Part shown: positions 1 through 64,000 of the stretch, piece after piece
Layout of the letters: the number at the start of each line of letters is the position of its first letter
Numbering within the stretch: position 1 is the stretch's first letter
Source of the DNA: a virus
Taxonomy: Duplodnaviria > Caudoviricetes
IMG/VR virus record: IMGVR_UViG_3300001580_000006
Coordinates: 64,001-128,000 of that record
Length of the DNA stretch: 64,000 bases
Reading direction: 5' to 3' (one strand)
The notes under the pieces: generated by a model
Told to the model about the DNA's origin: nothing
The model's input: the letters and a program-made list of their open reading frames with translations, nothing else
Database searches by the model: none
Translations under genes and position numbers: made by a program

Positions 1-22
1 TTCGCTTAAAATATATGACATA

Positions 23-2359
23 TTGAACTTGGACGCAAGCGGAAACGCTACCGAGGTTCCAAGACTAGTAGACATTCCACCAATAGAAATGCCCTACAGT
101 CAGTGGTCGTTTGATCCTGACACAAGTACCATTACCTTTTTGTCCTTTAGCGGCCTTGACAGGCCAGACTATCGCGTCGGCACGCAAACCGCCGACCCAG
201 GCTGGAACTCTACTTATATTGCCGAATATTGTTATAAAACATATCAGCAGGCTCACGGCCTATCGCCACTCAACTATATACAGGAGTACGGGCTTGACGG
301 CCAACTAATAGCTGGCACCATGCCCAACGTCACAGCCAAGCGTATAATCAATGACTTTGAGTCATATTCCTATACAGCTGGAACTACTACCTATCATGTT
401 GTAAGTAGATCGACTATTAAGCCAAATTCGACATTTACAGGCTCAATATTCTATTCTAATTCAGTTGAGTTTACCTGGGACGGCTCCACGCCACTAGCTC
501 TATCAGAAAAAATAGCTAGCAGCATAGATGAAGTTCGTACAGCTAGCACCGACGATGCCGCTCGCATCCTAATGCATAATACCAGCATAGGCTACAAGAT
601 ATCTATAATGGTGGACGATATTGAGTACGAGCTTCCAAGCGATAAATATACTGTTACGTCAGATTGGAATACCGCAACAGCCTCTATCGTAGTAGATCTA
701 GACGCCGGTGCTAAATTTAAATTCTACTATCAAAGCATCTATATTTGGGCTGACAGCGCAGTATCTGCTAGAAGCCTAGGTGATGCTTATGATCTAGTAC
801 CAGATTCCGCTGGTAGATTAATAAAGGTGTACAAGACACTGCTTCCTCTGGACAAATCATTGATGAGCCTAGAGGAACAGGCTCTTACGTTTGCCATTAC
901 GGACTACATATACACTACTGATAGAGATATTCGCAGTGGCGTGGCGGTAGACCAGTACAGAGACTTAGTTTGGGTAATAGAGAACTACGACCTAGTAGCG
1001 CACAATAAGCAAGGTATAGAAGTTGGCAGATTCTTCCTTCCATATCTAGATAGTATAACTACCGAGGATGGTGAGTCATTCCCGGTGCTACAAGATACTG
1101 TAAGTAGTAGTATTTATTCAGGACTTTGTGCCTGGAGAAACTACCTACTAACACTTAGGCTATATACTGAGGACTTGAGCCCACATACTGCACTATGTGT
1201 AATAGATCCAAATAAGCCAGAAGTTGGAGTTGTGTGGGAATACGTAATATCTGAAGATACCCACTATAATCAACTAACTATCGGTCCCAGTGACCACCTA
1301 TTGCTTTCTACTGCTGCAGGCATTGTAGACTACTTCAAGATACGATATGATTATTTTATGGTTGATTATAATGAACTGTATTTTAGAGAGTGGTATAGTT
1401 CGATAACTGTCGATGATGCGCACGTTATAACCACCTACAATAATCTGCTCAAAATACCAGTAGCTACCTCCATAGACAATATGCTATCACTAATGTCAAT
1501 GGATAGGTTGCCGGCTCTCAGAAACGACGAGGATGTTGCCCGTATTAAGAACCGTTTGCTTCGTAGGTCAAATTCTACCCAGCAAGGTTTGGTAAACGCT
1601 CTATTAAATGAATTTGCTATTACCGAAGATGTTGTCGTATCTAATCGTAATGTTTATATATTACAGCACCAACCATTAGGTTATGACTCAAGAGCAGTTG
1701 ACTTTGGGTTTACTGATTATTTTCCAATAGACGTACAGTTTCTATCGTCAAGCATATCAACTGGTCGACAGGGTGTCAATATTCCAACCGAAATAACAAC
1801 CACCATTCCGGCCAGCTCAATTCGTATATATGACGCAAACGGTAACTGGGTTATCGGATGGAGATGGATAGTCTGGATGGATGAGTCCCTCAAGTATACG
1901 CAGTTCTTAGAATTCAATAGTTCTCCTCCTCAGTCCAATAGTACGCCAGTGGCCTTCAAGGCTGTGTACTGGATAAGCGGGCCAGACGGAGAGCCAGTTA
2001 AATACTCTGAGGTGTTCTACCCAAAAGTAACGCACACCACTGCCCAACCGGTAGAGTTGGAGTATAAGAACAAGTCATATAATACAAATGTGTTTGGCGT
2101 GTGGGGGCTGAATAACACTACCGAGATGAAGCGCCTAGGCTACATTGACTTTTATAATAGACCCACAAAGAAACTTAGGCTCTTGATCAAGCAACAAGAG
2201 GACATAACAAAACTGAAATGGGGTAACGGTGTGTGGGACTTCACTCCTTGGGCTAACGAACAACTGCAACTTATTGGAGCAGAAACCCTACCAGCTCTAT
2301 TTGATCAGGACTATTTAGCAGATAAACCAACACCAGAACATCCAGACGAAATAGATTAA
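23..2359 (+). CDS. Putative virion structural protein (tail/baseplate region); may start upstream of the window
   Basis: 778-aa ORF rich in T/S/Y, first of a tightly packed co-oriented block of large ORFs; no enzyme motif seen. Confidence 0.55.
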   Translation: MNLDASGNATEVPRLVDIPPIEMPYSQWSFDPDTSTITFLSFSGLDRPDYRVGTQTADPGWNSTYIAEYCYKTYQQAHGLSPLNYIQEYGLDGQLIAGTMPNVTAKRIINDFESYSYTAGTTTYHVVSRSTIKPNSTFTGSIFYSNSVEFTWDGSTPLALSEKIASSIDEVRTASTDDAARILMHNTSIGYKISIMVDDIEYELPSDKYTVTSDWNTATASIVVDLDAGAKFKFYYQSIYIWADSAVSARSLGDAYDLVPDSAGRLIKVYKTLLPLDKSLMSLEEQALTFAITDYIYTTDRDIRSGVAVDQYRDLVWVIENYDLVAHNKQGIEVGRFFLPYLDSITTEDGESFPVLQDTVSSSIYSGLCAWRNYLLTLRLYTEDLSPHTALCVIDPNKPEVGVVWEYVISEDTHYNQLTIGPSDHLLLSTAAGIVDYFKIRYDYFMVDYNELYFREWYSSITVDDAHVITTYNNLLKIPVATSIDNMLSLMSMDRLPALRNDEDVARIKNRLLRRSNSTQQGLVNALLNEFAITEDVVVSNRNVYILQHQPLGYDSRAVDFGFTDYFPIDVQFLSSSISTGRQGVNIPTEITTTIPASSIRIYDANGNWVIGWRWIVWMDESLKYTQFLEFNSSPPQSNSTPVAFKAVYWISGPDGEPVKYSEVFYPKVTHTTAQPVELEYKNKSYNTNVFGVWGLNNTTEMKRLGYIDFYNRPTKKLRLLIKQQEDITKLKWGNGVWDFTPWANEQLQLIGAETLPALFDQDYLADKPTPEHPDEID

Positions 2360-2372
2360 CTAGGAGACAATA

Positions 2373-2891
2373 ATGGGATATAACCAATACAAGGAAGCCA
2401 TGGACAGCGGTGTAGGCCTAAACCTGTCCGACGTGGTAGAGCGCGGGTCTGACCCAACTGCACCCGAAGACGCACCTATAGGCTATTTTGTAAACAACGA
2501 GTCAGGGATTACGCCAACCATATCCAGCCAAGGTAGTCTGTCTAACACTCTAGTAGGTGCCGAGACCGCTGGCGATGTATGGACTGTTGTCTCCGGCGGC
2601 TCTACTAGCAGATACGTTAAGTTGCGTGCACTAACAAAGCTTCGCCGGATAAACATTAGGACGGCTACTCCTTTAGCAGTCGATGACCACTTAAAGGTGG
2701 AGTATCACACCAGCAATGAAACCGACGCTACGTCGCTAACTAGTGGGTGGCAGGCACTCAATACCACAGAGGTTAGGGATCCTCAGTCGGGCGCCTATAC
2801 ATTTTCGGCGCCATCTGCTGAGTTCTCTGCTGTGTGGATCAAGATTACACTTTATAATAGCAAACTCCTACAAGAGAGGTATGTACTATAA
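2373..2891 (+). CDS. Putative virion structural protein
   Basis: 172 aa, AGGAG RBS upstream, stop overlaps the next start (TAATG). Confidence 0.5.
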   Translation: MGYNQYKEAMDSGVGLNLSDVVERGSDPTAPEDAPIGYFVNNESGITPTISSQGSLSNTLVGAETAGDVWTVVSGGSTSRYVKLRALTKLRRINIRTATPLAVDDHLKVEYHTSNETDATSLTSGWQALNTTEVRDPQSGAYTFSAPSAEFSAVWIKITLYNSKLLQERYVL

Positions 2892-3778
2892 TGGGCAGCA
2901 TCACAGTAAAGCACATTGAGTTAATCGTAGACCAGTCTGTAGCTAGTGACGACCTAGAGTTTTGGGCTGGCCCATCCGGCCTAAGCGAAGTCGCCTTAGC
3001 AGAGACCGGCGCCGGCAGAATACCAGAGGACGAATATAATGTGGTGGTAACCAACATAACACCACTTGGAGAATCTCGTCCTACTCCTGTAGCCGATATT
3101 ACCCTATCTGACTCACTGCAAACCCTAACAGTCTCTGACATTCCAGTTGTTGACTACTACAAACAACCGAATGGCGGAGGCACTGCTGTTCAGGTTAATA
3201 TCACAGAGCGCCGTGTGTACATCAAAGCTCATGATTCTAGTGAGTGGAGACTAGCAGCTATTCTAACCGATGGCACTATTGGTACGGTGTACATAAACTG
3301 GAACCCAGATCCACTTATTCTACAGTGGATGTACAGCACCGACACTGTTACCTGGTACAACGTAACCGATGTTAGCACAAAGACAGTTCTTGGAGACGAG
3401 CTAACCCTTGACTCTATTAGTAAACTATTTGCTGCCTCTATCGGTAGCTATTTGCCTGGAGAAGCTAACCCAGAGTGTTGCCAAGTCGAAGTAAATAACA
3501 ACACAAGCTATGCTATCAACTCGCTTAAAGCATTTATTCTTACCAACAACACTGATAGCAACTCGCCAACAATTGCCGACTGCCTGCAGATTGCAAACCC
3601 AACCGACGCATTTACCGACAAAGCTACTTTAGATGCAGCAGCGGACAACTTCATTGTTCTTGGCACAAGCATTGCTATCGGGTCTTCTGCAGGTCTATAC
3701 CTAAGATATAAGCATGATGATCTACCGCTTGGCACTATAACAAGCTTCATAGGAATTACAGCTGAGCTAAACACCTAA
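2891..3778 (+). CDS. Putative virion structural protein
   Basis: 295 aa, translationally coupled, beta-rich composition. Confidence 0.5.
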   Translation: MGSITVKHIELIVDQSVASDDLEFWAGPSGLSEVALAETGAGRIPEDEYNVVVTNITPLGESRPTPVADITLSDSLQTLTVSDIPVVDYYKQPNGGGTAVQVNITERRVYIKAHDSSEWRLAAILTDGTIGTVYINWNPDPLILQWMYSTDTVTWYNVTDVSTKTVLGDELTLDSISKLFAASIGSYLPGEANPECCQVEVNNNTSYAINSLKAFILTNNTDSNSPTIADCLQIANPTDAFTDKATLDAAADNFIVLGTSIAIGSSAGLYLRYKHDDLPLGTITSFIGITAELNT

Positions 3779-5317
3779 ATGGCTACTACTCTCTATAGAC
3801 AACTACAGGTAATTTCGACTCCTGTTGCTGGCACGCGAATTGTTAGACAACTAGTGGTTACAGGAAGCTCGGAGCTACATGGTATAATATATCGACAGGT
3901 ATCGGTACAGGCGGTTGGTACGCCAGTACCTGCTCCTTTTGTTGTTCATAGGGAGTTAAAGATATCTGGCGAAGGCACTGAAGTAAGGACAACTTTAGTA
4001 TTTAGAGAGTTGTCTATAAGCGCAGTTAAGTACCCAGAACCGCCAGAGTTAAGCGTTACAGTTCTAGACAGCAAGGTAGTGTTGTGGGGCAACTATGATA
4101 AGACCAGTCCAACTTATGAGTTGTATGGGTCTAATGACGGAGCCACCTTTACAAAAATAGGCACCACCAATAATCAAGTGCAGATTTCAAACTTTAATGG
4201 CTATAGCCAATATAAGATAGTTGCTAACCACGATCTAGACGGTGATGGTATTAAAGAATACTCTGCAGAATCTGTATATACTGGGTTTCAGCTGCCACCA
4301 AACGCATCCATCTATTGGGCTGGAACTGCACTTAATACAACCGATCTGGCTTTAGTTGGTGCCGTGTTGGACGGCTCTGAGATAGTAGCAAAGCTAGACC
4401 CTGGTGTAGCGTACCTGCCAAACGGCTTCGGTTACTGGATTGGTAGTGGTGACCACTATGCTATTAGTACTGCAGATTTTTCCGTGCTTAACCCAAGACC
4501 AGAGTACTACCCAGTAATAACAATACCATTTAGTACTTTGATCGCTCTAAATGCCGACTTCGCAATAGATGCTGCCACCTGGCCAGTTTCGGTGTACACT
4601 ATTCGTGATGAAGAACAAGTAGCATCTCATATGCCTACGTACTCAGGTTACTTTATATATGATACACCTCCTACCAACCAAGAGTACAATACCGCTGTTA
4701 GGGTGCCAGATCCAGGCCTAGATAGACAGATAGACTCTATTCCAGTTAGAAACTGGAATACTGGAATTATATCAGATTACTCTATTCACGGCTCCAGCGT
4801 AGACTTTGATAATATTGAAGTAAATCAATTTGTGGTTGACTGGGCCAACGAAAGACTAGTTATGTGTCTTAAAGATTATTCAATTACTGGTATGGTTCAC
4901 ATCTGTATAGGAAAGAGCTCATTAGTTTCATCTAGAGATATTACCGCCGGCACACACAGAATTGGTCAATCATATTTAATATTGAAAGACAGTGACAGAT
5001 CTCAAGGCGCCAACCGACTATGTAAGTTATTGGCAGAGGTGTCACGCGGAGAGGCTGGTAGGGCTGGTATGCCAACGCAACTAACAGTATATGCCCTAGA
5101 TGAAACAGACAGCCCGGTAAGTAATATCAATATTAGTATCACCAACTCGTTGGGCTCAGGTTCATTAGCCGGCACAACAAATAGTGATGGCCTGTGCGTG
5201 GCATCATTAGATTTTATTACAGCTGGATTGGCCACTATTAAAGTAACTGCCACCGATACCCTAGGCGTCGAAGAATTAAGTCGTATTGTGCGCACTATTT
5301 ATTATGAGGTTAGGTAA
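3779..5317 (+). CDS. Putative virion protein with C-terminal Ig-like domain
   Basis: 512 aa; the C-terminal LTVYALDE...PVSNINISI...GTTNSDGLC pattern resembles Big-1/Ig-like domains; N-terminal RQLxV repeats. Confidence 0.5.
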   Translation: MATTLYRQLQVISTPVAGTRIVRQLVVTGSSELHGIIYRQVSVQAVGTPVPAPFVVHRELKISGEGTEVRTTLVFRELSISAVKYPEPPELSVTVLDSKVVLWGNYDKTSPTYELYGSNDGATFTKIGTTNNQVQISNFNGYSQYKIVANHDLDGDGIKEYSAESVYTGFQLPPNASIYWAGTALNTTDLALVGAVLDGSEIVAKLDPGVAYLPNGFGYWIGSGDHYAISTADFSVLNPRPEYYPVITIPFSTLIALNADFAIDAATWPVSVYTIRDEEQVASHMPTYSGYFIYDTPPTNQEYNTAVRVPDPGLDRQIDSIPVRNWNTGIISDYSIHGSSVDFDNIEVNQFVVDWANERLVMCLKDYSITGMVHICIGKSSLVSSRDITAGTHRIGQSYLILKDSDRSQGANRLCKLLAEVSRGEAGRAGMPTQLTVYALDETDSPVSNINISITNSLGSGSLAGTTNSDGLCVASLDFITAGLATIKVTATDTLGVEELSRIVRTIYYEVR

Positions 5318-7809
5318 TGGGAGCTCCAATCATTACCATAGGAAATAAGTTCTCTCCAATCGTAGCCGCTCCGTTGGTTCAGCTAGAGCTGGCGCGTAGC
5401 CAGGACCCAATAGTTAGTAGCGTTTCTAGTATACTGGACTCAGCTACGGTATATCCATATAGTAGCATAATACCTACCTTGATTAGTGGTGGACTTGTAG
5501 GCACAGCCTGGCACTACAGCGGAGTATCGGTTAGTGGTAGTAGTCTACTACTAACACCTACTGGGTATCTAACCACCAATATCACAACTGGGGTGTGTGC
5601 CGGAACAGACTACACAGTTACCTTAGCTACGACTGCCTCTGATAGACAAGTGGGTGTTACTGTGAACGACGTCGTATTGCAGCCAACACTAGTTCTTAGT
5701 GGCACTACAAACATAATACAATATAAACTGTCACTTAGCAACAGTCAGCCATATATTAAGCTGTTGATAAGATCGTCTGCCAATATAAGTATAGCTGGTA
5801 TCGAGGCGCGGTGCGACGAGCTTCTCTACACTAATAAGTCAATTGGCGATGATCAATTCTTCTATCAGTATCAGGCGCTGTGGCACCATAGGGTGAGCTC
5901 AGCCAAAAGGCTTGACGTAATAGGGCCGTATGGTGAAACCATTCCAGCATCTGAATATGTTGTTGAATACTCAGCCACCGCGTATACTGATCTGCCGCGA
6001 TACAGCCCACTGCGTACCTGGGTAGACTATATGCCAGAAGCCACTTGCGTTGTTCGTATACTATTTAAACAGCGTCTAGTCTCTGCATACAAAGGCAAAC
6101 CTCTATATCTTAAGTACAATAAAGTTCCTCCGGCCAGCAGCGCAAACAAAGAAGTTATATATGGTTTTAGAGAACTAATAGACTCAACTGGTATCGACGT
6201 TCTGCCGTTCTACTCTGCTGCTGTCACCCACGTAACCGCTACAAAGTGGGGGGGGCTATCGGTAGAGGATAGCGGGTACGATATGCGTAGCTCAAGGCCA
6301 AAGATAGGCAGCGCTCTGTTTTTTGTACCAAAAAGCATGGCCTCCTCTACTGCCTTCCCTCACACCACAAGTGATGAACTATTTTGGCATATAACTGAAG
6401 CAGCCAACCAAGGGTCCCACAACTCTACTGGGTGCACCAAGATATCATGGCAGCCTGTAAAGCTTATGGGCTCAAATCTAATAAAGGTTGATGCTCTTCG
6501 CGTGGCGCGTAATCCATATCCAGACAACCGCATTAAGTTGTTATACGATTACGATCCTGACACTGGTGTATACGAGCCAGCCGATATGCAGAACAAGTCT
6601 ATGGCTGATGTCGATGGAACCTTACTAGTATATACCACTCATAGTCTAAACACAAGCGTTATAGCTGGTGTTGACTCTAATAATGGCCTAATACACTGCA
6701 ACGAGCAGTTAAATGGCAGAGAAGCATACATTAGTTATTTGCGACCTAAATCTTGGTGGACGTTTGATAGACCATATCTTGTTGGGCCTACTGGGCTCAA
6801 AAGAGACATAGACGGCTCTGAGACAGCAGACTTGCCAATCATTGCTACTATAAAACTATTGCCATCATACTATGCACTTACTAATTGCTCATACACAGTA
6901 GACGGTGATTCTGTGTCAATAGCAGCTACCAATCTTAAGTATAAAGATACTGCGTGGCTTAACAGGTTGGCATTATTCGGAAGCGGTATAGGACTAAAGG
7001 CCGTGTTTCTAAATAACGGTATTCTGCCTTCTATATCAATACTAGTTACTGGCGCAACCTATAGTGATTCCATAATAACTTTATCACTGGCATCTACGCC
7101 ACCAAACGGGTATACGCTAGTACTAGTGCCTGACTTATTCGAGCATATTAAACTACTATATAGTTATAAAGATAGCAGTGATGACGTAGTTACAAAGTCT
7201 GCCTGGTACGACAGCACGGTTCCTACTGAGTTCTACACGCCAGAGAACCCATACTATGATCAAGCCATTGTGCTAGGAACATATCATGTACCAGACAGAG
7301 TTCCTGGTGACTACAAACTTACCAAGATTACAGTCGATGGCGGAGGGCTTTTGCCAGATGAATTCTATGGACCAGGCGAGCTTCAGGCTATGTATCCTGC
7401 AAACAATAACTTTGCAGACATAGCTAGGTGGCAGGGTAATCCATATCAGGCAGAATCTACTGTAATAGTGGGTGTTACGTCTGATTGGTTAGCAGCCTAC
7501 TCTACTAAAGTGCAGGCTGAATTAGGGATTGCCAACGCTCAGGAGTATGTATTAAACAAGATTAAAGAGGTGGCAAGCAAATACTGCTCTTACGGTGCGT
7601 GGGTAGAGGTAATTGTTATACCAAGAACTGGAATATTGCCACTGCCTTGGGGCCAAGGAAGCTTTATGCCAGACGCTACAGATACTAGTAATGATACTGA
7701 TTATAGTTTAGTGGATATGTGTATAGACTTTGTACCAAACTCAGCCGATACCACCACTCAGCCAACAGATATGCAAATATATGGTTTACTAAAACCACTG
7801 GAGCCTTAA
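5317..7809 (+). CDS. Putative baseplate/tail structural protein
   Basis: 830 aa, coupled to the upstream gene in the structural block. Confidence 0.5.
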   Translation: MGAPIITIGNKFSPIVAAPLVQLELARSQDPIVSSVSSILDSATVYPYSSIIPTLISGGLVGTAWHYSGVSVSGSSLLLTPTGYLTTNITTGVCAGTDYTVTLATTASDRQVGVTVNDVVLQPTLVLSGTTNIIQYKLSLSNSQPYIKLLIRSSANISIAGIEARCDELLYTNKSIGDDQFFYQYQALWHHRVSSAKRLDVIGPYGETIPASEYVVEYSATAYTDLPRYSPLRTWVDYMPEATCVVRILFKQRLVSAYKGKPLYLKYNKVPPASSANKEVIYGFRELIDSTGIDVLPFYSAAVTHVTATKWGGLSVEDSGYDMRSSRPKIGSALFFVPKSMASSTAFPHTTSDELFWHITEAANQGSHNSTGCTKISWQPVKLMGSNLIKVDALRVARNPYPDNRIKLLYDYDPDTGVYEPADMQNKSMADVDGTLLVYTTHSLNTSVIAGVDSNNGLIHCNEQLNGREAYISYLRPKSWWTFDRPYLVGPTGLKRDIDGSETADLPIIATIKLLPSYYALTNCSYTVDGDSVSIAATNLKYKDTAWLNRLALFGSGIGLKAVFLNNGILPSISILVTGATYSDSIITLSLASTPPNGYTLVLVPDLFEHIKLLYSYKDSSDDVVTKSAWYDSTVPTEFYTPENPYYDQAIVLGTYHVPDRVPGDYKLTKITVDGGGLLPDEFYGPGELQAMYPANNNFADIARWQGNPYQAESTVIVGVTSDWLAAYSTKVQAELGIANAQEYVLNKIKEVASKYCSYGAWVEVIVIPRTGILPLPWGQGSFMPDATDTSNDTDYSLVDMCIDFVPNSADTTTQPTDMQIYGLLKPLEP

Positions 7810-7810
7810 A

Positions 7811-8338
7811 ATGAAGCTACTCTACAGATTTAACTTAATGGGTCTCGACTCTTTACGCTATTATAATCCTAACTTAGAAGTTAGGCTATATCCGGCTGGC
7901 TCGTCAGTCACCCCAATAGTGGCCACGCCGAATGTAGATCTTCCTGGGGAGTACACTGTGGTTATAGACCCAACCGAGGTTGGTTTTGACTCGTCATTTA
8001 TCTGCCCACGCTATGATGTAAAGCTCTATGATTCTGAGACCCTTACTGAGACTATGCTTTACTCTAACAAGAATTTAGGTGGGTGGCGCTGGGTGATTCG
8101 CAATGTTGCAGTGCTAACAGAGCCAGAGGATTCAATAGTGTTTGCTGATTTAACAGATACAATGGGTGACGCTCTGCCTGCTAATATACCAAACGCACTT
8201 GTTCTTGTATTAGCCCACCACACGGACAGGGCTATGTATGCAAAAGATATTACGTCAACAGGGTTTACACTAGGAATTGCAGTGGCTGGCTCGTCAGATC
8301 CTGGTGAATGCGATATTGCTATTGAAGTGACAGACTAA
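7811..8338 (+). CDS. Putative virion structural protein
   Basis: 175 aa within the structural block. Confidence 0.45.
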   Translation: MKLLYRFNLMGLDSLRYYNPNLEVRLYPAGSSVTPIVATPNVDLPGEYTVVIDPTEVGFDSSFICPRYDVKLYDSETLTETMLYSNKNLGGWRWVIRNVAVLTEPEDSIVFADLTDTMGDALPANIPNALVLVLAHHTDRAMYAKDITSTGFTLGIAVAGSSDPGECDIAIEVTD

Positions 8339-8352
8339 TTGGAGTGCTATAA

Positions 8353-10323
8353 ATGCTCCCAGGATCTCAAATATCATCAATTAATGAAAACCTTGCTATC
8401 TCTAACTCTGCAAGAAGCATACTTCTTGGTAGGTTCCCACAACTAAGCGCCTCCGCGCTTCGCCAAGAAATAGCTACTCTGCTAGAAACTGTAAACAAGC
8501 TACAGTTTAAAATAGTTACAGCAAGATTAGTAGTTCAAGAAGATGCTATAATGGACTCGGCCTCTTACAACGACTTTATGATGTCTGTTAGTATAGATAT
8601 TGCTAGCCTATATGAGCGCATTATGCTAATCGAAGATATCATAGGTAGGGTTCAGAACTTATCGGTGGCCTCGTCCAAAGACATAAGAGTACAACTAGCT
8701 AGCGTAGAGCGAACAATTGGAGAGCTTCTTGCTACCCAGGCAGATAGCAGCCTTTTTGGCGCATTGCTGCTTACTGACCAAATAACCAATATGTCTGGCG
8801 ACGCTGGCTTTTCTCCTGATGGCGCACTCGTAATAAAATATAAAGAGAGCCTGTTTAACAATAATACTACAGTTAAGTCAGTTGAGATAGATAGACCAGA
8901 GGATGTTGTTGGGTATGATATTCTTGGAGTAGACCCAGTACAAGACTATTCTGGTGGAACCTTTAGTTGTTTTATCAAAGGCATGGCCAACGGAGTGTGG
9001 TATGAAAATGTGTACAAAACTACACCTGACCCAGATGGGCTAGAATACTATGTAACTCTTAACTTTCGCTCAGCCGTAAGATTAAATGGGCTATACTACT
9101 CCATGGTAGATAGGGAGCACAACAGAGTAGTTAAGATAGAATGCTTAGCTGTTACTAGTAATGATGTGCAGTGGATGACTGCTGTTAAAGGCGGCATGCT
9201 TTATGACTATGATTTTGGTTGGGCTCCTTCTATAACAGACCCGATGGAGTGCCCAGTAACAGGGTTATTCTATAATGGTAGCTTATACACTTTTGATAAT
9301 GAATCAGTTGATAAAACCGTATACGGCATTAAGGCAGTACGGCTATCAATAAGAAATTCGTTCTATGACTATGAATCAGTAGAGGAGCTAATCGAAGGCA
9401 CTACGGTGCCCACTAGCATTAGTCAGTTGTCTGATATGGCTCCAAAGACTACTGTAAAAACATATGTGCGGTATAAGGTTGGTGCGTACTATATAGCTCC
9501 TTATATGCACAGTTATGGCAGCTCTTGTTCGGTAGAAACAAAGAGATTTAAACAAAGCTATATGCTAGAAGATAAGAGGTCGTTTGCGAACAACCTCACG
9601 GTATATATGCGTAAGCTGCTGCTTAGCAGCAATAACGAAATAAACTCTAGGATGCACTTTTGGCTAGATGGGCAAGGTCCAGCTCGTAGAGTTGAGCCCG
9701 TTACTCCTGGCACAACACTTACATACTATAACTATTCTTCTGCCTCTGGTACTGACCCGTATGACCCAGCAAACAGAGAGTGGGACCAGAGTCGACCAGT
9801 ACGAAGGGTTGAGACTATCGATCTTAGTAATGATATCAACGAGCAGGTAGGCCCAGGATATGTTCATACCTCAACTTCCGCTTATATTGATTACGCATAC
9901 TGGTACCAAGATTCTGCACAGCAGTGGTACTACACAGACCGTAAAATAATAGACGGCACTGGTCAGTTTGTTGAGCAGCGAGCAACGGTAGGTACAACAG
10001 TAATGGCTTTTGATCCAACGGCGGTTGACGCTGAGGGCAGAATGGAGTTCTACTTTGGCGCTATTCCAGGTGAGGCAAATGTAGAGCTTGTAGACTCAGA
10101 CAAGGAACAAACACTATCATTTGATTACATATCCAACACCACTGCCACTAGAACTGTGAATTATATTTTCCGTGGGGCCGACAAAACAACCGGTATAGAG
10201 TGTGTGGAGAGCGGCGAGCTGTCTCTGCTTAGCCCAACCTCCGAAGCAAAATCAGAAGCTATAAAATTTAGTCTAGAGACTAAGAACGCAAAAGGTAAAC
10301 TCACTATATTTATTGAGATATGA
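8353..10323 (+). CDS. Putative virion protein, paralog family with N-terminal coiled coil
   Basis: 656 aa; GGAG RBS; segment SASYNDFMMSVSIDIASLY resembles neighbouring ORFs. Confidence 0.5.
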   Translation: MLPGSQISSINENLAISNSARSILLGRFPQLSASALRQEIATLLETVNKLQFKIVTARLVVQEDAIMDSASYNDFMMSVSIDIASLYERIMLIEDIIGRVQNLSVASSKDIRVQLASVERTIGELLATQADSSLFGALLLTDQITNMSGDAGFSPDGALVIKYKESLFNNNTTVKSVEIDRPEDVVGYDILGVDPVQDYSGGTFSCFIKGMANGVWYENVYKTTPDPDGLEYYVTLNFRSAVRLNGLYYSMVDREHNRVVKIECLAVTSNDVQWMTAVKGGMLYDYDFGWAPSITDPMECPVTGLFYNGSLYTFDNESVDKTVYGIKAVRLSIRNSFYDYESVEELIEGTTVPTSISQLSDMAPKTTVKTYVRYKVGAYYIAPYMHSYGSSCSVETKRFKQSYMLEDKRSFANNLTVYMRKLLLSSNNEINSRMHFWLDGQGPARRVEPVTPGTTLTYYNYSSASGTDPYDPANREWDQSRPVRRVETIDLSNDINEQVGPGYVHTSTSAYIDYAYWYQDSAQQWYYTDRKIIDGTGQFVEQRATVGTTVMAFDPTAVDAEGRMEFYFGAIPGEANVELVDSDKEQTLSFDYISNTTATRTVNYIFRGADKTTGIECVESGELSLLSPTSEAKSEAIKFSLETKNAKGKLTIFIEI

Positions 10324-12902
10324 GTACTGTAGGAACATACTGCCAAAACTCTAGTGTATTAGTGTATAACTGGTCTGGACGCATATATACACCAGAAGAA
10401 CTAAACAGAGCCATTGTAGCCCTTACTGCTGTAGCTAACAACTCAAATAGCGTAGTGTCAAAGTTTGCTATAGTACTAGGCGACTACAACGCTGCAATGA
10501 GCAGTGTGCCGGTCTCTGATATTGAGCTGTTCTACGAGTGGTACACAGGAGCTGGCAAGAGGAGTTCATTTGCACAGCTGGACTCGCACATTAGGCTGCT
10601 TATTAGTGTACCAACGGTAGCACAGTGGGCGGTAAGTGACGAGGTGTGGTTATATGCCGGTGACGTAGACTCCTATAATCTCTTTCCTGGAGCAGGCAAG
10701 GTATCAGATGTATTTGATGACTTAGCTGACTCGTCATGGCCACATTACGGCTCGTCATGGCTAGGCCTTCCAATGAGTGGCGCAGCATCTAGGGCGGTGT
10801 ACTCTACCATTGTCGCTAAAATAGGAAACTCTGTCTATATGTACTCCCCGTCGCTGAAGAGCTTTGACATAGTACAGAACGAGTCTGCAGTAAGTATACT
10901 AACTAAGCCTTATTACTATATTATAAATACAGATATCACATCTATAGATACTCCGCCGCTTGGCAGAGCATCCTGTGTAGTAGCTCCGGATACAGAAGAC
11001 AATATTCCTCTGTTACACATGGGCGCGCATGCTGGGCTAAATGATCCACACGTTGGAGCCTGGAGGATGATGCTAGGTGCTGATCTAATAGGAACACCTC
11101 CAGCCTACCTAAGTGTACTATATCGCAGAAGCTACTATCCAGAATATTACGCAGCAAATGACATAGATGCCAGCTTATATTGGTCTAAGGAGGCGCTACA
11201 GCCATCATTACTGCGTACAAGGTACTCAGTTGTAGAGGTAGCGCAAGCTCAGGACACGGTGCAGCAGATACACGATAACGCCACTATTGTTGGCATTTCT
11301 GAGCCGGACGGCGTGAGGGCAAATCTATTTTTCGAAGTACCAGTATACAGTGGTCCTATGCCTAGCGACTCTGGGTTCGCTGGTGGAAAAGCTCTACTTG
11401 CCTACCAAGTATCTGTTAATATTAGACATAGAGATACTGGTAGCTTAATATTTCAGCAAACAATATCAGCTCCTATTATCTCACAGTGGACCATTCCGTA
11501 CCAAACATATCCAGTTTATTTCCGAGTTCCTATAACTGATATCACTGGTGTTTCTGAGGAGCAGGGTGTACAACGCTGGGGAGCTTTTGCCGAGCACAAC
11601 GATCCTGATGGCATTTATGGCATACATGGAAAGTATGATGCGACTACCCTCGGTAATACTGTGGTAAGACTAAGCACCTACACTAATACAATACCTTGCT
11701 ATGATACTATAAACAACAGCAGGGCCTGGCTAAGCACACCCCCAACTATAAATAAGCCTATTAGGTTTCCAGGCACAGGGGCGTACACGCTACAAATATC
11801 ATATAAGGGGTTTGCTGTAAGTAGTGGGTCTTTGGTAGCAACTTCCGACGCCTCATTTGGTAGTTTTGGTAGCGGCATGCATGATGTTATAAAGGGCTGG
11901 CTAGAAAGAAACATTGGTGCAGACTTCAGCGATCTATTTGACAAAAGATTCGATCTGCTTGGATACTATGATTCATTTAATAATATAGATTGCACAAAGA
12001 TTGGTGGAGCAGTCGGGGTCAGCAGCGATGGGGCTAACCTAATGATTACTCCAATAGCTAGTGCTGATATGTCAGGAATGATAGAGCACGAGTTCTTTGT
12101 AACAGATAGTATAACCAACAACCTTATAATAGATCCTGGGCTAATGGTAGGCGAGCAGGTGGTAACTCAAAACCCCACCATTAGGTGGCACTGGCAAGAT
12201 GCAGCTGAAGCACCAAACATAGACTATTATGTATTCGAGGCGTGGAGAAACGGTGTCAGCATGGATTTGGGCAACGACATAGGTAAAACGCTGTACACTG
12301 ACGAGATGTCTTTTCAACTGCTTACCGATGCTACACCTGCTAGTTACACAATAAGAGTACGAGGTATACCAGTTGACCAGCCATTTGCATACCTAGCCGA
12401 GAAAACATTCGCCTTAAGCCCAGTATCAGCACCGGAGTTGGCAGTAAGCAATATAACTCTAACCTGCGAAGTAGAGAAACCAAGATTCCAACCTATTAGG
12501 CTTCTTTGCTACAATCAAGAGCCTAGTTCGGAGTCTCCTGGCTACTATTCTCCTGATATAGAGGGAGCGGATAAAACTGACTGGCAGACGCTAACTCCTC
12601 CAGTACTAAACACTTACAACGGCATACTAGAATTCTACTACAGCGACGGCAAAATATACACTAATGCGGATTTGCGTTCTGTCGCAAAATATGTTATAAT
12701 TATATATTATAGGCTGTATGACTTCATTAGTTTAGAGCTAGATCTAGAACGCTCTAACGAGCACAGCCCACGAGTCTATGGCTACACCATAGCGTGTTCA
12801 CCAGACGTATTCACTCCTCCTCCAAGTCAACTTACTGCACCATCTACGCCTACTAAGCGGCCAACGGTGAGAAAAGATTTAACAGAGCGAGCTACGGCTT
12901 AA
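10320..12902 (+). CDS. Putative virion protein
   Basis: 860 aa, ATGA overlap with the upstream gene, FN3-like segment near the C-terminus. Confidence 0.5.
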   Translation: MSTVGTYCQNSSVLVYNWSGRIYTPEELNRAIVALTAVANNSNSVVSKFAIVLGDYNAAMSSVPVSDIELFYEWYTGAGKRSSFAQLDSHIRLLISVPTVAQWAVSDEVWLYAGDVDSYNLFPGAGKVSDVFDDLADSSWPHYGSSWLGLPMSGAASRAVYSTIVAKIGNSVYMYSPSLKSFDIVQNESAVSILTKPYYYIINTDITSIDTPPLGRASCVVAPDTEDNIPLLHMGAHAGLNDPHVGAWRMMLGADLIGTPPAYLSVLYRRSYYPEYYAANDIDASLYWSKEALQPSLLRTRYSVVEVAQAQDTVQQIHDNATIVGISEPDGVRANLFFEVPVYSGPMPSDSGFAGGKALLAYQVSVNIRHRDTGSLIFQQTISAPIISQWTIPYQTYPVYFRVPITDITGVSEEQGVQRWGAFAEHNDPDGIYGIHGKYDATTLGNTVVRLSTYTNTIPCYDTINNSRAWLSTPPTINKPIRFPGTGAYTLQISYKGFAVSSGSLVATSDASFGSFGSGMHDVIKGWLERNIGADFSDLFDKRFDLLGYYDSFNNIDCTKIGGAVGVSSDGANLMITPIASADMSGMIEHEFFVTDSITNNLIIDPGLMVGEQVVTQNPTIRWHWQDAAEAPNIDYYVFEAWRNGVSMDLGNDIGKTLYTDEMSFQLLTDATPASYTIRVRGIPVDQPFAYLAEKTFALSPVSAPELAVSNITLTCEVEKPRFQPIRLLCYNQEPSSESPGYYSPDIEGADKTDWQTLTPPVLNTYNGILEFYYSDGKIYTNADLRSVAKYVIIIYYRLYDFISLELDLERSNEHSPRVYGYTIACSPDVFTPPPSQLTAPSTPTKRPTVRKDLTERATA

Positions 12903-14087
12903 ATGAATAAGTTCAATCCAATAATGCTTGTCGAGCGCAATAGACTAATATCGGACTTGTTGTATTCTGTAGCTAAAGAACAGCCCGAGCTTAGCCAAAT
13001 GCAGTTGCTTTTAATAGCACAGCAGTTATTGTCCAAACTAACAGAGGAGCCAGAATCCAACCTTGGTACTCTTGTAGATAATAGTGTAGATGCAGAGGCC
13101 TTTCCTGATGCAGCTAGATTTAATGATATGATTAATGCTGTACGCACTGATCTAATAGATCTTACTAAATGGCAAGCACAGCTGACATCTTATGCTGGAA
13201 CATTTCTACAGGACCACGTAGGTAAGTCCCGCGGAGAATCATCTCTTATTAGTTTACTCAAAGCCGAGCTGTATGCCACCGCACTAAGAACAGCTGGTCT
13301 TATTTCAAATGAATGGGCTATTAACCTAGCCGTTAGTAATGCTATCGCTGACCAGGCACAAACAACCGCCTATATAGACTCAGTGCTGCAAGAGGCCATG
13401 GCTACTATTACAACTAGAATTAAGGCAGAAGTAGCGGCGATAGAGTGCGTGCTTCTTAGCCCTGATCCAAATATAGTTCATGCTGGCTTTGGTAAGAAAT
13501 TTGGTGTACGGGACACCGCCACCGATGACGCTATAAGAAGTGCAGATACTAGAGGAGTAGAGAATTTAACCACTGAGTCTCTAGTAGACGCCATGGAGTA
13601 CGAGGCTGTATTTAAGGAAGATATAAAGGATAACCCTAATTGTCCTATTACTGAGCGCAATATTAGCATTTTGCAGACTGACCCAACTGGATCCCATCCG
13701 ATCAATTTTTGGGAGCCTATTTATATACAAGAGGAGCCCATCAGGCCTGTTGGGGCTTCTACCTATGATCTTCAGCTACAGCTTACTGTTCTATTAAAAA
13801 GCCTATCTCTTGTTGATAGAGTTGAAGTTCTACAGAACAACGTAAACGGCTATGCACTAGTCGGAGGCTTTGGAGTTACCGAGAGCGGCTCTATAAAATT
13901 CGATGTCTCTACGGCTGATGGTAAAACCGTTATGACATGCCCTCCCACAGAGCTAACTAAGGTAGTTATTAAATTAACAAAAAGTGCATCGTATAGACAG
14001 CGATATGAGCTGTATAGATACCTCGGTAAAATAGGAAACTCTAATCCCCCAATGTATACTAATCTACTTAGCGACAAAGAGTTATGA
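12903..14087 (+). CDS. Putative virion protein, paralog family
   Basis: 394 aa; segment DAARFNDMINAVRTDLIDL. Confidence 0.5.
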   Translation: MNKFNPIMLVERNRLISDLLYSVAKEQPELSQMQLLLIAQQLLSKLTEEPESNLGTLVDNSVDAEAFPDAARFNDMINAVRTDLIDLTKWQAQLTSYAGTFLQDHVGKSRGESSLISLLKAELYATALRTAGLISNEWAINLAVSNAIADQAQTTAYIDSVLQEAMATITTRIKAEVAAIECVLLSPDPNIVHAGFGKKFGVRDTATDDAIRSADTRGVENLTTESLVDAMEYEAVFKEDIKDNPNCPITERNISILQTDPTGSHPINFWEPIYIQEEPIRPVGASTYDLQLQLTVLLKSLSLVDRVEVLQNNVNGYALVGGFGVTESGSIKFDVSTADGKTVMTCPPTELTKVVIKLTKSASYRQRYELYRYLGKIGNSNPPMYTNLLSDKEL

Positions 14088-17000
14088 GCAACATTTTAGA
14101 CAAGCACGAATTTGTAGTATTCGCTGATCTGCACAGATCTCATCCGCCCAGCGATAACGATCAGTATACTGCTGATGTCATCGACGACGGCGCTGTAGAT
14201 ATGCCAGTTGGTGTAATTTGGGGAGTTGACACAAGTTGGAACTATTTACCAGGCACTACGCAGCCTAAGGGGTTTATAGCCACCCAGGTAGTTCCTGAAG
14301 ACTCTACTTATAAGGACGTGCCCATTACCTCATGTTTATCTAGAGGAGAATACCTAGAGCAAGTATACCCAATAACTGATTACTCGTCATCGCTATTTTG
14401 GATTAAGCAAACTATTACGCCAGATGGCCTGGCTGGTAAATCCATCGCTATTCATTTTAATGGACAGTATGGACGAGTAGACGAGGACGGCAACCCTGTT
14501 GTGGTAATTGATCACCGCTCTGCAGGTAGGGAGATATTCGGCGCATATGATGATGCGAGATTTTCGTACGAGGATTGGACTCAATATGCTAATATTGATT
14601 TTGCTGGCGGGTCTGTAAACCCACCATATGCCACTAATGATAATGTAGAGTTTATTAGTATTGCCGGCAGTGAGCTATCAACTGAGTTGTCGGCCACCAG
14701 TGGGTACTCTGCTATCTACGGGCTTCTTCCTATTTTAAGCAATGGTGCCGACTGTGGGCTAGCGTCAAGAAATGAAGTAGACAGAAAGCCTCCATGGCTA
14801 CGATATAGACACACCGACTCGCACATAGCAGATATTATAGAATTTGGCTTTGTACCTTCTGGCAGATATAGTTGGGCACCAGATGACTATACGTGTGGCA
14901 CAATGCTAGCAGTTATGGGTGGCACCCCAGACAACCTAACTACCACTGCTGCTGGGGTAGCCACCACTTCTTCCTCTACCCACGCTGTTATACAAGCTTA
15001 TAAAACTAATTGGTATAGCAGTGCAGCTGGACAGCTTTTTACAAAAATTAGCGGTAATGAGGAAAATTCATTCCTAGTTACAAAGCCTCTTCCAGGCAAC
15101 CAAAAGTGGACCACCTACAAAGATAGAGTGTTCGGTATAGCTGGTTTCATGTGGCAGAGAATAGACAATGAGGATGGCGCAACCGACAGCCTATATATTA
15201 GCACACAGTTAGGCAGGCTAGCCACCTACAATACTCTAAGCTATCTATACGGTGAGCTTGGTCAGCAATACGACCTCCAGACTCCAGAAGTTGCCGGTTT
15301 TGCTGTAGGCAACATTGCGCATGACGATGACTTTGGTCATCTTCTGTATCATATGTACCCAACCGCTGGGTCCCTAAATAGTGCAAACCTAGCATGGATT
15401 AGATCACGAAGAACATTTGTTAAACAATTGTCAGCCGGCACTATTACACCAATAGATTTATTTGGGTTAGTTAAAACGCATCCCATACCCAAGGTTTATA
15501 CAATAGAGCCAACAGGCACAGAGGTCGGTAGCGCCAGCAACCCAGCCATAAGTGGAAATGTATTTATTAGGCTGACTACCCCCGGCACGTATACCGGAGA
15601 TGTATCTAGTGCGCTAAGCTATCAAATAGAAGTTAAGAACCAGCATGGCGCAGTAACTATAACAAAAAATATATATCCAAGTATCAACACAGTAGATGCT
15701 TTTACGTGGGGCGACGGCAGTTTTGTGTATACTGGCGATGGCTGGTCGAATGGGCTGAACTATGTTCGTATTGGTGCATACCAAACAGGCTTTGATGAGC
15801 TACACCCTGATTGGGTGGCACGGGCCGACTGGACGCCAATCTACGTAACTGGAGCCGACGACAGGCTAGAACCATTGGTATATGCAATAAAACCAGATAC
15901 TAGCGCCTCAACTAGGTGCGGTGGTAGCCTAAGTGGTAGCACACAGTTTGTACCTGGCGTGGCTGGAGCATACTCTGACCACTACGTACATAGATTTTTT
16001 GAAACTGCAATTAATCAGTACGTAACTGACAATGAAATACTTGTTGGTATTGAAAACCCTCATCCAGCAAAGAGACTAAAGCTTGATAACACAAAAGATC
16101 AAATAGCCTTTCCTGAAAATGTTGAGATAGTAACATCTTACATAGAGACAGTATCGAGTTGGAAGAGTAGTGATAAAACTCTTCTGAGCAGTGAACCAAC
16201 ACGCCAAGTATCTAGTGATTCTATAAAGGAAGTTGTTACTAACTGCGATCATATGCTATGGTGGCCAGTTAGGGTAAACCTTGTTATACCTGATGAGCTT
16301 GCTTCATATGGGTCTCGTGGAACTGACAGCATAAACTATGATGGTACTCAAGACCCAGCCATTCTCAGCTTGTTTAATATAAGACTTACCCCCAACGCTC
16401 TTAATAAAATACGCATTAGGTTTTATACTACTGAGCCTGGCGACTACATGTTTCCAGACGGCGGATTATCAGATTTCTCCGAGCAGATAATTTATATTCC
16501 ATACTACCCAGAGTTACAGGAAATAGTTAGCAACGGAGAAAGAACCCTGCAGCTGCCTAGGTCATACGCAGATTGCATTATGCCTACTGGTAATCAACTG
16601 GTGTTTGATATAAATGAGTTAGTAAATCCAACTATAAACCCTGTTGCGTATAGCGGCATAAAGTATGATTATAGAGTAGTGGAGACCACTATCGATGGTA
16701 GCCTGGTACCACTTATATATTCTACTTGGGCTGGACCAAACACTATTGTGCCAATAATTAAATACATTAAGCCAAACGTTAAGTTGATTATGGATACCAA
16801 GATCTGGGTCCAGAGCGTAAACTTCTCTGATGGCAGTACGTGGCTTAACTTTCGTAATGTGTATACTAAGAGCAATGAATTTGTATACGCTAAGCTGCCT
16901 GGGTCTGGACACAACTATCCATATAACAACCTATGCCAGATAATATCCTCTACTGATACTGACTACACCATTACTACTATGACCCAAGGGGACGCTACCT

Positions 17001-18124
17001 TCTATAGATTTTTTGTGTGGTCGCTACCAAATTCGTCTAACCCAGCAGAGTATTTAAATCTAGCTAGAACAGGGCCGTTTGATACAGCCAACGGCATTGC
17101 TGTCAGTAATATAGCCGTAGCCCCAGAGTCCTCACTCATGAGTACTGCTTCGCTGCATGTTAGCCAAGCAATCTCTTTATTGGACAACACCTTGTATGCT
17201 TGGGCTGCCAAACCATCTAATGAATCCAATGCAGACTCACAGCTCAGACCATATAATCTAGATCCATGGTCTACTATGGCCCAAGGCCCAATAGTAGGCT
17301 TAGTGTGGAAGTCAGATCAGGCTACTACAACTCACCCGATACAGATTAGGGAGCCTAGCGGTATAACTAATCTGTCACCAAGACTTAGACTATTGGTGGC
17401 CGCTAGTGGCGACTACGTACAAAAGCTGTTGATTTTTAACACCGACAACAATGCGTGGGAGATTATCCCGGCTGGAAGCCCAACTACTCCTATCTCAGCA
17501 ACTGGTGGTCAGGAGTTCGTACGAAATATACTACAGGATGGTTCACTGCTTAGTCAGGGTGCTACATACGCACTGGTAGTGCAACAAAGCGCAAGTCCAC
17601 TAACCATACCGCCAGCTATTGCCATATTTAAAACTAAGGCTACCACTCAAGAAGATTTTACAGATAGAATACCTGTTGGGTCTATTACAGTAAACCCCGA
17701 GGAGTCGAACCTAATTAGATATGCACTAGAGGTTGCTACTGTTGATGTTATGTACGGTACACAAGAACCAGGGTCAGTACTAGTAACTAAACCAGTTGGT
17801 ATATCAAAAGCGCTATCTGCGCTCTGCATAGAAGCTGGGAGGGTTGGGGCTAGTGGCCCCGATAGCATAACTTGCGAAGTGCAGTTTAATGATGAGAACA
17901 CCTGGCACCAAATATGCCCTCTAGGTTGGAATGATACTAGTAGGCCAACTACGTTGTTCCTTGGACAGTATGATAGTCAGCTAAAAAGTAAACTTGAATC
18001 AATGTATGGTACTGGCGCAGTGGCACAAACAACAGAATCAGTTTATAGCATACGGCTGCGGTTTACATTCAACGAGGCCAAAGCACGCCTATCAAAATTT
18101 GTTAAAATTAAGGGAATTTCGTAG
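14084..18124 (+). CDS. Large putative virion/receptor-binding protein
   Basis: 1346 aa, ATGA overlap, beta-rich. Confidence 0.5.
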   Translation: MSNILDKHEFVVFADLHRSHPPSDNDQYTADVIDDGAVDMPVGVIWGVDTSWNYLPGTTQPKGFIATQVVPEDSTYKDVPITSCLSRGEYLEQVYPITDYSSSLFWIKQTITPDGLAGKSIAIHFNGQYGRVDEDGNPVVVIDHRSAGREIFGAYDDARFSYEDWTQYANIDFAGGSVNPPYATNDNVEFISIAGSELSTELSATSGYSAIYGLLPILSNGADCGLASRNEVDRKPPWLRYRHTDSHIADIIEFGFVPSGRYSWAPDDYTCGTMLAVMGGTPDNLTTTAAGVATTSSSTHAVIQAYKTNWYSSAAGQLFTKISGNEENSFLVTKPLPGNQKWTTYKDRVFGIAGFMWQRIDNEDGATDSLYISTQLGRLATYNTLSYLYGELGQQYDLQTPEVAGFAVGNIAHDDDFGHLLYHMYPTAGSLNSANLAWIRSRRTFVKQLSAGTITPIDLFGLVKTHPIPKVYTIEPTGTEVGSASNPAISGNVFIRLTTPGTYTGDVSSALSYQIEVKNQHGAVTITKNIYPSINTVDAFTWGDGSFVYTGDGWSNGLNYVRIGAYQTGFDELHPDWVARADWTPIYVTGADDRLEPLVYAIKPDTSASTRCGGSLSGSTQFVPGVAGAYSDHYVHRFFETAINQYVTDNEILVGIENPHPAKRLKLDNTKDQIAFPENVEIVTSYIETVSSWKSSDKTLLSSEPTRQVSSDSIKEVVTNCDHMLWWPVRVNLVIPDELASYGSRGTDSINYDGTQDPAILSLFNIRLTPNALNKIRIRFYTTEPGDYMFPDGGLSDFSEQIIYIPYYPELQEIVSNGERTLQLPRSYADCIMPTGNQLVFDINELVNPTINPVAYSGIKYDYRVVETTIDGSLVPLIYSTWAGPNTIVPIIKYIKPNVKLIMDTKIWVQSVNFSDGSTWLNFRNVYTKSNEFVYAKLPGSGHNYPYNNLCQIISSTDTDYTITTMTQGDATFYRFFVWSLPNSSNPAEYLNLARTGPFDTANGIAVSNIAVAPESSLMSTASLHVSQAISLLDNTLYAWAAKPSNESNADSQLRPYNLDPWSTMAQGPIVGLVWKSDQATTTHPIQIREPSGITNLSPRLRLLVAASGDYVQKLLIFNTDNNAWEIIPAGSPTTPISATGGQEFVRNILQDGSLLSQGATYALVVQQSASPLTIPPAIAIFKTKATTQEDFTDRIPVGSITVNPEESNLIRYALEVATVDVMYGTQEPGSVLVTKPVGISKALSALCIEAGRVGASGPDSITCEVQFNDENTWHQICPLGWNDTSRPTTLFLGQYDSQLKSKLESMYGTGAVAQTTESVYSIRLRFTFNEAKARLSKFVKIKGIS

Positions 18125-18126
18125 CC

Positions 18127-18660
18127 ATGCGCAGACGAAGTCCAATATCTAACGAGACGAGAACCAAAATGCGTCTTGCACGTTTGGGCAAGATTTGTTC
18201 TGCAGAAACCAAGGCGAAGATAAGCTCTACGCGGCTTGGTCAGCCGAGCCCGCGACGGGGTGCAAAGCTTTCGTTCGAAACTAAGGCCAAACTTCGCGCT
18301 GCTAATATTGGCAAACAACTGCTTCCGTCGACCAGAGCAAAGATGAGGTTACGGACTGGAGCAAAAGCTGGCAACTGGAAAGGCGGTATTACTTCGGTAA
18401 ACCATGGATTTAGGCGTGCTATCGCGGGCATGTTTGAGTACCGCCAATGGCGTTCCGATATATTCACTAGAGACAACTTTACTTGTCAGAAATGTTGGCG
18501 GCAGGGCGGCGAGCTGCACGCACACCACAAGAAACGGTTCCAAGTTATTATTGACCAGTACAAAATAACCACTATGGAACAGGCGGCGATTTGTGCAGAA
18601 TTGTGGGATATAAATAATGGCATTACGCTTTGCGTAGACTGCCATAAAGGCATCAGTTAA
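18127..18660 (+). CDS. HNH homing endonuclease with NUMOD3-like repeats
   Basis: Repeated ETxAK(I/M/L) motifs, NWKGG, RDNFTCQKC, LHAHH, NGITLCVDCH. Confidence 0.9.
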   Translation: MRRRSPISNETRTKMRLARLGKICSAETKAKISSTRLGQPSPRRGAKLSFETKAKLRAANIGKQLLPSTRAKMRLRTGAKAGNWKGGITSVNHGFRRAIAGMFEYRQWRSDIFTRDNFTCQKCWRQGGELHAHHKKRFQVIIDQYKITTMEQAAICAELWDINNGITLCVDCHKGIS

Positions 18661-20933
18661 TGAAATCTATACGCCAAATACAGAGAGATATTCTACTAGA
18701 TGAAATACAGCAAGAGTTAGTATCTAGAGGAATCTCATTGCATAGTCAAGAGGCTAAAGCAGAGATCCAACTACGGCTTCTTAGAGCTTGTGGTAAGCCA
18801 GTATTTAGACCAAGCGTTGTATCTGGACCAATAGATGTTGGTGGCATCAACAATATGCTTATGGACATAACTGCCGATATAAACATAGTGTTACAGGCCA
18901 CTGAAGAGCTAGACAGAGCCATATCGCTAACAGCAATTCTTACTGATGTAGAACACAAGACGAATCAGCTTAGGCTTAACGATGCTATGTCCACCACGGC
19001 GTACCTAAAGGCCGGGGGTCTAGTGTTTGCCGATTCATTTGATTCGTCCAACAAGGTAGACCTATCACACTCAACTGCGATAGTGGATACGGCTATTGGT
19101 GCGGTAAAGCACAAATCGTCTTTGGCTAAGCAGGCTATACAGGTGCCCACAGACCAATCAATTATGCTAGAGCCGGGATCAGCATACACTGCAATCTCAG
19201 TTATTACGCCACCACAGGACCTACTGCTTGGAACTGGGCCGTTCACCACAGTCTATCAGACTAATTCTCCAGCAGGATTTAGCGTCCTTACTACAATAGC
19301 AGTTCCTATGTCCAACAAGACCTATACTCTTACTCTTAGTAGCGTCATTGGCTATATGGAGGTTGACTATACATTTTCTGGCAGCTATGCTGACACAAAG
19401 TGGCTGCAAACTAGGCTTGGTCCTGTCCCTACCCCTATACAAGTCCCAGCTGGAGTTGGCCTAATAAGACTGCGGCTTACTAAAACTATGCCAGACCTTG
19501 ATGAGCAAGGTGCAAATTATTATATATTCTCTCTAGACCAACTTAAGGCTTGGAACATAAATGAGTTTGGCACATCGTACGTGATTACCAATCCTATAAG
19601 GTTTGCTGATTTAAATGGTGCTGATATATCACTACACAATGTAGCTATTACGGCTAAGACCCAGGGCGGTGGCAGTGTAACTCCATTTGTGTCAATCTGT
19701 ACAGACAACCAGCCACCAGAAACTCTCAACTGGGTAGAAGCTCCACTGTCCAGCGTGGTAAAGATATCTAGTAGCTTCCAAGGCATAATAAGCCCAGATA
19801 GTATTACTGTTTTAAACACCAATCAGATTCAAATAGCCGAGTTTGATAGTAAGCTTAGCTCTACCAGAGTTACTGCTGGTATGGGTGTTATGCAGAGAAC
19901 AACATATGGAGTTAGCAATTCGTATATAGAGAAAGCTGCTACCGGTGTGGCTACACAAGAACTAATAAGTGGTGGTAAGCGTATATATATACCAATCGAT
20001 GCGTTTAATCTACAGAGCGATGAGAGCATAGCCACCACTGGCGCTATATCATATATTAAGGTTGGAAGAACTGTATACCCTACTACTATACCATACACAA
20101 TAGTTGGTGTAGCCGGCAATCAGTTTATGAGAATAACTCTTCCAGCTCTTCCCCCGAACCGCCGCTGGCGTCGTATTGTAGTTGATCCTGTCTTTTACGA
20201 AGATGATGCTACTAGCTACGCAATAAAGATTCGTGCTACAAAGTTTGTAGTCGACAACTCCATAGGCTCGTGGGTCGGCCAGTGCATACTAAAGTCTGGT
20301 GAATCCATTAGTATAACCTCCAATGCCACTAGTTGCGTGCTGCAGAATCTAGAAACCGGTGCTGTGCTGTCTATTAAACCAGGCACCACTAGAATAGATT
20401 ATCAGCAAGGGTGGAGAACATTTACCGTGCTGGTCACCGGCAACGACCAGCTTAATCGCCTAGTGTCATTTGATGATCCTAATAAAATTCTGGCGTTTGG
20501 CACACTTACTCAGGTAGTTAGCGCCCCGGCCCCAGGAGAATATATGGATAATGATGGTAAAATAATAGTTGGTAATCCGTGCAACTTAAAGCTTACAGAT
20601 GTAAGAACAGGCAATGACTTCAATATTGCATCACTAGAGCAGAACAGCAGCCTATTCTTTAAGGTAGAATATTTATACCAGGATGTTGATACAAAAACTG
20701 TGAGGCTTAAGTTTGAGTTAGATCCTGGTGTTGATACGGTGTCTCTACTTGAGTATGCTGCATCATTCCAGCCATCAACTGTGGCACTAGAGCCAATCTA
20801 CGATGATTTTGTAGAGAAGTTTGACCTATCCACTATACAACCCATTGGAGCATCTAATGGGACGCTGGGCCTTGTTACTGTTGGCCGCAAACAGGGTAAC
20901 AAAAATATCGTTACTAAGGTAGAATTAAAGTGA
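18660..20933 (+). CDS. Putative virion protein, paralog family
   Basis: 757 aa; segment GGINNMLMDITADINIV followed by a coiled coil and beta-rich domains. Confidence 0.5.
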   Translation: MKSIRQIQRDILLDEIQQELVSRGISLHSQEAKAEIQLRLLRACGKPVFRPSVVSGPIDVGGINNMLMDITADINIVLQATEELDRAISLTAILTDVEHKTNQLRLNDAMSTTAYLKAGGLVFADSFDSSNKVDLSHSTAIVDTAIGAVKHKSSLAKQAIQVPTDQSIMLEPGSAYTAISVITPPQDLLLGTGPFTTVYQTNSPAGFSVLTTIAVPMSNKTYTLTLSSVIGYMEVDYTFSGSYADTKWLQTRLGPVPTPIQVPAGVGLIRLRLTKTMPDLDEQGANYYIFSLDQLKAWNINEFGTSYVITNPIRFADLNGADISLHNVAITAKTQGGGSVTPFVSICTDNQPPETLNWVEAPLSSVVKISSSFQGIISPDSITVLNTNQIQIAEFDSKLSSTRVTAGMGVMQRTTYGVSNSYIEKAATGVATQELISGGKRIYIPIDAFNLQSDESIATTGAISYIKVGRTVYPTTIPYTIVGVAGNQFMRITLPALPPNRRWRRIVVDPVFYEDDATSYAIKIRATKFVVDNSIGSWVGQCILKSGESISITSNATSCVLQNLETGAVLSIKPGTTRIDYQQGWRTFTVLVTGNDQLNRLVSFDDPNKILAFGTLTQVVSAPAPGEYMDNDGKIIVGNPCNLKLTDVRTGNDFNIASLEQNSSLFFKVEYLYQDVDTKTVRLKFELDPGVDTVSLLEYAASFQPSTVALEPIYDDFVEKFDLSTIQPIGASNGTLGLVTVGRKQGNKNIVTKVELK

Positions 20934-21199
20934 ACGTAGACAGTTTAAACTCCTATAATTATGTGCAGCAGCCACAGGTGTGCCAGATGAGGCAGCGCAG
21001 ACGGGCGCCAATCCGCTCCATAATAATATCAGCTTTATTTGGTGGTCTTTACGGAAGTTTCCTAGACTTGTCAACCATTATAGCCGGCTGTGGTACTGAT
21101 ATAGATAATATTGCAACTGAGAGAACTACTCTTATGAACAACCAGTTGCCTACTGTGTGCTATGCCTTGCGCACATTAAACAGATTTTGTGGAGTCTAA
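20930..21199 (+). CDS. Small putative virion protein
   Basis: 89 aa, GTGA overlap; RAPIRS segment resembles the N-terminus of the next ORF. Confidence 0.4.
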   Translation: MNVDSLNSYNYVQQPQVCQMRQRRRAPIRSIIISALFGGLYGSFLDLSTIIAGCGTDIDNIATERTTLMNNQLPTVCYALRTLNRFCGV

Positions 21200-21202
21200 C
21201 CA

Positions 21203-22351
21203 ATGATTATTCGCTTAGCCGACTTCCTCGCTCCATTTCGCGGTAGCATAAAACACGATGAAATATCTAGACTGTCCAAGGCAGCCGCTGAAGATGTCGC
21301 TGATCTATATACCGAACAGCTTAGTATAAATGAGCGTATAGTTAATGAGCTTAGGGCCGTCAATGCAGAGAACGCAGGCCTTACATCTCTTGTAAATAGT
21401 CTTACATCCAGTATTAACGCCATGTCCATTGAGTATACAGCCGCCGCGGCTGCTGGCGTAGCACACTATAAGCTGATACACGATCCAGCTGTGCACTCCA
21501 TAACTACCACTAATACTGATCGTTCCCCGCTTTATGGTCAGGTGGTTCTAGTAGAGAACTCCGGCACCATTAATAGAATACCATACTATACAGATGACAG
21601 AGGGATTAGACGCGCATCAACCAGCGTGGTGGTGTCTGTAGTAGACGGTAATGACAGCCCAGTGACTCTAGCTGGGGACCCTAAAAATGCTATGGTAGAT
21701 GATCCCAAACAGTATTGGCTAGAGCCAAACCCAATCTCTACCAGCAAGTATAAAGTTACGGTTGAAGTGCCAACTGTTCGTGGTATAGGCGCTAACATGG
21801 TATCCTTCTGCCCGATACCGGCCGCAGGTACAATATGCGAGAACATAGAATATAGATCTACCTCAGGACTGTGGGTATCTATAGGCGCCCCATCGACTTA
21901 TGGAGCACAAAGGGTATATTTCTATGCCCCAGATTTTGGCGATGCAGTTAGATTATCATTCGACACCGGCTCTGGAGAGCATCTTGTTGGTCTATACAAC
22001 CTTAGCATTAAGCAGGTTGCTTATAACTCTACCGGATCGTTCTACTTTAGGCTGCCTAGCACTGGCGCACACGATGCTAGAATAGCTACAAGCTTCGAAG
22101 TAGATTATGATTTGGTAGGGCTAGATCGAACTTATAGGCCTGAGGAGTTTGTAGACTTTAAGCTATATGCCGGCAATGCGTCTGCTCCACTGAGCCCACT
22201 AGACGTACCAGTAGGACTTACGCAGGATATGCCATCGATTGAACTATCTAGTGGCGATCCTGTTTCATACTTGTGGCTTAAGGCTACCTTTAATAACTAC
22301 AACGGAGTCACACCAGTCTATCGTGGCTGCCTGGTGACATATCTAAAATAA
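21203..22351 (+). CDS. Putative virion protein, paralog family
   Basis: 382 aa; FRGSIKHDEI...EDVADLY followed by a coiled coil. Confidence 0.5.
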   Translation: MIIRLADFLAPFRGSIKHDEISRLSKAAAEDVADLYTEQLSINERIVNELRAVNAENAGLTSLVNSLTSSINAMSIEYTAAAAAGVAHYKLIHDPAVHSITTTNTDRSPLYGQVVLVENSGTINRIPYYTDDRGIRRASTSVVVSVVDGNDSPVTLAGDPKNAMVDDPKQYWLEPNPISTSKYKVTVEVPTVRGIGANMVSFCPIPAAGTICENIEYRSTSGLWVSIGAPSTYGAQRVYFYAPDFGDAVRLSFDTGSGEHLVGLYNLSIKQVAYNSTGSFYFRLPSTGAHDARIATSFEVDYDLVGLDRTYRPEEFVDFKLYAGNASAPLSPLDVPVGLTQDMPSIELSSGDPVSYLWLKATFNNYNGVTPVYRGCLVTYLK

Positions 22352-23187
22352 TGGAGGAGAGAATGAAAACAACCCTTTCACTTATTGGAGCAGCAGGTGC
22401 TGGCTTCCTTATTGCGTTCCTAATATGGGGTGTGTTCTTGCGGGTTAATATCCCAACAACCAGCACGGCCGGAACAAGCAGCCCACTTGGCGGCACCACT
22501 GATACTGGCACAACCATCGTCAATGTTCCACCCGAAATAGACCAACTCAAGGTAGATAATAGGAAGCTTAAGGCTAGCTATGACAAGCTTAAGGAAGAGC
22601 TAAACAACGCCAAATTCCTATTGGATCTGACGCAGCAGGCCAATATGGAGCTGGATGAGGCTTATGCTAAACTGATATCTGATACTACGTTGACCAACCA
22701 AGAGCGCGCAAAACGGCTAAAAGTAGTACAAGATAGCCTGGCAGTTGTTAGAGAGAGCGGTAAAGTGCTAGCTAATATGATTGGCAAGCTGCAGTCAGAT
22801 CTACTGAACTTAAGCACCATGGAGCTGTCGTTCGTATACCCCAGCTATATGTTTAAGCTACGCCCAGGAGTAGCTGTTGGCCTCGGGTACGGTGATCCAC
22901 GTACGTGGTCTGGTGTGTCTGAAGCTACGCCAAACAGGCTATATACTGATGCCCTGCTAAGATGCCAATTCTTTACCGCCTTTACTCCGATTGGTATATA
23001 TACCCTGGCTGCGGAGCAGAGCATTATACGCCCTAAGGCCGGCCTAACCATGGGTCGATACATCAATGATGTCTACGGTGGATTCCGTAATGTGCAAATA
23101 GAGATTGGTGTGACTAAGGACGAATATAACCTTCTACCAGTTAAGAACGGCATCAACGTAAAGACAGGAATAGCTGTTAACTTCTAA
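22351..23187 (+). CDS. Membrane-anchored coiled-coil protein, possibly lysis/spanin-like
   Basis: N-terminal hydrophobic helix, long coiled coil, amphipathic beta C-terminus ending in Phe; the true start may be the ATG at 22363 after GGAGGAG. Confidence 0.45.
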   Translation: MEERMKTTLSLIGAAGAGFLIAFLIWGVFLRVNIPTTSTAGTSSPLGGTTDTGTTIVNVPPEIDQLKVDNRKLKASYDKLKEELNNAKFLLDLTQQANMELDEAYAKLISDTTLTNQERAKRLKVVQDSLAVVRESGKVLANMIGKLQSDLLNLSTMELSFVYPSYMFKLRPGVAVGLGYGDPRTWSGVSEATPNRLYTDALLRCQFFTAFTPIGIYTLAAEQSIIRPKAGLTMGRYINDVYGGFRNVQIEIGVTKDEYNLLPVKNGINVKTGIAVNF

Positions 23188-23198
23188 TTTTAGACAGC

Positions 23199-23229
23199 AG
23201 AAAGCCCCCGATAATCTCGGGGGCTTTTT
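23199..23229. terminator. Rho-independent terminator between convergent gene blocks
   Basis: AAAGCCCCCGA-TAATC-TCGGGGGCTTT hairpin followed by a T-run on +, and by TTTCT on -. Confidence 0.9.
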
Positions 23230-23232
23230 ATT

Positions 23233-23320
23233 TGGTAGCGGAGGCGGGTCTTGATCCACTTATGTGCATTTGCAACCTTCAGGTTATGAACCTGACGAGA
23301 CACTTTTTCTCTACTCCGCG
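23233..23320 (-). tRNA. tRNA-Met(CAT), initiator-like, aberrant structure
   Basis: Acceptor CGCGGAG/CTCCGCT with C1:U72 mismatch, ACCA end, anticodon arm TCAGG-TTCATAA-CCTGA; 19-nt variable region and degenerate T-arm. Confidence 0.7.
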
Positions 23321-23324
23321 GTGT

Positions 23325-23408
23325 TGGTGCTGCCGGCTGGAATCGAACCAGCACACTTTTGGTACGAAGTTCTTAGCCTCGCGCGTCTTCCTGCTCCGCC
23401 ACGACAGC
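23325..23408 (-). tRNA. tRNA-Leu(AAG)
   Basis: Cloverleaf with long variable arm; anticodon arm CGAGG-CTAAGAA-CTTCG; GGTTCGATTCC; ACCA end. Confidence 0.85.
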
Positions 23409-23735
23409 ATTTAGCTTTTCCATTAACTTTGATGCAAAGCCAGGGCTTTTACCGTCCGTGGCACCTGCAACCCACTCATCATGATGCTTTATTGTTCTAA
23501 CTAGTTCTATAGTAAGGGCTTCCAGAAATTTTATATTCCACTCGTTTTCAAGCTGGTCTATTAATTGTCTTGCTGATTCTTCCTCAGAGCCCCACGGTTC
23601 GCGACGAAAGTCTCTTTCGTCGTAGGTCCAGCAGTCCTCCAGGTGATTTTTAGCCTTGAACACCCTTAGCAGCACTAGTGTATGCTCATTTATTGCTATT
23701 GGGGCTCTACATCGTTCTTCCTTAAGACTCTTCAT
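23373..23735 (-). CDS. Hypothetical protein
   Basis: 120 aa; its 3' end runs into tRNA-Leu(AAG). Confidence 0.55.
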   Translation of the reverse strand: MKSLKEERCRAPIAINEHTLVLLRVFKAKNHLEDCWTYDERDFRREPWGSEEESARQLIDQLENEWNIKFLEALTIELVRTIKHHDEWVAGATDGKSPGFASKLMEKLNAVVAEQEDARG

Positions 23736-24021
23736 GTATCTTTATAACTCTCCCAAATACTTTCTTTGTCCAGCCATTATTGTGGCCGTGGTTATTCCCT
23801 ATAAGCACTCCGCGGTTAGCATCACCAGCTTTCACTAAATGAGTATAAAAATTTCCTCGTACTCTGCAGTATACTATGTCGCCTGGCTCTACATCTTGCC
23901 AATTTACTGGTTGTAGAGTAACAGCCTGCCTAGACTTCAGTATTGGAGTCATAGAATTGCCAGGCTCTTTGGATATTATCGTTTCGCCATCTAATAGGCG
24001 TTGCATTTTACTTTTAAACAT
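23722..24021 (-). CDS. S24/S26 peptidase-like protein
   Basis: GNSMTP and PGDIV motifs; start moved to the ATG at 24021 because the longer ORF overlaps tRNA-Tyr. Confidence 0.7.
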   Translation of the reverse strand: MFKSKMQRLLDGETIISKEPGNSMTPILKSRQAVTLQPVNWQDVEPGDIVYCRVRGNFYTHLVKAGDANRGVLIGNNHGHNNGWTKKVFGRVIKIHEES

Positions 24022-24028
24022 ACTTCCT

Positions 24029-24114
24029 TGGTGCCAAGGAGAGGATTCGAACCTCTTCACCCATAGGGAACAGATTTACAGTCTGCCGCCGCTCTCCAAC
24101 TCGACCGCCTTGGC
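24029..24114 (-). tRNA. tRNA-Tyr(GTA)
   Basis: Anticodon arm GCAGA-CTGTAAA-TCTGT, long variable arm, GGTTCGAATCC, ACCA end. Confidence 0.9.
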
Positions 24115-24115
24115 G

Positions 24116-24191
24116 TGGTGGGCGATGAGGGCTTCGATCCCCCTACCTCCTCGGTGTAAACGAGGCGCTCTACCGATTGAGCTAATCGCCC
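24116..24191 (-). tRNA. tRNA-Val(TAC)
   Basis: Anticodon arm CCTCG-TTTACAC-CGAGG; canonical D-arm; T-loop ATCGAAG; ACCA end. Confidence 0.9.
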
Positions 24192-24196
24192 TTATT

Positions 24197-24823
24197 TTAC
24201 GCAGTATCAATAGCGTGGGAGGGTATACATGTTGACTCTACTCCGCAATATGCATAATACGGTGGCAGCCTAAACGACGTCTCCACAGTATTTTCATCTC
24301 CTTGGTTCGCCCTTACATCAAAATTTGGTGGTAGGAGGTGGTCGAAAGCTAGTCTTTCTGCTGCTCTATTTATACCTTCTTGGATAGTCATATCTAAGTA
24401 TTCGTTGACGTTTTCAGCTAGAACCACCTCTTGGTGTCTTGCCATTGCAGTGGCCACCATTTGGATCCACTGGTCCGTAATGTTATCAAACCAGGCAGCC
24501 TCTACCACAAACTCTGGTTTTAGCTGCAGCGGCACTTCCTGCACCTCTGGTAGGTTATCCGCAGTTGGGCGAAACTCTTCTATATCGTCGTTTATTCCAC
24601 ACTCTTTACAGGAATCCCATATAAGCGAGGCTGCCGACTTTACTTCCTCTGGCCACCCTGGTGGTAGGTCAACTTCCCAATCTCCATAGCCTAGAAAGGA
24701 GCAGTATCCGTTTTCTTGGTTTGGTCTTGTTTTGTCTATGCTATGGTACGGACAATGCCCATTCTCATCATAGCAGTAAATACCTTTTGGTATTACTGAG
24801 ATATCCTTATTCGATTCCGACAT
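24197..24823 (-). CDS. Hypothetical protein with Cys-rich N-terminal domain
   Basis: 208 aa; YCY...CPY...YC...CKECG. Confidence 0.6.
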   Translation of the reverse strand: MSESNKDISVIPKGIYCYDENGHCPYHSIDKTRPNQENGYCSFLGYGDWEVDLPPGWPEEVKSAASLIWDSCKECGINDDIEEFRPTADNLPEVQEVPLQLKPEFVVEAAWFDNITDQWIQMVATAMARHQEVVLAENVNEYLDMTIQEGINRAAERLAFDHLLPPNFDVRANQGDENTVETSFRLPPYYAYCGVESTCIPSHAIDTA

Positions 24824-25022
24824 CTAGTGGCTCCTTTGGTGGACGGCTGCATTTTGGGCAAACATCTGGGTTTAGTTTCCAGCGCATACGCCCTATCAAA
24901 GCTGTTAGCTCTCCATCAGCCCACACCGAGGCGGTACCAAATGTTTCTACTATGTTACATTTACTACAATGAAGGTCTATCCAGTATGGACTCCCTTCTA
25001 CGTGTTCTTTTCGTGTAAACAT
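24807..25022 (-). CDS. Small zinc-finger protein
   Basis: 71 aa with CSKC and CPKC. Confidence 0.55.
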   Translation of the reverse strand: MFTRKEHVEGSPYWIDLHCSKCNIVETFGTASVWADGELTALIGRMRWKLNPDVCPKCSRPPKEPLDVGIE

Positions 25023-25054
25023 TCTTTGGGCCGCTCTGCTATGTTACTACTTTA

Positions 25055-25130
25055 TGGTAGTCCGTCCTGGGATTGAACCAGGGACCACCAGCTTATAAGG
25101 TTGGTGCTCTACCAACTGAGCTAACGGACT
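25055..25130 (-). tRNA. tRNA-Ile(TAT)
   Basis: Canonical D-arm, anticodon loop CTTATAA, one A:C mismatch in the anticodon stem, GGTTCAATCCC, ACCA end. Confidence 0.85.
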
Positions 25131-25131
25131 G

Positions 25132-25210
25132 TGGCGCGCCTGCAGGGATTCAAACCCCGAAAACCTCTTGGTTCGTAGCCAAGTGCTCTATTCAGTTGAG
25201 CTACAGGCGC
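25132..25210 (-). tRNA. tRNA-Arg(ACG)
   Basis: Anticodon arm CTTGG-CTACGAA-CCAAG; GCCA end. Confidence 0.9.
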
Positions 25211-25211
25211 A

Positions 25212-25288
25212 TGGTGGGCAAAGACTGAATCGAACAGTCCACCTCGTCCTTATCAGAGACGCGCTCTAACCAACTGAGCTACTTGCCC
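25212..25288 (-). tRNA. tRNA-Ile(GAT)
   Basis: Anticodon arm CGTCT-CTGATAA-GGACG; TTCGATT loop; ACCA end. Confidence 0.9.
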
Positions 25289-25815
25289 GTTTTCGGAAAC
25301 TGACCGGTTATGTGGAAAGTGCGGTGGCAGTTTGGGCAAAGAACTATGCATTTATCAAGTTCGCCCTTAATAACAGACCATGATTTTGTTAGACTATTGC
25401 CAATAGCAAAGTCTTTCTCGTTTGGGTCGCGGTGATGGTACTCCATAATCCTATGCTCCCTATCAAATCCACACGATGCACAAATACAACCTGTATATTC
25501 AATAGCGCGGGCTCGCATCATATGCCTTGATTCATTGAGCCTACAGGTCGTACATTTGGTAGTACTAGACCCACGACGTAGAATATAATCTTTCTTACAA
25601 ACTATACATGTACAAATATCACCGTAGTGGTGTTTTAGTGGTCTACATTGGATACAATATGCCAGCCCTGCCTTAATACTTGCACCACAAATCCTGCATA
25701 CTCCGGTTGGGAGCATGTGTCTTCGGCCCGGTGTTTTATTATGACTGATTGCCGCACAGCTACGCGAGCAGAACTTCGGATTCTTTGTCTCTTTACCGCA
25801 AGTAGCGCACCTCAT
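25279..25815 (-). CDS. HNH endonuclease with N-terminal zinc fingers
   Basis: CATC...FCSRSC, several CxxC, EYHHRDP...KCIVLCPNCHRTFH; GGAG RBS. Confidence 0.9.
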   Translation of the reverse strand: MRCATCGKETKNPKFCSRSCAAISHNKTPGRRHMLPTGVCRICGASIKAGLAYCIQCRPLKHHYGDICTCIVCKKDYILRRGSSTTKCTTCRLNESRHMMRARAIEYTGCICASCGFDREHRIMEYHHRDPNEKDFAIGNSLTKSWSVIKGELDKCIVLCPNCHRTFHITGQFPKTGK

Positions 25816-25859
25816 AGTATCTCCAGTTTCGAACTTATTATGGTAGCGTTATTGTTATA

Positions 25860-25889
25860 ATTATAACACACCTTGTGGTTCGAAACCAA
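25860..25889 (-). promoter_or_regulatory. Extended -10 promoter for the HNH gene and downstream tRNAs
   Basis: TTGGTT-N18-TATAAT with TGTGT directly before the -10. Confidence 0.65.
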
Positions 25890-25901
25890 AATGCTCGCGA
25901 C

Positions 25902-26177
25902 CTATTTTAGCATTTTATTTTCTCTCAATACCTGGAATATTACCGTAGATAGTGCGGTTATCTGTGGGTGTTCCAATTTTAATTCTAGGTGGGAATTGAT
26001 AGCCTCCACTATCTCGTGCATCAACACAGACTCCTGGACTGACTGCGGCATACCAGTTGATAGCCTAATAACACTGTGCTTTGGATCCATAGTTCCTATG
26101 TTGTCGATGTCGCTTACATCTAAGTGGACGATTTTGAACGCGTGCCCCAAGATATTAATGCTTTTTGGAATCACCAT
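25902..26177 (-). CDS. Small zincin/ImmA-like protein
   Basis: 91 aa; VLMHEIVEAI, with the second His of HEXXH replaced by Glu. Confidence 0.55.
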   Translation of the reverse strand: MVIPKSINILGHAFKIVHLDVSDIDNIGTMDPKHSVIRLSTGMPQSVQESVLMHEIVEAINSHLELKLEHPQITALSTVIFQVLRENKMLK

Positions 26178-26190
26178 CTTGTCTCCTTAT

Positions 26191-26273
26191 TGGTGGTAGA
26201 GGGGGGAATTGAACCCCCACGGTTGCCCACTAGTTCCTAAGACTAGCGCGTCTGCCAGTTCCGCCACCCTACC
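26191..26273 (-). tRNA. tRNA-Leu(TAG)
   Basis: Anticodon arm CTAGT-CTTAGGA-ACTAG, variable arm, GGTTCAATTCC, ACCA end. Confidence 0.9.
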
Positions 26274-26275
26274 AA

Positions 26276-26413
26276 TTATTTAGAATCTATTTTCTTTGCG
26301 TATGACTGTAACGTGTCTACGGCTACCTTAGTTAGTGTAAAGGTATAAGTATCGGTAGTTGGGTCGTGCACAGCATAGGACAGCAGTAAGTCTATCATCT
26401 CTGTTGCTTGCAT
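26276..26413 (-). CDS. Small hypothetical protein (45 aa, not in the ORF track)
   Basis: MQATEMIDLLLSYAVHDPTTDTYTFTLTKVAVDTLQSYAKKIDSK; AGGAG upstream; fills the gap exactly. Confidence 0.55.
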   Translation of the reverse strand: MQATEMIDLLLSYAVHDPTTDTYTFTLTKVAVDTLQSYAKKIDSK

Positions 26414-26788
26414 TTATTGCTCCTTGTACCACTCTACTATTAATTCTGTTAGGACTGGTGGGAAGAACAGCTCGAACTCTATTTGATCTACGTCCCATGC
26501 TTGTATTGCTTTATAGATCATTATATATAAGTCCTGCCTCTTGTCCTCTATTAGTATATTGCTTAACCTATCTATCGAGCCACTTTTCCACTGCAACTCG
26601 TTAGCAACCAAAGATGCTATAAAGAACCCTATCGACGTACAATTAACTAGCACTGGTTGATATGTGTTTTCGTGCAGCAACCCTAGCAGGCCGGGCATCA
26701 AATCCCTATCTATATGGGCTTGTAGCTCTCGATACTTGTTTGGGTCGCCTTTGTAGGCTAGTACTGCGTCGTAGAATGAAGTATTCAT
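26414..26788 (-). CDS. Hypothetical protein
   Basis: 124 aa, GGAGG RBS, ATGA overlap. Confidence 0.6.
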   Translation of the reverse strand: MNTSFYDAVLAYKGDPNKYRELQAHIDRDLMPGLLGLLHENTYQPVLVNCTSIGFFIASLVANELQWKSGSIDRLSNILIEDKRQDLYIMIYKAIQAWDVDQIEFELFFPPVLTELIVEWYKEQ

Positions 26789-27420
26789 GTTGCCTCCGTG
26801 GCGTGAAAGCCTAGTTCCTTATGACAGTCCTTGCAGAGCGTTGTTCCGTTAGCTATATCCCACAACTCCTGGCAAGCTATGGCCTGTTCGACGGATTCGA
26901 CATTGTGTGCGCGAATGATTTTACTGAAGGCTTTCTTGTGGTGTGCGTGAAGATAGCCAGCCGCACCACACTTTCGACACTTAAAACCATCTCTTGCAAA
27001 TACAGACTGCCGCCAGACTTGGTATTCTTCAGTCTTAGCAACTGCTTTTCTAAGTCCGTGATTGGCCATAGTTATTCCACCTTGCCAGTTAGCGGCATCT
27101 TTTCCTCGTCGGCGCATCCACGGTGCTGGCCGGCCGCACATCGCCTTACTAATCTTTTTTCTGGTTGCAAGGGAGTGGCTACAACCGAGACTGTTTTTGT
27201 TGCCCATTAATGCTCGACGTATTCTATCTTTGGACTCCACAGTATGGTGTTTTCCCTTAGCAGCTGCATGAAGTTTGGCCCTACTTGCACTTGCAGCTGC
27301 ACTACTTTTGAGCACAATGCTTAGTTTCTTCCTAGTCTTTGCCGAAACCACATGGCCAATTTTTGCCATGCTAATCTTGGCCCTAGTTTCTGGAGACACG
27401 ATGCCCCCCTTTATTGGCAT
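26785..27420 (-). CDS. HNH homing endonuclease with NUMOD3-like repeats
   Basis: ETRAKIS and HTVESKDRIR repeats, NWQGG, RDGFKCRKC, LHAHH, NGTTLCKDCH; paralog of 18127..18660. Confidence 0.9.
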   Translation of the reverse strand: MPIKGGIVSPETRAKISMAKIGHVVSAKTRKKLSIVLKSSAAASASRAKLHAAAKGKHHTVESKDRIRRALMGNKNSLGCSHSLATRKKISKAMCGRPAPWMRRRGKDAANWQGGITMANHGLRKAVAKTEEYQVWRQSVFARDGFKCRKCGAAGYLHAHHKKAFSKIIRAHNVESVEQAIACQELWDIANGTTLCKDCHKELGFHATEAT

Positions 27421-27827
27421 TCCTGGCCCCTTGGTTTCTCAAACTCCAGGCTCTTCCAAGACATCTGTTCTCGGTTAATCGGTATTCCAAGTCGATGCGC
27501 CTCTCTCATTACCGTATGCAGTCTTTTCTCGTCTAGGAGGCCATTTCTATAGGCGGCGTCTACCAACATCTCCCACTGCTGTTCGTCAGTTACATACACT
27601 AAGTGAAGATCCATTTTATGCGAACTGGTATTATACTGCTGTAGAACTTCCTCGACATGAACCTTTCCATTAGTCGCATCTACCACAATAGCAAACACTT
27701 CTCCAGGAAAGCCGCCCATCTTTAATTCACCTAGCTTAAAGAAGTTGGTTCCGTGCACTCGTTCGATCTCCTTGCTCTTGAGCCCTATCTTGACTCCACG
27801 CAGTGCATTTGTAAGTTTTGGTTTCAT
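27411..27827 (-). CDS. Hypothetical protein
   Basis: 138 aa in a packed operon. Confidence 0.6.
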   Translation of the reverse strand: MKPKLTNALRGVKIGLKSKEIERVHGTNFFKLGELKMGGFPGEVFAIVVDATNGKVHVEEVLQQYNTSSHKMDLHLVYVTDEQQWEMLVDAAYRNGLLDEKRLHTVMREAHRLGIPINREQMSWKSLEFEKPRGQECQ

Positions 27828-28174
27828 TGCCTGTGCTCCCTATATGCTTGTTCCTTACGCTTGTAAATCCTTGCCTGGTCTTGGGTTAGCTCAGAGAACA
27901 TTATTATGGCCGTATCAGGTTTGTTGTTAAAACCCATGCTGCTCATAGTAGTGCTTCTGTTCTTTACACCGTACCCGACTAGAAACTGCCTACCGTTGGT
28001 ACCGTCTCGGACGACCTTGATGCCAAGATCGTCCGTTACCTTCCTCTTCATTATATCCTCTGGATCAGTGGCCTCGTATATTACTGGGTGAAGCGTGTCC
28101 TGCGTAGTATTAAGTTTTAGTAGCGTGCGCACAGGCCCAGGAATCTCAAGATGTAGATTTTTCGGTTTCAGCAT
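27824..28174 (-). CDS. Hypothetical protein
   Basis: 116 aa in a packed operon. Confidence 0.6.
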   Translation of the reverse strand: MLKPKNLHLEIPGPVRTLLKLNTTQDTLHPVIYEATDPEDIMKRKVTDDLGIKVVRDGTNGRQFLVGYGVKNRSTTMSSMGFNNKPDTAIIMFSELTQDQARIYKRKEQAYREHRQ

Positions 28175-29123
28175 TTTTCAAAGCCTCTGGTAAATCTGGT
28201 ACTTCTTTATAGAGCTGTTTTACTTGCTCCGTTATTGTGGCGGATTCCTTGGTGTCAGGAAACATTGCCGCTAGTGTGGCAACTATGCCCCTATGTAGGG
28301 CTGTGCGCCTCTCGTCCCAACCACTGGTATCGCCAACTACTCCTAGGAAGAACGCAGCTTCTGGTGATTCGATTACAACCTCACAACCCTCGACTACCTT
28401 AAGCAGCTCTTCTCTGGTGTGGGCAGTTACTGACCTCAGTGTGCAATCCTTGTCTCGCAAGGTCTTTGGCACTTCGGTTGATGCCACGTTTAGCTCTACA
28501 AAGCCAAATGGGTCGAACACCTTGACTTGTTTGCCTTTCTCTATCTTCTCTGATATATCCTTAAGCCTGCGCAGAGTCTTGTCAAAGAGCACCACGTCGC
28601 TATTGCCAGTAAAGCTGGAAATGGCTGGCTGTATTGGAACAGGTCTCCAAAACGCTGAGGCTGTGCCCTCGATACCAGCGTCGTTGATTGGTATTACCTC
28701 TACTCCGTTAGACGCAAATGACCGTATAGCTTTGATACCTTCCTCAGATATCTCACCGTTCTCGTCTTGTAGCGGGGCGCACAATACTATGATTGCTGGT
28801 TGAACTCCCTTGCTTTGAATGCTTACCAAGAACTCATCGCTAGGTAGCCCCTCTACGAACAGAACCCCAACCGGCTGCCCTGACTGGATGGTTTCAAACG
28901 TCCTTTTTGACGCCGAAGCCCGGGTAAAGAATGCTGACTCCTTTGGGCTAGCCATGTAATATGGAGCATCTATTTGTGGGTATGACATTATTGATAGGCT
29001 GTTGGTGGCACACCATGGCGCCTGGTCAAGATCGTGCTGCATGCTGTTTAGGAACCTGCGGAAGCACTCTCCAGCAGCACTTAGGCTGAAGTAAGGTCCT
29101 ATGTATACTGTATTCCAAACCAT
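28146..29123 (-). CDS. Hypothetical protein, possible divergent glycosyltransferase (GT-B)
   Basis: Start placed at the ATG after GGAGGAG (MVWNTVYIGP); N-terminus and size resemble the neighbouring GT-like ORFs. Confidence 0.35.
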   Translation of the reverse strand: MVWNTVYIGPYFSLSAAGECFRRFLNSMQHDLDQAPWCATNSLSIMSYPQIDAPYYMASPKESAFFTRASASKRTFETIQSGQPVGVLFVEGLPSDEFLVSIQSKGVQPAIIVLCAPLQDENGEISEEGIKAIRSFASNGVEVIPINDAGIEGTASAFWRPVPIQPAISSFTGNSDVVLFDKTLRRLKDISEKIEKGKQVKVFDPFGFVELNVASTEVPKTLRDKDCTLRSVTAHTREELLKVVEGCEVVIESPEAAFFLGVVGDTSGWDERRTALHRGIVATLAAMFPDTKESATITEQVKQLYKEVPDLPEALKNAETEKSTS

Positions 29124-29124
29124 G

Positions 29125-30336
29125 TTATTTCTCCTCCACAAGATTGAATAGTGTCTGTGCAATGGATGGGTAATTAGGCTTAAAGGCGTTTGACCTGCCC
29201 AGTTGGCTTCTATTCCTTACTAGACGTACAAGTTCCTTTATGGCTGATTCGGCAGAAAATGCCTTGCCGAACATATCCGACCCCACCGTGTCTACCGGCA
29301 CATTACCATACTGCGTATTCAGCACTGGCATGTCCCAGGCTAGTGCGGTATGTACCAACGGTGACCACACATGATCCCTACTGGCATCTACTACGATGTC
29401 TGCACAAGATAGATACTGAGATAGTGCGGCGTTCTCGAAGTAGAAATTGGTAGTGTCCTTCTTGCCAGCTATAATCATATGCTTATTTAGCATATCTGAT
29501 GGTAGGGCAGGATTCTTTAGAATATCCAGATAGGTGGATGATTGGAGCAGAACAAGCCACTTGAATTTTATTTGCTCCATTGCTCCAGCCATAACCTCAA
29601 GCAGCGTAATAACTTCTGGCTGGGTGATACCTATTTCGTCCATGGATGGCAGCAGTGTCACTACGACAGTGTCCTCTGGAGTTAGTGTTCCCGAGTTATC
29701 TGGCAAGCTTATGTTAGCTCTAATGCCCTTCTTGTCAAACGGTGCGGTTGCTAAAGTCGGGAACTTGGCTACCTCTATTTGATGCACGTCGGCTACCGTA
29801 ACTCCGTTAGATAGATGGCGCCGGCTGTCCTGATCTGGTACTATGACCACCTTTGCTCTATGGAAAGCATCTGAATAGATGGCGTCCCTGGCTGGCGAGT
29901 CCTTGAACACAGTGCGCGATCTTACCTCAAACCCTGACTTGGACCAAGGCACCGTACGTAGTATAATAGCCTCCGACTCTAGATCCGGCATTTTACACAG
30001 TAGAGTAGCCTCGGCTAGCGGTGAGTCAACCGTTAATATGTAGTCATACCTGTCTTCGTGCAGTAGTTGCTGTAGTAGTAGTGGCTCCATCCCACTACGA
30101 TATGCTACATTATAGATAGGCCATATATGCTTTATCTCGTTTGACGTCTCTGCACTTCCGCCAAGCATTCTGTCTTTTACCTGCAGTCCTAAGGAGTACT
30201 CACTAAGGCTTAGCGATGGAGTTAGAACATGAATTCTTCCTGTGTAGCTCGATAGAGAAGTTATGTCCTTAACGACTAGCTTCGCTAACTCTAGTGATCT
30301 TGGTTCAGTAATTATAAGCACTTTCTTCATTTGCAC
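29125..30336 (-). CDS. GT4-like (GT-B fold) glycosyltransferase
   Basis: KVLIIT start, AKVVIVPD, and YLSCADIVVDASRDHVWSPLVHTALAWDMPVLNT aligning to the GT4 C-terminal signature region. Confidence 0.6.
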   Translation of the reverse strand: MQMKKVLIITEPRSLELAKLVVKDITSLSSYTGRIHVLTPSLSLSEYSLGLQVKDRMLGGSAETSNEIKHIWPIYNVAYRSGMEPLLLQQLLHEDRYDYILTVDSPLAEATLLCKMPDLESEAIILRTVPWSKSGFEVRSRTVFKDSPARDAIYSDAFHRAKVVIVPDQDSRRHLSNGVTVADVHQIEVAKFPTLATAPFDKKGIRANISLPDNSGTLTPEDTVVVTLLPSMDEIGITQPEVITLLEVMAGAMEQIKFKWLVLLQSSTYLDILKNPALPSDMLNKHMIIAGKKDTTNFYFENAALSQYLSCADIVVDASRDHVWSPLVHTALAWDMPVLNTQYGNVPVDTVGSDMFGKAFSAESAIKELVRLVRNRSQLGRSNAFKPNYPSIAQTLFNLVEEK

Positions 30337-31283
30337 AATTCCTCCACAACCGAACGTAGTGTTTTTCCCTCTGCCTCATTATACTCGGCTATTCTTTTTG
30401 AGATTTGTTCTAGGTCTGACTCTGCCTCTAGCGGCACCTGCTCCGATAAACGTCTTACTGAGATTAGTGGGCGTAGGTCTGCTGGAACACTGAGTATCCT
30501 CTCAAGTTCATAAAACAGCCCCTCCTCGAACTGTGACCCGATTACTGGATATAGACCGTGGCCAAAGAACTCAAGCATCTGCTCTACAGTAAGAGTCTTG
30601 TCTATTACAAAGCAGTCGGCCTCATCTACACTATCGTACTGACGAAACTTTGTAACTTCGCGGTCCTTATATAGAGGAACTACACGTCCAGCCGCCTCTA
30701 CCATGTTTGGCTGCACTAGGATAGTAACACCCTGTAGGCCCAAAGCAATCATCTTTGTCACACTAGCTGGAGTGTTGTTCAGTACGTTTAATCCCTCATG
30801 CTTCTGTCGACGACTACGACTCCAATTTACCTCTGGCAGACTGAGCTTTATGGTTTCTACTGGTTTGTCTGTGTACCTAGTAATCCAGTCTGCAGTTATC
30901 CTATCGAACGCAAATAGCCGCATTTCAGTTCCACTGTTTCCCATTTCGACCAATTTGCTTAGGCCAGCATAATCAGAGTAGTCTGCTTGCAACACTGGTG
31001 GGCACCACAGCCAGACATTCTTTGGTCTACCGTACTGAGCGTAGTGCATCACCATGGATGGCCTACCGATAATTACGAGTGTGTCGGCGCCACCATTTAT
31101 CTTCTCTAGCAGCTCGATGTAGTCGTCAGCTAGATATGGTAGTTGTTCTTGGATTGGTTGCGGCACAAACAGTATGTCGCTATCCTTCTCCCTCTTCAGT
31201 TCCGAATGAATCTGGTCAAACTGTGTTGCAATCAGGTGCGAGGCAGAAGCAGATTCATATTTGGGTGCTATGACTATTTTCAT
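30327..31283 (-). CDS. Possible divergent glycosyltransferase (GT-B)
   Basis: MKIVIAP start, EADCFVI...MLEFFGHGLYPVI. Confidence 0.4.
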   Translation of the reverse strand: MKIVIAPKYESASASHLIATQFDQIHSELKREKDSDILFVPQPIQEQLPYLADDYIELLEKINGGADTLVIIGRPSMVMHYAQYGRPKNVWLWCPPVLQADYSDYAGLSKLVEMGNSGTEMRLFAFDRITADWITRYTDKPVETIKLSLPEVNWSRSRRQKHEGLNVLNNTPASVTKMIALGLQGVTILVQPNMVEAAGRVVPLYKDREVTKFRQYDSVDEADCFVIDKTLTVEQMLEFFGHGLYPVIGSQFEEGLFYELERILSVPADLRPLISVRRLSEQVPLEAESDLEQISKRIAEYNEAEGKTLRSVVEELCK

Positions 31284-31490
31284 TTATCTCCGTCCCCTCT
31301 TGTTTTTCTTTGTTCGCTTTTTCTCCACCTTTGGCGCCTCTACATTTACTTTTTTTGGTAACTCAGTGCTTGTGATGACATCCACCGGCACCTCTTTTAC
31401 CTCGGGTGCCCTGGCCTTACTGGCAACTGGCACTCCTCTGCCGATTTTATTAATCGGATCCGGCAAATTCCTCTTCAGTACTAACGGCAT
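31284..31490 (-). CDS. Small basic hypothetical protein
   Basis: 68 aa, GGAG RBS, Lys/Arg tail. Confidence 0.5.
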   Translation of the reverse strand: MPLVLKRNLPDPINKIGRGVPVASKARAPEVKEVPVDVITSTELPKKVNVEAPKVEKKRTKKNKRGRR

Positions 31491-31743
31491 CTTCGCTCCC
31501 CTCTATTGTGCTTACTTTATATTTTTTACCAAACTGGTTATCTGTTTCTTGCTTAATGTCTGCATAAATCGCCTTTAATCGTAGGCGTACATATTCAGGT
31601 GTGTGATGAAGTCGCTCAGCTATCTCGTGTGGCCTCATACCTGTGACCCACCTTGAGTAGAAGATAATCAAATCTATTCCAGGGCGCTTATCCAGAACAC
31701 TAGCAATAATAAATTGTATGTTTTCTGGAATTTCTACAGCCAT
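31450..31743 (-). CDS. Sigma region-4-like HTH protein
   Basis: IFYSRWVTGMRPHEIAERLHHTPEYVR. Confidence 0.65.
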   Translation of the reverse strand: MAVEIPENIQFIIASVLDKRPGIDLIIFYSRWVTGMRPHEIAERLHHTPEYVRLRLKAIYADIKQETDNQFGKKYKVSTIEGSEDAVSTEEEFAGSD

Positions 31744-31744
31744 T

Positions 31745-31990
31745 TTATTTCCCTACGAGGAGGTCATCCTCAAATAGCTCTTTTGGCAGCGAAGTTACCT
31801 TTATTTCAGCAGTGTGGTTAATCACTAACAACTTGTGGTCCTTCAGGTGCAACTGCTCCTGTATTGTCTTGTTCCACTCGTCCAGTTGTTTTACGTCTGC
31901 TCCTTGAATTCTTACCACTACCAGCTGCTGGTCTCGCCTTTTTACTGGTTTCCACAGCCAGCTCACTAGATCCACTAGCTTCATCTTCAC
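31745..31990 (-). CDS. Hypothetical protein
   Basis: AAGGAGG RBS precedes GTG/ATG (VKMKLVDLVSW); overlapped by the RuvC tail. Confidence 0.55.
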   Translation of the reverse strand: MKMKLVDLVSWLWKPVKRRDQQLVVVRIQGADVKQLDEWNKTIQEQLHLKDHKLLVINHTAEIKVTSLPKELFEDDLLVGK

Positions 31991-32522
31991 CCTCCTTAAG
32001 TTCTTTGTATCCTCCAAGCGCTAGAATGGCTGCATCCATTGCGTCTGGAGAAGTATCTTGTAAGTTCCAGTTCTGTCTACGGAAAATTGCGTGAGCTATA
32101 TCTTTCGAGGTTACACCCTTACCTAGCGCATATTTCCTTGCCCTCATTACGTTAATCATATGTGGCACTATACCATTCTTATAGAGTTGGTGCAGAAGTG
32201 CTCCCTTCAGCTCTGATATTACTGTCTGTCCGCGAGTCATTCCTGGGCGCGGCGTAAACTCCTCAACAACTATAATATCTGGTCGTCTGCGGTCAATTCT
32301 TTCAATGAGCTGATCAACTATATAAGATATTCTCGCTTGTGTAAATTCCGACCTAGCTATTATTGTTTCAGCATATAGCTCGTTCAGGTCCGATCTGTAT
32401 TGCGCTACACCACAGTTCTCGCTACCGAGATCGATCCCCATTACTCTAGTCAACAACCCAGACCTACTTGCTACTAGCAGCTTATGACTAGCGTTCAATT
32501 CATTTTTCATTTGCCATACCAA
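31818..32522 (-). CDS. ruvC: RuvC-like Holliday junction resolvase
   Basis: VMGIDLG, IIVVEE, GKGVTSK, DAMDAAILA. Confidence 0.85.
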   Translation of the reverse strand: MVWQMKNELNASHKLLVASRSGLLTRVMGIDLGSENCGVAQYRSDLNELYAETIIARSEFTQARISYIVDQLIERIDRRRPDIIVVEEFTPRPGMTRGQTVISELKGALLHQLYKNGIVPHMINVMRARKYALGKGVTSKDIAHAIFRRQNWNLQDTSPDAMDAAILALGGYKELKEGEDEASGSSELAVETSKKARPAAGSGKNSRSRRKTTGRVEQDNTGAVAPEGPQVVSD

Positions 32523-33078
32523 ATTTGCATGGATGATAAAGCGCTGAACACTGTGAGCATAAATCTCTGCTAGGCCGTGGTTGAGCCAACTGGTCTAAAG
32601 AACTTGTCCATAATTGATACAGCTCTCTGGCTGTGCCCTGCATCGCTGTTCCGGTAGTTAAGTTCCACAGTTTTGCATCAAAGAAGGCGGCTCGTGATAA
32701 ATCCAGTGCCAGTAAGCGCTCGTCGAAGTTTATACACACTCTCTCTGGTTCGGTATTATTTGATACAACTATGTGGATGTCTGGCCCATCATGTACATCA
32801 TCCTCGACGTGCGGCGTCTCTATCTTTTTATGGGCAGGCAGCTCAAATCGCACAAAATCTGGTCTACACTTTGTATTATGTATTAGTTCGCACATCGTTA
32901 GAAGCTCTACTTTATATGACATGTCGTCTGGTAGCTTCTTCGCAAACTGACCTAGTCTTGTGTTTGGATTCGTTAATCGCTGTATTGCCCTGATAGGTAT
33001 TGGCTCTCTTTGACTGCGTTTGAGCACGTTCCTATATGGGCACAAATAAGCGGTTCGTATATGCTGATAAGTAAACAT
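32500..33078 (-). CDS. Degenerate Cas4/AddB-like protein
   Basis: N-terminal LCPYR and C-terminal RPSRDLCSQC...PC; no clear PD-(D/E)xK catalytic motif. Confidence 0.45.
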   Translation of the reverse strand: MFTYQHIRTAYLCPYRNVLKRSQREPIPIRAIQRLTNPNTRLGQFAKKLPDDMSYKVELLTMCELIHNTKCRPDFVRFELPAHKKIETPHVEDDVHDGPDIHIVVSNNTEPERVCINFDERLLALDLSRAAFFDAKLWNLTTGTAMQGTARELYQLWTSSLDQLAQPRPSRDLCSQCSALYHPCKFGMANEK

Positions 33079-33353
33079 TACTTTTTAGTCAGTGCTGTTA
33101 CTAAAGTATGCACTCTCTCTTCGAGAGTATCTAGCATATCTGGAGACAACTGTCCGTGTGTATCCAGGCCTATCTGCACTATTGAGGCGATATCCTCCAG
33201 CACTTGCAGTCCTGTGTCGTGTAACTGACAGTCCTGCATAGCCTTTACTACTACATCGTAGTGTGGCTGGATCTTTCCTTCTCTTGATTTGAACACTATC
33301 TTAGCCAGCTCTTTGCAGGTGCTTAGTATTTTGTCCTGTTCTGTTTGCTTCAT
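33078..33353 (-). CDS. Hypothetical protein
   Basis: 91 aa, GGAG RBS. Confidence 0.6.
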   Translation of the reverse strand: MKQTEQDKILSTCKELAKIVFKSREGKIQPHYDVVVKAMQDCQLHDTGLQVLEDIASIVQIGLDTHGQLSPDMLDTLEERVHTLVTALTKK

Positions 33354-33426
33354 CTTATCTCCGCTAATTCAGGTCCCCTGTGGTTAAAAATGGGTGTTCT
33401 ATAAAAATTAATAGAGGGTACGACCA

Positions 33427-34731
33427 TTAAATGGTCGTAGCCCTCCGCCTGGAAGCACCGACTGGAAGCGCTGCAGCAGTTGTTACGTCTGCTCTTCCGC
33501 CAACTCTTTTGAAAGAACTCACACGCGCATACTCTATCTGAGCCATCTTCGATGTGTTGCCGACAAACCTAAAGTACTTAGTACCTTTGCAGGTCGGTAC
33601 TATCTTGTTCTTCTGGAATGCGATTTCTATCACTGGCTTGAATACTGGAATAGCCGGATCGTTTGGATACGTTACTTCGCGGTATTCAGCGTTTTGTTCA
33701 CCGCCAGCGTCTATCTCATTATGGGCCAGCATTACTAGGTTGCTCTTGTAGTCTATTTCGGCGGTCTCAGAGATGTCCTCTCTAATAGGCCGGCGCGTCT
33801 CGTTACCCTGTTTGCTGCGCAGCTTATTTAACTGAACACTCATCAGCAGGGTATTTTTATGTTCGACAACTGACTCTTTCAGTTTAATTGCCGTGTACAT
33901 AAAGCGTTCACGTAGTTCCATACCTTGGTGCTGTATGTCGTGGAAGTTATCAATTATCAGAATTACTTTCTTGTTGTGATGCTTATTGCACACAAAATCA
34001 TTTATGCGTAAGATATCCGTTAGAGTGGATACAGACGATGAGTCCAGAATCATGTAGGAGTCCTGCATTAGATCAGTCATCTTCTTCCACGAAGAAGTTA
34101 GAAGCTCTCTCTGTCCATTCTGTAGGTTTACTGGTATTGCTACCTGTTGGGCGTCGAGCCCTCTGGCAGCGCCACCATATATTGATAGCTGTGAAATTAG
34201 GTGCGGCATCATTTCTTTGATGCTGTCGTCCAGCGTTACATAGATAACAAAGACCTGTTCTGGATTATATAAGGGTAGATTGATTGAGACGTTGCGTAGC
34301 CAGGAAGTTTTGCCGGACGAGCCGCGCCCGCCTATTACATACATTAAGCCACCTGTGTGCAGCCCATTCATGTCGGCGTTTAGTTCTTTCATGTCGTCGC
34401 CTAGATATAAGCCGCTGGGCCTCAACACGTTTTCGAAGTATTCCTTGGCTTCGTTTACAAACTTCATGCCAAGTTCTAGCACATTGCCTATATTAGTCTG
34501 TGGTAGGTGTGCGGTTTGCTGAGCTACAAGCTCTTGGATTTCTAGGATAGGTTTTCCGGAATTTATAGCTCGCGTTAGTTTTGATCTGAAGTGCGCATCG
34601 GAGTCGACGTCCTTAACCAGCTTTAAAAGACTGGCCACCTGTCTTCCGACGTCTTCAGGAGTAGAGTCCGTACCAGCAGCAATGTCAGCTTTGAGCTGGT
34701 CGTTCTCTAGGATTTTTCCAAGTATATCCAT
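33427..34731 (-). CDS. DnaB-like replicative helicase
   Basis: Walker A GGRGSSGKTS, LIIDNF, SVQLNK, DISETAEI, KNK; start placed at the ATG after GGAGGA. Confidence 0.85.
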   Translation of the reverse strand: MDILGKILENDQLKADIAAGTDSTPEDVGRQVASLLKLVKDVDSDAHFRSKLTRAINSGKPILEIQELVAQQTAHLPQTNIGNVLELGMKFVNEAKEYFENVLRPSGLYLGDDMKELNADMNGLHTGGLMYVIGGRGSSGKTSWLRNVSINLPLYNPEQVFVIYVTLDDSIKEMMPHLISQLSIYGGAARGLDAQQVAIPVNLQNGQRELLTSSWKKMTDLMQDSYMILDSSSVSTLTDILRINDFVCNKHHNKKVILIIDNFHDIQHQGMELRERFMYTAIKLKESVVEHKNTLLMSVQLNKLRSKQGNETRRPIREDISETAEIDYKSNLVMLAHNEIDAGGEQNAEYREVTYPNDPAIPVFKPVIEIAFQKNKIVPTCKGTKYFRFVGNTSKMAQIEYARVSSFKRVGGRADVTTAAALPVGASRRRATTI

Positions 34732-34754
34732 ATGTTCCTCCACAATTAAGTCGT

Positions 34755-34783
34755 ATTATAGCACAAAACTAATTAAAAGTCAA
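34755..34783 (-). promoter_or_regulatory. Sigma70/sigmaA-type promoter for the helicase operon
   Basis: TTGACT-N17-TATAAT with TGTGC extension. Confidence 0.85.
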
Positions 34784-34855
34784 GTACTTTTTTGACTATG
34801 TTATAATTTTACCATATATTTATGCTAAATTCCAACTTTGGGCCAAAGATTATTC

Positions 34856-34884
34856 TTGACTTTTCCTCCAATTTGTGGTATAAT
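34856..34884 (+). promoter_or_regulatory. Sigma70/sigmaA-type promoter for the groES unit
   Basis: TTGACT-N17-TATAAT with TGTGG extension. Confidence 0.85.
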
Positions 34885-34914
34885 GTATAAAACAAACTGT
34901 GAGAGGAGATTACC

Positions 34915-35238
34915 ATGCGCATGAACCCAATGCCCGGGAAAGTCATTCTGTTTCTAACTAAGGAGCCAGAATCACAATCCAAAACTGGAATAATCCTAGT
35001 CAATCGCGACAGGGAAGACGGCTTTCGCAGTGGCACCGTAATAGCTGTCGGCGGCCCAAGAACCACTCCTAACGGAGCCAAGATTCCGTCCGAGATATCT
35101 GTAGGCGAAAAGGTGCTAATCCTACGATATGCCGGTATGTCCTTTCCCCCAGAGGTCGTGGGGTATGACGGGCCAGTAGAACAAGGCGACGAAATCAGAC
35201 TGGTCCTAGACGATGACATTCTGCTAACAATTGAGTAG
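34915..35238 (+). CDS. groES: Co-chaperonin GroES
   Basis: SKTGIILV, GTVIAVGG, ISVGEKVL, YAG, DDILLTIE. Confidence 0.85.
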   Translation: MRMNPMPGKVILFLTKEPESQSKTGIILVNRDREDGFRSGTVIAVGGPRTTPNGAKIPSEISVGEKVLILRYAGMSFPPEVVGYDGPVEQGDEIRLVLDDDILLTIE

Positions 35239-35716
35239 TAAATTGAAAACTAAGGATATGGCGGCGTATAAGCGCAAGTATCGACTTGAGCACAAAGAGG
35301 CGTATTCAGGTGCCAGCCATAGGCATTATGCTAGTAACAAAGAAACTGTATTAGCGCACAACCGTACATATTATGGTGCCAACCGTAGTAAGATATCTGC
35401 ACAAAAGAAACTATATAATGCAGCGAATCGTGCAAAGATTGTTGCGTGCAGTCGCAAGCGCCAATTTGGTTTATCAGAATCCGATTTTGAGTCTATGTTG
35501 TGCATTGCAGAAAACAAATGCCAGATCTGTGCCACGCCGTTCAAAGATGAATTATATAAAGGACCGTATGTTGACCACGACCACAAAACTGGAAGGATTC
35601 GCGGTTTGTTGTGTGCTAAGTGTAACAAAGCATTAGGGCTATTTGGCGATAGCCCGGCTGTACTGAGTGCAGCAGCAACATATTTACAAAAACACTTAAT
35701 AGATAGCATTGAATGA
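35231..35716 (+). CDS. Endonuclease VII-like (HNH) nuclease
   Basis: KCQIC, VDHDHKTGRIRGLLCAKCNKALG. Confidence 0.9.
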   Translation: MSSKLKTKDMAAYKRKYRLEHKEAYSGASHRHYASNKETVLAHNRTYYGANRSKISAQKKLYNAANRAKIVACSRKRQFGLSESDFESMLCIAENKCQICATPFKDELYKGPYVDHDHKTGRIRGLLCAKCNKALGLFGDSPAVLSAAATYLQKHLIDSIE

Positions 35717-36672
35717 AAGATCTCTTAGAGTTTTACCAGCCAGTGGCTGGAAGTGATGAGCCGTTAAGGCCCAAAGGTGAGTACTATTGGGAAGATCTGA
35801 GCATTACCTTGAACGTTTTGCCAACCCAGGACCTGGTATTTGGAGGTTGTTCAAGGAAGAGTGTGTGGTGTCGTAGCCGACCATCCTCTTCATATGTGGT
35901 TCCTCCGTTGGCAGAAAGAAGGGCTGAAGCGAAGATATTGATGGAAAAGAAGGATTATGGCCTCCTCTTTGGACTACAGAAGGCAGCAGCAGAAGGGGAA
36001 GAGCTTCCAGATGTCGCCCAAATCGATTTAGAGGTGCCGCCATGGCCCGATTCTATACAACTGCCACTAGCAGATAGCTCAAATCCTCTGGTTATAGAGG
36101 CTAGTAACGATAAATGCTTGCTGCACCTAAGGTTACCTCTAATAAGAGAGGTGGACGGGCACGCTACGGTAATCGTTGTTAGAAGCCTATCTTCTAGGGC
36201 TGCCTGCTCCAACGCAATTTATGGAAAGCGTGGTACACAAACGCAGCCGCAGGCACGAGACATAGTTCTAGCCTGTATATTGTTATATGCCATATCGTTA
36301 CAGCCAAAACCCATGCGATTTGTGGATCGATGTTTGATAATATATTCAGATCAGGCATTTCAAAACACCATGCAGTATTTAGTTGAGTTGGGCCCAACTG
36401 GCCCAATTATTAATGGGTTCGTCTATAAAGAAATAACTCCAGAGGCCGTGCTAACAAGGTTGCGGCTTACGCATATGATGGTGGCTACTGGAGATGGAAA
36501 ACCAGACTTTGTATTTGACACCGCCGATGCACAGATGGCAGCCGCCGCGGCTGAGTTAATAACTCAGAAACAAGTCGGCTGGAAACCCGTAGCAGGATAC
36601 CCCTGCAAAGCATGCGGATTCGCTGATAGATGTATACCAAAAGACTGTGAGATAGAAGAAGGGGCTGGATAA
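35713..36672 (+). CDS. Degenerate Cas4-like protein
   Basis: N-terminal CSRKSVW and C-terminal CKACGFADRC give a four-Cys staple; catalytic residues not evident. Confidence 0.5.
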   Translation: MKDLLEFYQPVAGSDEPLRPKGEYYWEDLSITLNVLPTQDLVFGGCSRKSVWCRSRPSSSYVVPPLAERRAEAKILMEKKDYGLLFGLQKAAAEGEELPDVAQIDLEVPPWPDSIQLPLADSSNPLVIEASNDKCLLHLRLPLIREVDGHATVIVVRSLSSRAACSNAIYGKRGTQTQPQARDIVLACILLYAISLQPKPMRFVDRCLIIYSDQAFQNTMQYLVELGPTGPIINGFVYKEITPEAVLTRLRLTHMMVATGDGKPDFVFDTADAQMAAAAAELITQKQVGWKPVAGYPCKACGFADRCIPKDCEIEEGAG

Positions 36673-36687
36673 CCAGCCCCTTCTTTT
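36657..36687. terminator. Terminator between convergent units
   Basis: AGAAGGGGCTGG-ATAA-CCAGCCCCTTCT followed by TTT. Confidence 0.8.
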
Positions 36688-36696
36688 ACCAGCTGG

Positions 36697-36744
36697 CTAG
36701 CACTTTTTCTTGCTAGCCTTCTTCTTAGTTTTCTTAGCAGCCAT
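36697..36744 (-). CDS. 15-aa lysine-rich peptide MAAKKTKKKASKKKC
   Basis: AGGAGG RBS 8 nt before the ATG; TAG stop just before the terminator. Confidence 0.6.
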   Translation of the reverse strand: MAAKKTKKKASKKKC

Positions 36745-36777
36745 GGTAAATCCCTCCTCTCTGCAGTCTTAGATACC

Positions 36778-36909
36778 TTATTTCTTAGGTGACTTAGCCT
36801 TATTGGCAATCTTGGTCACCGATCCGCCGTTAGAAATGGTTGGGACCTTGGGGATCTTAGTTGGGGTGGCCGAAATGCGTGGGGCAATCGGCTTGCTGAG
36901 CTTAGCCAT
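36778..36909 (-). CDS. 43-aa Lys/Pro-rich basic peptide
   Basis: MAKLSKPIAPRISATPTKIPKVPTISNGGSVTKIANKAKSPKK; AGGAG RBS; downstream of a promoter. Confidence 0.65.
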   Translation of the reverse strand: MAKLSKPIAPRISATPTKIPKVPTISNGGSVTKIANKAKSPKK

Positions 36910-36949
36910 TTGTATTCTCCTGGTTATTATTAAGTGTTGGAACCGTATA

Positions 36950-36978
36950 ATTATACCATAAATCTTGGTCAAATCCAA
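36950..36978 (-). promoter_or_regulatory. Sigma70/sigmaA-type promoter
   Basis: TTGGAT-N17-TATAAT with TATGG extension. Confidence 0.8.
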
Positions 36979-36985
36979 AAAGATT

Positions 36986-39511
36986 TTACTTTAACTCTTC
37001 TTGAATGGCCCCTTCTATGGTAGAATCAGTGGGCATCTTTACTGACCAAGTGCGGTTGCCTATTACTAGTGCTGGTATGTCTCGTACATTGCGCATTAGC
37101 ATATCCGTAAGGATATCTGTAGCCTCGGCATGTTTGTCAATATCAAACTCATGATAATGATATTCATATTTGCCTGGCATTTTCTTTAGTAATGCCTGAA
37201 TACGGCCGTCCGTTGTTTTACATATAGAGCACCCCGGCTTTCCATATAGATGGATTGCTTTGTCGCGCCTTATATTTACATTTACTGGAGACCCAAGACT
37301 GCGGTCATTGTGCTGTTTGCGGTCTTCGCGCTCCTGCTGTTTACCTTTATTCCACTTGTCTGACTCACCATAATACCCAGTAACCCTGGTAATATAGGTA
37401 ACGTTCTCAGACGAGCACTTCTTGCAGGCGTCTAGTTCACCTTTCTCAACTGTACTACAATCATTACATCTAGTAAAGGTTGGGCTAAACACAACCTGAT
37501 CGTTCTGCGATAGATCATATATCTTAGTTATGAAGCTTGCCACTGCCTTAACGTCTGGAGTAGCGTCACCCATCCAAGCGTGTGTAATAGATCCAGCGTC
37601 TATAGCGCCATGGAACTGGCCCTCTAGTAATATCCTATCAACCAAACTGACATTAGCATCAACCGCAATATGCGTCGAGTTAGTATAGTAGACTGAGCCA
37701 GTTTTCACGTCACCCTTTACCAGCTTCTTAGCATCTGGATACTTCTCCAGGTCTAGCTTGGCAAACCTATACGCCGTTGATTCAGCTGGTGTTTGTTCTA
37801 AAGCAATATTCATCTTATGCTCTTTAGAGAGACGCTGACATGCTATATACATGTGAGACACTATCTTTAAGCCAAGTTCAAATGCTTGCTGATCTTCGTG
37901 TAGTTGTTTACCTGTAAGCTCCTGGACAGCTTCGTTTAGCCCAAGTACGCCAATAAGGTATCGTGCTGACCCTAGACCAAAATACGGTGCTCCGTCTTGA
38001 TCGTAGGTAAGTGTAGCTAGAGGACCATGTTCCTTTAGCGCCAATAGTTTATTTATGAATTTCTTTTTCTGAATGTGCGCGTCTACCGCTGTAGCAAAAT
38101 ACTTGTCCAAGCGTTCGGTAAATATCTTTTCCAGCTCTGGGAGGTCATATGACCCAGCTTGTTTGGCTTCTAGCGCAAACCTAGGAAGGTTAAGAGTAAT
38201 ATTCTGTAGGGCCGCAAATCTCATTCTCCACGGTTCGTGTTTGGCTGTCTCTACTTCGTCGTCAGACATGTTGACTCGTAATCTGCAACACTGTGACACG
38301 ACGTTTGTATCTCCTCGCTCAAACACCAAGTACAGGGATCCAGTTTTTGCAACTGCTTCAGATATTAGCTCTAGGTGACCTTCATGGTTATCAGTACGCC
38401 AGAAGTCTTTGGTAATATGGACATTAGCTTTTGGAAAGAAGAACGGCAAGCCATTGGCATCGCCATCTTTATATACCTCAATACACGCTCTTAGGAACCG
38501 CCTGCTTTCAGCAGTATAGTCTCCATATGTAAGAAATCCATCCTTCATGTTGTGCTTAAACATCTGAGCATTCTTTGGAAGATCGCGGACGAACTCTGTA
38601 TGCGACTCACCTAACTTATCTATCCATTTATGAATAAACCTACCACCTGGTCCTAAGGCAAATGTGTCCTTATAGCGAGGCGGTGTTTCATAATAGAAGT
38701 TTAGGTCGGAGAATATCGCTTGGCCTCCCCTAGTTCCAAGAAGCTGCGAGAATGAGAATATCATGTCTTGGGCTGATTGTTTAACAACCTCGTCAGAGAC
38801 GCCTTGTACAAATGGTGCCATGAATATGTTCACAGCATCCCAACCGATAGCCCCAGCAAAGTGACCTTGTAGTAACGAACTAAACTCTTTGATGTGGTTT
38901 ATAAGTACTAATAGGTGCTTGGCCGGCTTCGATGGATTGGGGTATGCTTTAGAAGATAGTCCATAGCGTATCACGTATGCCAGGTTCTGTCCTGAACAAT
39001 ATGGCCTGTCTACCAGCCCAAGATCATGCAGGTGCATATAGCCATCTTTGTGTGCAGTTGCAACTTCCTTACTGAATACCTCTCCAGAATCAAGAGCAAA
39101 CTGCTTCTTTATATTCTCGCCAATATATAAATTTATTGCCTCTGGGTTGTGCGGTACATTCGAGTTCTCTTGGTTGCCACCAGTAATCAAAGCTGATAGG
39201 TCACGGAATGACATAACGGCCAAGCTACCTTTTCTCCACTTTGCGCGCATGCCTCTTGACAAAAGCTCTGCCTGTGTAAGGGTTCTGATCTCTGCTGTAG
39301 TTACTGTTTCTAGCCCAGCATCCACGACTTTCTTTTCTACTGCAGTGGCAATAGAGTCAGCCACCTCTGGTTTTATACCAAGCTCATCAGTTAGCTTTTC
39401 TATAACCCGGGCTTTGTTCCACTCCTCGTGGGTAAAATTTGTAGTTGACCCCACCATTAAATTATTAGCGGTTGGATCATTGGTTGTCTGTCTAACTACC
39501 TTTGGGGACAT
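36986..39511 (-). CDS. nrdD: Class III (anaerobic) ribonucleotide reductase with ATP-cone and C-terminal redoxin domain
   Basis: ATP-cone, HLHDL, RGGQ, QCCRL, EQTPAES, YYTNSTH, CxxC...CxxC, RVTGY glycyl-radical motif, then GCSIC redoxin. Confidence 0.95.
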   Translation of the reverse strand: MSPKVVRQTTNDPTANNLMVGSTTNFTHEEWNKARVIEKLTDELGIKPEVADSIATAVEKKVVDAGLETVTTAEIRTLTQAELLSRGMRAKWRKGSLAVMSFRDLSALITGGNQENSNVPHNPEAINLYIGENIKKQFALDSGEVFSKEVATAHKDGYMHLHDLGLVDRPYCSGQNLAYVIRYGLSSKAYPNPSKPAKHLLVLINHIKEFSSLLQGHFAGAIGWDAVNIFMAPFVQGVSDEVVKQSAQDMIFSFSQLLGTRGGQAIFSDLNFYYETPPRYKDTFALGPGGRFIHKWIDKLGESHTEFVRDLPKNAQMFKHNMKDGFLTYGDYTAESRRFLRACIEVYKDGDANGLPFFFPKANVHITKDFWRTDNHEGHLELISEAVAKTGSLYLVFERGDTNVVSQCCRLRVNMSDDEVETAKHEPWRMRFAALQNITLNLPRFALEAKQAGSYDLPELEKIFTERLDKYFATAVDAHIQKKKFINKLLALKEHGPLATLTYDQDGAPYFGLGSARYLIGVLGLNEAVQELTGKQLHEDQQAFELGLKIVSHMYIACQRLSKEHKMNIALEQTPAESTAYRFAKLDLEKYPDAKKLVKGDVKTGSVYYTNSTHIAVDANVSLVDRILLEGQFHGAIDAGSITHAWMGDATPDVKAVASFITKIYDLSQNDQVVFSPTFTRCNDCSTVEKGELDACKKCSSENVTYITRVTGYYGESDKWNKGKQQEREDRKQHNDRSLGSPVNVNIRRDKAIHLYGKPGCSICKTTDGRIQALLKKMPGKYEYHYHEFDIDKHAEATDILTDMLMRNVRDIPALVIGNRTWSVKMPTDSTIEGAIQEELK

Positions 39512-39558
39512 TTAAATCTCCTTGTTGTCTATTGTTTGTGATTGGGTTTCCCTCCTCG

Positions 39559-39972
39559 TCAGTCGTCCCCTAGATAAACAAAGTACTTAGCAAATAAATC
39601 TAGCCCTTCTTTTTGCAGCTCTCCGCATTTTATCATATCACTTACAGTGTGTGTACAGTTTCTGCTGTTAGATAAGGTCTTACATAGGTTTGCTTCACAA
39701 AGGGTTATTTCAAACGCTAGAGATATCTTATCTATGATCTCTAGCCATTTCTTTGTGGCCAACTCGTCGTCCTTAACTTCATCAAAGATTGCACCTGGAA
39801 TACCAGCATACTTGTTTTGCCCGAGCCTTTTACGGCACTCTTTAAGCCTTGGCAGTACAAACTTTGCAACGGTAATGTCAAGACACCACAACTCATTGTC
39901 CGCAAACCCACGAGTCAGCCTTTGGAAAAACCAGCGGACCTCATATAAAGCCTCTACAATCCAATTAAACAT
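39559..39972 (-). CDS. Hypothetical phage protein
   Basis: 137 aa, GAGG RBS. Confidence 0.6.
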   Translation of the reverse strand: MFNWIVEALYEVRWFFQRLTRGFADNELWCLDITVAKFVLPRLKECRKRLGQNKYAGIPGAIFDEVKDDELATKKWLEIIDKISLAFEITLCEANLCKTLSNSRNCTHTVSDMIKCGELQKEGLDLFAKYFVYLGDD

Positions 39973-39982
39973 ACTACCTCTT

Positions 39983-40669
39983 TTAACAAGTGCAGTTTGG
40001 CTCTACCTGCTCGGGTAGGTATTCTTTGATTCGACCAAAAATAAATGGGTACAGCGTTACAAATTTACGCAGGACTTCATACATTATACTGCGCATAGCT
40101 GGGTGAGCCTCAGGCTGTGCGCGTAGTGAGAATATATGAAACCACTCCCGTATGTTTGCTGTTACAACAATGGTAGACGCTGTACAAGTTGGTAGCACAG
40201 ACCTAGCTATCTCAGGTGGATATCCATTTTTTATCATCTTAAAATATGACTCTTCGGCTGTGCTAACGGCCGACCACCAAGCAGCCTTTGCTGGGTCGCC
40301 GCCGGCTCTCTCATAATCAGTAATGGCTGTTTTAAAAGGACTGATTACTTTTATTTCATTACCAAGACGGTTGGTACTGTAGTTGCAATATCTAGTACTC
40401 TCTTGTGCAAACGCTACGCCGATTCTGTGTCTTACAAGTTCGTGTGTTACTCCACGGTCTACAACAAGACGAGCTGCTATGTGTGCGTGTTCGAACATTG
40501 CTAGGTGCTTACGCTCCCACAGCTTGTCAAACAGCTTTTTATTTGCATCCGGCGCTGACATATCCTCAGTCAAATAGCAGACGCGCGCAGCGTCTACTAT
40601 TGACTTAATGATAGTATCTTCATCAGGAGGATTTATCAACCCAAATGATTGAACTACTAAGTTAGGCAT
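39983..40669 (-). CDS. thyX: Flavin-dependent thymidylate synthase
   Basis: AARVCY, FEH, THELVRHR...QESTRY, ARSVLP, NIREW. Confidence 0.95.
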   Translation of the reverse strand: MPNLVVQSFGLINPPDEDTIIKSIVDAARVCYLTEDMSAPDANKKLFDKLWERKHLAMFEHAHIAARLVVDRGVTHELVRHRIGVAFAQESTRYCNYSTNRLGNEIKVISPFKTAITDYERAGGDPAKAAWWSAVSTAEESYFKMIKNGYPPEIARSVLPTCTASTIVVTANIREWFHIFSLRAQPEAHPAMRSIMYEVLRKFVTLYPFIFGRIKEYLPEQVEPNCTC

Positions 40670-41052
40670 TAGCTAACATCGGCTCCAGCGTTAGCGCCAT
40701 AGCCAAAGCTAGTGTCCTCGCCGCCAGCCTTAGCTTTACGCTCAGTTACAGTGGCGCTCATAATCTCAGCGATTATAGCGTCTTGTAGCTCTTTCGAAGC
40801 AGAGGTTAGAGTCTTATCTTTTCCTTCCTCGAAGTTGAACGCGACGGCCCTTTGCTTTGGCCTGCTGTTGGTCTTTTCCCACTCGGTCTGCTCTACAGTC
40901 GGCCACTCGATAAACTTTCCGCCCTCTGGGTTCTTTGATTGCCACACTTTTATGTTGCGGACTACGATTGCTGATCCTATTCCGACGTCGGCTATCTTTA
41001 ACAGATTTCCCTTGCCGTTGAAGCAGCGCTTTACTGTGATTTTGGTTGCCAT
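40669..41052 (-). CDS. SpoVG-like nucleic-acid-binding protein
   Basis: LKIADVGIG..IVVRNIKV...GKFIEWP; acidic/Gly tail; GGAGG RBS. Confidence 0.65.
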   Translation of the reverse strand: MATKITVKRCFNGKGNLLKIADVGIGSAIVVRNIKVWQSKNPEGGKFIEWPTVEQTEWEKTNSRPKQRAVAFNFEEGKDKTLTSASKELQDAIIAEIMSATVTERKAKAGGEDTSFGYGANAGADVS

Positions 41053-41341
41053 GGTTTCTATCCTCCAATATTTTGGTTAGTTGTTTTACTAAATGCTGTA
41101 TAGTTCTTATCTTGCGATTCTTATGAGGCTTTTTACTGTATGACTCAACAAATTTATTTACAAGCTCTACGAGCTGATCATGGAATTTACCCATGTCAGA
41201 GTTAGATGCCCACACCCTGGTCACGTCGCTAAGACTAATACGGTTGGCTATAATAGTCTCATCCTCTTTTATCAGCTTATGCCCCTCGACGACCTGACAG
41301 TCAGGATAAGAATACAGCGCAAGCTTAATTACATATGGCAT
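40814..41341 (-). CDS. Hypothetical protein
   Basis: 175 aa; the last ~80 codons overlap the SpoVG-like gene. Confidence 0.5.
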   Translation of the reverse strand: MPYVIKLALYSYPDCQVVEGHKLIKEDETIIANRISLSDVTRVWASNSDMGKFHDQLVELVNKFVESYSKKPHKNRKIRTIQHLVKQLTKILEDRNHGNQNHSKALLQRQGKSVKDSRRRNRISNRSPQHKSVAIKEPRGRKVYRVADCRADRVGKDQQQAKAKGRRVQLRGRKR

Positions 41342-41356
41342 TTATTGTACCTAGGT

Positions 41357-43438
41357 TTACATTAAAGATTTTTCCAGTTTGCTTAGGCTGTTGACTACTT
41401 GGATTTCCTTTGTTAGCTCGATATCTCCTAGCTTCCAAGTCATAGCTTCATCCATAGCATCGTAGACATACTTATACTCTTCTGGGTTGTTATTGCACAT
41501 AGATAGTATCTCATCATGGATATGTAGAACAGTCCGTACGTCTATATCTGCGTGCTTCCAGGCACTATCTAATCTAGCCAGTGTCTGCTTTAGAACATCA
41601 GCGGCAGTGCCTTGGATTATAAAGTTAACAGCCATTCTCAGTTTGTCAGGAGATGGATTTTGTCCAACCACAATTCTACGACCAAACTCAGTTTCAGAGT
41701 AACCTTTAAAAGAAATTAGTTCGTTAGTGTCTTGTAGCCATTTGGCCAACTCAGGATAAACTTTAAAGAACCCTTGTATAATAAATTCGCATTGCTTTAC
41801 AGTATAGGTTCTACCTGTGCTAGTTGTCAGGTTTAATGCTAGGGTTCTAGCACCGCCTTGGTAGACGACCAGGAATGAAGTGGTCTTGGCATCGTCACGC
41901 TGCTGCTTACGTTTGATCGCTAGTTGATAGGCCTCCATATTATGGCCCTTTTCTTGGTCAGACATCTCATCCCAGTGCTCTAAAAAGTCTGGTTTCATCT
42001 CTGCCAGAAACTGTTCATAAGGGACATCCCATATCAACGCAGCGGTATAAGCATGCATGTCCTTGCCTTCAATCATCAACCTCTTCATAACCTGGTCGTC
42101 ACTGAAGTACGCAGCTATTCTTAGCTCTATAGCATTCCAGTCAGCCTTTACAAAAACCTTGTTCGGATCTGCAATTAGCAATCCACGAATATCCAACTGT
42201 TTATTCTTTGGAAGATTCTGTAGGTTTGGTGAGGAAGCAAACCTCCCAGTTTTTAGAATCTGCCTAAATTGGGTGTGGAGTCTTCCATCTTTAATTATAC
42301 TAACTGCCTCAGACTCTTCAGCTGAAGTTTTAACTTTGGATTTGCCGGCTAGTAAGCTATCTATATAAGTGCTGCGTATTTTGTCGTGTGTTCTATACGA
42401 TAGAACGTGGTCTATCATCTTGCATGTACATACATGCAGTGGAACTTCTGAATCAAAATACCTGGCTTTGATTGAATTCAATACTTGCTTAGCGGTAGAG
42501 AACTCAGCGTCTGGATCATCAAAGTCTGGCTCAAACTCTTCTGGCACCGGAACAGCCGCAGTTGTAAACAGTCTAGATACTTGCTTATTCTTAGCAATAT
42601 CAACTGAGTAGCTTTTGGCATCTTCCGCGCTCCACCCTGATGCTATAAGGAGCTCCCTGGCTGTTTCCTTTGCGCCGGCTTTAGCTTTAGTAATCTCCTC
42701 CATACACACAGCTCTAAGTGGCGCAACCTTCTGTCTATCTATGAGTATACCAAATGCCTCCATTTCTGCTAGAATTCTTACTAATGGTAGTTCTATCTCT
42801 GTAAGAACCTTTCTAGTAGTCTGGGGCATTATTGTTTCCTGTTGCTTAAATAGGGCAAATGTGTTTGCAGCGTCAGGGCCACCATACCTAGCACCGTCCT
42901 CTACTGACACTGTGGCTATACTACTCTCTAGCTCATTATAGCGTATAACCTTACGACGCAAGAAATGCTCTGTCTGCCACTTAAGTGCAGCTGGAACCTT
43001 CCAGTCAAGCATTCTTGCAGCCAACATAGTATCAAAATGCAGTGGGAAGCCATTGGTAAAATCTATGCCGTTTGTCTTTAGCACCATGTAGTCGTACTTA
43101 GCATGATGCATAACCAATGGCTTCTGCTGTAAGATAGGCCCAATGACTTCTTTTACCTTAGCCCATGATAACTGTTCCTCAACAGGAAACCTATTGTTCT
43201 GAAACATGTTAACTTGGGCTGGATGCCTGTGAGCTACTGGGATGTACCAGGCCCGATCTCCAGATATTGCTAATGGCAATGATACTATTTTAGCAATGGT
43301 GGGGTCAAGCGCAGTAGTTTCGGTATCTACAGCTATAACAGGCGCGGCCATAAGAGCCTGAGCTACCTGGTTAAGGTGATCCTCAGTCATTACAACCTCG
43401 ACCGTTATCTTTCCGGACAGGTCAAGGACTTCGTTCAT
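41357..43438 (-). CDS. Family A DNA polymerase with 3'-5' exonuclease
   Basis: Exo motifs DTETT, HHAKYD, DTML, YGGPDA; TGRFASSPNLQN, motif A ADWNAIELR, motif C IHDEI. Confidence 0.95.
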   Translation of the reverse strand: MNEVLDLSGKITVEVVMTEDHLNQVAQALMAAPVIAVDTETTALDPTIAKIVSLPLAISGDRAWYIPVAHRHPAQVNMFQNNRFPVEEQLSWAKVKEVIGPILQQKPLVMHHAKYDYMVLKTNGIDFTNGFPLHFDTMLAARMLDWKVPAALKWQTEHFLRRKVIRYNELESSIATVSVEDGARYGGPDAANTFALFKQQETIMPQTTRKVLTEIELPLVRILAEMEAFGILIDRQKVAPLRAVCMEEITKAKAGAKETARELLIASGWSAEDAKSYSVDIAKNKQVSRLFTTAAVPVPEEFEPDFDDPDAEFSTAKQVLNSIKARYFDSEVPLHVCTCKMIDHVLSYRTHDKIRSTYIDSLLAGKSKVKTSAEESEAVSIIKDGRLHTQFRQILKTGRFASSPNLQNLPKNKQLDIRGLLIADPNKVFVKADWNAIELRIAAYFSDDQVMKRLMIEGKDMHAYTAALIWDVPYEQFLAEMKPDFLEHWDEMSDQEKGHNMEAYQLAIKRKQQRDDAKTTSFLVVYQGGARTLALNLTTSTGRTYTVKQCEFIIQGFFKVYPELAKWLQDTNELISFKGYSETEFGRRIVVGQNPSPDKLRMAVNFIIQGTAADVLKQTLARLDSAWKHADIDVRTVLHIHDEILSMCNNNPEEYKYVYDAMDEAMTWKLGDIELTKEIQVVNSLSKLEKSLM

Positions 43439-43439
43439 G

Positions 43440-43934
43440 TTAGGTAGTTGGTGAGATTTTTGCGTCTACGGAGCGCTGAATAACAACGTCGCGGACTAGG
43501 TTTGAGATAGCCGAAAGATAGGAGATCCACTCGGCCCAGAAGTTTTTGTATACATCGCACAAAGCTTTGTCAGCTTTGCTGGAATTATACTTCTGCGTAG
43601 CTCCAACAGCGGCAGCTTCAGCCATGGCTTTCTGTTTGCCATCTGAGAGCTTCTTAGTCTCTTCATTGCCGAGCAGTTTAACCATCTCCTGCTGAGCTAT
43701 AATGTCAGCTTCGTTGTCGGAGAGGATAGCAGCCCAGTTAGAGCTATCAGATTTCTTGGACCAGTGGTTGTGGTTAAGCGTAGCTACGCCAAACCGGAAG
43801 CTGATTAACTGCGACAGCGTGTTTATGTCACAGGTAGCCAGCAGGTTATCAACGTTTGCCGACATAGCTTTTCCAAGCTCATCAGCGGTAGAATCTACCT
43901 CTTCACGAGTGTAGACTTTCATATCTAGTTCCAT
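43440..43934 (-). CDS. Hypothetical helical protein
   Basis: 164 aa, GGAGG RBS, first gene after a promoter. Confidence 0.6.
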   Translation of the reverse strand: MELDMKVYTREEVDSTADELGKAMSANVDNLLATCDINTLSQLISFRFGVATLNHNHWSKKSDSSNWAAILSDNEADIIAQQEMVKLLGNEETKKLSDGKQKAMAEAAAVGATQKYNSSKADKALCDVYKNFWAEWISYLSAISNLVRDVVIQRSVDAKISPTT

Positions 43935-43956
43935 ACTTCCTCCGTTTGGGGTTATT

Positions 43957-43985
43957 ATTATACCACATTAATTTGCAAAAAGCAA
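43957..43985 (-). promoter_or_regulatory. Sigma70/sigmaA-type promoter
   Basis: TTGCTT-N17-TATAAT with TGTGG extension. Confidence 0.8.
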
Positions 43986-44021
43986 GTGCTTTACAGACTA
44001 TATTTTAGTGCATAGTGTAAG

Positions 44022-46898
44022 CTATTGCTCTTCTGGCTCTTGCTTGCCTAGAAATCTTTTGGCTAAGCTAGACGCCAGTAAACTGGCCTGTTCATCGGCT
44101 GACTCCGGCGGAATGCCATCTAATACTGCATCTCCGGCTTCTGCCTTTGCCACAACATCCTGTGCTAATAAGGCATCATAGGAGTTGTCTAGTACCATTA
44201 CATAAACATTTACAGAACCCTTCTGCCCAAACCTATGGCACCTATCCTCAGCTTGGCGCATTATAAATGGACTGTAGTGCTGCTCTACAAATACTACCGT
44301 TGATGCAGATTGTAAGTTAATAGTATCTCCAGCAGCTTCGATAGAGCCTATGAATATTCTACGATCAGGGTTGTTATTAAACTCGTCTATGATATCAAAC
44401 CGCCTGGTCTGATCATTCATTCTTCCATCTATAAGCAAAGAGCCAGGAAACGCTGAGGTTAAAATATCCGATACGTCATGGTGTCTAGTAAACACAACTA
44501 TCTTTCCCTTGTCGTCTTCCATCTCCTCCAACAAATCCTGTATGAACTCTACGGCAGCTGGAGCTTTCGCAACACCAACCTTCTTCATAAGACTAAATAT
44601 CATTCCCTGAACTTCTGGTTTTCTCATACAGGAAATTATTTGGGCGATAGTAGGAGCTCTATTGCCGAGCTCTCTCCCTAGTTCTTTGAATAGAGACTTC
44701 TCAGCTTTACGCACCTCAACTCGGTTCTTTGCATCAGTCTCTAACTCAATGATGGTCCGCACTTTTGGTGGGAGGTCTTTAAGAACTGCCGACTTTAGTC
44801 TACGCATCATACAACTTTCAGACAGCTTCTGGTGAAGATCGTCCATATTTATTGGAGCTGACTTTTTATAATCCTGATTGCCAGAGTGTGTTACAGGGTC
44901 ATACCCAAAGTATCTACGCAAGAACCAAGCCTTATCTGGGAATGTTAGTGGGTCAATGAGATGGATGATCTTCCACAGGTCAAGCACCTTATTGTATATT
45001 GGAGTTCCGGTTGCACAGATTACAGCTTGAACCTTCCTGCAAATAGTCATAGCTGCCTGTGTTCGCTGCGCTTTGTAGTTTTTGCAGTTGGAGACTAAAA
45101 CCCCGTTGGCGAAATAGTTATTGTTATTAGCAACTTCTATGTTGTATACAGGTATTAGATCCTGCGTTTGGCTATTTCCTGTAGAACTCGTGGTAGGTCC
45201 GCTATAACCTCCTCGTTCCAGAACCTCAGCACTAACCACCCGAGAGCACGCAAGACCTCTGTTTTCCGATGGTCGAGGAACCGCCAAAGTTTCAGTTTGT
45301 GTGTTTTGCCGTCGATCTCTATTGCTATCTTCCGTATTGGATCTGCTATATCCACTTTGTAGCAATGAGGTAAACTTTTGAATTGTTCGGCAACAGGATG
45401 CGTTAATATAATATATTCTGTTGGAAGACCTAGTGCATCCGCAACTAATTTCTGCTGAGTAGTTAGTGTTCCATTGCCACCCCGTGCCAAGAAGGTTCTG
45501 CCAATTAACTTTTGCCGCATCTTTTCCCTGGCAACGGGGTCTGCCATTGGATTGCGCTCCCTCATCCTCTGCGCAGCATCCGGGCGCCTTCGTCCTACAT
45601 TTGATGCCTGTGCTGTCTTTATTACAACACGACAGATTTCTTTTCTGCCCGGCTGTGCCATTCTCCATTTTGCGGCACAGGTGTTGCCGCAAAAGCGCAA
45701 TCTGTTCTTTGCACCATAATGATTTTTTGGTATAAAGGTCCTGCCACAATACTCGCAGATCTGTGGCTTTATTGGCTTCTTTAGCGCCTTGCTTATCGCG
45801 CTTCTTACATCGATTCGCGCATTTACCGCTATAGCGGCACAGCTTCGGGAGCAGTATACCGTTGTCGTCCTGCCGCGTTTTCTGGTTTTGAACTTCTTGT
45901 GGCAATACCGACAAGACATCTCTGTTAGACAAGCTTGCCGCCTCTTTGTAGCCCGAAGCAGTCCAGATCTTGTGGTTGCCAGTGCAGATAAATTCTCCAT
46001 GTTCATGGGTTATCCTCATCAATGTGTTAGTATAATTATAGCACATTTCATAGGAAAATCCAATATGCCTCTTAAATCTTTCTGCAATGGGCTGCCACTC
46101 TAACTGTCCAGTTTGTTTGTTATGGGACAGAGCCAGGTGCCCAACGCCGTGTTCAACCACGTCGCCTATTGACTGTGGTCCTTCATCAGTTATTATAGTA
46201 GCATTATATGGAAAGCAAAAGTGTGCTTCATCTAGTACAATTAACTGTGGGGCAAACTCTTTAATAACGTCTACGTACCTATTAAGTATCTCATAGTTAA
46301 TTATGAATACTATTCTTCCCCCTTGTTGAAGGTAGACGCGGCTTTGTTTCATCCAGTCTATACAGTCGTTCCCAGTGGCGAACCTTACGAGCTTTTCGCC
46401 CATAAGCCACTTGTTTGTCTCCCTTTCCCAATTCTTTTTTCCTATCGCTTTGCATACAACCACAACCTTTCTAATATCGGTTCTTAAGTTTAGCCAGGAC
46501 AGTATCTCGATTGTCTTTCCTGTGCCCATTTCGTCGGCTAATAGGATACGGCCATCATGTAACTGTGCAAACTCTACTGCAGCCCTCTGGTATGATCTTA
46601 CGATAAGCCCTTCTGGACACGGCACCTCTATATCAGATTCAGTGGCCCTAGATAGAGCCTTAGACTTGACCTTACGGTCCGCCAAAGTTATGGCTTCTGC
46701 TCTGATTGGTTCTATCTCCGGATCTAGAACTACACCTGGAGTGTCGCTGCCAAGTAGGCTAAGAAGTTGTTTGCGATTTAAGTACCAGCATTTATCTTCT
46801 GGCGACCAGGTAGCCTTAACGTCCTTTAAATAATCCTTCTCGTGATATGAAGTGATTGCGACGTATAAGTCTGCGCCAGGCTCTTTAAATATCTGCAC
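44022..46898 (-). CDS. SNF2-family helicase containing an intein
   Basis: LLADEMGTGKT, LDEAH, ATGTP, MMRRLK, INLQ, QAEDRCHRFGQ. Confidence 0.95.
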   Translation of the reverse strand: MQIFKEPGADLYVAITSYHEKDYLKDVKATWSPEDKCWYLNRKQLLSLLGSDTPGVVLDPEIEPIRAEAITLADRKVKSKALSRATESDIEVPCPEGLIVRSYQRAAVEFAQLHDGRILLADEMGTGKTIEILSWLNLRTDIRKVVVVCKAIGKKNWERETNKWLMGEKLVRFATGNDCIDWMKQSRVYLQQGGRIVFIINYEILNRYVDVIKEFAPQLIVLDEAHFCFPYNATIITDEGPQSIGDVVEHGVGHLALSHNKQTGQLEWQPIAERFKRHIGFSYEMCYNYTNTLMRITHEHGEFICTGNHKIWTASGYKEAASLSNRDVLSVLPQEVQNQKTRQDDNGILLPKLCRYSGKCANRCKKRDKQGAKEANKATDLRVLWQDLYTKKSLWCKEQIALLRQHLCRKMENGTAGQKRNLSCCNKDSTGIKCRTKAPGCCAEDEGAQSNGRPRCQGKDAAKVNWQNLLGTGWQWNTNYSAEISCGCTRSSNRIYYINASCCRTIQKFTSLLQSGYSRSNTEDSNRDRRQNTQTETLAVPRPSENRGLACSRVVSAEVLERGGYSGPTTSSTGNSQTQDLIPVYNIEVANNNNYFANGVLVSNCKNYKAQRTQAAMTICRKVQAVICATGTPIYNKVLDLWKIIHLIDPLTFPDKAWFLRRYFGYDPVTHSGNQDYKKSAPINMDDLHQKLSESCMMRRLKSAVLKDLPPKVRTIIELETDAKNRVEVRKAEKSLFKELGRELGNRAPTIAQIISCMRKPEVQGMIFSLMKKVGVAKAPAAVEFIQDLLEEMEDDKGKIVVFTRHHDVSDILTSAFPGSLLIDGRMNDQTRRFDIIDEFNNNPDRRIFIGSIEAAGDTINLQSASTVVFVEQHYSPFIMRQAEDRCHRFGQKGSVNVYVMVLDNSYDALLAQDVVAKAEAGDAVLDGIPPESADEQASLLASSLAKRFLGKQEPEEQ
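45155..46006 (-). CDS. Zinc-finger + DUF559/Vsr-like endonuclease overprinted in the +1 frame of the intein
   Basis: CRYC..F..YCSRSC, CEYC..F..FCGNTC, YKVDIA, IAIEIDGKTH, LRALGWLVLRFWN; GAGG RBS. Confidence 0.88.
   Translation of the reverse strand: MNMENLSALATTRSGLLRATKRRQACLTEMSCRYCHKKFKTRKRGRTTTVYCSRSCAAIAVNARIDVRSAISKALKKPIKPQICEYCGRTFIPKNHYGAKNRLRFCGNTCAAKWRMAQPGRKEICRVVIKTAQASNVGRRRPDAAQRMRERNPMADPVAREKMRQKLIGRTFLARGGNGTLTTQQKLVADALGLPTEYIILTHPVAEQFKSLPHCYKVDIADPIRKIAIEIDGKTHKLKLWRFLDHRKTEVLRALGWLVLRFWNEEVIADLPRVLQEIAKRRI
46035..46063 (-). promoter_or_regulatory. Promoter embedded in the intein coding sequence
   Basis: TTGGAT-N17-TATAAT with TGTGC extension, 28 nt upstream of the endonuclease ATG. 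Confidence 0.8.
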
Positions 46899-47071
46899 TA
46901 CTTACCTTTTAACCTCTCGTTTAGGTATTCTCCCTTAGCTTTCGTTCCGAGCTTTAGGATAGCATAAACGCACCCACAGTCTTCGCACTGATAAATCTTT
47001 TTGTCTGCGTTTACGATTGTTTGAAATAAGCATAGCCCACATTGTGGACATGCTCTAAATTCATCACCCAT
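46898..47071 (-). CDS. Small zinc-ribbon protein (57 aa, not in the ORF track)
   Basis: MGDEFRACPQCG...YQCEDCG...; its stop overlaps the helicase GTG. Confidence 0.6.
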   Translation of the reverse strand: MGDEFRACPQCGLCLFQTIVNADKKIYQCEDCGCVYAILKLGTKAKGEYLNERLKGK

Positions 47072-47435
47072 ATATTTCTTTGCTGAACAACGCTAATTGT
47101 ATTATAGAGTCAGCGGCAGGTGAGTCTATATCACCAACGTCAACTAGCCCATACTTTGATGCGTACAGCCTAAGCCCAGCTTTTAAGCTGTCTAGGGTTA
47201 GGGTAAACCTAGCTGCATCTTTTTTCCACTCTCCATCCTCATCTTCTAGTAGAACAGAGAGCCCCCTACTAATGGCCTGACTAGTATACTCCAGATCTTT
47301 TGGCAACTTATCACATTTTACTATGGTTGCACGCTTGCACCAGTAGTTTACTCCACCCTCTAAAGCAGTGCACACTATGTCGTCAATGTCTTCTTGTGTC
47401 AGTTCAATCTCGGTTTGGATTTTTATCGGCTCCAT
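47064..47435 (-). CDS. Hypothetical phage protein
   Basis: AGGAG RBS before MEPIKIQ. Confidence 0.6.
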   Translation of the reverse strand: MEPIKIQTEIELTQEDIDDIVCTALEGGVNYWCKRATIVKCDKLPKDLEYTSQAISRGLSVLLEDEDGEWKKDAARFTLTLDSLKAGLRLYASKYGLVDVGDIDSPAADSIIQLALFSKEIYG

Positions 47436-47616
47436 TATCGATCTCCTGTAGTTGCTCTTTTGTAATTCTATCAATTACCCGACGTCTTTTCTTAAAGCGG
47501 TTTGACTGACACCACGGACAACTGCCGTGTGCCCTACAGCTTCCAAAGAATCGTCGCCCGTCTTTGTATTGCTTTCGCCAATCTTTTCTATGCGGATAGT
47601 TCTTATCGAATGACAT
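47404..47616 (-). CDS. Small basic Cys/His protein
   Basis: SCRAHGSCPWC. Confidence 0.5.
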   Translation of the reverse strand: MSFDKNYPHRKDWRKQYKDGRRFFGSCRAHGSCPWCQSNRFKKRRRVIDRITKEQLQEIDNGADKNPNRD

Positions 47617-47625
47617 GTTCTTTAC

Positions 47626-47664
47626 CAAAAGAATTAGCCCTGGCTACACTTCTATAGCCAGGGC
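47626..47664 (-). terminator. Possible terminator or RNA hairpin
   Basis: GCCCTGGCTA/TAGCCAGGGC 10-bp stem in an intergenic gap, followed by TAATTCTTTT on -. Confidence 0.5.
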
Positions 47665-47684
47665 GTCACCATATAGGTTACTAG

Positions 47685-48986
47685 TTACGTTTTGCGCATC
47701 CTACGAGCTGGAACTTCATCCATTGGATCATAGTACTTGGTAAGAATGCCATTCTTATCCGGGTTAAGAGAAACTCGATCTTCTAGATGAATGTTAGTCT
47801 CTCTGTGAATACCATGATCATTGTCAAACAGGAATATCTTTTGCGATGGCGGAGAAGCCACCTGCATCTTGTTTATAGACAACTCTGTTCCACCAACCAT
47901 TGAGCCATTGGTAACAATATAGTTGGCATCAATAGAGGCTGGCGTATGAATATGGCCAACCAGTAATATGTCTATTACTCTGTTGAACAACCGTGGTAGT
48001 TTTCTGGCCATTCTGTCTAAACCGTAGAATGGTATACCATAGGAACTGGAGCCTGAGTTGTGCCCATGCTGTAGACAGAAAGTGAATTTCCCGTGCTGCA
48101 CTAACATCATTGGGCTCTCTGCAACATAGACATTCACATTTTTCTGATTACGAAGTAGGAGCTTTAATAGCCTATAGAACATATAGTCTAGGTTGGTACG
48201 ATAGTGCAGCTGAGATTTCTTACCACCTATAACACCGTGGTTTCCACTGACTCCATAAATATCAATTTGTGGAATCTCTTTGGCCAATCGTAGAATAGAC
48301 TCTGTTTCTTTCATAACGCAGTCTAACACTTGGTCAAAAGCTCCACGGTCAATATAGTTGTTCTGCCCCGGGTAAACCAACTCACCAGTTTGCTGATCCC
48401 CCAACCAGTTAAGCACAAGCTTATTTATACCAAGGTGGCGGTCCTCATGATAAAACTGTATAGTCGTATCAGTGAGCATGTCCAGCCTACTAGCATACAT
48501 ATTAAAGTCATACTCAGCCAATCCTTGCACCCAGGCCTTATCAACCACCTCGCCAACGTGTGCATCTGACCGTAAGCCGTGCATAGTCTGCTCTTTCCTA
48601 ACCTTATGTGGTTTAGGGGGCCTAACTATTGGTATATGAATTCTGTTGACGTTGGCTTCAACAGCTTCATAAACCAATCTAGCAAACTGTTTTGATTTCT
48701 CGATCTGCTCGCGAAGACTCTCATTTTCTCTAGCTAAAATAGCAGGAGATACTGGACCATCTGTGCCATAGGCTTTGTATTTTCTAAACTCCTTAGCTTC
48801 TTCGCTACGCTTCTTCTTCCACTGGTTAACCACACCAAGTCTGCGAGCTTTATGATCACAAGCTGACGTAGATAAGCCCATTAGCTTCATAATTGCAGAT
48901 GCTGTAGTCTCTGGGTCTGCTAGTAGCTTCTTAAACTGCTCTACCGACTCCGGTGTCCACTCATTGTTTTTGGTTTCCATAATCAC
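47685..48986 (-). CDS. Calcineurin-like metallophosphoesterase with N-terminal HTH/coiled coil
   Basis: SDAH, LGD, GNHG, HGH, GHIH. Confidence 0.8.
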   Translation of the reverse strand: MIMETKNNEWTPESVEQFKKLLADPETTASAIMKLMGLSTSACDHKARRLGVVNQWKKKRSEEAKEFRKYKAYGTDGPVSPAILARENESLREQIEKSKQFARLVYEAVEANVNRIHIPIVRPPKPHKVRKEQTMHGLRSDAHVGEVVDKAWVQGLAEYDFNMYASRLDMLTDTTIQFYHEDRHLGINKLVLNWLGDQQTGELVYPGQNNYIDRGAFDQVLDCVMKETESILRLAKEIPQIDIYGVSGNHGVIGGKKSQLHYRTNLDYMFYRLLKLLLRNQKNVNVYVAESPMMLVQHGKFTFCLQHGHNSGSSSYGIPFYGLDRMARKLPRLFNRVIDILLVGHIHTPASIDANYIVTNGSMVGGTELSINKMQVASPPSQKIFLFDNDHGIHRETNIHLEDRVSLNPDKNGILTKYYDPMDEVPARRMRKT

Positions 48987-49192
48987 TCCCCTATATTTTC
49001 TACTGCTTCTCGCAGGACTTCAGTTATTTCATCATCATCTAGCTCTTCACCATTCTTAAAAAAGGTGTATTCTGTCCAGTCATTTACTGCGGTAAAGTCG
49101 GCTTGCGCTGTATACTCGTTGTCATCATCCTCAAGATCTACTGCATAAAAGGTAGTGCTACCTGTTATGTCTACGTTGGCAACTCTGCTCAT
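48983..49192 (-). CDS. Small acidic hypothetical protein
   Basis: 69 aa, coupled. Confidence 0.55.
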   Translation of the reverse strand: MSRVANVDITGSTTFYAVDLEDDDNEYTAQADFTAVNDWTEYTFFKNGEELDDDEITEVLREAVENIGE

Positions 49193-49479
49193 TCTATTAC
49201 TCCACTAGTTAGTTCTTTAGTTTCACCCGATCCTAGCCACGGTATTAGGTCTACGACGTATCTAATCTCGCCTTCCTTTTTTAGTGCGTAATCTACAAAT
49301 ACGGAGACCCTAACTGCACCGCGTTTAGTGGCGGCCACGGTTTCTATGCCGCTAGCCTTAGTGCCACATCTGTGGGCTTTACCGTTATTGCCCTGTACCG
49401 TTCCATAAAACACAGCCATATTATTATACCATACTTTATATTGAATTCCAAAATGCTTGGCCGTTTCGAAATTGGCCAA
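49189..49479 (-). CDS. Hypothetical protein
   Basis: 96 aa. Confidence 0.5.
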   Translation of the reverse strand: MANFETAKHFGIQYKVWYNNMAVFYGTVQGNNGKAHRCGTKASGIETVAATKRGAVRVSVFVDYALKKEGEIRYVVDLIPWLGSGETKELTSGVIE

Positions 49480-49567
49480 CTATTTCTCTACTGTTATACC
49501 CCAGCCAAGTGTAGCTAGAGCCTCAAAAGCTGCCTCATCAGCACTTAAAGATTCTAAATCATACTGG

Positions 49568-50134
49568 TCATTCGGGTCTTCCAGGTTTGTTAGCTTGTAG
49601 CCCATCTATTACTTTAAGAAGATCCCAAGGTTGCTTTATTCGTATTCCGTCCCACTCTTTATTCCATGGCCGATCCATAGCAACCGCGATCTTCCCGTGC
49701 TCCTTATAAGCATTTAAGTTTTTAAGTGAATCGTCAAGATATAAGTCACAGTCTATCTTCCATTTCTCATGACTGAATGTAAAGCTATCCCATGGTATGC
49801 CGTTATTTTCAATCCAGCTTAAGGTAAGTGGTGCTGGATCACATTCATACATTCTAGGTTGTGAGGTAATGATGTGAATTTTATAGCCGTTTTCTCTTAA
49901 GCACCGCATTAGCGATCTGGCTCCAGGTACGGCTTCAGCCTTCAAGAAGACATCTGCTATTACATTCTTGCTATAAGTGTATGGCCAAATATCGCTACCA
50001 AGTTGGAATGATGGCGCTAGGTCATACTCTGTGACATCCTTAGTCCAATGATCTGGAAAGTCTTTTTTATAGCGCTTAGTAAGAGCTTTTACAAACTCTC
50101 TCAGCACTTCATCTACATCAATTCCTATTGTCAT
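49568..50134 (-). CDS. 5'(3')-deoxyribonucleotidase (HAD family)
   Basis: IGIDVDEVL, IITS, YLDDS, PWN. Confidence 0.85.
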   Translation of the reverse strand: MTIGIDVDEVLREFVKALTKRYKKDFPDHWTKDVTEYDLAPSFQLGSDIWPYTYSKNVIADVFLKAEAVPGARSLMRCLRENGYKIHIITSQPRMYECDPAPLTLSWIENNGIPWDSFTFSHEKWKIDCDLYLDDSLKNLNAYKEHGKIAVAMDRPWNKEWDGIRIKQPWDLLKVIDGLQANKPGRPE

Positions 50135-50276
50135 AAACTACTCTCCAGTATAATTCTGCGGCGTTACATTGAGCTGCTTTGTATCTAACCTCAGCCTCAA
50201 GACTTTTATTTTGTATATAGACGTCCCACGCAGCAGCTTCAGTCATACAATATATTTTCCACGCAACGACATTATG
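50118..50276 (-). CDS. Small hypothetical protein
   Basis: Part of track ORF 50118..50339; start uncertain. Confidence 0.35.
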   Translation of the reverse strand, partial: HNVVAWKIYCMTEAAAWDVYIQNKSLEAEVRYKAAQCNAAELYWRVVYDNRN

Positions 50277-50287
50277 TTTGTACTTCA

Positions 50288-50467
50288 TTACGTTATAGTC
50301 ATACAGGTTATTTTCTTGATATTGTCTATGCCAGGACAACAGTCATCTTGTATTTTTCTCTGTGCCTCATCACATGAAAGCCCATATACTAAAAGGTACT
50401 CGTGTGTTCTATCTGCTGTTCCCTGACAATAAGACACGCCGTCAACTCGGAATAGGTATGCCTTCAT
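50288..50467 (-). CDS. Small hypothetical protein
   Basis: GGAG RBS before MKAYLFRV. Confidence 0.5.
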   Translation of the reverse strand: MKAYLFRVDGVSYCQGTADRTHEYLLVYGLSCDEAQRKIQDDCCPGIDNIKKITCMTIT

Positions 50468-50483
50468 ACTATGCTCCAATTGT

Positions 50484-50765
50484 TTAATATTCAGAAGATG
50501 CGAAGAATCCAGGTTCATCTCTGAGCTCAAGTTCTTCTCGGAAAGACCGGTGCTTTCCTATTGACCCATCTGCTGTGTCATCATAGAACTTGAAGGTATC
50601 CAGTTCTTCTTCCGATAACCTTCTGGGTTCAGTTTCTTTCAAAGTTTCATCCGTGTCAATGCCTTCGCCAAGGGTGTCAATAAGATGTTTTGTGTAGACC
50701 TCCGTGGCTCCATCTTCCGTGTCTGCACAGACCCAGTCGTAATCGTTCATTTGATATACGTTCAT
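50484..50765 (-). CDS. Acidic hypothetical phage protein
   Basis: 93 aa, GAGG RBS. Confidence 0.6.
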   Translation of the reverse strand: MNVYQMNDYDWVCADTEDGATEVYTKHLIDTLGEGIDTDETLKETEPRRLSEEELDTFKFYDDTADGSIGKHRSFREELELRDEPGFFASSEY

Positions 50766-50780
50766 GTTACCTCGTTAAAT

Positions 50781-51137
50781 TTAATGGTAATCTATTTCAA
50801 AGAAATTCAGCATACCACGACAAGGTTGAAATGGTAATAGTTCGGCATCACTAACTATGAAACCTACGGGTCCCATAAACCATGGCGAGAGGGAATTGTC
50901 CACGCAATCAATGACTTTGGCTTTACCAATTACACCACCAGTTTTCAAACCCTCAACTGGCCATATCAATTCAGGAAAGTGTTCGTGGATCCAGACTGCC
51001 CCATCATGGTCATACTTTCTGCTAGCATGTATTAGAAACTCGCCACGGAATTTGGTATGCCACTTTCGGTTTTCGACGTCTTTAATCCCAGCAGCCAGAA
51101 AATAAGCCCAAGGTTGTTGAAGCGATAGAGCTTTCAT
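50781..51137 (-). CDS. ASCH domain protein
   Basis: MKALSLQQPWA...GIKDVENR.W...RG..LIHAS. Confidence 0.9.
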   Translation of the reverse strand: MKALSLQQPWAYFLAAGIKDVENRKWHTKFRGEFLIHASRKYDHDGAVWIHEHFPELIWPVEGLKTGGVIGKAKVIDCVDNSLSPWFMGPVGFIVSDAELLPFQPCRGMLNFFEIDYH

Positions 51138-51514
51138 AATGAGTTCTCCCAGCTTTCTTCTTTTTCTTTGCTACCAAACAGTTCTATTAAGTACTTACGT
51201 TTTGCTAACTGGTCAACAGCATCGGCTAAGTTCAGTCCTCTTAGAAGAATAGGGTCGGCTTGATAAGCATCTAAGTATGGAATCCACGCCACAGTAAACG
51301 GCTTCCTTTTGTAGACGTAATAGTATGCTTTGCCATCGGCTACGGGCCAAGATAAGATGCCGCCTACAACCTCACCTTCTGGTAGGTTGTCGGATATTTT
51401 CTGTAGCCTATCCATTTCGTTCTGCTCTTCTTTGATTCTACGGCTCATTGCACTATTTGACGTATCACTATAATCAAGATGATACGGCCATGTATATTGT
51501 AATACTTTAGCCAT
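51134..51514 (-). CDS. Hypothetical phage protein
   Basis: 126 aa, coupled. Confidence 0.6.
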   Translation of the reverse strand: MAKVLQYTWPYHLDYSDTSNSAMSRRIKEEQNEMDRLQKISDNLPEGEVVGGILSWPVADGKAYYYVYKRKPFTVAWIPYLDAYQADPILLRGLNLADAVDQLAKRKYLIELFGSKEKEESWENSL

Positions 51515-54096
51515 TAGCTTTCTACCTGTATTAAGTGGTTAATCGGGTCGACTACTATTCTATATGGCAACTGAGAATAGATGGCTGGGTTCTGCATCAC
51601 CATGAACCTGTGCTTTCTGCCAGACTCCTCCATGGCTGCTCTTTTAAACTCTAAGAACGCTTGGGCATTCTCTGGTGTCATAGTAGCACCAGTTTCATCT
51701 GTATACGAGGTTAAGTATGTCTTGTTAAGTCCTTTGCTGTGATGGATTAAAGCTGCTTCAATTATAGCCTCCTCTACCCATGCTTTCTGTGAGTCAGAGA
51801 GCTTTTCTACTAGACAGCTCTCTACGCCTGGTCTAATAGCTCGAAAGTCTAGTACATCAACCTCTTTGCCTTTCTCGGTAGCATCTCTAAGCGTCTCTAT
51901 TTTTATGCTTATACTGTCTGGATTATAATCTGATAGTAGACGGTTGGCGGTTACTTCGATGTCAGTTCTTATTGCCTCCAGCTCCATGGCTGGCATCTGC
52001 CCTGGTCTTATTGCTGAGGCAATTAGCTCCCACTGTGCTATCTCGTTCTTTAGCTCAGCCATCTTTGTAACTGCTGCTTGGTCTACACCATTTAATGCAA
52101 CGAGTGCTTGCTCAAACGCATGTACTTTATATTTAGCTCCAGCTTCAGCATCCCCAGTTGTGTTTAGCTCAGCCTTTAGTTTACTTAACTCAGTGTTATA
52201 GTCAGACTCAGCCGTTCTACGAGTTGCAATTTCTGAAATATCTACCGCATTTGGAGCAGTAGTCTTTAGATAGCCTAACTTATCTATCAAGTCAAGATAG
52301 AGCTTATAGTCTGTCATCTTTTCAGGGGAGTTGCTGTCCTTCCAATTGCTCAATGCCTTGCTAGTATCCGCAGCTTTCTTTTCAGCTTCAAGTTGGTTAG
52401 CGTAAGCTGCGTTGTATAGCTTCTCTATTGCAGTAATATCATACGTGGTGGTTGTTTTAGCAGTAGCCTCACCTATGTAGACTAGAAGCTCATTCTTCCT
52501 GTTACGTAGTGGTATGTCCTCTTTAGCTACTAGCTCTGGAACCAGCTCATACTTAGCTAGCTCAGCAGTTGCCTGATCAAGCTTTTCACTATTAGCTGCA
52601 ATGTTGGCTGTATATGAATTCTCGTCTTCAAGTAACTTAGCTAGCCTCTTCTCTCTACTAGTTTTAGCTTCATTACCAATTCGTACCGCTAACTGATAGT
52701 CCTCTTCAGATATCTTTGCTACTTTATACGCAGGACAATCCTCGAATAAATCCGATCCTATATCCTGGCAAGGCACCATGCTTTTTAAGGCGTACTTCTT
52801 TTCTGCCTCTTCTTGCTTTAGTTCTTCAGCAGTTGGGCTAGACAAAGCAGTCTTATATGACTTAGCGTTTACTAGCAGATCATTGGTAGCTTTAATAGCA
52901 GACTGTAGTGCAGCTATATCTCTTTTTAGATTAGACTGCTTTGTCATAAGATCTTGTCTAGCAATGACTTTCTCTAGCTTGTCATCTATTAAAGCTAGTT
53001 CTGCTTCAGCATCTCTAAGACCATTGCATAACTTGTCTTGCTCTGATAGTAAAGTTACTGCCTCACTCAGCGTTACTTTATATCCGTCTGCTCTCTGTTT
53101 AGCTAGTTCTACAGCCTGCTGTGCTAGTTTATTGGCGCTATCCAATTCTCGCAATGTGTCTTCCCAGCCACGGAACGACGAGGTGAGATCTTTGTCGGTT
53201 ACAGAAAATCCATGCTTAGTTTCTAAGGCAGCCTTCTGTAACAATAATTCGTTTATTTTAGCCTGGTGCTCTTCTGCAGCTGCAAATGAACTATTTAATC
53301 TAGACAACGCAGTAGAATTTTCAGTGGACTCTATATTAATTTTAGCTAGTCTAGTTTCAAGCGTTGCTTTGTTTACTAATATAGTATCGAGTGAGTCTTT
53401 GGCTGGCTTTAGGTGTTCGTCGGTTAATCTCTTAGCTGCACCTAGTTCATCACCTTTAATCACGTCGGCGTAGAAAGCATCGGCCTGGAAGTATGAGCTA
53501 ACAGCCGTAAATGCCTGCAATATCTGTTGAGCCACTTGTGAGCTCTTGGTACCTAGTTCTGCTTCTAGTACCTTAAGTTTACCCTCAGCGTGTTCCATCT
53601 TAGCCGCATAATGATCTAATCTATTAAGCTTATAGAACAACTCTTGCCTAAGTCCGCGCCGTATGTCTATAATTCTAAAGGACCTTTGTGAGCAGAACAC
53701 TGTTCTGAAGAACACGTTTGGAGAGCCTAACAGGCCCTCTAGCTTCTCATTATAGCTTCTTATATTACCTGACGGGTTTATATCAGTTCCATCAACTAAA
53801 AGAAATGCCGAGGATTTTGATTTAGTAGTCTTAAATATAGATCGAACAGTAACACCGTCGAACTCAAACGTAAGCTCTCTGCCACCACCGGGAATAAACA
53901 TATCCTCTAGCTTTGGAGCTTCAGGGTAATTAAGATAGGGTTGCATTAGGTATAGCAAGGTGGTCTTGCCGGCACCGTTGGGGCCGACTACCCCTATCAT
54001 ACCGTCTATGTTGGACAGATCTAGACTTACATCATGTATTTTTGATCCAATTACCAACCCTACAGAATCTTTTATCTCTATGTGCTTAAGTATCAT
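51514..54096 (-). CDS. SbcC/Rad50-like ATPase
   Basis: Walker A GPNGAGKTT, Q-loop FCSQ, long coiled coil with central Cys pair, Walker B YTDE; adjacent to the SbcD-like gene. Confidence 0.85.
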   Translation of the reverse strand: MILKHIEIKDSVGLVIGSKIHDVSLDLSNIDGMIGVVGPNGAGKTTLLYLMQPYLNYPEAPKLEDMFIPGGGRELTFEFDGVTVRSIFKTTKSKSSAFLLVDGTDINPSGNIRSYNEKLEGLLGSPNVFFRTVFCSQRSFRIIDIRRGLRQELFYKLNRLDHYAAKMEHAEGKLKVLEAELGTKSSQVAQQILQAFTAVSSYFQADAFYADVIKGDELGAAKRLTDEHLKPAKDSLDTILVNKATLETRLAKINIESTENSTALSRLNSSFAAAEEHQAKINELLLQKAALETKHGFSVTDKDLTSSFRGWEDTLRELDSANKLAQQAVELAKQRADGYKVTLSEAVTLLSEQDKLCNGLRDAEAELALIDDKLEKVIARQDLMTKQSNLKRDIAALQSAIKATNDLLVNAKSYKTALSSPTAEELKQEEAEKKYALKSMVPCQDIGSDLFEDCPAYKVAKISEEDYQLAVRIGNEAKTSREKRLAKLLEDENSYTANIAANSEKLDQATAELAKYELVPELVAKEDIPLRNRKNELLVYIGEATAKTTTTYDITAIEKLYNAAYANQLEAEKKAADTSKALSNWKDSNSPEKMTDYKLYLDLIDKLGYLKTTAPNAVDISEIATRRTAESDYNTELSKLKAELNTTGDAEAGAKYKVHAFEQALVALNGVDQAAVTKMAELKNEIAQWELIASAIRPGQMPAMELEAIRTDIEVTANRLLSDYNPDSISIKIETLRDATEKGKEVDVLDFRAIRPGVESCLVEKLSDSQKAWVEEAIIEAALIHHSKGLNKTYLTSYTDETGATMTPENAQAFLEFKRAAMEESGRKHRFMVMQNPAIYSQLPYRIVVDPINHLIQVES

Positions 54097-55256
54097 AGAC
54101 CTATATCCTTAATATGGTATAGCTTAGTAGACAGCTCTTGTGTAACTGCTACTACTGGTACCTGATTATCGGCCCATAGTTGAAACTTCTCTACGAACGT
54201 TGGCTTACTAGCCAGCTCTGGAATCCTAGCTTTACTTGCTTGAGTAGATATAATACGGAATACTGGATCCAAGAAGACTCTTCGTATTTCTGCTTCAGCT
54301 AGATTGGCTTCATCAACTTTATAATCCATTGGCATCTCTATGGTTACATGCGCTCTATAAGAGATAACGCCATCAGGCAGGTTATGCTTTTCTCTAAATG
54401 CTTTTATGTCCTCTTCTACGTATGTAGACCTGATATGTATTTTTACAAATGGCTTAGCTGGTAAAGGAGTTAGAGCCATATGCATACCAGTGTCATCGAT
54501 GGTTGCATACCTAAGAGCTTTCATTGAGAAGTCATTAGCTTCAGTTGGGAACAAGGATCCTGTATACCAAATCCATGGGTAATCCTGCGAGTGTGGGGCT
54601 GTGTGCTCGTGCCCTAGAGCAACTAGATCAAACTTTGGTACCTTCTCTGCAGGTATGACTAACCCGGTTCTTATTCCACAGAAGTTTACTGATAAGTGAG
54701 ATACAAGGATGTGGGGTTTGTCAGCTGGCACAGCGCCGTGCATAGTCTCTGCAACAGCTATCCATCTATCTATAGCAGACTGCACTGGATCATTTCTTTC
54801 AGCTGATAGACCAGGGACTGGCAACAGTGATATATATGCTACTAGATCTAAGTTGAGCTGAGGATCCATAGCAGCATTAAACTCTGTTATCAAGCATAGC
54901 CCAGTAGCCCTATTACGATATACAGCAACTGTCCGAGGCTTCGAAGCTAGTACAACAGGAAACTCAGCCTTACTGTGAAACAGGTTATACACGTCTAGTA
55001 TGCCAGGAACGTCGTGTGACAGTGTTCCATATACACCAACGACTGGGGCAACCCTAGATAAACCTCTAAGAAACTTGCCCATCTCTATAACAGTTGGGTC
55101 GTCTAGCCTTACAGACCCATTAAATAAATCTCCGCACACTAATATAATGTCCGGACGTTCTTCATAGGCAGACTTCATAGTGGCATCTACTGCCTCAGCA
55201 AACTTCTTGGTCCACTGCGGGCACAGATGAAAGTCACCTATCATTAAAGCTTTCAT
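54093..55256 (-). CDS. SbcD/Mre11-like nuclease
   Basis: GDFH, CGDLF, SHD, SHL, ALGHEH, YTGS. Confidence 0.85.
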   Translation of the reverse strand: MKALMIGDFHLCPQWTKKFAEAVDATMKSAYEERPDIILVCGDLFNGSVRLDDPTVIEMGKFLRGLSRVAPVVGVYGTLSHDVPGILDVYNLFHSKAEFPVVLASKPRTVAVYRNRATGLCLITEFNAAMDPQLNLDLVAYISLLPVPGLSAERNDPVQSAIDRWIAVAETMHGAVPADKPHILVSHLSVNFCGIRTGLVIPAEKVPKFDLVALGHEHTAPHSQDYPWIWYTGSLFPTEANDFSMKALRYATIDDTGMHMALTPLPAKPFVKIHIRSTYVEEDIKAFREKHNLPDGVISYRAHVTIEMPMDYKVDEANLAEAEIRRVFLDPVFRIISTQASKARIPELASKPTFVEKFQLWADNQVPVVAVTQELSTKLYHIKDIGL

Positions 55257-55621
55257 TTCTTTGGTTTCCTTTTAGGTTTAGGCTTTTTAACTGGCTTTCC
55301 GGCTTTGATCTTAGAGTTACTTGGCGGGCTAGAGATGTTTGGTTTGTCTGCTGACATTCTTCCTAACTTTCCTTCATGCACCGCAAACTTTATTTCGCCG
55401 GTAAGTTGAGCTGGCTCTTCGATCAGTTCTACATAAGAGTAGGGGGAAATATCTACGCCACCAGCAGTAGGATAGAACGTCTTGTCCTTAATAGTTACAG
55501 GCTTACGATCTATTGGAACTATTCTAGCTCTGCATTCGTTGACTGTAGCAACCCTAAACAGCTCGGGCCCAGATAGCTTTATAACCTGCCCTACTATAAG
55601 TAGTCCTGTATTCATCGCCAT
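55253..55621 (-). CDS. Hypothetical protein with Lys-rich tail
   Basis: 122 aa, coupled. Confidence 0.55.
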   Translation of the reverse strand: MAMNTGLLIVGQVIKLSGPELFRVATVNECRARIVPIDRKPVTIKDKTFYPTAGGVDISPYSYVELIEEPAQLTGEIKFAVHEGKLGRMSADKPNISSPPSNSKIKAGKPVKKPKPKRKPKK

Positions 55622-56022
55622 TAAAATGGTAAATCCTCTTTAGGTGGTTTATCCCACGGTACAACAGCTGGAACATCGTCTAATGTCTTTGGTAGCATAC
55701 TAGCTTCTATCCTGTACAGTGTTTCAACAGCAGCTAGAGCATTCCAAGCAACGGCCGTAAGATGGTCTTCGTCACGAAAGCCACCCAAGTATTTGAATAG
55801 ATGCCTAATAGCAGAGTCTAGATACCTACTAACTGGTTGGCCCTTTAGCCAATTATGGTCACCATATTTTTTTGCGCCGTTCTCATAGTGACGGGCTAGT
55901 CTATATAAGGCGTACGGAGGAATTAGGTCAAACCGCCCTTTGCCGGCTCTGGTATCTCTAACGCTACCAGTCTCAAAGCTTTGTCTCTCTCCAGAGTCTA
56001 CTACCTTATCAAAGGAAGCCAT
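55621..56022 (-). CDS. dATP/dGTP diphosphohydrolase-like (DUF5664-type) protein
   Basis: GKGRFDLIP, GAKKYGDHNWLKG, SAIRHL, DHL..VAWN. Confidence 0.8.
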   Translation of the reverse strand: MASFDKVVDSGERQSFETGSVRDTRAGKGRFDLIPPYALYRLARHYENGAKKYGDHNWLKGQPVSRYLDSAIRHLFKYLGGFRDEDHLTAVAWNALAAVETLYRIEASMLPKTLDDVPAVVPWDKPPKEDLPF

Positions 56023-56426
56023 TATAGTTCATCTCCTGTTCTTAACTTTACATCTCTAATGTCTTTGAAGAACTCTTCATAGGTTTTGTATTTAGTTCGT
56101 ATCGATTTTTTAACCTCAGCTAGATCTACCCCCAACTCTTTGATCATAAATCTAAGAACATTGTGAGGCGAGAATACTTTCATTTGGCACATTGGACAGA
56201 ACTCAACAGGAACCTCATCGGTATAGCAATCAGCCTCCTCTTCCCAAGTGTCCCATTTCTCTTGTTGGCCTATTTTGTGCTCAAGGCACACTATATGACC
56301 AAAAACGCACGAGAACATATCAAAGTCTCCGGGGCCTTGATCATAACCACTTACGGTTTCTCCGCACACTTCGCAAATGAATGAAGTGCTAGAGCTGTTT
56401 GAAACAAAAGCAAATCTCGTTATCAT
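56022..56426 (-). CDS. FVSNSSS-motif protein with RING-like zinc-binding domain
   Basis: MITRFAFVSNSSSTSFICEVC...CVFGHIVCLEH...CPMC. Confidence 0.75.
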   Translation of the reverse strand: MITRFAFVSNSSSTSFICEVCGETVSGYDQGPGDFDMFSCVFGHIVCLEHKIGQQEKWDTWEEEADCYTDEVPVEFCPMCQMKVFSPHNVLRFMIKELGVDLAEVKKSIRTKYKTYEEFFKDIRDVKLRTGDEL

Positions 56427-56428
56427 AG

Positions 56429-56620
56429 TTACCTCATACAGAATATAGTTATCTGCTCGTCTGTGGTAAACCCTCCCTCAAACGGTAAAGGTTGCGCCAG
56501 CTCATGGTGTATTTGGTAAGTATCAGCCAAAGTAACCTCAACTTTCTGTATAAGGCTAATCATTTGATGAGCCTCTTCCTCGCTTAGGCCACGCTTTATT
56601 AAGTCTGATGTCGTTATCAT
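56429..56620 (-). CDS. Small hypothetical protein
   Basis: 63 aa, ATGA overlap. Confidence 0.5.
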   Translation of the reverse strand: MITTSDLIKRGLSEEEAHQMISLIQKVEVTLADTYQIHHELAQPLPFEGGFTTDEQITIFCMR

Positions 56621-56991
56621 TTTCTTAAGAACTCTATTAGTTTGTCGTGCGATTTAAACTTACTGTGGATCTCTTTCCTTACCTCATCCTCTTTTATGCC
56701 AAGTACTTTAATTATATAGTTGTATACGTCATCGTCTCTAAGAGTTTTCATGGTGCATACGGGGCAAAATTCTTTCTTTACCTTGCCGTATAAATCATCA
56801 TTACCGTGATCGTTATAGGTCTCATAGCTATCTGGAAGATGGCCGGCGCACATGATGTGTCCAAATCCGCATTCAGCCATGCCTTGGTTCTCTAATGATT
56901 CGCCATCATATACTACGGCTGCTTGACTGCACACTTCACACACATAGCTAGATGATGAGCTGTTGGATACGAAAGCAGTTCTTATTCTCAT
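56617..56991 (-). CDS. FVSNSSS-motif protein with RING-like zinc-binding domain
   Basis: MRIRTAFVSNSSSSSYVCEVC...CGFGHIMCAGH...CPVC; AGGAG RBS, ATGA overlap. Confidence 0.75.
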   Translation of the reverse strand: MRIRTAFVSNSSSSSYVCEVCSQAAVVYDGESLENQGMAECGFGHIMCAGHLPDSYETYNDHGNDDLYGKVKKEFCPVCTMKTLRDDDVYNYIIKVLGIKEDEVRKEIHSKFKSHDKLIEFLRK

Positions 56992-57365
56992 TTCGGCTCC
57001 TTTATCCACTTAACTAATTCATCTATGGTCTGAAACCTATTCTTTATTTCTTTGCCAATGGTTGCAGTGTTAAAACCATACTGCTTCCATATATATTTTT
57101 CTATCATTTCATTAGTCAGAAAATAGCCCTTGCAGCAGCAACACAGGTCGGCCGGCACATAGAACCTATCATTGTCTGGTGACTCCAGCCACTCTTCAAA
57201 GGCTTCAAAATTCTCACCACCTTCCATGCATGCGTCGCATATTGTGTGTCCGTTTACGCACTCATAATAATCCATTGATTCGTCATAACCTTGTCCTCCA
57301 CAGTTGCTACAATAAACAAACGAAGACGAAGAACTATTCGAAACGAAGGATTCACGAATTTTCAT
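56988..57365 (-). CDS. FVSNSSS-motif protein with RING-like zinc-binding domain
   Basis: MKIRESFVSNSSSSSFVYCSNC...CVNGHTICDAC...CCCC. Confidence 0.75.
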   Translation of the reverse strand: MKIRESFVSNSSSSSFVYCSNCGGQGYDESMDYYECVNGHTICDACMEGGENFEAFEEWLESPDNDRFYVPADLCCCCKGYFLTNEMIEKYIWKQYGFNTATIGKEIKNRFQTIDELVKWIKEPK

Positions 57366-57769
57366 TTAACGTCAGCCTCCTTAAAGAACTCTTTCCACGT
57401 TTCATACGTACTTGGGCTGTTGAAGTCCCAGTCCCAGTGCTCTATTAATAGATTGCCGTCTGGCAGTGCATCTTTATTTATACTACCAGCGTCTTCTACA
57501 AAGTAGTATACAACATAAAACACAGGCTCACCCATATCTGGTGAGTCCTTGTGGTCTTTGGCGTGCTGTAGTATTAAGTCTACAGTTTTACGGCTAGTTA
57601 CGTTGCCGTATGTATTGCCTTCATAGCCCGAGTCATATATTCCAGGATCGCAGTATATGTCTTTAGATTTCAGCATGTCTGCTGTTATCTCTTTCGGTGC
57701 TATTCTATTGCAAACAACGATGCAATTGGAGGAGGACGAGTTGCTTACAAATATAAGTCTTTCCCTCAT
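57362..57769 (-). CDS. FVSNSSS-motif protein without the RING-like domain
   Basis: MRERLIFVSNSSSSNCIV; AGGAG RBS. Confidence 0.7.
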   Translation of the reverse strand: MRERLIFVSNSSSSNCIVVCNRIAPKEITADMLKSKDIYCDPGIYDSGYEGNTYGNVTSRKTVDLILQHAKDHKDSPDMGEPVFYVVYYFVEDAGSINKDALPDGNLLIEHWDWDFNSPSTYETWKEFFKEADVK

Positions 57770-57770
57770 T

Positions 57771-58358
57771 TTATTCTCCTATGTCTACTGTTTGATTCAT
57801 ATCTACTGCACAGTACGTGGTTTTATAGATCTTAATAACCTTTTCAATATGATAGTGTCCAAATAGCCAGTACCTTGGTTTGTGTACTTTATTCATTTCA
57901 TCTAGCAACAAGTTTGTAGGCGTTGGCACAGCATTGCGCAGTAGTCTTTTTGCTATCGAGCGAGGACCCTCATGTGATATCACTATGTCTGGTTTTTCCT
58001 TAATGTACAGCTCAAGAGCTTTATCCATTGCTTCAATAGACAGTTGCTCTTTTGGCCAGTAATCCACACCTGGAGTACGCATTTTCCAATCTACTGAGCA
58101 GCCGCCTGACACAAAGAATAGTTTTCCAAGTGGAGTATCCAGCGTTCCATAGTCGCCAAGGTACCCCTTGGTTTTTGTACAAAGATCTGGATTATCGTGG
58201 TTGCCTCTTATAAAGTAGTGATTACCAGGCGGTACTTCTGGAAGTGGGACACCAAAACCAAGCCCCAAATCTCCAAGCTGGAAAGTCCACTCGCTATCTT
58301 TTATTACACAGAGATACCAATCAAAGTCAGCATGAATGTCTCCTATAAACCGGATCAT
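57771..58358 (-). CDS. Calcineurin-like metallophosphoesterase
   Basis: GDIH, GDLG, RGNHD, ISHE, FGHYH. Confidence 0.9.
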   Translation of the reverse strand: MIRFIGDIHADFDWYLCVIKDSEWTFQLGDLGLGFGVPLPEVPPGNHYFIRGNHDNPDLCTKTKGYLGDYGTLDTPLGKLFFVSGGCSVDWKMRTPGVDYWPKEQLSIEAMDKALELYIKEKPDIVISHEGPRSIAKRLLRNAVPTPTNLLLDEMNKVHKPRYWLFGHYHIEKVIKIYKTTYCAVDMNQTVDIGE

Positions 58359-59095
58359 TCTATATCTCCAGTGTCCTTATTCAAGTCTAGGTTATATTGT
58401 TCTTGTACATGATCAAAGATTTTCCCAAGCTTCTCCTTGACTTTATCATATGAGTCCATTTGCCTAAGTACATATGCTGGGTGCGCAACCCACGAGTATG
58501 CAATTTTCTGGTACTTTCCAAACGTTATATCTTCATCCAAAGGACTGTGTGACCCCGTCACGCCCAACCTACGCATTGCAGTAGCACCTAAGGCTATAAT
58601 GAAGTAAGGCCGTAATAGGTATATCTGATGTTCTAAGTACGGAGCACAAGCCTTTACTGGCTCTTCTAGAGTTCCTTCTCCTCCATCCTTATTTACTTTG
58701 CACAGCAAGGTATTAGTGTGGTACAGTTTCTCGTGGTCTATCCCAAGTTCTTCTAGCATTTGGTGCCATATTCTTCCAGATGGTCCAACCAGAGGCGAGC
58801 CGGCTATGACCTCATCCTTTCCTGGCGCTTCCGCCAGGATCATAACTTTTGCATAGGGGTTGCCCTTAGACAAGACAGATGCCTGTCTTATTTGTCTAGA
58901 CTTTCTACCCAATGAACATCTGGTACAGGAGTTTGCTAAGCCTCGCAGCCTCTCTATATAATCCTCCCTATTATCAGCTGTAAGCATGCACTTAAGAGGA
59001 TCCTTGGAGCTTTGGTGCATACTCTGTCCAAATAAATCTCCTTGGTCGCCCTTTGATAGTCTGCCATAAGCAGGTAATAGTGGTCTAGACATCAC
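58355..59095 (-). CDS. Uracil-DNA glycosylase, family 4
   Basis: CTRCSL, AEAPG, VGPSG, TNTLLC, ACAPYL, ALGATA, HPAY. Confidence 0.9.
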   Translation of the reverse strand: MMSRPLLPAYGRLSKGDQGDLFGQSMHQSSKDPLKCMLTADNREDYIERLRGLANSCTRCSLGRKSRQIRQASVLSKGNPYAKVMILAEAPGKDEVIAGSPLVGPSGRIWHQMLEELGIDHEKLYHTNTLLCKVNKDGGEGTLEEPVKACAPYLEHQIYLLRPYFIIALGATAMRRLGVTGSHSPLDEDITFGKYQKIAYSWVAHPAYVLRQMDSYDKVKEKLGKIFDHVQEQYNLDLNKDTGDIE

Positions 59096-59436
59096 ACCTC
59101 TTTATTTGTCAGCTCTCTTAGCTGGTTTATCATTGGACAGAGCTCGAAGGAGCACGCCGGGTCTCCATCCATCATTTCGAATCCTCCCTCTCCATCTTTC
59201 TTATACGGTTTCCAGGCACATGTTCCTTCTAGTATCTCATCGCTGCCCATATGGTTTCCACAGAACCCATGGTCTTCAAATACGTGATATATATTCTTCA
59301 GTGTTTCTTCCGCCAACACACCAGATCGTATGCCGGCGAGGAAGCTATAAATCTCAGCTGTAAACCCGCTATGAAACCTATGCTTCTCGTACCACTTGTT
59401 GGCTATTGACCACTCTCTTTCAGTGTATTTACCCAT
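59092..59436 (-). CDS. Hypothetical protein
   Basis: 114 aa. Confidence 0.55.
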   Translation of the reverse strand: MGKYTEREWSIANKWYEKHRFHSGFTAEIYSFLAGIRSGVLAEETLKNIYHVFEDHGFCGNHMGSDEILEGTCAWKPYKKDGEGGFEMMDGDPACSFELCPMINQLRELTNKEV

Positions 59437-59723
59437 TTATCACTCAACAATCCAAGTAAAAAATCAGGATCTGACCCTTGTTTTACCAATTCGTCTGACA
59501 TCTCTGTGGCTGTAAGAAACTTGGGCTTGCCAAACTTTACTATGCCTGACATGTGCCCGTAGGTTGTTTGGTAGTGTATATCGTCTATATCCATTTTCCC
59601 TACCGCTTCTGGGCGGCCAGATATTTCAGTATCATATAGTAGTTCTATTTTAACTATATGTTTAACCCACCTGTTCATGCTATCTTTTACAGGCTTCTTC
59701 GCTTTAGCTATCTTGTACTTCAT
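59403..59723 (-). CDS. Hypothetical protein
   Basis: 106 aa, ATGA overlap. Confidence 0.55.
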   Translation of the reverse strand: MKYKIAKAKKPVKDSMNRWVKHIVKIELLYDTEISGRPEAVGKMDIDDIHYQTTYGHMSGIVKFGKPKFLTATEMSDELVKQGSDPDFLLGLLSDKWVNTLKESGQ

Positions 59724-60751
59724 TTTACGCCAAAGGTCTCCTTTAGCCAGTTAATTGAATCGACAAATGATTTTCCTTGAGTAAACTCGACAAATTTTAT
59801 AGCATCTCCGCCAGCGTCACTTCTCTGAGATTTGCACGAGAAACAACAGAACGTATTGGTGCGGTTGTAAATAACCAGAGATGGATCGCTATCGTTGTGC
59901 TGCGGACATTTTATGTAGGACCTATCACTGCTCTTCTGGTGGACTTGATAACCAAGAGCACCGCATATACTATGTATGCTTATACTCTTTAGGTCATCTA
60001 AGTTATTAGTTTTCTTAGACTTAGGGGCAGCCTTCTTGCTTTCAGCTACTAGTGGTTTACCCCATGACTGCTTTATCAGTCTTATGATTTCATCACGAAA
60101 GCCAGAACCAAGGTTATTATAGAGATCATTGACATCTGTTTTGCTATGTCCAGGCAGCTTCTTTGGAACAGCAACGCACACTGTAGCTTTAGGGAACTGA
60201 GTCTTGAGGTCTATGCCGAATTTTGTAAATCCAGCTACTCCCTGCCCAGCGCTATCATTGTCTGCGATAAGTACAAACTTATTCCACTTGCTGCCAAGGA
60301 ATGGTATCTTCTTACTGGCCATACCTATTCCGTATAACGCTAGTGCTGGAAGCCCAGCTTGGTGTAAAGTAAGAGCGCAGATTGGAGACTCAACTAATAT
60401 GAGTGGGTCGTTCTTTGGGTCGGGGCTTGATTGTAAACCATATGGATACCGTAAGTCCTTGGCATATAATATCTTGTGCTTTGGCTCAGCATTATCTATT
60501 GATCTAGTGGCTACCATAACAAGCTGCTTATCGTGCACAGAAGGAAAAACAATACGATTGTTCGCTGCGTACGAATCCCACCCTAACCTGCTTATTGCAG
60601 AGATGAGACCAGTTGGAGGCAATTCCGGAATGAAACCAACGGAAGCCTTTTCTAGTATCTCACTACGTAAACCGCGGCCACTTAGATAAGACTGGGCCTC
60701 TTTGTGATGAGACAACTCGTGTCTCAATAGCTCTAGAACTGCTGAAGTCAA
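59720..60751 (-). CDS. DnaG-type primase with C-terminal CHC2 zinc finger
   Basis: YLSGRGL, RIVFP, TOPRIM LVES and ADND, C-terminal CPQHND.DPSL...CFSC..GGDAI; start placed at a TTG overlapping the upstream stop. Confidence 0.85.
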   Translation of the reverse strand: MTSAVLELLRHELSHHKEAQSYLSGRGLRSEILEKASVGFIPELPPTGLISAISRLGWDSYAANNRIVFPSVHDKQLVMVATRSIDNAEPKHKILYAKDLRYPYGLQSSPDPKNDPLILVESPICALTLHQAGLPALALYGIGMASKKIPFLGSKWNKFVLIADNDSAGQGVAGFTKFGIDLKTQFPKATVCVAVPKKLPGHSKTDVNDLYNNLGSGFRDEIIRLIKQSWGKPLVAESKKAAPKSKKTNNLDDLKSISIHSICGALGYQVHQKSSDRSYIKCPQHNDSDPSLVIYNRTNTFCCFSCKSQRSDAGGDAIKFVEFTQGKSFVDSINWLKETFGVK

Positions 60752-61116
60752 ATCAGGAACCCCTTTTTCGGCTTTCTTTGCTCCTCGGCAACTGAGATCA
60801 TTATGGCAGCTGTTCGGGTGCATTTGTCGCATACCCGTATATCCTTATTCATAATCCATTTAGCTGGTTTATCACATAAATCACACTTACCTTCAGCTCC
60901 TGCACGTACATTACTTACGAGTGTGTCTAACCTTAAGTGTACTAGTTCTTCTTCGATTATGTGTACCATACGATCAGCCACTCGACGGGCCATTCCAGCT
61001 ATCGTTGGGTAATCTGAAGTATGTGGAGTTATAGGTAGAGCGATTATACGGTTAATCTGGGCTTTGTTCAGGCCAAGGCGTGCACCAAGATCAGCTATCT
61101 TCTGTTTATTTGGCAT
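60748..61116 (-). CDS. Hypothetical zinc-finger protein
   Basis: CDLC...CDKC; AGGAG RBS. Confidence 0.55.
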   Translation of the reverse strand: MPNKQKIADLGARLGLNKAQINRIIALPITPHTSDYPTIAGMARRVADRMVHIIEEELVHLRLDTLVSNVRAGAEGKCDLCDKPAKWIMNKDIRVCDKCTRTAAIMISVAEEQRKPKKGFLI

Positions 61117-61348
61117 GTGTCTCCTTGAACCAATCCTTGTTTCTATGCCTATTCTTGCGTCTATACGACATACTCTTTATACCATAGAAAGCACGTTGTG
61201 CTAGACCACCAGCAGATATCAATAAGTCGGCAGCGTCTACGATCACAGCTACAGCTAGTAGAGCAACAAGGGCCTTGTTTGGATTCCGCTTTATACCCTT
61301 AACTGTCCTCCGGATGCTCGATGCTCTGAGCACTGCTTGTATCGACAT
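61106..61348 (-). CDS. Small membrane protein
   Basis: Hydrophobic ALVALLAVAVIV with basic flanks; GGAG RBS. Confidence 0.5.
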   Translation of the reverse strand: MSIQAVLRASSIRRTVKGIKRNPNKALVALLAVAVIVDAADLLISAGGLAQRAFYGIKSMSYRRKNRHRNKDWFKETHAK

Positions 61349-61574
61349 TAGTTTCTCCAAGTATGATGTTAACTATTCCACCGTGGTTTTCTTCCATTAG
61401 CATAGCGTTAACTAAAGTGGCATAGCCAGCTGTAGCCAATAACCTATGGACTATCATTTGCAGGGCCAGCATCTTTGCGCTTTCTGGGTCCTGTCCTCTT
61501 TTTACTAATTCTGTGGTTAGCTGTATGAGTGCTACATCCGCCTCCGCAGGCAATAGTACCGTTTGCTTTGTCAT
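61299..61574 (-). CDS. Hypothetical protein
   Basis: 91 aa. Confidence 0.5.
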   Translation of the reverse strand: MTKQTVLLPAEADVALIQLTTELVKRGQDPESAKMLALQMIVHRLLATAGYATLVNAMLMEENHGGIVNIILGETNVDTSSAQSIEHPEDS

Positions 61575-61929
61575 AGCCTGTCAGTTTAGCCTCCTCTCTA
61601 TTAAAACCAATTTTTTCCAGCTGCATTAGATTCTCAAAGTATAGGTAAGCTAGCACATGGATAATATAGTTTGATGCCGATGCGCTAACCATAACGCCAA
61701 GTCGGTCCAGCTCTTCCTGTTTAAGGCTTGGCACCGGCTTGTTTGGTTCGTTACGCAAGCTCATTACCATATCTAATATATCTTGCCCTAAGCAAGATTT
61801 GATATACTGTATCATTGCTGGGTAGTTTTCTTGTGAATACTCATGAAAAGCCACCCTATTCGTTTGATTACGTAAAAAGTCCAATGCCGTATCTAGAGCT
61901 TTCTCTGATCTTTTGGCATTAGTGCTCAT
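61444..61929 (-). CDS. Hypothetical protein
   Basis: 161 aa, AGGAG RBS; its tail overlaps the next gene. Confidence 0.55.
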   Translation of the reverse strand: MSTNAKRSEKALDTALDFLRNQTNRVAFHEYSQENYPAMIQYIKSCLGQDILDMVMSLRNEPNKPVPSLKQEELDRLGVMVSASASNYIIHVLAYLYFENLMQLEKIGFNREEAKLTGYDKANGTIACGGGCSTHTANHRISKKRTGPRKRKDAGPANDSP

Positions 61930-62279
61930 AAGTCTTTCTCCTTAAGTTTGCTAGTAGGTAGATCTTTCAACGTCGGTTCTGCTCTAGGAGACTCTACTTT
62001 AAATGAGTCACCACCCAACTCTTTATCGGTATTACTATGCGACATTATTACTAATTGGACCGAGTTTCCTCTTACGTCAGCTGCGGCTACTATTTTGTTG
62101 GGCCATGCATCTTTTACTATCCCTATGCCAAGACCATCTTTTTTGCCGGCGTCTACGCAGGCGGCTAATATACCTTCTAATACTTCAGTTCCAGTTGGCT
62201 TGTCTACTTTTAGCATACCTGATATTTCTACTGCGCGTGCGTATAGTGATTCGAATAAGCCGTTATTCAATATCTCCAT
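61926..62279 (-). CDS. Hypothetical protein
   Basis: 117 aa, GGAGG RBS. Confidence 0.55.
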   Translation of the reverse strand: MEILNNGLFESLYARAVEISGMLKVDKPTGTEVLEGILAACVDAGKKDGLGIGIVKDAWPNKIVAAADVRGNSVQLVIMSHSNTDKELGGDSFKVESPRAEPTLKDLPTSKLKEKDL

Positions 62280-62655
62280 CTGATTCCTCCCTAGGGCTTT
62301 CTACGTTGTCTGGCGGTAGCTGTGTAATTAGCGATCTGACTATGTCCGTCATCTCAGCTAGTACAATCAGCTGTGTGCCAACTTTAACATACGCCTGGTT
62401 TTTATATTTACGAAACGTTCCGCCAAATGATATCTGTGCTCCGGCAGACATCTTTGGTATTATTGGATCATCTGCTCTGCCGTACCATTGGACGTTTAGT
62501 GTGAACTCCTCTGTTATAGCCTTACCTTTAGCGCCGGTGAACACCTCTGCGCTTAGTACCTTGAAATATAATGTGCCATAACCAGGGTTAGTTCTACTAG
62601 CATCCCACGCTGGATCGGTAGAGACTAGACCAACTACGGTTACAAAAATCATCAA
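62263..62655 (-). CDS. Possible SSB-like OB-fold protein
   Basis: VTVVGLVSTDP, NVQWYG, GAQISFGG, acidic tail. Confidence 0.5.
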   Translation of the reverse strand: MMIFVTVVGLVSTDPAWDASRTNPGYGTLYFKVLSAEVFTGAKGKAITEEFTLNVQWYGRADDPIIPKMSAGAQISFGGTFRKYKNQAYVKVGTQLIVLAEMTDIVRSLITQLPPDNVESPREESDGDIE

Positions 62656-64000
62656 CTACCTTTTGCTTTTGCTCTAGCAGTAGATATATTGTTAGAGCAT
62701 TGTTGTGCTATGGCAGATGCTTTGTCAAAGTCTATGCCAAATTTTTCCTTGAGAAATGTATTTACTGAATCAGTGGTGTCCTGTGGCCATTGATCCTCAA
62801 ATCCAAAGCCAACGAACTGGTGCTTGGGTTTTTCATCAGTAGTTTTATTACCAAAGCCTATTCCTTTGCTTTTGCTTCCAGCTGCTATAGATGCTAGCAC
62901 TATAGCTGAACTTAAGTATGCTGTACGCCCAAGAGTGTCAGTAACAAAGCCATTGGTAAGCATATTTCTTACTATATCTGCAACTGTGGAGTGCGCAGCA
63001 TCTAAATTGTCTAGAACAAGAATGGGGTTATTAAATGTATTCAACTGTGTAATAAGGGATCCGCCCTTGTCAGAAAGGATATAACCAGCTGGAGCGCCTA
63101 ACCACCTATTTACTGTAGATGAATCAATAAACTCCTGTAGATCATAGTAGATAACTGCGTTTCTTCCATACAGTGCAAAGCTTAACTCTTCAGCATATAC
63201 CGATAGTAGTCCTTTGTTTGGGGTGCTTATTAGCGCACTCGCCAGTGGTTTGCGATAAGATTTAGCTAGCCCTTGGGCTACAATGCTTTCTGTAGTCTTA
63301 GAGCAATTAGGAAGAAGGGTCGTTAAGTACGATAAGCTCGTTAATAGCTTGCTAGTGTCTTTGGTAACCATGGCGGCTAAAAACGGATTCTCATTACGGG
63401 ATAATACGTCAGCTACTATGCCATCATTGACTTGCGCCGTGTTCTTAAGTCTGGCTCTAGCCATCAGCGAGTCAATAAACGATAGGGCTGCATCTGGTTG
63501 ACTGTGGTTCGGGCTATAGAATGTGCTATATGTTACAAGATCAGAGACGTTGTCCATTGGTATACCAACCTGGTGGTAGCCTTCGTATACCGGTGCTACT
63601 TTAGTAACCAGTTTAATTACTTCATCAAAGGGCAGCTCACCTACGTTTATTCTCTGTACTCGGCGCTCTAGTGCACGATCAGGTTCTATGCTTCCAGCGA
63701 ATTCTTGTGGGGTAGTAGAGCCTATCAATCTGATATCACGCCTGGCTAAAGCAGGTTTCAATATGTTTGCGGCATCAGAAGTCTGCATAGACTTGGTGGC
63801 AAATAAGGAATGGATTTCGTCAGCGAATAATATTACCCAAGGTAAGCTAGCACACTCCATAATGATTTGCTGAAGAACCGCGGCTACTTGTGAGCTGTGA
63901 TCACTGCGAGCCATTATCTGAGACGGAGACAGCTCTAGTATAACTGATTGAGACAAAGGACCACGAATAGTGCCATCCACCATTCTTTGTGCCAGACCTT
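62652..64000 (-). CDS. ClpA/B/C-like AAA+ ATPase, 5' end outside the window
   Basis: ILFADEIH, AANILKPALAR, IGSTT..EF, IE.D.ALERR, PD.AL, LGAPAGY, GFVTD..GR. Confidence 0.85.
   Translation of the reverse strand, partial: GLAQRMVDGTIRGPLSQSVILELSPSQIMARSDHSSQVAAVLQQIIMECASLPWVILFADEIHSLFATKSMQTSDAANILKPALARRDIRLIGSTTPQEFAGSIEPDRALERRVQRINVGELPFDEVIKLVTKVAPVYEGYHQVGIPMDNVSDLVTYSTFYSPNHSQPDAALSFIDSLMARARLKNTAQVNDGIVADVLSRNENPFLAAMVTKDTSKLLTSLSYLTTLLPNCSKTTESIVAQGLAKSYRKPLASALISTPNKGLLSVYAEELSFALYGRNAVIYYDLQEFIDSSTVNRWLGAPAGYILSDKGGSLITQLNTFNNPILVLDNLDAAHSTVADIVRNMLTNGFVTDTLGRTAYLSSAIVLASIAAGSKSKGIGFGNKTTDEKPKHQFVGFGFEDQWPQDTTDSVNTFLKEKFGIDFDKASAIAQQCSNNISTARAKAKGS

What the first reader, a model, noticed from the sequence alone, without database searches (positions are those of the whole stretch)
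45087..46217. Intein whose homing endonuclease is a separate gene overprinted in the +1 frame
Seen: the 377-aa intein has intact splicing blocks, but its ~250-aa middle in the intein frame has no recognisable domain. The same DNA read in the +1 frame (45155..46006) is a coherent 283-aa protein with two CxxC...CxxxC zinc fingers, a basic linker and a DUF559/Vsr-like nuclease (VDIA, IEIDG..H, GW.VLRFWN). It stops just before block F. Both frames stay open over 852 nt. Established: characterised inteins carry their endonuclease in frame and release it by splicing. Inference: this is a dual-coded mobile element in which a free-standing nuclease gene invaded a mini-intein and kept the intein frame open, so mobility is uncoupled from host-protein translation and splicing. 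I am not aware of this architecture being described, but I could not search the literature.
Basis: partly seen in the sequence, partly recalled or inferred. Interest (0 to 1): 0.92.

Follow-up and report, generated by a model that had tools for sequence, protein, structure and literature searches.

The report
Helicase intein with overprinted homing nuclease
A phage helicase gene carries a self-splicing protein insert (an intein), and the DNA-cutting enzyme that spreads it is a separate gene written one base out of step over the same DNA; this is real, under selection and very common in phages, but the general layout has already been described.

Summary
The SNF2 helicase gene (44022-46898, minus strand) carries a 377-aa intein (45087-46217). 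It sits exactly between DEAHF and CKN of helicase motif II. A 283-aa ORF (45155-46006) lies in the +1 frame. It encodes two FCS-type zinc fingers and an EDxHD/Vsr-like (DUF559) nuclease.

Both frames are kept by selection:
- Synonymous shuffles of the nuclease ORF predict about 13 stops in the intein frame; none is present.
- All 85 related phage loci examined have the same +1 nesting.
- Substitutions follow the nuclease frame.
- T is never used at the third codon position where it would create a host-frame stop (0 of 5766 cases).

AlphaFold gives a confident nuclease model. In the intein frame it gives a HINT domain interrupted by a roughly 210-aa low-confidence linker. This window also has a consensus phage promoter, GAGGA and ATG inside a 9-aa insertion unique to this intein.

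The claim that the layout is undescribed does not hold. Alternative-frame intein nucleases were reported by Gorbalenya (1998) and in 2025-2026 Gogarten-lab papers. I did not find the sense +1 EDxHD form in the literature I could search. This scan has already flagged the same layout in at least 25 other genomes. My verdict is a new variant of a known kind. Expression, splicing and homing remain inferred.

The parts
44022..46898 (-). SNF2-family helicase gene (958-aa precursor including the intein)
   Evidence: ORF; Pfam SNF2-rel_dom 1.8e-29 and Helicase_C 3.2e-10; PHROG 62 DNA helicase 1.6e-85
46218..46898 (-). N-extein, ending in Walker B / motif II ...LDEAHF
   Evidence: Aligns to residues 10-226 of the intein-less homologue P0121
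45087..46217 (-). Intein, 377 aa: Cys1, block B T79-x-x-H82, terminal Asn377, +1 Cys
   Evidence: Boundaries from the P0121 comparison and the 67-intein alignment A3, where C1, H82 and N377 are invariant; Pfam Intein_splicing hits below the cut-off
45888..46217 (-). N-terminal HINT splicing subdomain (intein residues 1-110)
   Evidence: AlphaFold pLDDT 94-98; Foldseek matches mini-inteins 7CFV, 2IN9, 4O1R, 6QAZ at E 1e-6 to 1e-5
46035..46063 (-). Promoter-like site TTGGAT-N17-TATAAT with an extended -10 (TGC TATAAT). It is encoded by a 9-aa insertion, GFSYEMCYN (intein residues 53-61, 46035-46061).
   Evidence: The exact motif occurs twice in the 223-kb genome; the other copy is intergenic. 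It is the only coding TGnTATAAT site with a 6/6 -35 hexamer. The insertion is absent from the 66 other inteins. pLDDT dips to 66 there.
46013..46017 (-). Shine-Dalgarno-like GAGGA, 6 nt upstream of the nuclease ATG
   Evidence: Sequence read; GAGG or AGGA also precedes the nuclease start in L001, L003, L004, L005 and L006
45155..46006 (-). Overprinted homing-endonuclease gene, +1 frame, 283 aa plus stop. An alternative start at ATG 45919 would give 254 aa.
   Evidence: ORF; frame; DUF559 6.5e-13; AlphaFold mean pLDDT 87.8, with residues 1-20 low
45839..45913 (-). Zinc finger 1 (nuclease residues 32-56, CRYC...YCSRSC), FCS/MYM-like
   Evidence: Sequence; weak profile hits to FCS-type fingers and L24e; PF06467 is precomputed on some homologues. 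Absent in L001 and L002.
45677..45757 (-). Zinc finger 2 (nuclease residues 84-110, CEYC...FCGNTC)
   Evidence: C84, C87, C106 and C110 are at least 90% conserved in 68 nucleases
45158..45439 (-). EDxHD/Vsr-like catalytic domain (nuclease residues about 190-283; D219, E230, D232, H236, D245)
   Evidence: These residues are invariant in 68 sequences. Top Foldseek hit is 3R3P, the I-Bth0305I catalytic domain (TM 0.67), followed by 3HRL and 1VSR. The profile hits 3HRL at 3.8e-11 and 3R3P at 0.011.
45258..45887 (-). Host-frame linker (intein residues 111-320): no recognisable domain, kept stop-free
   Evidence: pLDDT about 45-55; no Pfam hit; host-frame identity 0.47 against 0.66 in the nuclease frame over the same DNA
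45087..45257 (-). C-terminal splicing subdomain (intein residues 321-377). Its first 33 codons overlap the nuclease C-terminus.
   Evidence: pLDDT is 95 for residues 321-330, low for 331-350, and 83-98 for 351-377. The strand RVVSAEVLE (residues 326-334) is co-encoded with nuclease GWLVLRFWN (residues 256-264).
44022..45086 (-). C-extein, starting CKN...
   Evidence: 51% identical to P0121 residues 228-547

Best explanation
This is a mobile class-1 intein inserted in the Walker B / motif II box (DEAHF|CKN) of a phage SNF2 helicase. Its homing endonuclease is not an in-frame domain. It is an independent gene in the +1 frame of the DNA between the two halves of the splicing domain. Ribosomes translating the helicase read that DNA as a roughly 210-aa hydrophilic, probably disordered linker. 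The N- and C-terminal HINT halves then fold together and splice the helicase. The nuclease has two FCS-type zinc fingers, a helical NPM/GGNG region and an EDxHD/Vsr-like catalytic domain. In this phage it is probably transcribed from its own promoter, which lies in a 9-aa insertion of the intein, and translated from GAGGA and ATG 46006. It is expected to cut intein-less helicase alleles of co-infecting phages so that repair copies the whole element in. Shown here: the architecture, selection on both frames, the folds and the wide recurrence. Inferred: expression, splicing, cleavage and homing.
For: The open host frame is selected. No stops are seen against 12.8 expected in the window (0 of 20000 shuffles). 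Across 79 unique loci no stops are seen against 11.2 expected per locus, while the third sense frame is unselected (21.1 seen, 19.7 expected). T occupies the third codon position in 0 of 5766 cases before AA/AG/GA codons, against 27.6% elsewhere. The nuclease frame is under purifying selection: substitutions per codon position are 0.25/0.22/0.40, and amino-acid identity is 0.66 against 0.47 in the host frame. D219, E230, D232, H236 and D245 are invariant in 68 sequences. Folds: the nuclease model has pLDDT 87.8 and its top hit is I-Bth0305I. The intein model shows a HINT domain with a low-confidence 111-320 linker and matches mini-inteins. Recurrence: four GenBank phages (Pseudomonas MR14, Corynebacterium phi673, Vibrio CP-T1 and 1.194.O) and 81 IMG/VR loci all place the nuclease at host +1. 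Splicing residues: C1, H82 and N377 are invariant, and 81 of 83 inteins end in Asn followed by Cys or Ser. An intein-less homologue shows the empty site. Own expression signals. Free-standing relatives of the nuclease exist.
Against: This intein lacks both the penultimate His (it has Ser) and the block-F His (it has Asn). Among 77 unique inteins only L018 shares that combination, so C-terminal cleavage could be slow or impaired. The closest intein-less homologue found is only 43-51% identical, so recent homing in this lineage is not shown. The nuclease tree clusters by host protein class (12 changes against 28.6 in shuffles), so much of the spread may be vertical. The promoter is a consensus match, not a mapped transcription start.
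Confidence: 0.85

Rival explanations
1. Assembly artefact. Two compensating indels hide an ordinary in-frame endonuclease domain.
For: Reads could not be examined. One related metagenome contig (L088) does carry a single indel that swaps the frames midway.
Against: All 85 independent loci, including four isolate phage genomes, have the same +1 nesting. Each nuclease has its own start region and its own stop before the intein end. Stop-avoiding codon choice in the host frame (0 of 5766) would not arise from sequencing errors.
Confidence: 0.01
2. The nuclease is made by programmed +1 ribosomal frameshifting from the helicase/intein frame. The product would be an N-extein-IntN-nuclease fusion or an in-frame intein domain, not the product of a separate gene.
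For: The two ORFs are on the same strand in the +1 relation. No direct evidence for internal initiation exists.
Against: ATG codons with GAGG-like sites precede the first zinc finger in the seven loci inspected. In this window a full promoter, SD and ATG lie upstream. The nuclease frame ends in a stop before block F, so no spliceable fusion could form. The host frame is kept open over its whole length, which is only needed if ribosomes read through it. I did not search for a slippery or shift-prone motif.
Confidence: 0.04
3. The nested ORF is an inactive relic and the element is effectively a mini-intein with a long spacer. Alternatively the nuclease has been domesticated for another role, such as phage-phage competition, rather than homing.
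For: The nuclease phylogeny largely follows host protein class. No close intein-less allele was found. The intein lacks two auxiliary His residues.
Against: Catalytic residues are invariant, third-position substitutions dominate in the nuclease frame, and the fold is confident. This argues against a relic. Only 1 of 85 loci has a broken nuclease (L081). Related nucleases sit in different host proteins and in three insertion registers, which needs mobility. Domestication cannot be excluded.
Confidence: 0.1

Closest known systems
Non-canonical actinobacteriophage inteins (Gosselin, Arsenault & Gogarten, bioRxiv 10.1101/2025.01.02.630785)
   Same: A contiguous intein whose endonuclease is a separate overlapping ORF between the splicing blocks. 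The in-frame middle is unstructured. The authors propose invasion of an intein by a free-standing nuclease, and they predict such elements are under-annotated.
   Different: They report antisense LAGLIDADG, antisense VSR-like and frame-3 EndoVII-like nucleases in polymerase, minor capsid, terminase and thymidylate synthase. Here the VSR/EDxHD-like nuclease is on the sense strand in the +1 frame, carries FCS-type zinc fingers, and sits at the Walker B box of helicases and clamp loaders. At least 379 relatives were detected in IMG/VR; the 80 fetched are all +1.
Cyanobacterial DnaX intein with an out-of-frame endonuclease (Gorbalenya 1998 as cited; Phillips, DeSimone & Gogarten, bioRxiv 10.64898/2026.09.14.751524)
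   Same: A sense-strand overlapping ORF inside an intein. Purifying selection acts on the nuclease frame, the intein frame is relaxed, and the in-frame region is predicted disordered.
   Different: That nuclease is a LAGLIDADG enzyme in the +2 ORF of a bacterial chromosomal gene. This one is an EDxHD/Vsr-like enzyme in the +1 frame in phages.
Fractured genes: split inteins separated by a free-standing Vsr-like or GIY-YIG endonuclease gene (Dassa et al. 2009, PMC2677866)
   Same: A Vsr-like nuclease lies between the N and C intein halves in phage replication genes. The free-standing-gene logic is the same, with a short coding overlap at the 3' end. The intein model here also matches the gp41-1 and NrdJ-1 inteins of that set.
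   Different: Fractured genes have a stop after IntN and a new start for IntC, so splicing is in trans. Here no host-frame stop exists in any of 79 unique loci, so the intein is contiguous and the overlap covers the whole nuclease.
I-Bth0305I, prototype EDxHD homing endonuclease (Taylor et al. 2011, PMC3239194; PDB 3R3P)
   Same: It is the best structural match of the catalytic domain. The E/D/H/D residues are conserved, and both have a two-part layout with an N-terminal DNA-binding region and a C-terminal nuclease.
   Different: I-Bth0305I is encoded in a group I intron of recA and has NUMOD-like N-terminal motifs. This protein is overprinted on an intein and has Cys4 FCS-type fingers.
ShiLan insertion with a hidden out-of-frame HNH endonuclease in a phage methylase (Arsenault et al. 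2025, PMC11855218)
   Same: An out-of-frame nuclease ORF is inside a host gene whose own frame stays open across the insert.
   Different: ShiLan has no splicing domain and is thought to stay in the mature protein. Here intact HINT blocks flank the insert.

Membership tests
Class 1 intein (HINT domain) | Nucleophile (Cys/Ser/Thr) at intein position 1 | tested here: met
   Cys1 follows DEAHF; it is invariant in 67 inteins
Class 1 intein (HINT domain) | Block B T-x-x-H | tested here: met
   T79-G-N-H82; H82 is invariant
Class 1 intein (HINT domain) | C-terminal Asn followed by a Cys/Ser/Thr +1 residue | tested here: met
   ...VLVSN|CKN; 81 of 83 loci end in N followed by C or S
Class 1 intein (HINT domain) | Penultimate His and block-F His that assist Asn cyclisation (common, not universal) | tested here: not met
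   Ser376 and Asn at the block-F position. Only W and L018 lack both among 77 unique inteins.
Class 1 intein (HINT domain) | HINT fold | tested here: met
   In the AlphaFold model residues 1-110 and most of 321-377 have high pLDDT. Foldseek matches mini-inteins at E 1e-6, TM about 0.6.
Class 1 intein (HINT domain) | Precise in-frame insertion in a conserved site, absent from homologues | tested here: met
   P0121 reads DEAHF-I-KN without a break and lacks residues 228-604
Class 1 intein (HINT domain) | Protein splicing activity | not testable with these tools
   Needs expression of the precursor
EDxHD / Vsr-like (DUF559) homing endonucleases | Conserved E, D, H, D catalytic residues | tested here: met
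   E230, D232, H236 and D245 (plus D219) are invariant in 68 sequences
EDxHD / Vsr-like (DUF559) homing endonucleases | Vsr-type nuclease fold or profile match | tested here: met
   Pfam DUF559 at 49 bits against a cut-off of 20.6. Profile to 3HRL 3.8e-11 and 3R3P 0.011. Foldseek top hit 3R3P, TM 0.67, E 9.5e-3.
EDxHD / Vsr-like (DUF559) homing endonucleases | Site-specific cleavage of the element-free allele | not testable with these tools
   Needs a biochemical assay
Non-canonical inteins (endonuclease in another frame or strand) | Complete nuclease ORF between the splicing blocks, not in the intein frame | tested here: met
   +1 frame (offset 892); the same in 85 loci
Non-canonical inteins (endonuclease in another frame or strand) | Intein frame stays open, with selection on the nuclease frame | tested here: met
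Fractured genes / split inteins (Dassa 2009) | Stop codon after IntN and a separate start for IntC, giving two host ORFs | tested here: not met
   A single uninterrupted 958-aa ORF; no host-frame stops in 79 unique loci

The most novel reading that the evidence does not exclude
Sense +1 overprinting may be the standard way EDxHD/Vsr-like homing endonucleases associate with contiguous inteins in phages. On this reading it is one old, co-adapted lineage with hundreds of members at Walker B sites of helicases and clamp loaders. The +1 relation would be fixed because it is the only sense overlap whose stops can all be removed by synonymous changes. Individual members, as in this window, would have evolved a complete promoter inside the splicing domain as an in-frame 9-aa insertion, so that nuclease expression is transcriptionally independent of the host gene.
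Probability: 0.45. Interest if true: 0.65.

Novelty: new variant of a known kind. Interest (0 to 1): 0.5.

Why it matters
Inteins are usually taught, and annotated, as single polypeptides with an in-frame endonuclease. This case belongs to a large phage family in which the nuclease is a second gene on the same DNA. Gene callers miss it: GenBank records label the whole stretch "helicase" or "coil containing protein". Such inteins are likely to be misread as decaying or endonuclease-free.

The family gives a clean natural data set of at least 79 independent sequences for studying how two reading frames are maintained. It supports the idea that intein endonucleases began as free-standing genes. 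It also offers compact EDxHD nucleases with zinc-finger DNA-binding modules as candidates for characterisation. The promoter embedded in coding sequence is a concrete, testable example of regulatory signals written into a protein loop.

Tried and rejected
- **blastn against phages.** The helicase gene gave no nucleotide match. Relatives were found only at the protein level.
- **Assembly artefact and programmed frameshifting.** Both were considered and judged very unlikely; see the rival explanations.
- **Split-intein or fractured-gene reading.** Rejected because there is no host-frame stop.
- **Whole-model Foldseek E-values for the nuclease.** These were weak (above 0.001) because only the roughly 100-aa catalytic domain has solved relatives. 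I relied on the rank order (3R3P, 3HRL, 1VSR) together with the profile hits.
- **First genome pattern search for the promoter.** I used an 18-nt spacer by mistake and it missed the site. I repeated it correctly by script.
- **Internal promoters as a general family feature.** Extended -10-like sites are 3.3 times denser in the intein N-domains of other loci (1.11 against 0.34 per kb, in 22 of 79 loci). Several of them coincide with conserved coding motifs, so I treat this as inconclusive.
- **L088 (P0097).** It looked like an in-frame intein-nuclease fusion. It is the same overprinted layout with one indel that breaks both frames.
Full report
**1. What is in the sequence**

All features lie on the minus strand. 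ORF 44022-46898 encodes a 958-aa protein with SNF2-rel_dom and Helicase_C domains. Between ...LDEAHF and CKNYKAQ... sits a 377-aa insert (45087-46217). It starts with Cys and ends in ...VLVSN. Pfam's Intein_splicing model matches only its two ends.

A homologous helicase without the insert (P0121, 564 aa, 43-51% identical) aligns up to DEAHF and resumes at KN. It reads DEAHF-I-KN, so the boundaries are exact.

Inside the insert, ORF 45155-46006 (283 aa) starts at offset 892 of the helicase ORF, which is the +1 frame. It matches DUF559 at 49 bits against a cut-off of 20.6. It contains two CxxC...CxxxC modules. It stops 23 codons before the end of the intein.

**2. More than chance**

Outside the nested ORF the +1 frame of the helicase has 60 stops; inside it has none. 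The third sense frame has 25 stops in the same 852 nt. I kept the nuclease protein and its codon usage and shuffled synonymous codons. This gave a mean of 12.8 stops in the intein frame, and none of 20000 shuffles was stop-free.

**3. Recurrence**

tblastn of the nested protein against GenBank phages gave 40 records, and the match fell under a single annotated CDS in each, mostly labelled "helicase" or "coil containing protein". In Pseudomonas phage MR14, Corynebacterium phage phi673, Vibrio phage CP-T1 and Vibrio phage 1.194.O the match lies in the +1 frame of that CDS.

A profile scan of IMG/VR found at least 379 relatives. I fetched the best 80. In all 85 loci examined the nuclease ORF is nested in a longer ORF (654 to more than 2900 aa) whose frame is nuclease minus 1. 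Only one nuclease (L081) is interrupted.

Across 79 unique loci the host frame has no stops, against 11.2 expected per locus. The third sense frame is unselected, with 21.1 seen and 19.7 expected. T is never used at a third codon position ahead of an AA-, AG- or GA-starting codon (0 of 5766). Elsewhere it is used 27.6% of the time.

The other sense overlap would carry on average 3.7 stops that cannot be removed (Met followed by I, M, T, N or K). In the observed relation every stop can be removed by a T-to-C synonymous change. This offers a code-level reason why only +1 is seen. A single origin is not excluded as the alternative reason.

**4. Which frame is under protein-level selection**

I compared 111 locus pairs with 55-97% nuclease identity. 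Differences per nuclease codon position are 0.25, 0.22 and 0.40. Amino-acid identity is 0.66 in the nuclease frame and 0.47 in the host frame over the same DNA. Exteins show the normal pattern in their own frame.

D219, E230, D232, H236, D245, K248, G256, W257, R261, F262 and N264 are invariant in 68 nucleases. The four cysteines of finger 2 are at least 90% conserved.

**5. Folds**

With a 68-sequence alignment AlphaFold models the nuclease at mean pLDDT 87.8. Only residues 1-20 are poor. The best structural matches are the I-Bth0305I catalytic domain (3R3P, TM 0.67), a DUF559 protein (3HRL) and E. coli Vsr. The sequence profile hits 3HRL at 3.8e-11 and 3R3P at 0.011, and the fingers resemble FCS/MYM-type and L24e zinc ribbons.

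The intein frame, modelled with 67 sequences, gives pLDDT 94-98 for residues 1-110. Residues 111-320 score about 45-55. Residues 321-377 are mostly high. The structured parts match mini-intein HINT domains: DnaX, RecA, NpuDnaB, NrdJ-1 and gp41-1 at E 1e-6 to 1e-5.

So one DNA stretch encodes a well-folded nuclease in one frame and a spacer in the other.

**6. Splicing residues**

C1, H82 (block B T-x-x-H) and N377 are invariant. Of 83 inteins, 81 end in Asn followed by Cys or Ser.

Most inteins have either the block-F His or the penultimate His. This window and L018 have neither (Asn and Ser). That leaves splicing efficiency here an open question.

**7. Hosts and sites**

Every intein begins CF... 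directly after the Walker B Asp-Glu. There are three registers: DE|C in most; DExx|C; and DExxx|C in this window and L011, L013, L016, L018, L022, L029, L064 and L070.

Hosts include the following:
- SNF2 helicases
- ResIII/DEAD helicases
- helicase-methylase fusions
- ORFs longer than 2900 aa
- clamp-loader ATPases (AAA plus DNA_pol3_delta2)

The nuclease tree clusters by host class (12 label changes against 28.6 in shuffles) but needs several switches. This window groups weakly with nucleases from the giant SNF2 proteins, which use other registers. Its nuclease is 58% identical to that of L008, while the C-exteins are only 30% identical. Free-standing relatives of the nuclease exist, in a Massilia mobile element and between small phage genes.

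**8. Expression signals in this window**

I followed a first-stage note (e1-5664061). The minus strand at 46035-46063 reads TTGGAT-N17-TATAAT with TGC before the -10 hexamer. It is followed by GAGGA and ATG 46006.

The exact hexamer pair occurs only twice in the 223-kb genome. The other copy is intergenic. The genome has 41 TGnTATAAT sites. Eighteen of them fall in the roughly 9% that is non-coding, and these are typically followed by an SD and an ATG. The intein site is the only coding one with a perfect -35 hexamer.

The motif is encoded by a 9-aa insertion (GFSYEMCYN, intein residues 53-61) that none of the other 66 inteins has. pLDDT dips to 66 there.

This is good computational support for an internal promoter, but it is still a consensus match. 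In other loci only GAGG-like sites before the nuclease ATG are evident. Enrichment of -10-like sites there is inconclusive.

**9. Depth of the overlap**

The nuclease ends 2 to 25 codons before the intein end, so in many loci it overlaps blocks F and G. In this window the intein beta-strand RVVSAEVLE (residues 326-334, pLDDT about 95) is encoded by the same bases as the invariant nuclease motif GWLVLRFWN (residues 256-264). The host-frame conservation there may partly be a by-product of the nuclease constraint.

**10. Literature**

Alternative-frame or antisense intein endonucleases are known. Sources are:
- Gorbalenya 1998, as cited in both preprints
- the actinophage survey, which reports antisense LAGLIDADG, antisense VSR-like and frame-3 EndoVII-like nucleases
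- the cyanobacterial DnaX intein with a +2 LAGLIDADG ORF

Vsr-like nucleases between split-intein halves are the "fractured genes" of Dassa et al. 2009. I-Bth0305I is the characterised EDxHD prototype.

Three full-text searches found no description of a sense +1 EDxHD/Vsr-like nuclease in contiguous Walker-B inteins. A 2022 preprint mentions a VSR flanked by Hint domains but gives no frame. The library covers only open-access papers.

This scan has noted the same layout 27 times in at least 25 genomes, with follow-ups reaching the same verdict. My tests were made independently on this window.

**11. Verdict**

The dual-coding interpretation is supported. The claim of an undescribed architecture is not. 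I class it as a new variant of a known kind. The local point of interest is the promoter written into the splicing domain. Expression, splicing, cleavage and homing remain inferences.

Noticed in passing
window 43957-43985 (-): Another promoter-like site (TTGCTT-N17-TGnTATAAT), followed by GGAGGAAGT and ATG, lies between the helicase stop (44022) and the next gene (43440-43934). It has the same layout as the site inside the intein.
   Followed up: partly
window 45087-45130 (-); L018: This intein and L018 are the only two of 77 unique inteins that lack both the block-F His (Asn here) and the penultimate His (Ser here). All others keep at least one, mostly in the combinations H...SN or P/N/H...HN.
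   Followed up: partly
window 45216-45242 (-): The intein strand RVVSAEVLE and the invariant nuclease motif GWLVLRFWN are encoded by the same bases. This is a stretch where both frames appear functionally constrained.
   Followed up: partly
L045 and L073 (both from IMGVR_UViG_3300044800_000040): One 68.7-kb viral contig carries two overprinted intein-nuclease elements about 19 kb apart. One is in an SNF2 helicase and one is in a clamp-loader-like gene.
   Followed up: no
L088:42-1921: A metagenome contig has the same layout, but a single indel near position 950 swaps the frames. A gene caller therefore produced a 372-aa 'intein plus DUF559' fusion protein (P0097). This is either a decayed copy or an assembly error.
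   Followed up: partly
L001-L086, intein N-termini: All inteins start with CF directly after the Walker B DE, in three registers (DE|C, DExx|C, DExxx|C). Related nucleases occur in different registers, which suggests the insertion point slides or the element re-targets within the same motif.
   Followed up: partly
own genome (G000, 223464 bases): The genome has 41 TGnTATAAT extended -10 sites, and 18 of them fall in the roughly 9% non-coding DNA. This phage appears to use sigma-70-like promoters with -35 TTGGWT or TTGACT and a 17-nt spacer.
   Followed up: partly
L087 (Massilia aurea contig, 4001-4660): A free-standing relative of the nuclease (55% identical over 70% of the query) sits on an integrase/Mob_Pre/resolvase element in a bacterial genome, with no overlapping host ORF.
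   Followed up: partly

Follow-up and report, generated by a model that had tools for sequence, protein, structure and literature searches.

A candidate phage promoter written into an intein splicing domain ahead of a nested out-of-frame nuclease gene

Inteins whose homing endonuclease is encoded out of frame have been known since Gorbalenya (1998, as cited in later work), and two later preprints treat out-of-frame intein nucleases (Gosselin, Arsenault & Gogarten, bioRxiv 10.1101/2025.01.02.630785; Phillips, DeSimone & Gogarten, 10.64898/2026.09.14.751524). Like the locus described here, these non-canonical inteins combine an intact splicing domain and an open intein frame with a separate, overlapping nuclease ORF. 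Phillips et al. report putative Shine-Dalgarno motifs ahead of the out-of-frame start, and the word "promoter" is absent from both preprints. Our locus differs in the nuclease, which is of the DUF559/EDxHD type and is read in the +1 frame relative to a helicase intein, and in the putative promoter and Shine-Dalgarno sequence, both of which fall within the region coding for the N-terminal splicing domain. With out-of-frame intein nucleases already on record, what is new is that a candidate promoter is embedded in intein coding sequence.

Three other systems bear on how such genes are expressed. In a 2009 study (PMC2677866), a nuclease of the same Vsr-like/DUF559 family is found at the corresponding position of an intein, encoded by a free-standing gene that brings its own expression signals, some of which, in the 5′ region, resemble phage promoters; there the host gene is split into a pair of ORFs and these signals are in spacers that are not translated, whereas here the host frame is continuous and the signals are read as intein residues. 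The T4 intron ORFs (Gott et al. 1988) and mobE of Aeh1 (Gibb & Edgell 2007) are, as cited in later work, homing endonuclease genes with their own promoters inside other genes. In those cases expression of the mobile nuclease is independent of the resident gene, as we infer for the present locus, but the promoters lie in spliced-out RNA or between gene halves and not in sequence that also folds as a protein-splicing domain. Lastly, an insertion in the methylase of phage ShiLan (PMC11855218) likewise carries an out-of-frame nuclease, an HNH enzyme, in an open host frame; that study asks how hidden nucleases are translated and, with no ribosome-binding site or promoter detectable, proposes leaderless initiation, whereas here a module of promoter, Shine-Dalgarno sequence and ATG is visible. 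How hidden out-of-frame nucleases are expressed has been left open by recent papers, and this locus offers a concrete candidate answer in one phage.

The helicase intein and its nested nuclease gene

The locus lies on the minus strand of the 223-kb genome of a giant phage. Coordinates are those of the 64,000-nucleotide stretch of DNA that was analysed (the window).

44022..46898, minus strand: SNF2-family helicase ORF of 958 aa, host of the intein (ORF list and Pfam)
45087..46217, minus strand: intein of 377 aa at DEAHF/C...VSN/CKN in helicase motif II (boundaries from the translation)
45155..46006, minus strand: nested +1-frame ORF of 283 aa, with two zinc fingers and a DUF559/EDxHD (Vsr-like) nuclease domain (Pfam and homologues)

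The helicase is one continuous ORF across the intein, so that the host gene is not broken into two, and it has Pfam matches to SNF2-rel_dom (E 1.8e-29), Helicase_C (E 3.2e-10), and Intein_splicing (E 2.5e-5). The splicing blocks are intact (C1, T79, H82, N377, and the +1 C), with Cys1 of block A at 46217 and T79..H82 of block B at 45983-45972. In an AlphaFold model, the Hint fold is confident at intein residues 1-50, 66-110, 321-333, and 355-377, and the middle part has a pLDDT of about 45. Searches of GenBank phages for the locus and the intein with blastn and tblastn gave no match, and a word-index protein search with the intein N-domain returned only the window's own protein.

The nested ORF matches PF04480 (DUF559; E 6.5e-13) in Pfam and the endonuclease-like protein of PDB 3hrl (E 1.7e-6); it has 120 homologues, and residues E230, D232, H236, and D245 are invariant across 40 sequences. 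Its domain and catalytic residues identify it as a predicted homing endonuclease of the EDxHD/Vsr-like (DUF559) type. Over the nested ORF the host frame contains 0 stops, compared to 20.8 expected, and none of 20,000 synonymous resamplings left it open; the intein frame has thus been kept open across the nuclease by selection. The +1 frame relation is common to about 100 of 104 related loci. The open host frame and this shared relation together rule out a frameshift artefact, in agreement with the original prediction, and show the nested nuclease to be a genuine, free-standing gene. Its first 34 or so codons fall within the N-terminal splicing domain of the intein, as do the promoter and the Shine-Dalgarno sequence.

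The predicted start module and the phage's promoter family

A compact set of putative start signals sits between intein blocks A and B, directly ahead of the nested ORF:

46058..46063, minus strand: −35 hexamer TTGGAT, with GGCATA before and a T-run after, as at the phage's other TTGG-class promoters
46057-46041, minus strand: 17-nt spacer
46035..46045, minus strand: extended −10, TGTGc plus TATAAT, with a TRTG-type −16 element
46027..46028, minus strand: predicted transcription start (A/A), 7-8 nt past the −10, placed only by the sigma-70-type spacing rule
46013..46017, minus strand: Shine-Dalgarno GAGGA, within intein codons M67-R68-I69 (read from the sequence)
46004..46006, minus strand: +1-frame nuclease ATG, formed from the intein His71-Glu72 codons (cAT Gaa; read from the sequence)

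Sigma-70-type promoters start transcription 7-8 nt past the −10. Direct reading of the minus strand places every element where the original prediction had it: TTGGAT-N17-TATAAT, with TGTG at 46045-46042 and TGc plus TATAAT at 46043-46035, and then GAGGA (predicted as GAGG) at 46017-46013 and the ATG at 46006. GAGGA is separated from the ATG by 6 nt, and the −10 from the ATG by 28 nt. In the helicase/intein frame the same module is read as H-I-G-F-S-Y-E-M-C-Y-N-Y-T-N-T-L-M-R-I-T-H-E, intein residues 51-72. TTGGAT agrees with TTGACA in only 3 of its 6 bases, and a weak −35 is usually compensated by an extended −10. A regulatory hairpin over the nuclease ribosome-binding site, as in the T4 and Aeh1 endonuclease genes, was not found (fold z-score −0.2).

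The comparisons that had first suggested a shared promoter type largely hold. Reading of the sequence confirms that the intergenic promoter at 36950-36978 has an identical TTGGAT-N17-TATAAT, and that TATAATTATA is common to the intein site, this promoter, and the promoter at 25860; for the last, the promoter stands, but the free-standing HNH gene said to follow it has no Pfam hit and its motif was seen only by eye. In the window, TTGGNN-N16-18-TATAAT occurs 6 times compared to 0.82 expected, a count reached in 0 of 100 shuffles, and TGNTATAAT occurs 13 times compared to 4.1 expected. The broader pattern TTGNNN-N14-16-TGNTATAAT has 18 sites in the genome, 15 of which precede genes in the correct orientation, with the −10 mostly 20-45 nt from the ATG.

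We trained a phage-specific matrix on these 15 gene-upstream sites, which are themselves predicted promoters. At positions outside the search pattern the intein site scores 14.9 bits, a value attained by 2.7e-5 of genome positions and above every leave-one-out score of the training sites (maximum 14.1). With the full matrix it scores 35.2 bits, which ranks it 13 of the 21 genome sites above 18 bits and makes it the best-scoring site outside the training set. Below it outside the training set come two intergenic sites (29.8 and 26.2 bits), at distances of 28 and 6 nt from the start of a gene, a placement that validates the matrix; two further intragenic matches, at 12672-12700 and 49423-49451, score much lower.

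The intein site thus has the family pattern (TTGNNN, 17 (±1) nt, TRTGnTATAAT), the family flanks (GCAT(T/A)TTGG upstream, a T-run after the −35, an A/T-rich spacer end, and TATA after the −10), and the family layout, in which a Shine-Dalgarno sequence and the same-strand start codon of a real gene follow within about 20-45 nt; its arrangement from Shine-Dalgarno to ATG is that of the phage's other promoter-led genes. The one family trait it lacks is an intergenic location, as it lies inside the helicase/intein ORF. Its resemblance to the family is not a chance match. Of the promoters used for training, at least 3 of 15 stand ahead of free-standing genes that Pfam recognizes as HNH-type nucleases, and a fourth stands ahead of one recognized by a motif seen by eye, which indicates that the mobile nucleases of this phage typically carry this type of promoter.

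The loop insertion and the closest relative

Alignment and the AlphaFold model delimit one further feature:

46035..46064, minus strand: 30-nt (10-codon) insertion IGFSYEMCYN in the loop between two Hint beta-strands

The insertion spans the stretch from −35 to −10 exactly. Among 66 distinct related intein N-domains it is found only in the window and in one relative, P0121, and the other 64 have a gap; in the AlphaFold model it has the lowest pLDDT of the N-domain (58 for block 51-60) and lies between strands 38-52 and 66-71. The promoter segment had been described as an apparent insertion, predicted to co-occur with the +1 ORF. The insertion stands, at 10 residues and not 13, but the co-occurrence does not: the 64 other distinct inteins have a +1 ORF without it, and the +1 nuclease is present with the insertion absent at about 100 related loci. 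The nested gene thus does not depend on the insertion, which the alignment marks as a lineage-specific addition. Nor is a dedicated promoter obligatory, and starting translation within the helicase mRNA could be enough.

The sole close relative (P0121/P0271) is 64% identical in the N-domain. Compared as protein, it keeps the residues coding the −35 and T-run (IGFS), TGnTATAAT (CYN), and the Shine-Dalgarno and ATG (MRITHEHG), and its spacer residues are changed (YEM to QKV and YT to SI); identity inside the insertion, at the protein level only, is 8/14, no higher than the domain average. P0121 was not found in IMG/VR and GTDB genomes. A search among the nuclease hits for its nested protein, by two-frame codon compatibility, gave no match (longest run 27). 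By a dynamic-programming bound, its frame can encode a +1 protein with at most 126 of 171 residues identical to the window's nuclease, compared to a maximum of 51 for shuffled sequences.

Proposed expression and start signals across the family

Judging from the arrangement of these signals, we consider it likely (probability roughly 0.7) that the nested nuclease is an autonomous gene whose own start module overlies the N-terminal splicing domain of the intein. The splicing domain would then make room for a complete gene-start module of the phage's family through a loop insertion of 10 residues. The promoter would be of the type used by host RNA polymerase (sigma-70/sigma-A-like, with an extended −10), of the same family as the approximately 15 gene-upstream phage promoters, and would sit in the 10 codons inserted at a surface loop of the Hint fold. 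RNA polymerase presumably starts at this site, giving the nuclease separate timing or level: transcription from near 46028 would yield a leader of roughly 22 nt carrying GAGGA, and the ATG provided by the intein His-Glu codons would let ribosomes make the nuclease in the +1 frame without recourse to the helicase message. Ribosomes making the helicase precursor would stay in frame 0 throughout, where the promoter codes for the loop IGFSYEMCYN and the nuclease gene for some 210 aa of disordered linker; the intein would then be spliced out. An active promoter would allow the mobile nuclease a timing separate from that of the helicase it parasitises, and the locus would be a compact natural example of DNA under constraint at three levels, from the fold of a protein, from signals for transcription and translation, and from a second reading frame.

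The nuclease might instead be made only through internal translation initiation at GAGGA and the ATG on the helicase mRNA, with the promoter-like stretch unused or minor. The nested gene is kept in most family members without the insertion, many of which have strong AGGAGG sites ahead of the nested start, and the dnaX out-of-frame endonuclease was likewise reported with only Shine-Dalgarno motifs (Phillips et al. 2026). We nevertheless regard this account as unlikely, as it leaves unexplained a 30-nt insertion that matches the phage promoter consensus over about 45 nt, 28 nt before the ATG, and as ribosomes in frame 0 would pass over the internal Shine-Dalgarno sequence. Somewhat less probable still is a real promoter with another use, such as boosting expression of the 3′ part of the helicase and downstream genes. 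Any transcript from 46028 must continue through the remaining helicase ORF, and no terminator-like site was found between 46028 and 44022, but the nuclease ATG is the first start codon with a Shine-Dalgarno sequence after the site, no obvious start exists for a 3′ helicase fragment, which would also miss the half with motifs I and II, and a promoter of this family, at 43957-43985, already precedes the next gene (43934). We give very little credence to the remaining alternative, that the stretch is a protein-level loop of this intein lineage whose likeness to a promoter is coincidental: inteins tolerate loop insertions and P0121 keeps the loop residues at about the domain-wide rate, but the pattern itself is expected less than once per genome, the match outside it recurs at only 2.7e-5 of positions, and the loop is modelled with low confidence and has no counterpart in 64 relatives.

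Returning to the reading of an autonomous gene with an embedded promoter, we looked across the intein family. The nested ATG lies at the same His-Glu/Asp position in seven further loci (L003, L004, L012, L044, L026, L085, and L086). Of 87 non-redundant loci, 19.5% have generic sigma-70-like sites ahead of the nested ORF at p ≤ 0.05 when scored against dinucleotide shuffles, compared to 3.4% for control sequence taken from within the nuclease (KS p = 6.6e-5 for the family-wide upstream enrichment). The signal is statistically weaker, but suggests that about one in five family members has an embedded promoter of a similar kind. Promoters in translated intein sequence may be a recurrent, selected way to uncouple out-of-frame homing endonucleases from the host gene, realized here by in-frame insertion of a 30-nt cassette with a phage promoter into a loop of the Hint domain, whereby a single stretch would be protein loop, promoter and ribosome-binding site, and start of a second ORF; we hold this broader view tentatively, at slightly less than even odds. 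In two family members, L053 and L058, the corresponding region of the N-domain contains TTGACA-N17-TATAAT without a mismatch.

The promoter-like module and the phage's own predicted promoters

Genes at this locus run on the minus strand, where the following features were recorded:

46898-44022, minus strand: SNF2-family helicase ORF, 958 aa (Pfam SNF2-rel_dom, E 1.8e-29; Helicase_C, E 3.2e-10)
46217-45087, minus strand: intein, 377 aa, interrupting the helicase in motif II (DEAHF/C...VSN/CKN)
46006-45155, minus strand, +1 frame: nested ORF, 283 aa, with two zinc fingers and a DUF559/EDxHD nuclease domain (PF04480, E 6.5e-13)
46063-46058, minus strand: -35 hexamer TTGGAT, read directly, followed by a 17-nt spacer
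46043-46035, minus strand: TGc+TATAAT, read directly, with TGTG at 46045-42
46017-46013, minus strand: Shine-Dalgarno (SD) GAGGA, six bases before the ATG
46006, minus strand: nested ATG, formed from the intein His71-Glu72 codons

The original prediction had placed promoter and ribosome-binding elements inside the N-terminal splicing domain of the intein, and direct reading of the minus strand reproduced the described sequence exactly. Translated in the intein frame, the module gives HIGFSYEMCYNYTNTLMRITHE; these are residues 51-72 of the intein and lie between Cys1 and block B (T79, H82).

The window contains 6 copies of TTGGNN-N16-18-TATAAT where 0.82 would be expected, and 13 of TGNTATAAT where the expectation is 4.1. 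Across the whole 223-kb phage genome, TTGNNN-N14-16-TGNTATAAT matched 18 sites, 15 of which lie directly upstream of correctly oriented genes, mostly with an SD and ATG 20-45 nt past the -10. These promoters resemble each other beyond the hexamers: GCAT(T/A)TTGG or TACTTGAC stands upstream, the -35 is followed by a T-run, the -16 element is TRTG, and TATA often follows the -10. Such a TRTG element is a typical feature of sigma-A promoters in Gram-positive bacteria. We built a matrix from the 15 sites that lie upstream of genes, with the intein site left out and pattern-fixed positions excluded from scoring; at the non-pattern positions the intein site reached 14.9 bits, compared with a leave-one-out training maximum of 14.1. 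With the full matrix only 21 genome sites exceeded 18 bits, among which the intein site (35.2 bits) ranked 13th and was the highest of the six non-training sites. As the next two of these lie between genes, at distances of 28 and 6 nt from a gene start, the matrix detects real gene fronts. For the intein site, the 28 nt from the -10 to the ATG and the 6 nt between SD and ATG are typical values for this promoter family. Judged by its sequence, the intein site belongs fully to the phage's predicted promoter set and lies within a coding region.

Two more pattern matches fall inside ORFs, at 49423-49451 (minus strand, 25.6 bits) and 12672-12700 (plus strand, 22.1 bits), 231 and 203 nt ahead of the next gene start, respectively; each may be an internal promoter or have arisen by chance. 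The highest-scoring predicted promoter of the genome, at window 36950-36978 (minus strand, 42.7 bits), is directed into a region of tiny ORFs only, followed by a terminator-like hairpin.

A loop insertion shared with the closest relative

When 66 distinct intein N-domains were aligned, only the window's intein and its closest relative, P0121, had ten extra residues before block B, between two beta-strands (IGFSYEMCYN in the window, IGFSQKVCYN in P0121). The ten codons occupy bases 46064-46035, one base more than the stretch from -35 to -10. In an AlphaFold model that drew on 38 inteins of the family, the Hint strands had pLDDT values of 93-97, while residues 51-60, which fall between strands 38-52 and 66-71, averaged 58 and dropped below 50 at 58-60; the intein middle overlapping the nuclease gene (~210 aa) was at ~45. 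Given this loop position and low confidence, the promoter would sit in an inserted surface loop, which should leave the fold undisturbed. At the opposite end, the nuclease gene's 3' terminus (GW.VLRFWNEEV motif; window 45190-45230, intein residues 321-333) overlaps the confidently modelled Hint beta-strand SRVVSAEVLERG (pLDDT 94; family consensus RVESVE.LE.G), so both ends of the nested gene, and not the promoter end alone, are truly dual-coding.

A search of 1.84 billion representatives gave P0121 as the single close relative (64% identical, E 6e-37), and P0121/P0271 has the same helicase and an identical insertion site, with 51% overall identity. Its frame permits a +1 protein in which up to 126 of 171 residues are the same as in the window's nuclease, where shuffles reached 51 at most, so by two-frame compatibility it probably carries the same nested gene. 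The residues kept in P0121/P0271 are IGFS (-35 and T-run), CYN (TGnTATAAT) and NTLMRITHEHG (SD and ATG), and the spacer residues changed from YEM to QKV and from YT to SI, a pattern that, in this protein-level comparison, fits constraint acting on the DNA.

The family of nested nucleases

Nuclease relatives were collected from IMG/VR and GTDB genomes (loci L001-L108). Of 104 loci holding a full-length relative, ~100 have the nuclease in the +1 frame of a long host ORF that is open across it, and these host ORFs carry inteins that have Cys1 and end in (S/H)N, with C or S next. Across the window's own nuclease gene the host frame has 0 stops, compared with 20.8 expected under synonymous resampling, and was open in 0 of 20,000 resamplings; the third frame has 25 stops. 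A frameshift artefact, which the prediction had also argued against, is therefore excluded. Zinc-finger+DUF559 nested nucleases are a large family, mostly unannotated. The layout occurs in helicase-like and other large ORFs of phages, Chloroflexi, Proteobacteria, Azospirillum canadense and others. Related inteins (window 46217 and L001-L016) occupy three adjacent motif II positions (DE/CH, DExH/C and DExHx/C, the last being the window's), and the insertion point has shifted by one to three codons within the family.

The segment had been predicted to be an insertion that accompanies the +1 ORF: the insertion was borne out in the window and P0121, but the +1 ORF is also present in 64 other distinct inteins without it. 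From these alignments, the promoter insertion is a lineage-specific addition and no hallmark of the nested arrangement. The nested start is older, since seven other loci (L003, L004, L012, L044, L026, L085 and L086) have the same start at His-Glu/Asp codons. Many other family members begin further on, behind strong AGGAGG sites.

We also applied a generic sigma-70 matrix to the upstream region of each locus, comparing it with dinucleotide shuffles of that same region. Among 87 non-redundant loci, 19.5% had p<=0.05 (KS p = 6.6e-5), compared with 3.4% for a control stretch taken from within the nuclease gene. In L053/L058 (IMG/VR contigs, 120 and 234 kb), which lack any insertion, the corresponding part of the N-domain contains a perfect TTGACA-N17-TATAAT, encoded by VDNLVKVEYNN just before block B and followed by a nested start that has AGGAG; this may represent an independent promoter within an intein. 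Together, the enrichment and this match give a statistical hint that embedded promoters seem recurrent in a minority of the family.

Proposed expression of the nested nuclease

We propose, with a probability of about 70%, that host RNA polymerase would start near 46028 and produce a short-leader mRNA serving as the template for +1-frame translation of the nuclease; the same DNA read in frame 0 would yield the helicase precursor, subsequently repaired by protein splicing. RNA folding found no hairpin over the nested RBS (z -0.2). That the nuclease is made here solely by internal initiation on the helicase mRNA appears unlikely, and a real promoter serving downstream expression is quite improbable. 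Just 2.7e-5 of genome positions reach the 14.9 bits of the intein site, and we regard a coincidental resemblance as very improbable.

The out-of-frame nuclease-in-intein arrangement is itself already known, having been reported by Gorbalenya (1998) and in two Gogarten-lab preprints (Phillips et al., 10.64898/2026.09.14.751524; Gosselin et al., 10.1101/2025.01.02.630785). The former notes Shine-Dalgarno motifs, the latter finds secondary ORFs usually outside the splicing domain, and neither mentions a promoter. How hidden out-of-frame nucleases are translated has been stated as an open question (PMC11855218). In fractured genes, free-standing Vsr-like nucleases have their own control elements with signals in untranslated spacers (PMC2677866), whereas here the signals lie in translated splicing-domain sequence. 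What is new is this putative promoter-SD-ATG module, gained via a loop insertion, a claim backed at the sequence level by the phage's own promoter consensus.

Same-family promoters also precede HNH-type nuclease genes, at genome 215-243, 147484-147512 and 196331-196359 and at window 25860-25889. By Pfam, free-standing HNH-type genes follow at least three of the 15 promoters used for training (L258, NUMOD3+HNH; L254, HNH_2; L255, HNH+HTH). The promoter at 25860 had been placed ahead of a free-standing HNH gene, and an HNH-like motif is visible by eye, although the ORF (25279-25815) has no Pfam match. The mobile nucleases of this phage therefore seem to tend toward one promoter type, which fits a nested nuclease regulated like the others. 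The HNH-like ORF 25279-25815 (minus strand) has an N-terminal zinc finger, C..C...FCSRSCAAI, very similar to the first finger of the nested DUF559 nuclease, C..C...YCSRSCAAIA, and a DNA-binding module appears to be common to the two nuclease types.
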